From the NCBI GenBank assembly GCA_031372565.1, contig JANMLN010000091.1, positions 1 to 16,526 of the forward strand: 16,526 nt of DNA, read 5' to 3'. Shown one piece after another: positions 1 through 16,526 of this stretch; position 1 is the first letter of the stretch; each line of letters opens with the position of its first letter. The position numbers and the translations under genes are program-made. The notes under the pieces were generated by a model, which was not told the DNA's origin, did not search any database, and worked only from the letters and a program-made list of their open reading frames with translations. The stretch comes from Gemmatimonadota bacterium (GTDB lineage Bacteria; Gemmatimonadota; Gemmatimonadetes; Gemmatimonadales; Gemmatimonadaceae).

Positions 1-192
1 CCCCCCGGCGTGGCGCGCCGCCTGCGCCGCCGTGTCGGCGCGCTGGTCGGACACGGCGCGCCCGGCCCCGCGCGCGCCCCCGCGCGCGGCCACGGGGGTC
101 GCGCCGGGCGCCTGCGCCCACAGCTTGAGGCCGGCGCTGGCCCCGAGAAGCAGTCCCTTCACGATCCGTCGCAGCACGGTGCCGACGATCAT
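1..192 (-). CDS. Probable P-ring chaperone FlgA, N-terminal fragment running off the window edge
   Basis: Not in the ORF track. The ATG at 192 overlaps the flgG stop (ATGA) and the frame stays open to position 1: MIVGTVLRRIVKGLLLGASAGLKLWAQAPGATPVAARGGARGA... This has a signal-peptide-like start, and PVAARxxARG resembles the start of a SAF domain. Position after flgF-flgG is typical for flgA. Confidence 0.5.
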   Translation of the reverse strand, partial: MIVGTVLRRIVKGLLLGASAGLKLWAQAPGATPVAARGGARGAGRAVSDQRADTAAQAARHAGG

Positions 193-977
193 CGAAGCAG
201 CCCGCTCGCGATCTGCGACATCTCGTCGCTGTTCTTGATCGCCTTGGAGTTGATCTCGTACGCACGCTGCGCCGCGATCATGTCGACCATCTCCTGCACG
301 ATCTCGACGTTGCTCCCCTCGAGCTGGCCTTGCAGGAGGCGGCCCATGCCGTCGTCTTCGGGAAAGCCGGTAATCGGGTCGCCGGCGGCCGGCGTGGCCG
401 TGTAGAGATTCTCGCCGTTGGCGAGCAGCCCCGACGGATTCGCGAAACGTGCGATCTCGAGGCGGCCGATCTCGACCGGCGCCGTGCCGCGGCCCTGGAT
501 GACCGAGACGATCCCGGAGCGCGAGATCTGCACGCTCTGCACATCGCGCGGCACGCGGATGCCGGGCGCCACGGTGAGTCCTTCCTGCGTCACCAGCGTA
601 CCCGTCTCGGAGAGCTGGAAGGTGCCGTCGCGCGTGTAGGCGAGCTGTCCGTTGGGCAGCTGCACCTGGAAGTAGCCCTCGCCCTCGATGGCGAGATCGA
701 GCGGCCGCTCGGTCTGTTCGAGCGTGCCCTGCGACTGGTTGCGCTGTACACCCGCGAGGCGCGTGCCTCGGCCGACCTGGATGGCGGGAAGCGTCGTGGC
801 ATCGCTGCCGGCCACGGTCGACGGTCCCTGCATCGTCTGGTAGAGCAGGTCCACGAAGTGCGCGCGACTGCGCTTGAACGCGGTCGTGTTCACGTTCGCG
901 AGGTTGTTCGCGATGACTTCGGTGCGGGTCTGCTGCGCCATCATGCCGGTGGCGGCGGCGCGGAGTGCGGGATCCAT
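189..977 (-). CDS. flgG: Flagellar basal-body distal rod protein FlgG (262 aa)
   Basis: N-terminal ANNLANVNTTAFKRSR..F.DLLYQ, internal YTRDGTF and C-terminal LEGSNVEIVQEMVDMIAAQRAYEINSK. SD-like TAAGGA upstream. Confidence 0.97.
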   Translation of the reverse strand: MDPALRAAATGMMAQQTRTEVIANNLANVNTTAFKRSRAHFVDLLYQTMQGPSTVAGSDATTLPAIQVGRGTRLAGVQRNQSQGTLEQTERPLDLAIEGEGYFQVQLPNGQLAYTRDGTFQLSETGTLVTQEGLTVAPGIRVPRDVQSVQISRSGIVSVIQGRGTAPVEIGRLEIARFANPSGLLANGENLYTATPAAGDPITGFPEDDGMGRLLQGQLEGSNVEIVQEMVDMIAAQRAYEINSKAIKNSDEMSQIASGLLR

Positions 978-989
978 GGAATCGCTTCC

Positions 990-1709
990 TTACTGGGCGG
1001 GCTTGCCGAGTTCGCTCACGGCGATTCCGCGAGCAGCGTCGAGCGTGGTCAGTGCTTTCTGCACGCCACCCGTGGCGCGCTGGATGTTGATCATGTCGAT
1101 CATCGCGTCGAGTGGTTGCACGTTGCTGCCTTCGCGGGCGCCCTGACGGACGAGGCGCTCATCGTCGGCCACGCGCGTGGTCGCGCTGGCGGTGAACAGC
1201 GTGTCGCCCGCGTGCGTGAGCGTCGCACCCTGTGCCGCGCGCTCGACGCGCAGGCGGCCAACCACGGTCCCGTCGGCCCGGACTTCACCGGTGGCGTCGA
1301 TCTCGATCTTCGCGGTGCGCACCGGCACGGCGACGGGTGCGTTCCCCGACTCGCCGAGCAGTGCATGACCGCGCGCGTCGATGAGCTGGCCCTGTCCATC
1401 GAGGGCGAGCGAGCCGCCGCGCGAGAGCTTGTCGCCGGTCGGCGTGCGCACGACGAAGAACCCATCCGACTGCAGAGCGACGTCGAGCACCTGCCCGGTC
1501 TGCGTGATCGTGCCGGCGCGCAGGTCGGTCGTCGTGCCCGCGACAGGACCCGTGGCGCCGGCGAGCAGCTGCGCGAACGCCTGCTCGCCCTTGAAGCCGT
1601 CGGTCTCGACGTTGGCCAGGTTGTTCGCGACGACTTCCTGGCGGCGCGTCCAGTAGCGGAGCGCCGCAGCAGCCTGTTCGAATCCCGTCGGCTTGATGGA
1701 AGTACCCAC
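990..1709 (-). CDS. flgF: Flagellar proximal rod protein FlgF (about 239 aa; start corrected to GTG at 1709)
   Basis: QEVVANNLANVETDGFK, LDVALQSDGFF and EGSNVQPLDAMIDMI motifs; lies directly upstream of flgG. GGAG sits 6 nt before GTG 1709, and the track's longer start overlaps the promoter. Confidence 0.9.
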   Translation of the reverse strand: MGTSIKPTGFEQAAAALRYWTRRQEVVANNLANVETDGFKGEQAFAQLLAGATGPVAGTTTDLRAGTITQTGQVLDVALQSDGFFVVRTPTGDKLSRGGSLALDGQGQLIDARGHALLGESGNAPVAVPVRTAKIEIDATGEVRADGTVVGRLRVERAAQGATLTHAGDTLFTASATTRVADDERLVRQGAREGSNVQPLDAMIDMINIQRATGGVQKALTTLDAARGIAVSELGKPAQ

Positions 1710-1743
1710 GAACGACTCCGGATGGAGGTGATGCCCTTCGTAA

Positions 1744-1759
1744 TGCACGGAGCGTGCCA
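1744..1759 (-). promoter_or_regulatory. Sigma54 (-24/-12) promoter for flgF-flgG
   Basis: Minus strand TGGCACG-CTCC-GTGCA matches the TGGCACG-N4-TTGCW consensus with correct GG/GC spacing. Confidence 0.85.
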
Positions 1760-1773
1760 CGGACTGCGACTTG

Positions 1774-1798
1774 TAACACGTTGCCAATGAATGACTTG
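1774..1798. promoter_or_regulatory. Inverted pair of IHF-like cores upstream of the flgF promoter
   Basis: TAACACGTTG-CCAAT-GAATGACTTG (YAA-N4-TTG-N5-inverted copy). The same element occurs at the same offset at the other two promoters. Confidence 0.55.
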
Positions 1799-1844
1799 CG
1801 AGACTGTGTTATCTTTCACGTAGTCGGTCTCGCCTTCCGTCACC

Positions 1845-1880
1845 GGGCAATTGCTGCCCAACCGGGCAGCATCTGCCGAG
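1845..1880. promoter_or_regulatory. Tandem dyad sites, putative enhancer for a sigma54 activator (flgF)
   Basis: GGGCA-ATTGC-TGCCC (1845-1859) and GGGCA-GCATC-TGCCG-AG (1864-1880), about 90-120 bp upstream of the -24 box. Confidence 0.65.
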
Positions 1881-1883
1881 CGA

Positions 1884-2717
1884 TCAGGCGACCAGGCCGC
1901 GAATCGGAGCGAGACGGCGGCGCAGCGAGTCGATCGACCGCGCGCGCACGTGCGAGACGCCGGACTCGCTCATCCCCATCGTGCGTGCGACCTCTGCCTG
2001 GGTGAGATTCTCGAAGTAGAGCAGCGTGAGCACGGTGCGGGCGCGTGACGGCAAGTGCGCAATCCCCTCGCGCAGCAGCGCGACTTCAGCCTCGCGCGTG
2101 AGCCGCTCTTCGATGTCGTCATCGCTCGCGGGCGCCAGACGATCAATGATCGCCGTGTCATCATCCGATCCGGTGCCTTGCGGCTCGTCGAGCGAGACGA
2201 TCTGTGCGCCCTCGAGCACGGCTTCCCAGTCCCAGAGCGTGGCGACGTCGATCCCGAGCTGCTCGGCGGTCTCGACCGTGGTCGGCGTGCGTCCCAGCGC
2301 CGCGCCGAGTGCCGTCCGTGCGCCGTTCAGTTCGCGCGCCTTGCGGCGCACCGAGCGCGGCACCCGGTCGCGGCTGCGGAGATCATCGAGGATGGCGCCG
2401 CGAATGCGCGTGGCGGCGTAGGTCGAGAAGCGCAGTCCGCGCGCCGGCTCGAAGTGCTCGAGCGCGTTGATCAGTCCGAGCGTCCCGGCGCCGACGAGGT
2501 CCTCGCTCGTCACACCATCGGCGAGCCCGGCAGCCAACTGTCGCGCGATGTAGTAGACGAGTCCCACGTGCCGGTCGAGGAGCGCGCCGCGCGCGTCGTC
2601 ATCACCTGCTGCGTATCGGTGCCACAGGTCGCCGTGCTCGATTGCTCGAGCGGTATCGTGCGACGCGGCGGTATCGGTGGCGAGGTCGTACGCGGTCGGC
2701 TCGGACGTGGTCCCCAT
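1884..2717 (-). CDS. fliA: FliA/WhiG-family sigma factor, second paralog (277 aa)
   Basis: F.PARGLRFSTYAATRIRGAILDDLRSRD.VPRSVRRK (region 2), LGRTPT..E.AEQLG (region 3) and a region 4 HTH. GGAG SD upstream. Confidence 0.9.
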   Translation of the reverse strand: MGTTSEPTAYDLATDTAASHDTARAIEHGDLWHRYAAGDDDARGALLDRHVGLVYYIARQLAAGLADGVTSEDLVGAGTLGLINALEHFEPARGLRFSTYAATRIRGAILDDLRSRDRVPRSVRRKARELNGARTALGAALGRTPTTVETAEQLGIDVATLWDWEAVLEGAQIVSLDEPQGTGSDDDTAIIDRLAPASDDDIEERLTREAEVALLREGIAHLPSRARTVLTLLYFENLTQAEVARTMGMSESGVSHVRARSIDSLRRRLAPIRGLVA

Positions 2718-2752
2718 CAGTGACTCCGGTTAGAAGGCTCGCGTCTGTGTAA

Positions 2753-2768
2753 AGCATCGAACGTGCCA
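2753..2768 (-). promoter_or_regulatory. Sigma54 (-24/-12) promoter for fliA2
   Basis: Minus strand TGGCACG-TTCG-ATGCT, in the gap upstream of fliA2. Confidence 0.82.
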
Positions 2769-2783
2769 CGACGCGAACCCGTC

Positions 2784-2808
2784 TAACTCGTTGTCAGATA
2801 TCGACTTC
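2784..2808. promoter_or_regulatory. IHF-like element upstream of the fliA2 promoter
   Basis: TAACTCGTTG-TCAGA-TATCGACTTC, starting 16 nt from the -24 box. The second half is degenerate. Confidence 0.45.
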
Positions 2809-3012
2809 CAAGCTCATCACCCAGCGGAAGAATCGTCCCACTCGCTGCCCCAGGGAGGCAGAAGCTGCCGAGTGAGGCACGTCCTGCCGCCCGTGTCGCG
2901 TGAGGACCATCGTGACGAGATCCTGCGAGAGGCGCGTCCGGCGCGCGATCTGGACGACGTTGTTGCCGCGCCGGGCGAGCGTGAGTACTTGCAGCTCGGG
3001 GGTCGGCCTCAC
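2794..3012 (-). CDS. Small putative helix-turn-helix protein (72 aa)
   Basis: GTG overlaps the fliA1 stop (GTGA) with a GGGAGG SD. VLTLARRGNNVVQIARRTRLSQDLVTMVL fits an HTH pattern. Confidence 0.7.
   Translation of the reverse strand: MRPTPELQVLTLARRGNNVVQIARRTRLSQDLVTMVLTRHGRQDVPHSAASASLGQRVGRFFRWVMSLEVDI
2856..2872. promoter_or_regulatory. Putative sigma54-activator enhancer dyad (fliA2), inside the HTH ORF
   Basis: AGGCA-GAAGC-TGCCG-AG, centred 95 nt from the -24 box. A TGCCC half-site (2846-2850) lies 20 nt nearer the promoter. Confidence 0.6.
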
Positions 3013-3773
3013 GCGACCTCCCGCCGCATCGGTGCCAACTGCGTCTTGAGGCGCGAGAGCGCCTTGGTGCGGATCTGCGAGACACGCGACTCGGTGAGGC
3101 CGAGTACCGTCGCGATCTCGTGCAGCTTGAGCTCCTCGTAGTAGTACAGCGAGAGGACGGTCCGCTCCTGCGACTTGAGACCGGCAATCGCATCGCGGAG
3201 CAGGGCGACTTCCTGTTCGTTGTTGATCTTCGCTTCGACGTCGTCGTCCGGAGTTCCCGCGATCAGGTCGCCCGGTGCGTAGCCCTCCTCCTCGTCCTCG
3301 TGGCGTGCGCGGCGATCGATCGAGACATGATGCGATCCTTCGAGGTCGCCCTGCCAGCGCCAGAGCGTCGGCAGGTCGATGTTCAACCGTTCGGCGATCT
3401 CCTTGTCATTGGGCACACGGCCGAGCTCCTTGGCGAGCGCGTCACGCGCGCCACCGATGTCGCGCGCCTTGCGCCGCACCGAGCGCGGCACGTGATCCTG
3501 GCGACGGAGCTCGTCGAGAATCGAACCGCGAATGCGCGGTGCGGCAAAGGTCGAGAACTGCAGGCCGCGGCTGGCGTCGAAGTTCTCGAGCGCACCGACG
3601 AGTCCGAGCGTTCCGGAGCTGACGAGTTCGTCGAACTCCGCTTCATCGGCGAGACCGGCCGCGAGCTGCCGCGCCACGAAGTGCACGAGACCGACGTGGG
3701 CGTCGAGCAGCTCCTGACGGGCGGACGGATCGCCGGCGGCGTAGCGGTTCCAGAGGGCAGTGTGATCATTCAT
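3009..3773 (-). CDS. fliA: Flagellar sigma factor FliA (sigma28), first paralog (254 aa)
   Basis: FDASRGLQFSTFA.PRIRGSILDELR.QD.VPRSVR and canonical LYYYEEL.L.EI..VLGLTESRVSQI. Follows flhF-flhG with an ATGA overlap. Confidence 0.95.
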   Translation of the reverse strand: MNDHTALWNRYAAGDPSARQELLDAHVGLVHFVARQLAAGLADEAEFDELVSSGTLGLVGALENFDASRGLQFSTFAAPRIRGSILDELRRQDHVPRSVRRKARDIGGARDALAKELGRVPNDKEIAERLNIDLPTLWRWQGDLEGSHHVSIDRRARHEDEEEGYAPGDLIAGTPDDDVEAKINNEQEVALLRDAIAGLKSQERTVLSLYYYEELKLHEIATVLGLTESRVSQIRTKALSRLKTQLAPMRREVA

Positions 3774-4645
3774 GCAGCGGGTCTCCCGGAGGGGCGGTAG
3801 GGCGCCATGGAGCGGCGCGCGTCACGGTCGAGTTCAGCGAGGAGGCGTCCGGCGAGGGCGTCGAGTGCCATCGCGGCGCGGGTGCCGCCAGTCGCGGCGG
3901 GAAAGGGAGTGCCGGCGGCAATGGCCGCCTGCAGCGTGTCATCGGTTGGGATGGCGCCGCCGAACCCGATGGTGCGGCCAAGAAAGCGTCCGGCGGCGCC
4001 CTGCACTTCGGCGAACGCGTCGCGCGCCTTCTCTTCGATGGTGCGCGTGAGCACCAGCTCGATCGGTGCCCCCGGCCAGGTGAGGTGAATCCCCTTCACC
4101 ATGGCGTACGCGGCGGCCACGCTCGCGGGCTCCGCGTCCGAGGTGATGAGGCACTTGCGCAACCCGTTGAGTCCGGCGGCGATCACCGCATCGATGCGCG
4201 AACCAGCGTCGATGACCACGACGTCGTAGCTGCGATACACCGGCGCGAGCCGCCGGAAGACGGATCGCCGCTCGGCGGGCGCGAAGGGCATGCCGAGTGC
4301 ACCGTCCATGGACTGACCGCTCCCGCCCGGCAGCAGGTGCAGCGTGTCGCCGAGCGCGAGCACGACGGATGCGGGATCGCCACCGCCCGGCTTGAGCGCG
4401 CCGATGCCCGACGGGGCGACCACGCCGAAGCGGTGATGGTGCGTGCCGTTGGCCTCGTCGGCATCGACGAGCAGGGTACGCCGACCCTCGGCTGCCGCGG
4501 TGCAGGCAATCCCTGCGGCGAGCGTGGAGGTGCCGGTACCGCCGCGTGCGCCGGCGATGACGAGCACGCGATCATCGCTCGCGCGCCACGGGTCGGCGGT
4601 TCGCGTGCCGACGAAGGCGCGCAGCTGTTCAGTCTGGGAGATCAT
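3770..4645 (-). CDS. flhG: FlhG/FleN (MinD/ParA-like) protein with degenerate Walker A (291 aa; start corrected to 4645)
   Basis: MinD-type motifs TLLVDAD, LHLLPGGSG, YDVVVIDAG, EPASVAAAYAMVK and GAIPTD. Lies between flhF and fliA; ATG overlaps the flhF stop. Confidence 0.85.
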   Translation of the reverse strand: MISQTEQLRAFVGTRTADPWRASDDRVLVIAGARGGTGTSTLAAGIACTAAAEGRRTLLVDADEANGTHHHRFGVVAPSGIGALKPGGGDPASVVLALGDTLHLLPGGSGQSMDGALGMPFAPAERRSVFRRLAPVYRSYDVVVIDAGSRIDAVIAAGLNGLRKCLITSDAEPASVAAAYAMVKGIHLTWPGAPIELVLTRTIEEKARDAFAEVQGAAGRFLGRTIGFGGAIPTDDTLQAAIAAGTPFPAATGGTRAAMALDALAGRLLAELDRDARRSMAPYRPSGRPAA

Positions 4646-5475
4646 GCGGAGACCGCGTAGGCTGGCGCGACGCCGAGGGCGCCAAGCACCTTGGGCGCGG
4701 CGTCGCGGAGGTCGGTCGGGATGTCCTGCCCATCGGTGACCCAGCGTGCAGGCAGGTCGATCGAGGAGGTCAGGCGCGCGATGGTCGCGTCGGTCGGCAC
4801 TTCGTCGAGCTTGGTGACGAGCGCGTGCGTGACGCCCAGCGGGGTGAAGCTCTCGCGCGCCGTGGCGGCCAGGTCGAGGCGCCACGAGGCGGGAATGCAG
4901 AGGTGTACCTCGTCGGGGCGCAGCTGCCGCAGCGCGGCGCGCCAGGTGCCGGCGTCGTTGGTGGTGCGCGGGCCGCGCCCCGGCGTGTCGACGAGAATGA
5001 CGTCGCAGTCGGCGAGGCGACGGAGCGCATCGTCGATCTCGCTCGGATCGTAGATGCACTCGCACGGGAGGCCGGCAGCGGCGGCGTATGCCTCCAACTG
5101 TTCGACGGCGCCGGCGCGATAGGTGTCGAGCGTGAGGAGGCCGGCGCGCCGACGCCCGAAGGCGTCCGGGTTGACGGCCAGCTTGGCGATCGTGGTGGTC
5201 TTGCCGGCGCCGGTCGGGCCGACCAGTGCGACGATGAGTGGGCGCGCCTTCGCGCGCTGGCGCACGCCAACCGCACGCACGCGCGGTTGCGCCGGCGAAA
5301 GCAATTCGCGGAAGCGGGCCACCTCGTTGGCGGTGGTGGCCGCCACTTCGACGCGTGGCATGCCGTGCTCGCGCACGACACGCGAGTGCGCGATCATCGC
5401 GTCGTCGCCGAGTGCGCGTCGCGCCGCCCAGCTGACGGACGCGAGGTCGGGTCCGCTAAAGGTCCTAAGCTGCAT
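4642..5475 (-). CDS. flhF: SRP-type GTPase FlhF, unusually short (277 aa; start corrected to 5475)
   Basis: FlhF N-terminus MQLRTFSG.D........RRALGDDAMIAHSR. G1 GPTGAGKTTT, G2 DTYRAGA, G3 DTPGR, G4 TKLDE, G5 GQDIP. Confidence 0.93.
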   Translation of the reverse strand: MQLRTFSGPDLASVSWAARRALGDDAMIAHSRVVREHGMPRVEVAATTANEVARFRELLSPAQPRVRAVGVRQRAKARPLIVALVGPTGAGKTTTIAKLAVNPDAFGRRRAGLLTLDTYRAGAVEQLEAYAAAAGLPCECIYDPSEIDDALRRLADCDVILVDTPGRGPRTTNDAGTWRAALRQLRPDEVHLCIPASWRLDLAATARESFTPLGVTHALVTKLDEVPTDATIARLTSSIDLPARWVTDGQDIPTDLRDAAPKVLGALGVAPAYAVSA

Positions 5476-7564
5476 ACGGCATCTCCCAGGTGGCGGTCGG
5501 GGTGAGGGTGATCGTGGTGGGGAGTTCGGCGAACGAGACGACGGGGAGCGCCGGCATGACGGGCTCGACGAGACGACGGATGCCGGTGCGGAGCGCGGGC
5601 GGAACCACGAGTGGCAGCGGCCGGACATCGGCGCCCATGCTGGTCATGCGCTGCAGTTCACGCAGCAGGCCGGCGAGTTGATCCGGCGTCAGCAGGGACC
5701 CGTGGCCGCCGGCGCGCGGCGCGAAGAGCATCATGAGCGAGGCCTCGAGGCGCGCGCCGAGCGTGACGGCCTGGATGGCGCCCGATTCATCCATGAGCGT
5801 GCGAGCGATGACGTTGGCCAGCGCGCGCCGGACATGCTCGGTGAGCGCTTCGAGATCCTTCACATGATCGGCGGCGTCGCCGAGCGCTTCGAGAATGGTG
5901 ACCAGGTCGCGGATCGGGATGCGCTCGCGCAGGAGGCGCTGCAGCACGCGGTGCAGCGTGCCGAGCGAGACCTTGACGGGCACGACTTCCTCGACGAGCG
6001 CGGGATGCGTCGGCTTGAGCGTATCGACCATCGCCTGCACGTCCTGTCGACCGAGCAGTTCGGCGGCATTGGCCTTGACGGTTTCCATCAGGTGCGTGGC
6101 GAGCATCGTGCCGGGCTCGACCACCATGTAGCCGAGCGAGGAGGCATCGGAGCGGCGGGCGGGCGCGATCCAGCGCGCAGGCAGCCCGAATGACGGGTCG
6201 GAGCCCTCCATGCCATCGATGGGCGCCATGGCCGTACCGGTATCGAGCGCGAGGAGCATGCGCGGCATCGCCTCGCCGCGTGCGACTTCGGAGCCACGCA
6301 GGCGAATCACGTACTCGTTGGCCGGCAGGCGTACGTCATCGCGAATGCGGATGGGCGGCACGAGGATGCCGAGGTCGACGGCCGCCTGCTTGCGCATCAG
6401 ACCGATGCGCTCGAGCAGGTCGCCACCCATGGTCTCGTCGACGAGCGGCACGAGGCCGTAACCGACCAGCAGTTCGATCGGATCGAGTTGCAGGAGGTCG
6501 GCCACCGGGTTGGCGTTCAACGGGGCAGCTTCGGTGGCGGTCGCGGTCGCGCTGATCGGCGAGGCGTCGCGTTCACGTGCTGTCGTCTGGCGAACTGCGG
6601 CCGTGCGCGCCGCGAAGGCGAGCACGCCCGCGAGCGCGATGAAGGGGAGCGCGGGCAGCCCCGGTACGAGCGCAAACGAGCCGAGGACGCCCGATGCCAC
6701 CCAGAGCGCCTTGGGCTGCGCGGAGAGCTGCGTGGCGACCACGGCGCCGATGCGCGCACCACCCGCGGCCTGCGTGACCATGAGGCCCGCTGCGACCGAG
6801 ACGATGAGCGCCGGGATCTGTGCAACCAGGCCTTCACCGACCGTGAGGATCGTGTAGGTCGACGCCGCCTGCGAGAGGTCGAGCCCGCGCTGCAGGACGC
6901 CCACGACGATGCCGCCGATGATGTTGATGCCCGTGATCAGCAGGCCGGCGATCGCGTCGCCCTTCACGAACTTGGACGCGCCGTCCATCGCGCCGTAGAA
7001 GTCGGCCGATTGGGCGATGACTGCGCGCCGCTGGCGGGCCGTGGCTTCGTCGATGAGGCCCGCACCGAGATCGGCATCGATCGCCATCTGCTTGCCGGGC
7101 ATCGCGTCGAGCGTGAAGCGCGCCGCCACTTCGGCCACGCGCCCGGCGCCCTTGGTGATGACGATGAAGTTGATGCCGACGAGGATCAGGAAGATCACGA
7201 CGCCGACGACGTAGTTGCCGCCGATCACGAACTGGCCGAACGCCTGGATCACCTGGCCCGCGTGCCCTTCGCTCAGGATGAGCCTCGTGCTCGCGACGTT
7301 GAGCGCGAGGCGGAACAGCGTGAGGATCAGCAGCAGCGCGGGAAAGGAGCTGAACTCGAGCGGATCGGTGGTCTGGAGCGCGGACAGCAGCACGACGAGC
7401 GAGATGCCGATCGACGCCGCCAGGCACAGGTCGAGCAGGATCGGCGGCAGGGGCACGATGAGCAGCGCGATGACGAGCACGACCGCGATCATCATCCCGA
7501 TCTCGTTCGACTTGCTCCCCCGGTCGGCTGCGCCCATGGGGAAGGCGATCGCGGGTGCGGTCAT
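5465..7564 (-). CDS. flhA: Flagellar export gate protein FlhA (699 aa; start corrected to 7564)
   Basis: FHIPEP motif RVAEVAARFTLDAMPGKQMAIDADL, FYGAMDGASKFVKGDAIAG and VGYGLVPL. ATGA overlap with flhB, plus a GGAGG SD. Confidence 0.98.
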   Translation of the reverse strand: MTAPAIAFPMGAADRGSKSNEIGMMIAVVLVIALLIVPLPPILLDLCLAASIGISLVVLLSALQTTDPLEFSSFPALLLILTLFRLALNVASTRLILSEGHAGQVIQAFGQFVIGGNYVVGVVIFLILVGINFIVITKGAGRVAEVAARFTLDAMPGKQMAIDADLGAGLIDEATARQRRAVIAQSADFYGAMDGASKFVKGDAIAGLLITGINIIGGIVVGVLQRGLDLSQAASTYTILTVGEGLVAQIPALIVSVAAGLMVTQAAGGARIGAVVATQLSAQPKALWVASGVLGSFALVPGLPALPFIALAGVLAFAARTAAVRQTTARERDASPISATATATEAAPLNANPVADLLQLDPIELLVGYGLVPLVDETMGGDLLERIGLMRKQAAVDLGILVPPIRIRDDVRLPANEYVIRLRGSEVARGEAMPRMLLALDTGTAMAPIDGMEGSDPSFGLPARWIAPARRSDASSLGYMVVEPGTMLATHLMETVKANAAELLGRQDVQAMVDTLKPTHPALVEEVVPVKVSLGTLHRVLQRLLRERIPIRDLVTILEALGDAADHVKDLEALTEHVRRALANVIARTLMDESGAIQAVTLGARLEASLMMLFAPRAGGHGSLLTPDQLAGLLRELQRMTSMGADVRPLPLVVPPALRTGIRRLVEPVMPALPVVSFAELPTTITLTPTATWEMPYAA

Positions 7565-8649
7565 GACACGCCTCCGGCGAAGGCGCCACGACGGCGACGC
7601 TGGCGGAGCACGAAGGCAAGCACTTCGGCGACGGCCGCGTACAGCTCGGCGGGAATCATCATGCCGACCTTCGCCGAACGGATGAGCGCGCGCGCGAGCG
7701 GCTTGTTCTGGATCACGGGCACCTTGTGCTCGTAGGCGAGTTGCTTGATCCGCTCTGCGATCAGGCGCTCGCCCATGGCGAGCACGATCGGTGCGGGGGC
7801 GAACGTCGGGTCGTACTTGATCGCGATCGCTATGTGGGTCGGATTGACGAGCACGAGATCCGCCTTCTTGACGTCGGCGAACATCTGGCGGCGGATGCGC
7901 GCGCGTGCGACCTGCCGCATGCGCCCCTTCACCGCCGGATCGCCCTCGCTCTGCTTCATCTCCTGACGCACTTCTTCCTTCGTCATCTTGAGCGACTGCG
8001 TCAGCTGCCACTTCTGGTACATCCAGTCGGCGAGCGCGAGCGCCAGGAAGGCCGCACCGGCCGAGCCCAGCAGGGCCACGGAGTGCCGCTGCGCTGCGTC
8101 GAGCAGCGCCAGCGGCGACCGCACGCCCAGGTCCACGAGATCGGGCCACGCCTTCTCGAGCACGCGCCAGACGGCCCATCCGACAATGCCGAGCTTGACG
8201 AGCGCCTTGCCCAGTTCCGCCAGGCCGCCGAGTCCGAAGACGCGCTTCGCGTTCGAGAGCGGATTGAGGCGCGAGAAGTCCGGCGTGATCGGCTTGGCGG
8301 AGAGCACCCCCTGCCCTTGCACGCCCGCGACCGCGAACGCGGCCAGCGCGGTGCCGGCCGCGAGCGCGAGCACGATGGTCATCAGATCGACCGTCGCGCC
8401 CTTGAGCAGTTCGACCGCCACGCCTTCGCTGCCCGCCGCCTGGCCGAGCGCTCCCAGTTCGCCTGCCATCGATGTGGCGAGACGGCTACCAGCGGCCGGA
8501 GCAGCGAGCTTGAGCGTGGCCGCGGCCGTGAGCAGCGCGGCTGCGGTGCCGAGCTCTGGCGAGCGCGCCACACGCCCGTCGCGCTTCGCCTCATCGAGGC
8601 GCTTCTGCGTCGGTTCTTCGGAGCGTTCGAGATCGGAGCCGTCAGCCAC
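7561..8649 (-). CDS. flhB: Export switch protein FlhB (362 aa)
   Basis: ERSEEPTQKRL.EA...G.VARS.EL, KMTKEEVRQE.KQSEGDP, NPTH autocleavage motif and PLARAL. Confidence 0.97.
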   Translation of the reverse strand: MADGSDLERSEEPTQKRLDEAKRDGRVARSPELGTAAALLTAAATLKLAAPAAGSRLATSMAGELGALGQAAGSEGVAVELLKGATVDLMTIVLALAAGTALAAFAVAGVQGQGVLSAKPITPDFSRLNPLSNAKRVFGLGGLAELGKALVKLGIVGWAVWRVLEKAWPDLVDLGVRSPLALLDAAQRHSVALLGSAGAAFLALALADWMYQKWQLTQSLKMTKEEVRQEMKQSEGDPAVKGRMRQVARARIRRQMFADVKKADLVLVNPTHIAIAIKYDPTFAPAPIVLAMGERLIAERIKQLAYEHKVPVIQNKPLARALIRSAKVGMMIPAELYAAVAEVLAFVLRQRRRRGAFAGGVS

Positions 8650-8658
8650 GGTCGTTGC

Positions 8659-9447
8659 CTAGTGCGCCACGGCGCCCATGGCGCGCGTGGTCGTGATGAG
8701 GAAGGACTCGTACATCCCGCTCCAGCCGGAGAGCCAGCGCGCGATCCCGGGAAGCGTGGCGGCAACGGCGCCGAGTCCCAGCGCGATCTGCACCGGGAAG
8801 GCGAGCGTGAGCAGGTTGAGCTGCGGCGCGGCGCGACCCGCCACCGCCAGCGCGACGTTGGCGATGAGCACGACGCCCATGACCGGCGCGGCCATCTTGA
8901 TGCCGAGCGCGAAGAGCATCGAGGCGGAGCCCGCGATCGCGAAGGCACCGGCCTTGATGTCGATCGGGCTGCCGAGCCGCACCACGTCGGTCGAGTCGAC
9001 CAGCGTACCCAGCACGACCTGATGCAGGTTGAAGGTCAGCAGCAACGCGACGACGAAGAGGCGCATGAAGACGCCCATCGGGCCGACTTGCCCGCCGTCC
9101 AGCGGATCGATGAGCGCGCTGCCGTTGAGTCCGATCTGGATGGCGAGCACGTCGCCCGCGGTCTCGGCCGCCGCCACGATCAGGCCGGCGCCCAGCCCGA
9201 TGGCCATGCCGATGATCGTCTCGGAGATCGCGGTGACAGGGGTGAGCTGGACCTGGCCGTGCGTGGCCGCGACGGCCACCGGCGCCACGAGCAGCGTGAG
9301 CAGCACGAGGATGCCGACGCGCAGCAACCGCGGCATGCCGGTGGCGCTGAACGCCGGCGCGAGCATCAACACGCCGCCGGTGCGGAGCGCGAGCAGACCG
9401 AGGGCATCGGGGGTCCCCGGTGCGAGGAGATCGAAGCCGGGGGTCAT
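8659..9447 (-). CDS. fliR: Export apparatus protein FliR (262 aa; start corrected to 9447)
   Basis: AG...AIQIGL.....IDP and RAAPQLNLL.LAFP motifs; multi-TM; ATGA overlap with fliQ. Confidence 0.95.
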   Translation of the reverse strand: MTPGFDLLAPGTPDALGLLALRTGGVLMLAPAFSATGMPRLLRVGILVLLTLLVAPVAVAATHGQVQLTPVTAISETIIGMAIGLGAGLIVAAAETAGDVLAIQIGLNGSALIDPLDGGQVGPMGVFMRLFVVALLLTFNLHQVVLGTLVDSTDVVRLGSPIDIKAGAFAIAGSASMLFALGIKMAAPVMGVVLIANVALAVAGRAAPQLNLLTLAFPVQIALGLGAVAATLPGIARWLSGWSGMYESFLITTTRAMGAVAH

Positions 9448-9713
9448 GCGGCGAGACTCGGCAGGGACCGGAAGAGCTCGGCGGTGAAGTTCACCGCGAG
9501 CTGCAGCATCCATGGCAGGCCGATCAGGAAGACGAGGCCGACCGCCACGAGCTTGGGCACGAAGGCGAGCGTCTGCTCCTGGATCTGCGTGACCGCCTGC
9601 AGCACGCTGATCAGCAGGCCGACGACGAGCGCCACGAGCAGCAGCGGCCCGCCGAGCGCGAGCGCCATCATCATGGCGCGGCGCGCCAGGTCGACGACGA
9701 CGAGATCGGTCAT
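9444..9713 (-). CDS. fliQ: Export apparatus protein FliQ (89 aa)
   Basis: VGLLISVLQAVTQIQEQTLAFVPKL signature. Confidence 0.98.
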   Translation of the reverse strand: MTDLVVVDLARRAMMMALALGGPLLLVALVVGLLISVLQAVTQIQEQTLAFVPKLVAVGLVFLIGLPWMLQLAVNFTAELFRSLPSLAA

Positions 9714-11086
9714 GGACGGAACCCCTGCACGAGCCCCTGGATGACGAGCGTCCAGCCGTCGACCATCACGAAGAGCAGCAGCTTGAACGGCAGCGCGATC
9801 ATGGCCGGTGGCACCATCATCATGCCCATCGACATGAGCACCGATGCCACGACGACGTCGATCACGATGAAGGGGAGGAAGAGGGCGAAGCCGATCTGAA
9901 ACGCGGTGCGCAGTTCGCTGGTGACGAACGCCGACGTGAGCACGATCAGCGGCACCTCGTCTGGCGTGCGCGCCTGTGGCTGCCGGCTCAGGTTCATGAA
10001 CGAGGCGAGGTCCGACTCACGCACCTGCTTGAGCATGAAGGCGCGGAACGGCTTCGCGCCCTCCTGCAGCATGGCCGTCTGTTCCATCTTGCCATCCATC
10101 CACGGCTTGAGCGCCGACTCGTGCACGCGCTCGAGGGTGGGCGACATCACGAAGCCGGTGAGCAGCAGCGCGAGCCCGGCAACCAGCTGGTTAGGCGGCG
10201 CATTCTGCGCGCCGATGGCCTGGCGCAGGAACGAGAGCACGATGAGGATGCGGGTGAACCCCGTCATCATGAGCACGAGCATGGGGAGCAGCGTCAGCAA
10301 CCCCATCATCACGACGACGCCGACCGTGCCCGACAGGCGAAGTCCGCCCGCACCCGCATCGCCGACCTTGAGATCGATCGTCGGGGCGAGCTTCGGGAAC
10401 ACGCTGTCGATGCGCGCGACCGCGACGGTCGTCGCCGCCGCCGGAGTCGCGACCGGCGCGGCCGTGGCGGCGGCCTTGCCCCTCGTCGCGCTCTTCCTGG
10501 CCGCACCCTTCGGGGCGTTCTTTGCCGCGCTCTGTACCGCGTTCTGTACCGCGCTCTTCGCGGGCGCCTTGGCCACGGCCTTCGCGGCGGCCGCCTTGGC
10601 GGTGCGCGTCGCCGCGGCGACCGTTGCCGCTGGCGTGATGGTGGGTGTCGTCGTCGCGGCCTGTGCATTGACGCGAGCGCCGAGCGCAACCGACAGCACG
10701 AGTACGCCGACCATTCCGCCGACGGCCTTGCGGAACTGTCCGGCAAAGTTGCCGGGGAGGGCGGTCCAACCAGTTGTCGCTGGCGCATCGGCGGTAACCG
10801 CCGGCAGTTCGGTCGAGTGGCCCGCGATCCCTTCGTCTGCGTCGAGTTCGAGCAGCGTGTGCACGCCACCCTCACCCATGCTCACCGCCACCCGACGCGT
10901 GCCGATGCGCACGACCGCGATCCCCTGGCGTGGGCCGAGCGGCATGCGCGCGAGCACCTCGAGGGTGAGCGCGCCCGCGCCGCTGGTGCGCGGCACGAGG
11001 CGGCGCAGCCACTTGAGGGTCAGCACGAGGAGCGCCAGCACGATGGCCAGCACACCAAGCACGCCGATGAAGGAGGCGACAGGCAC
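9710..11086 (-). CDS. fliP: FliO-FliP fusion protein (458 aa)
   Basis: Residues 1-82 are FliO-like (TM plus EVLARMPLGPRQGIAVVRIG.RR). Residues ~250-458 are the FliP core (MMTGFTRILIVL, PPNQL, AFVTSELRTAFQIGF, GMMMVPP.MIALPFKLLLFV.VDGW). One open frame. Confidence 0.93.
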   Translation of the reverse strand: MPVASFIGVLGVLAIVLALLVLTLKWLRRLVPRTSGAGALTLEVLARMPLGPRQGIAVVRIGTRRVAVSMGEGGVHTLLELDADEGIAGHSTELPAVTADAPATTGWTALPGNFAGQFRKAVGGMVGVLVLSVALGARVNAQAATTTPTITPAATVAAATRTAKAAAAKAVAKAPAKSAVQNAVQSAAKNAPKGAARKSATRGKAAATAAPVATPAAATTVAVARIDSVFPKLAPTIDLKVGDAGAGGLRLSGTVGVVVMMGLLTLLPMLVLMMTGFTRILIVLSFLRQAIGAQNAPPNQLVAGLALLLTGFVMSPTLERVHESALKPWMDGKMEQTAMLQEGAKPFRAFMLKQVRESDLASFMNLSRQPQARTPDEVPLIVLTSAFVTSELRTAFQIGFALFLPFIVIDVVVASVLMSMGMMMVPPAMIALPFKLLLFVMVDGWTLVIQGLVQGFRP

Positions 11087-11107
11087 GAGTCGAGTGCGCG
11101 CTGAGGA

Positions 11108-11446
11108 CTACGCGGCCTGCGCGCCGTCGCCCGATGCGACCTGCGCGATCAGTTTGGTGATGCGAACGCCGAAGTACTCGCCGACCACCACCACCTCGCC
11201 CTCGGCAAAGCGACGATCGGCCACGATGACGTCGACCGGCTCGCCACGCATCCGGTCGAGCTGCACGACCGACCCGCGCCCGAGGCGCAACAGGTCCTGC
11301 ACGGTCATGCGCGTGCGGCCCAACTCGATCGACACGTTCATCGAGAGATCGAGGACGGCGGCGAGCGGCACTTCGCCCTGCTGAAAGCCGCCGGGCACCA
11401 GCTCGGCGTAGTCGGCCGGCGTCGTGGGAACAGGGGACTCATTCAT
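11108..11446 (-). CDS. fliN: Motor switch protein FliN (112 aa; start corrected to 11446)
   Basis: SpoA domain VLDL...VSIELGRTRM.V.DLLRL..GSVVQLD...GEPVD and GEVVVV.E.FGVRIT. Confidence 0.96.
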   Translation of the reverse strand: MNESPVPTTPADYAELVPGGFQQGEVPLAAVLDLSMNVSIELGRTRMTVQDLLRLGRGSVVQLDRMRGEPVDVIVADRRFAEGEVVVVGEYFGVRITKLIAQVASGDGAQAA

Positions 11447-11463
11447 GGGTCGGGAATCCGGGA

Positions 11464-12390
11464 CTAGTGGTCGGCGGTGACGAGCGACGAGGGTGCCGCA
11501 TCGATGAGGCGAATGGCGAGGCGCGGGCCAAGGCGGCCCGGAACGGCGTGGAAGCGATTGGTGCCCGCCACCTGCACATCGAGCGGCGTCGTGACGGGAA
11601 TGCCGGTGGCCAGTACCGCGCCGACGTGCAGGTCGAGCAGCGACTTGATCGGCGCGTTGAAATCGGGGAGCCGCGCCGCGACGTCGACATGCGTCGAGCG
11701 GATGGACGATTCCGCGAGCCCGCGGGCGATCAGGCGCTCGGCGTCCGTGCCCGCCATCTCCGAGACACGACGCGTTTCGCGCGTCGCGAAGAAGTCGCCG
11801 AGCACGTTGAGCGGGATCGCGATGTGGACCTGGGACGCGAAGCCGTCGACCACGATCGCGAGGATGGACACGAGCACCGGCTCCTCCTTCTGGAGCGCAC
11901 GCACCATGATCGGCAGCGACTCGAACGAGCGGAGCTGGAACTCGAGCGGCACGTAGTCGCGCCACGCATCAGCGAGCAGCCCGAGCAGCTTCTCGACCAC
12001 GAGGCGGACGGCCAGGCGCTCGATCGGCGAGAGGGCGCGCTCGATCTTCTGCGGCTCACCCATGCCACCGAAAAAGCGGTCAACGAGCAGCGTCGAGAAG
12101 TCGGCTCCGACCTCGACGACGCCCGTCTGGCCGCCGGTGTTCATCACTTCGAAGGCGTAGGCGGCACAGGGGGTGGGGAGCGCGCCCGTGAACTCGCCGA
12201 AGGCGATCACGTCGACCTGTGGGAAGTCGATCTCGACTTGCCCGCGAACGCGACCGAAGAGCCACGCCTCGAAGCCGCGAATGACGCGCTCGTGAATGGC
12301 GCTGATCGTCCGCATGCGATCGCGCGTGAGCCGGCGTGGCTTCGCGAAGTCGTAGTGCTCGGGCGGGCGGGAGACCGTGGGATCGGACAT
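11464..12390 (-). CDS. fliM: Motor switch protein FliM lacking the N-terminal CheY-binding peptide (308 aa)
   Basis: YDF.KP.RL..D.MR.I..IHE start of the middle domain, DRFFGG.G FliG-binding motif, R.LSPIE, and a C-terminal SpoA domain. Lies between fliL and fliN. Confidence 0.93.
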   Translation of the reverse strand: MSDPTVSRPPEHYDFAKPRRLTRDRMRTISAIHERVIRGFEAWLFGRVRGQVEIDFPQVDVIAFGEFTGALPTPCAAYAFEVMNTGGQTGVVEVGADFSTLLVDRFFGGMGEPQKIERALSPIERLAVRLVVEKLLGLLADAWRDYVPLEFQLRSFESLPIMVRALQKEEPVLVSILAIVVDGFASQVHIAIPLNVLGDFFATRETRRVSEMAGTDAERLIARGLAESSIRSTHVDVAARLPDFNAPIKSLLDLHVGAVLATGIPVTTPLDVQVAGTNRFHAVPGRLGPRLAIRLIDAAPSSLVTADH

Positions 12391-12397
12391 CGCGCGC

Positions 12398-12952
12398 CTA
12401 CTGGATGACGAACTGCGGGAAGAACACGCCGAACACCGTCTTCGGGCCCATGATGCCGTCGACGACCGTCTTGATCTCGTCCTTGATCAGCTCGCGCGCC
12501 GCCATGTCGGTGAGCTGCTCGACCGGCTTGGTGCCGAGGATGTGCAGGATGGCATCGCGGATCTCGGCTTCACGCGCGGTGAACTTCTCCTTGAGCGACA
12601 GGTTGCCGTAGCGGATGCTGACCGACACGAGGAGGTAGCGACCACCACCGGACCCCGCCGGGTTGAGCACCAGATTGTCGAGGAGGAGCGAGGTGCCGCC
12701 TTCGGCTTCGTTGCTCTTCTCGCCGGCCTTGCCGTGCTCACCACCGGCGCCGCCCTCGGTGGAATGTCCGGACTCTGCGTGCGCCGCCGGGGGCGGTACG
12801 AGTTGCTTCGCGATCATCGGGCCCGCGACGAAGGCGCCGGCTGCGCCGCCCGAGCTGATGCCCGCGAACGCGATTGCGAGCACCATGACGAGCTTCGGCT
12901 TGGCTGCTGGCGCAGTCGCGCCGTCAGCGGGAGCAGCGGTCTCTTCGGCCAT
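12398..12952 (-). CDS. fliL: Basal-body-associated protein FliL (184 aa)
   Basis: Single N-terminal TM, then LVLNPAGSGG.RYL, EIRDAIL.IL and C-terminal VFFPQFVIQ. Confidence 0.95.
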   Translation of the reverse strand: MAEETAAPADGATAPAAKPKLVMVLAIAFAGISSGGAAGAFVAGPMIAKQLVPPPAAHAESGHSTEGGAGGEHGKAGEKSNEAEGGTSLLLDNLVLNPAGSGGGRYLLVSVSIRYGNLSLKEKFTAREAEIRDAILHILGTKPVEQLTDMAARELIKDEIKTVVDGIMGPKTVFGVFFPQFVIQ

Positions 12953-13003
12953 GGGACATTCCGTGCAAGGAGGGGCGATGTGGATCAGGACATCTCCCTC
13001 TAA

Positions 13004-13019
13004 AGCACGGTGCGTGCCA
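13004..13019 (-). promoter_or_regulatory. Sigma54 (-24/-12) promoter for the fliL-fliA1 operon
   Basis: Minus strand TGGCACG-CACC-GTGCT. Confidence 0.85.
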
Positions 13020-13035
13020 AACTTTAGCCTCTGTT

Positions 13036-13060
13036 CAAGTTGTTGCTGTACAATGCTTTA
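13036..13060. promoter_or_regulatory. Inverted pair of IHF-like cores upstream of the fliL promoter
   Basis: CAAGTTGTTG-CTGTA-CAATGCTTTA (YAA-N4-TTG-N5-CAA-N4-TTR), an AT-rich island in high-GC DNA. Confidence 0.6.
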
Positions 13061-13077
13061 CGCCGTTTTCTCTGCGA

Positions 13078-13113
13078 GAGACATTCCTGCCGCCCCCGGC
13101 AGGAGTTGCCGAG
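13078..13113. promoter_or_regulatory. Putative sigma54-activator enhancer (fliL)
   Basis: Perfect dyad CGGCA-GGAGT-TGCCG-AG (13097-13113), plus a degenerate site GAGAC-ATTCC-TGCCG 19 nt nearer the promoter. Confidence 0.65.
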
Positions 13114-13160
13114 CATCGACCGTGGTTTCCGCTCACGACTGCGCGACGGAGTCACGCACA

Positions 13161-13196
13161 CGGCCCACGCCGTCGCGCTGGCGACGACGTGGGCCG
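13161..13196 (-). terminator. Strong hairpin after flgE (terminator or 3' stabiliser)
   Basis: Minus-strand RNA CGGCCCACGUCGUCGC-CAGC-GCGACGGCGUGGGCCG forms a 16-bp stem. Its one mismatch is a G-U pair only on the minus strand. No clear U-tract follows. Confidence 0.65.
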
Positions 13197-13233
13197 GTCG
13201 GGTACGAGCGCGCGCGGTGCGCGTCGGCGTGGC

Positions 13234-14556
13234 CTACCGCTTGATCGACATCAGGTCCTGCAGCATCTCGTCGGCCGCGGAGATCACCTTGCCGTTGGCC
13301 TGGAAGCCGCGCTGCGCGACGATCATGGAGGTGAACTCGGCCGCGAGGTCGACGTTCGACATCTCGAGCGCGCCCGAGGTGAGCGTGGAGGTTGAACCGG
13401 CGAGCGCATAGCCCAGCACGGGGCCTCCCGAGTTCGACGACTCCTGATACATGTTGTCGCCGACGCGGAGCAGGCCGGCCGGATTGTTGAAATCACCCAG
13501 CACGATCTGGGCGAGCGGAATGCTCACGCCGTTGCTGAAGATGCCGGTGATCGTGCCCGTGCGATCGATCGAGAAGTCCTGCAGCGTGCCTGACGTGTAG
13601 CCGTTCTGGTCGCGCGCGACGGCCGTGGTGGGCGACGCGAACTGCGTCACGCCGCTGAAGCCAGCCCCCGGATCAATGGTGATCGACACGGGTCCGGCAC
13701 CCGGCGGCGCGAAGGTGATCGTCTGCAACGTGGGCGACTGGAGGGTGCCGTCGGACGCGAAGGTGAACGTCCCGCTGCCCGTGATCGAGGCGGGCGCCAC
13801 ACCGGCGGCGACGAGCGTGCTCGGATCGATTTCCCACTGCCAGGTGTTCGTTGCCGTCTTGCGCATGTAGACGTGCACGTTGTACGGCGTGCCCAGCGAA
13901 TCGAACGCGGTGATCGAGGTCTCCGTCCAGGACTTCGCATTCGCCACGGTGCCGCGCGTGCCGCTGTTGAAGCCGGACGTGAGCGGGCCGGCGCCGTCCG
14001 GGTCGGTCGTGTCGAACACCGGCGCGGAGGCATCGAGATTGCCGCCGAAGGCCATCTGCGTGGTCTCCTTGGCGGCGGTCTTCTGGCCGAAGGGGAGCTT
14101 GATATCGGTGACGCCGTCCTGGAACACGCCGTTCACCGCCACGCGCCCCTGCACCACGAAGCCGTTTGCCGGCACGACGAGTTGGCCGTTCGCGTCCACC
14201 TGGAAGTTGCCGGCGCGCGAGTAGAACGACTGTGCGCCCTTGCGTGCGACGAAGAAGGCGTTGCCGGAGATCGCGACATCGGTCTTGAGGCCGGTCGTTT
14301 CGAGATTGCCCTGCGACATGAGCGTGTCGACCGAGCCGATCTGCATGCCGAGGCCGACCTGGATCGGATTGATGCCGCCTTGGTCGCCGGGCGGACGGCT
14401 GCCGCCCTGCAGCAACTGGGCGAACCCTTCCTTGAACGTCACGCGGCCGGACTTGAAGGCCGTCGAGTTCACGTTCGAGATGTTGTTGCCGATGACGTCG
14501 AGACGGATCTGGTGATTGCGGAGGCCGGAAACGCCGGAAAACAGTGAGCGCAGCAT
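13234..14556 (-). CDS. flgE: Flagellar hook protein FlgE (440 aa)
   Basis: MLRSLFSGVSGL.NHQ..LDVIGNNISNVN..AFK, YSRAGNF, FDSLG and LEMSNVDLA.EF..MIVAQRGFQAN. GAGG SD. Confidence 0.97.
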   Translation of the reverse strand: MLRSLFSGVSGLRNHQIRLDVIGNNISNVNSTAFKSGRVTFKEGFAQLLQGGSRPPGDQGGINPIQVGLGMQIGSVDTLMSQGNLETTGLKTDVAISGNAFFVARKGAQSFYSRAGNFQVDANGQLVVPANGFVVQGRVAVNGVFQDGVTDIKLPFGQKTAAKETTQMAFGGNLDASAPVFDTTDPDGAGPLTSGFNSGTRGTVANAKSWTETSITAFDSLGTPYNVHVYMRKTATNTWQWEIDPSTLVAAGVAPASITGSGTFTFASDGTLQSPTLQTITFAPPGAGPVSITIDPGAGFSGVTQFASPTTAVARDQNGYTSGTLQDFSIDRTGTITGIFSNGVSIPLAQIVLGDFNNPAGLLRVGDNMYQESSNSGGPVLGYALAGSTSTLTSGALEMSNVDLAAEFTSMIVAQRGFQANGKVISAADEMLQDLMSIKR

Positions 14557-14577
14557 GGATCAGTGTCCTCGTGAGGG

Positions 14578-15249
14578 TCAGTTGGCGGCGTCGACGGACG
14601 TCACACCGGAGAGCGGATAGGTGCGCGTGCCGCTGCGCAGGACGAGCCCGTTGGGTCCGAACTGCACGCCGTCTACATGCGCGGTGGCGAGCGTCGCGGG
14701 GGCGCTGGTGGCACCAGCCGCGTTGGTGAAGGCGAGCGAGATGGTGTACGTGCCGTTCGAGAGACCGTCGGCGAGATCACGGATGTCGAGCGCATGCCGT
14801 CCGGCAGCCACCCGGCCCATGTCCTGCGTGCGCACCACGCGGCCGGACGCATCCACCAGGTTCACGACCAGCGTGCCCGCACCCGGCAGCTCGGTGGCGA
14901 ACGGCGGGATGGCGTCGCCACCCACGGTCACGGTGTTGGTCGACACCGACACGTTCTTGCCGATCAGCCCGATGGCAGCCGAATTCTCGAGCGCCGTGGC
15001 GAGCCCGGCGTTGGTGCCGCCCTGCCCAGCGAGCGTGCTGTTGATGTTCATCAGCTGCTCGACCGAGGAGAACTGTGCGAGCTGCGTGGCCATCTGCGTC
15101 CCGTCCTGCGGGTTGAGCGGATCCTGGTGCTTCATCTGCGCGACGAGCAGCTTGACGAAATCGTCCTTGTCGAGCGACACGCCGCTCGTGAACGACGAAC
15201 TGGTGGGCGCGCTCGTGGACGACATCGTCCGGTGGACAGCGACGGTCAT
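14578..15249 (-). CDS. flgD: Hook-capping protein FlgD (223 aa)
   Basis: LDKDDFVKLLVAQMKHQDPLNP.D......QLAQFSSVEQL signature; ATGA overlap with the upstream gene. Confidence 0.96.
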   Translation of the reverse strand: MTVAVHRTMSSTSAPTSSSFTSGVSLDKDDFVKLLVAQMKHQDPLNPQDGTQMATQLAQFSSVEQLMNINSTLAGQGGTNAGLATALENSAAIGLIGKNVSVSTNTVTVGGDAIPPFATELPGAGTLVVNLVDASGRVVRTQDMGRVAAGRHALDIRDLADGLSNGTYTISLAFTNAAGATSAPATLATAHVDGVQFGPNGLVLRSGTRTYPLSGVTSVDAAN

Positions 15250-16526
15250 CGGGGTTCTCCCTGCTCCTTGCGGGAGCGGTGGCGGTTCTGGTCCTGCGGC
15301 GTACGCGAGGGATCGTCCTGGCGCGGGGCCGTGCTTCCACCGCGCTCCGACGCCGGCGCGGCCGCTCGCGTGAGCTCGGTGGCGGAGCCCGCGGCGGCAT
15401 TGGCCACCGTCAGGGCGTCGGGGGCAAGACCGCGCTGCTCGAGCGCGCGGGCGAGTTCCATCACGCGGCCCGCAGCCTGTGCGGCATCGCCCGACGCGCC
15501 GAACATCATCTGCGCTCCGACGCGCGCACCGCGGACATCCACGCGAATGCGATCGATGCCACCGGCATCGTCGTCGACGGTCAGCATCATCCGCGACACC
15601 GGTTGCCGATCGCGCGACTCGATGAGCGACTGGATCTCCTCGGCGCGCATCGCGGTCGCAGCGCCACGCACGGCCTGCGTGGCCACCCCGCCGTGACTCG
15701 TTGCGGCGCCGGCTGCGCCGAGGGCTCCGGCCAGCGCGTTGGACGTCATGGCACTCACGGTACCGCGCGCAGACGCGCCACCCGATGCTCCGAGTCCGGC
15801 GAGGGCGCGCGCACGCGCGGTGTTGCTCCCCTGCTCGCCGGCGCCACGCTCCGAGAACGCGCCCTCGCTCGTGACAGCGCCGCGCGCCGAGGCGGCGAAC
15901 GCGGCGGCCACGGCGAGTGCCTGCGGCGACGGCGCGCCCGGACGCTGGTTCATGATCGCGGCGTGCGTCACCGGCGCCGCTGACGTTGCCGGACCGGCCG
16001 CCGACGCGTTGGCATGCGCCAGGTGCGGCGCATCGACCGGTGTCGGGGCCGCCGACTTGGCGTCCGCCGCAGACATGGACGAGGCCGTCGGTGCGACGTC
16101 GGCCACGCGCGCGACCTGCGCGACCCGGGCGACCGATGCCACCTGCGCCACCTGCGCCACCTGCGTCGCGCGCGCAGTCCGCGCCTCACCCGCCTCCACG
16201 ACGATCTGCGCATCCGTGATGGTGGCCATCTGTCCGAGCGTTGCGAGCGCGTCGTCCGCGCGGAGTTCGAGATGCCCCGGGTCGCGCGCGCCAAGCGTGG
16301 CGAGCCCCTCTTCGGCGGCGATCTTGCCGAGCAACGCGTAGCCGTCGTGGTTCTGGAACGTCCCGTCTACCTGCACATCGACGGCGAGGCCATCGAGATG
16401 CCGCGACTGGCGCGTCCAGGTCACGATCGGACCGGATGTCGTGCGTCCCTGCGCGTAGAGTGCGTCCTGCCGCCCCTGGCTGCGCGCGGTTTCGGTGATC
16501 GTCACCGTGTGGCCGGCCTCGGCCAT
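15246..16526 (-). CDS. FliK-like hook-length control protein with an M15-family peptidase domain (at least 426 aa, probably 5'-truncated by the window)
   Basis: Residues 1-88: ETARSQGRQDALYAQGRT..GPIVTWT..SRH..GLAVD...DPGHLE (M15). Then a long Ala/Gly/Ser/Thr/Pro-rich linker. Residues ~293-375 show a FliK_C-like beta-beta-beta-alpha-beta pattern ending EL.RALEQRGL....LTV, followed by a polar tail. Translationally coupled to flgD, the usual fliK position. Confidence 0.75.
   Translation of the reverse strand: MAEAGHTVTITETARSQGRQDALYAQGRTTSGPIVTWTRQSRHLDGLAVDVQVDGTFQNHDGYALLGKIAAEEGLATLGARDPGHLELRADDALATLGQMATITDAQIVVEAGEARTARATQVAQVAQVASVARVAQVARVADVAPTASSMSAADAKSAAPTPVDAPHLAHANASAAGPATSAAPVTHAAIMNQRPGAPSPQALAVAAAFAASARGAVTSEGAFSERGAGEQGSNTARARALAGLGASGGASARGTVSAMTSNALAGALGAAGAATSHGGVATQAVRGAATAMRAEEIQSLIESRDRQPVSRMMLTVDDDAGGIDRIRVDVRGARVGAQMMFGASGDAAQAAGRVMELARALEQRGLAPDALTVANAAAGSATELTRAAAPASERGGSTAPRQDDPSRTPQDQNRHRSRKEQGEPR
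16092..16163 (-). repeat. Eight imperfect 9-bp coding repeats (xVA)8
   Basis: Encodes QVA-QVA-QVA-SVA-RVA-QVA-RVA-DVA. The + strand shows repeated (gc)cacctgc/gacctgc units. Confidence 0.85.

Follow-up and report, generated by a model that had tools for sequence, protein, structure and literature searches.

The passage of the flagellum through the cell wall has been solved differently by different lineages. In the parts of two papers considered here, the wall is opened either by the glucosaminidase of FlgJ itself or by lytic transglycosylases that FlgJ recruits, and the flagellar wall enzymes that we found described all act on the glycan strand (PMC8517470, PMC6403190). FlgJ is a secreted flagellar rod cap and, as far as the excerpt goes, its C-terminal domain makes the hole in the peptidoglycan (PMC8517470). 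The dual-domain FlgJ of beta- and gamma-proteobacteria combines the rod cap with a GH73 glucosaminidase; according to the same excerpts, a wall-degrading domain is thus carried by a secreted rod-stage protein (PMC8517470, PMC6403190). Single-domain FlgJ is described in the part considered as recruiting separately exported wall enzymes, namely SltF-type lytic transglycosylases and Borrelia BB0259 (PMC8517470).

L-alanyl-D-glutamate endopeptidases of MEROPS M15 and the Pfam family Peptidase_M15_4 (the Listeria phage endolysin Ply500, LysB4 of a Bacillus phage, LysECD7, Serratia ChiX and the B. subtilis CwlK-type enzymes) have the LAS fold, and they stand alone or are joined to a wall-binding domain. 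Mycobacteriophage TM4 reportedly has a tape-measure protein with an embedded muralytic domain. The tape-measure protein pb2 of phage T5 carries a muralytic metallopeptidase motif, according to the part of the source considered (PMC10038345).

We analyzed a stretch of 16,526 nucleotides from a Gemmatimonadota bacterium (hereafter, the window), in which a FliK-like protein carries a predicted M15 zinc peptidase domain. As with canonical fliK of Salmonella and E. coli, the slot of the gene follows fliJ and precedes flgD-flgE (Bacillus-type operon order). The layout also appears to be similar: an N-terminal region that is apparently signal-less and presumably disordered, a low-complexity linker, a T3S4-type domain and a polar tail. 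The Gemmatimonadota protein differs from canonical FliK in having, within the ruler, an enzymatic domain (about 125 aa) that is predicted to be folded and a (V-A-x)n repeat, and the full-length fusion proteins have 478-1074 aa (68 closed ORFs), as compared with 375 aa in E. coli FliK. Full-text literature searches found no description of a FliK-M15 fusion, in agreement with a preliminary description of this DNA, which knew of no characterised example. Our results suggest that the fusion is an undescribed way of cutting the wall hole for the flagellum.

The fliK-M15 gene and its junction with flgD

The features of the locus are as follows.

15246..16526, minus strand: fliK-M15 gene, 3' part (1281 nt, 426 codons plus TGA; the 5' end is beyond the window)
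16251..16526, minus strand: predicted M15 zinc peptidase domain with LAS fold (visible ORF, residues 1-92; the domain lacks about 30-45 residues at its N-terminus)
16440..16460, minus strand: LYAQGRT motif (residues 23-29; unchanged throughout the alignment that includes the stand-alone PF13539 proteins)
16377..16406, minus strand: SRHLDGLAVD, the S-x-H-x-x-G-x-A-x-D motif (residues 41-50; H43 and D50 are predicted zinc ligands)
16266..16283, minus strand: DPGHLE, the D-x-x-H motif (residues 82-87; predicted catalytic Asp and third zinc ligand)
16089..16160, minus strand: (V-A-x)8 repeat with a period of 3 (residues 123-146; a 9-bp tandem repeat in the DNA)
15672..16088, minus strand: Ala/Gly/Ser-rich low-complexity linker (residues 147-285; poorly conserved columns; composition measured on homologue P0002)
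15372..15671, minus strand: FliK C-terminal / T3S4-type domain, assigned through the HMM of the relatives and PF02120 in the relatives (residues 286-385)
15249..15371, minus strand: polar and basic C-terminal tail, last residues RSRKEQGEPR (residues 386-426)
15246..15249, minus strand: ATGA, in which the stop of fliK and the start of flgD overlap (translational coupling)
14578..15249, minus strand: flgD, hook cap (Pfam FlgD 2.1e-23, FlgD_ig, FLgD_tudor)
13234..14556, minus strand: flgE, hook (Pfam Flg_bbr_C, FlgE_D2, LlgE_F_G_D1, Flg_bb_rod)

The preliminary description had placed an ORF at 15246..16526 in the fliK slot, coupled to flgD-flgE. This ORF is present, flgD and flgE lie on the same strand, and the TGA of fliK (15246-15248) overlaps the ATG of flgD (15247-15249) as ATGA. 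A GGGAG sequence is located 7 nt upstream of the flgD ATG. The gene order in the window begins with fliK-M15, flgD, flgE, fliL and fliM.

The M15 domain had been described as N-terminal, and this has to be corrected. In the relatives, the codon corresponding to the "ATG" at 16524-16526 is an internal Met (...ARMEQAGHTV...), and in the Ply500 chain it is residue M48. Thus, the visible ORF is a 5'-cut gene, from which the entire N-terminal region is missing. In the full-length relatives the domain is internal, and it looks N-terminal here because the gene is truncated by the end of the window.

Sequence conservation of the M15 domain

The first 100 residues encoded in the window matched PHROG endolysin families (E=4.5e-16, 1.7e-10 and 2.4e-10) and, by plain phmmer, Ply500 (2vo9, E=8.4e-5), well above the chance level. 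A domain profile built from 79 sequences detected Ply500 (2vo9, 2e-12), LysB4 (6akv, 2.5e-12) and LysECD7 (8q2g, 0.0085). The nearest stand-alone proteins (A4 alignment, 14 sequences) showed 35-44% identity across the domain and carry PF13539; some of the stand-alone PF13539 relatives are named "L-alanyl-D-glutamate endopeptidase CwlK" by one source.

Neither domain of the window protein was recognised by Pfam or NCBIfam. No match at E<=1 was obtained with the whole window protein against Pfam and NCBIfam. For Peptidase_M15_3 and VanY, the N-terminal 100 aa scored 13.7 and 13.3 bits, which is below the respective Pfam cut-offs of 23.2 and 25 (E of about 0.07 in both cases). Among 67 full-length relatives, M15-type Pfam models gave E<=0.01 in just nine, and none reached the cut-off. 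One homologue of the ten scanned separately, P0096, passed Peptidase_M15_3 (24.3 bits against 23.2). In the scan for VanY/M15_4 and Flg_hook that the preliminary description had proposed, the window protein itself fell below the cut-offs for both domains.

The residues of the active site were compared across the A1 alignment, which comprises 30 full-length homologues with 32-66% identity to the window protein. R15, R19, Q20, G27, R28, W37, T38, S41, H43, D50, D82, G84 and H85 were invariant, and this core was also unchanging in 79 domains (A2 alignment) and common to the stand-alone enzymes of A4. Q26 was conserved in at least 90% of the A1 sequences, and its equivalent was invariant in A2 and A4. 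The residues named in the preliminary description (R15, LYAQGRT at 23-29, S41-x-H43...D50 and D82-P-G-H85) were all found at those positions. H43 and D50 align with the H and D of "SNHNYGVAVD" in Ply500, and the zinc-ligand set (S-x-H-x(6)-D plus D-x-x-H) is present in the window as H43, D50 and H85. We take zinc to be bound by the equivalents of these three residues, as in the structures of Ply500 and the T5 endolysin. D82 is presumably the catalytic Asp, and R15, R19, Q20 and Q26-G27-R28 are presumably on the substrate side.

The H...D...D-x-x-H set was intact in 120/120 homologues from the protein search and in 105 of 106 further representatives, and D-x-G-H was found in all 120. The mean column identity was 63% in the M15 domain, 45% in the C-domain and 27% in the whole protein; the M15 domain is the best-conserved part. 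Since these residues are essentially invariant, the M15 domain is predicted to be catalytically intact.

Modelled fold of the M15 domain and the bond cleaved

For the fold, we used the complete domain of L001, the closest relative, in place of the truncated window copy, to which it is 74% identical. The AF2 model of the L001 domain had a pLDDT of 93. In the Foldseek search against the PDB, Ply500 (2vo9) was ranked first (E=1.1e-7, TM 0.64), followed by LysB4, LdcB, LysECD7, VanXY and ChiX. There were ten PDB matches at E<=0.001, M15 enzymes without exception. Against BFVD, 19 matches at E<=0.001 were obtained, including phage M15B and L-alanoyl-D-glutamate peptidases; phage proteins of 600-1200 aa with an internal M15 domain were also among the BFVD matches. 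The model thus predicts a LAS alpha/beta fold for the M15 domain.

Profile, fold, synteny and conservation evidence supports the architecture proposed in the preliminary description, in which a FliK-type ruler carries an M15 / LAS zinc peptidase of the L-Ala-D-Glu endopeptidase type. The embedded domain shares the motifs LYAQGRT, S-x-H-x-x-G-x-A-x-D and D-x-x-H-x-E with the M15 endopeptidases. It differs from them in that it is embedded in a flagellar export substrate, is below the Pfam M15 gathering scores and does not have the GLxWGGxW loop of the stand-alone enzymes (A4 alignment). Since this loop is missing, the activity or specificity may differ from that of the stand-alone enzymes.

Because LD- and DD-carboxypeptidases (LdcB, VanXY) are also among the top fold matches, the fold does not by itself define which bond is cut. 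An enzyme exported in the same manner might trim the wall as an LD-/DD-carboxypeptidase, or remodel stem peptides around the basal body, and make no rod hole. We consider this unlikely. LdcB (4jid, 4mph and 4oxd) and the VanXY/VanY DD-peptidases are among the fold matches (E 8e-5 to 1e-3), the weak Pfam matches are to VanY, and the absent WGGxW loop is that of CwlK-like enzymes. However, the matches that rank best by sequence and by fold (Ply500, LysB4, LysECD7 and ChiX) are without exception L-Ala-D-Glu endopeptidases, and LYAQGRT...SxHxxGxAxD...DxxH is identical in the PF13539 proteins to which one source gives the name CwlK. Preparation of the wall for the P-ring or for stator anchoring would be an example of trimming.

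The C-terminal domain

PF02120 (Flg_hook) matched 41 of the 51 aligned C-domains of the family at E<=0.01 (best, 1.7e-8). With the complete ORFs of the relatives, 44/67 matched at E<=0.01 and 4/67 reached the gathering score, as did three of the ten homologues scanned separately. An HMM was made from 47 of the more distant relatives, leaving out the window and its three closest relatives; the window C-domain scored 86.3 bits against it, and the best of 1000 shuffles scored 10.3 bits. No PF02120 match was found in the window protein, in its C-terminal 150 aa or in other C-terminal pieces. Thus, the window C-domain is assigned to FliK_C because its relatives match PF02120, and the FliK_C-like domain of the preliminary description holds through the relatives, whereas the window's own protein has no Pfam match.

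The C-domain model showed an alpha-beta3-alpha-beta arrangement with a pLDDT of 69.8. Its top PDB match was the T3S4 domain of PscP (5cuk, E=0.024), FliK_C (2rrl) was ranked 18th (E=0.14), and no match reached 0.001. The C-domain profile gave chance-level matches against PDB sequences, and FliK was absent among them. The window C-domain is too divergent for Pfam and also for hhalign: the C-domain alignment showed no significant match to E. coli FliK (probability 0.1, 14 columns in the C-terminal half of FliK).

Our best reading is that the fliK-M15 protein is the FliK of the Gemmatimonadota lineage, which controls hook length and switches substrate specificity. Membership in FlgJ was considered as well and rejected; no Pfam match to Rod_binding or Glucosaminidase was found in the window protein, the ten homologues or the 67 relatives.

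N-terminal region, repeat and segment lengths

A hydrophobic stretch (KD15 >= 2.0) within the first 50 aa was present in only 2/217 homologues. Thus, the N-terminal region of the relatives appears to be free of a signal peptide. It is low-complexity in composition. Cysteine is absent from 198 of the 217 homologues. TRF detected a tandem repeat at 16109-16165 (period 9, 6.3 copies), which encodes the (V-A-x) repeat; at least four (V-A-x) triplets occur in 114/120 homologues. A C-terminal ending of the R-x-R-[KR]-E type recurs across the A1 alignment.

The region before the M15 domain had a median length of about 181 aa (CV 0.40; 213 homologues) and ranged from roughly 100 to 350 aa in full-length relatives; start-codon calls and partial ORFs make this spread artificially wide. 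From the end of the M15 domain to the C-terminus, the median was 323 aa (CV 0.15; 213 homologues). The tighter length behind the domain would fit a ruler measured from a folded knob, and zinc ligands stabilise a fold, too. The M15 domain might be mainly structural: having left the channel, it would fold into a knob unable to slide back and act as a ratchet, a distal stopper or a peptidoglycan-binding anchor of the ruler, with dispensable catalysis. This seems quite improbable to us, as the inflated spread before the domain weakens the length argument, and the predicted catalytic D82 and substrate-side R15, R19, Q20 and Q26-G27-R28, together with W37, are conserved in 30-79 sequences. Invariant residues beyond the zinc ligands are hard to explain without catalysis.

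Occurrence of the fusion and gene neighbourhood

The M15 domain was found within a long ORF in 80/80 related loci, nearly all titled Gemmatimonadota; the best related locus, L001, is 61% identical. The C-domain was in the same frame as the M15 domain in all 50 loci in which it was detectable, and flgD came next in 71/71 loci whose contig continues. The architecture upstream of flgD, for which the preliminary description had proposed a survey of homologues, is general among these loci. Among 185,579 species genomes, 209 loci were confirmed, and 535 clusters (50% identity) matched the full-length profile at E<=1e-30. The fusion is conserved phylum-wide in Gemmatimonadota and is near-universal there. 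In L010, the order is flgC-fliE-fliF-fliG-fliH-fliI-fliJ-(MgtE_N-like)-fusion-flgD-flgE-fliL-fliM.

The window edge interrupts the gene, the ORF has a GC content of 0.74 and lies in a high-GC region with many spurious ORFs, and in L045, a related locus, the M15 region contains an in-frame stop. On these grounds, an assembly or frame error might have fused two separate genes, an M15 peptidase gene and fliK, or the ORF might not be a gene. This is hardly conceivable: the 80 loci, which are independent and come from different assemblies, are all continuous, the 50 C-domains are in frame, and the 535 protein clusters match the full-length profile. An assembly chimera absent from relatives, which the preliminary description had named as a refutation of its reading, is effectively excluded.

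We also searched for a FliK relative without the M15 domain, using the C-terminal 158 aa of P0009. All 17 matches of this word-limited search had M15 motifs; five were new proteins with both motifs, and twelve were the query and known homologues. The short proteins closest to the M15 domain, P0122-P0128 (156-244 aa, 56-74% identical), are probably pieces of the fusion on short contigs and not stand-alone enzymes.

The related loci span 10 kb on either side of the gene, and gene content was covered within these limits. With E. coli FlgJ, FlgH, FlgI and FlgA, tblastn found none in the window and the 80 loci (1.2 Mb), which end before the expected flgH/flgI; the positive control, FlgG, gave 165 HSPs in the same sequences. 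Should the same genomes also encode a hydrolase-bearing FlgJ or an SltF-like enzyme, wall penetration would not require the M15 domain.

Salmonella releases FliK into the culture supernatant, and export of non-flagellar proteins by the flagellar type III system is known. Together with the phage endolysins as nearest relatives of the domain, this would fit an enzyme for the outside: FliK would be released to the medium after the hook has passed the outer membrane, and the M15 domain would be bacteriolytic against neighbours. We regard this as very unlikely, because a near-universal occurrence in the phylum, as part of one structural flagellar gene in a fixed slot, fits housekeeping assembly better. 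In addition, an immunity-like partner gene is not evident beside the fusion gene, and the peptidoglycan of diderm neighbours is out of reach unaided.

Proposed role of the M15 domain

We lean slightly towards the view that Gemmatimonadota FliK, with an intact M15 endopeptidase, is exported by the flagellar type III system and opens the wall at the rod. Delivery of a stem-peptide cutter through the growing rod and hook had also been proposed in the preliminary description, and it is plausible. The M15 domain would be placed between a disordered N-terminal export/ruler region and a C-terminal T3S4 switch domain, and the flagellar type III export apparatus would take the fusion FliK as one of its early substrates. 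Since a Sec signal appears to be absent, FliK-M15 would reach the wall only by this route. That FliK of this lineage reaches the periplasm at the rod stage is assumed from work in Salmonella. While the rod is still under the peptidoglycan, exported copies may leave the rod tip in an unfolded state and enter the periplasm. There, the M15 domain would fold, bind zinc and cut stem peptides; this would sever cross-links locally, and the rod and hook could pass. As FliK exits at the tip, its delivery would be local, and it would be self-limiting because the C-terminal domain of FliK flips the export gate to late substrates and thereby ends its own export. A 14-kDa zinc enzyme has to be unfolded for passage through the export channel.

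The proposed enzyme follows the same principle as dual-domain FlgJ, with a different carrier and a different chemistry. FlgJ is a rod cap and its glycosidase acts on glycan, whereas the Gemmatimonadota protein is a ruler/switch protein with a predicted zinc peptidase for stem peptides. SltF-type wall enzymes are exported by Sec. The SltF-type enzymes and BB0259 would have the same task, the local opening of the wall for the rod or hook; as described in the excerpt considered, they are lytic transglycosylases acting on glycan, in contrast to a predicted peptidase without a signal peptide.

Phage tape-measure proteins are a functional analogy: as far as the excerpt on pb2 goes, a ruler runs through a narrow tube and brings a peptidoglycan-degrading module to the wall. 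The machine is different, and the fusion has no detectable homology to these proteins outside the M15 fold. The module of T5 pb2 is cleaved off, whereas no sign of cleavage was seen in the Gemmatimonadota fusion.

If wall opening by the exported FliK is correct, the ruler would be a new carrier in flagellar wall penetration, and the chemistry, that of a peptidase, would be new as well. It would also mean that threading through the flagellar export channel is possible for a folded zinc enzyme when it is part of a ruler that is usually called intrinsically disordered. Moreover, the timing of such an autolysin would be simple, as the C-terminal domain of the protein, in flipping the secretion switch, also ends the export of the enzyme.

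In an extended form of this proposal, which appears rather unlikely, the ruler has two jobs. It would be a stem-peptide wall drill at the rod stage, a potentially lethal autolysin timed by its own T3S4 domain, and the folded domain would then remain as a knob that does not re-enter. The segment of about 320 aa behind the knob, starting with the (V-A-x)n repeat, would alone measure the rod and hook. Gemmatimonadota would then have replaced the enzymatic half of FlgJ, and the "knob-and-string" ruler would be convergent with muralytic phage tape-measure proteins. 

A foldable domain in the middle of the ruler gives a direct handle on the old question of which part of FliK measures length: models in which the whole chain measures and models in which only the part behind the knob measures predict different hook lengths.

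In the databases, these proteins are labelled "FliK", "M15 family metallopeptidase", "YcbK/DUF882" or "hypothetical". Each current annotation name covers just one half of the fusion protein.

Extent of the gene and layout of the protein

Two features of the window define the fliK-M15 gene and the repeat in its product (residues are counted along the visible part of the frame):

15246..16526, minus strand: fliK-M15 open reading frame, 426 codons plus TGA; the window end falls inside the frame
16089-16160, minus strand: strict period-3 peptide repeat (V-A-x)8, residues 123-146, directly after the M15 domain

The residues named in the preliminary description were found at the positions claimed, namely R15, LYAQGRT at 23-29, S41-R-H43 with D50, and D82-P-G-H85. 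The coupling to flgD-flgE was confirmed as well: the stop codon TGA (15246-15248) shares an ATGA with the start codon ATG (15247-15249) of the gene that follows, and GGGAG lies 7 nt upstream of this flgD ATG. The peptidase had also been placed at the N-terminus, and this placement is withdrawn. The homologues possess a region before M15; therefore, the peptidase is internal, and the window cuts the 5′ end of the gene. In alignments, the ATG at the window edge pairs with a Met inside the homologous proteins (...RMEQAGHTV...) and, in the structure of Ply500, a Listeria phage endolysin, with chain residue M48; judged by these alignments, it is not the start of the gene. The first 30-45 residues of the M15 domain and everything N-terminal to the domain are missing from the window.

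In the homologues, the order is a low-complexity N-terminal region, M15, the (V-A-x)n repeat, an Ala/Gly/Ser-rich linker, a FliK_C-type domain and a polar and basic C-terminal tail that ends ...RSR[KR]EQ.... Their length is 368-746 aa for the best 120 of 129 matches at E<=0.001 in a protein collection, where lengths of 234-746 aa were searched. In 68 related loci with both ends of the frame closed, the frame has 478-1074 aa, which is an upper bound because it was counted from the first start codon. The database names cover one half each: "FliK", "M15 family metallopeptidase" or "YcbK/DUF882".

Identity of the M15 domain

The whole window protein matched nothing in Pfam or NCBIfam, and its first 100 aa gave only VanY and Peptidase_M15_3 at E about 0.07 in Pfam. 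The claimed M15 domain was nevertheless strongly supported by the same 100 aa, which match four PHROG endolysin families (E 4.5e-16 to 1.1e-7) and, by plain phmmer, Ply500 (E 8.4e-5). With a profile of 79 aligned M15 domains, Ply500 (2e-12) and the related phage enzymes LysB4 (2.5e-12) and LysECD7 (0.0085) were the sole PDB sequences detected at E<=0.01.

The complete M15 domain of the closest relative, which is 74% identical to the part in the window, was modeled by AlphaFold2 with a pLDDT of 93. The prediction agrees with the assignment: the best Foldseek match of this model is Ply500 (E 1.1e-7, TM 0.64), followed by LysB4, LdcB, LysECD7, VanXY and ChiX, and every one of its 10 matches at E<=0.001 is an M15 enzyme. 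The viral library gave 19 fold matches at E<=0.001, among them proteins named "L-alanoyl-D-glutamate peptidase" and "Peptidase M15B". Several of the BFVD matches to the model mdc39679e4cfd are phage proteins of 550-1190 aa in which M15 is internal, for example those of 608, 792, 853, 1116 and 1131 aa. These may be tape-measure proteins or virion-associated lysins.

The nearest genuine stand-alone proteins (105-146 aa, carrying PF13539) are 35-44% identical across the domain, and one source names several stand-alone PF13539 relatives "peptidoglycan L-alanyl-D-glutamate endopeptidase CwlK". In the alignment of both groups, R, Q, LYAQGRT, G-P-x-V-T, S-x-H, A-x-D and D-x-x-H-x-E are invariant. However, the stand-alone CwlK-like enzymes possess a GLxWGGxW loop, whereas the FliK-embedded domains have GLxTLG. 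This site is located just before the D-x-x-H motif, at window residues of about 74-81. The M15 domain might instead be a carboxypeptidase with a trimming role; beside the endopeptidase names and shared motifs, we consider this role unlikely.

Conservation of the active site

Nearly all columns without variation among 30 full-length homologues (32-66% identity to the window) lie within M15; R15, R19, Q20, G27, R28, W37, T38, S41, H43, D50, D82, G84 and H85 are among them. The S-x-H...D and D-x-x-H motifs are both intact in all 120 listed homologues (the best 120 of 129), three of which have Q in place of E two residues past the His. Of 106 further cluster representatives, 105 retain both motifs; the Asp ligand is lost in the remaining one. 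The mean column identity is 63% in M15, 45% in the C-terminal domain and 27% in the whole protein. As the value for M15 is the highest, no other part of the protein is as constrained as the enzyme module. This constraint argues that the M15 domain is kept for catalysis and not as a spacer, and a purely structural knob at this place would be quite improbable.

The C-terminal domain

The preliminary description had also assigned a FliK_C-like domain to the protein. This assignment stands through the relatives, but the copy in the window itself is unrecognized, as the C-terminal piece has no Pfam match of its own. PF02120 (Flg_hook) was detected at E<=0.01 in 41 of 51 aligned C-terminal domains (best 1.7e-8) and in 44 of 67 full-length frames; its gathering score was reached by four of these frames and by three of 10 homologous proteins. 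An HMM built from 47 relatives, without the window protein and the three relatives closest to it, gave the window protein 86.3 bits, whereas the best of 1000 shuffles scored 10.3 bits.

The model of the domain shows an alpha-beta3-alpha-beta arrangement (pLDDT 69.8). Its best PDB match is the T3S4 domain of PscP (E=0.024), with no match at E<=0.001, and Salmonella FliK_C (2rrl) ranks 18 (E=0.14). The predicted fold is no more than suggestive of T3S4/FliK_C. Neither a search of PDB with the sequence profile of the domain nor hhalign against E. coli FliK gave a significant match.

Distribution of the fusion

A genome scan with the pattern LGx[RK]DPGH[LVI]E matched 263 stretches, 209 of which were confirmed by tblastn. 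The best 80 were kept; all are from metagenome-assembled genomes, in which binning errors are possible, and none of these 80 is from a cultured strain. The best locus is 61% identical to the window. The expected layout was recovered in the homologues, since M15 is inside a long frame in 80 of these 80 loci. In the 50 loci where tblastn detects the C-terminal domain of the window, this domain is always in frame with M15 without a stop; in the other 30, it is too divergent for such detection. Among the same 80 loci, flgD is next on the same strand in all 71 whose contig continues past the stop (stop to first aligned flgD residue, -30 to 204 nt), and in the remaining nine the frame runs off the contig. 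The record titles are Gemmatimonadota or taxa within it for 75 of these best 80 of 209 loci; the other five read "bacterium" only (three), Ca. Kuenenia (one) and Planctomycetota (one).

Against 1.84 billion representatives, a full-length profile matched 535 clusters (50% identity) with E<=1e-30, and the best 150 of them all have E<=3.2e-112 and 393-861 aa. The look-alike clusters in the ESM Atlas are "commonest Gemmatimonadota". Judging from these sequences, the FliK-M15 fusion is a lineage-wide architecture.

An assembly chimera was ruled out by the 80 loci, the 50 in-frame C-terminal domains and the 535 clusters. A word-limited search with the C-terminal domain gave 17 matches and no relative without M15; the five new ones carry both M15 motifs. 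By tblastn, E. coli FlgJ, FlgH, FlgI and FlgA had no match in 1.2 Mb of related loci (each reaching only +/-10 kb), where the FlgG control gave 165 HSPs. The locus with the Planctomycetota title has an in-frame stop within the M15 region (about 2149-2571), and the one titled Ca. Kuenenia stuttgartiensis has the same Gemmatimonas-like locus. Both probably reflect binning or sequencing problems.

Repeat and segment lengths

The (V-A-x)8 repeat is encoded by a 9-bp tandem repeat (TRF 16109-16165, 6.3 copies). At least four and up to 15 (V-A-x) triplets occur in 114 of 120 listed homologues (the best 120 of 129), and the copy number differs among relatives. In the homologues P0002-P0278, the median length from the end of M15 to the C-terminus is 323 aa (CV 0.15; 339 aa in the window). 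The region before M15 has a median of 181 aa and a CV of 0.40, a value inflated by start-codon calls. These lengths hint at a possible length constraint limited to the segment that follows the enzyme.

Proposed function

Only two of 217 homologues have a hydrophobic 15-residue stretch (KD>=2.0) within the first 50 aa, and cysteine is absent from 198 of the 217. Their N-termini look unlike those of Sec substrates. Without a signal peptide, and embedded in an early flagellar export substrate, the M15 domain could reach the wall only via the flagellar type III apparatus; we infer that this apparatus exports the M15-bearing FliK.

Salmonella FliK is exported N-terminus first, intermittently, through rod and hook assembly, and its C-terminal T3S4 domain flips FlhB to late substrates, ending the export of early substrates. 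In the same manner, M15-bearing FliK that is exported with the rod tip still beneath the wall would deliver a stem-peptide endopeptidase exactly where penetration takes place, and the supply would stop on hook completion. The exported domain might alternatively work as an extracellular lysin, which we regard as very improbable. For the preferred role, wall cutting by the exported FliK, there are precedents. The TM4 tape measure reportedly carries a peptidoglycan hydrolase motif. In excerpts of two articles, FlgJ is the secreted flagellar rod cap, and its C-terminal domain makes the peptidoglycan hole (PMC8517470; PMC6403190). An excerpt of another article ascribes a muralytic metallopeptidase motif to pb2, the tape-measure protein of phage T5 (PMC10038345). 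Because of the FlgJ and phage tape-measure precedents, it is plausible by analogy that FliK delivers a stem-peptide cutter to the growing rod.

A full-text search of the literature available without subscription gave no FliK with a peptidase domain, consistent with the earlier statement that no characterized example is known; it also gave no description of flagellar assembly in Gemmatimonadota. Plasticity of the FlgJ domain structure is reportedly the subject of Nambu et al. (2006). The present protein can be described as a flagellar export substrate that bears a predicted wall-lytic module, or equally as FliK with an inserted enzyme.

Gene neighborhood

That the gene occupies the fliK slot is borne out by L010, a related locus, where the upstream order is flgC, fliE, fliF, fliG, fliH, fliI, fliJ, a membrane-protein gene and fliK-M15. 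In the window, flgD (Pfam FlgD 2.1e-23) is next to fliK-M15, then flgE, and further on the same strand are fliL, fliM, fliN, fliO-fliP, fliQ, fliR, flhB, flhA and flhF. After flhF, a MinD/ParA-like gene, two sigma-70-family genes, a flgF-like gene and flgG are on the same strand. This gene order is the Bacillus/spirochaete-type operon order. Between fliJ and fliK-M15 in L010, 8355-9053 (+) encodes a protein of 233 aa that has a hydrophobic N-terminus and matches MgtE_N weakly (E 5.5e-5); in Bacillus, ylxF occupies this position.

Further features of the window are as follows:

1-192, minus strand: frame after flgG, its ATG overlapping the flgG stop; 64 aa visible, running off the window, no Pfam match
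1884-2717 and 3009-3773, minus strand: two sigma-70-family genes with regions 2, 3 and 4, FliA/sigma-28-like
5465-8179, minus strand: FlhA frame as listed, 904 aa, FHIPEP beginning at residue 236
9710-11086, minus strand: FliO and FliP in a single 458-aa frame, Pfam FliO at residues 36-121 and FliP at 260-452

The FliO and FliP parts are linked by an Ala/Lys-rich spacer, and frames of similar length are at this place in L010 (15525-17147) and in another related locus, L022 (15911-17704). The frame looks like a conserved fusion. The sigma genes are close together between the flhG-like and flgF-like genes; a 136-aa frame without a Pfam match (2783-3193) lies between them and overlaps the second. 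The FlhA frame overlaps flhB (7561-8649, minus strand) by about 620 nt, and flhA probably begins at a start codon further inside the frame. A similar overlap was observed between the FlhF frame (4642-5628) and the MinD-like frame (3770-5065).
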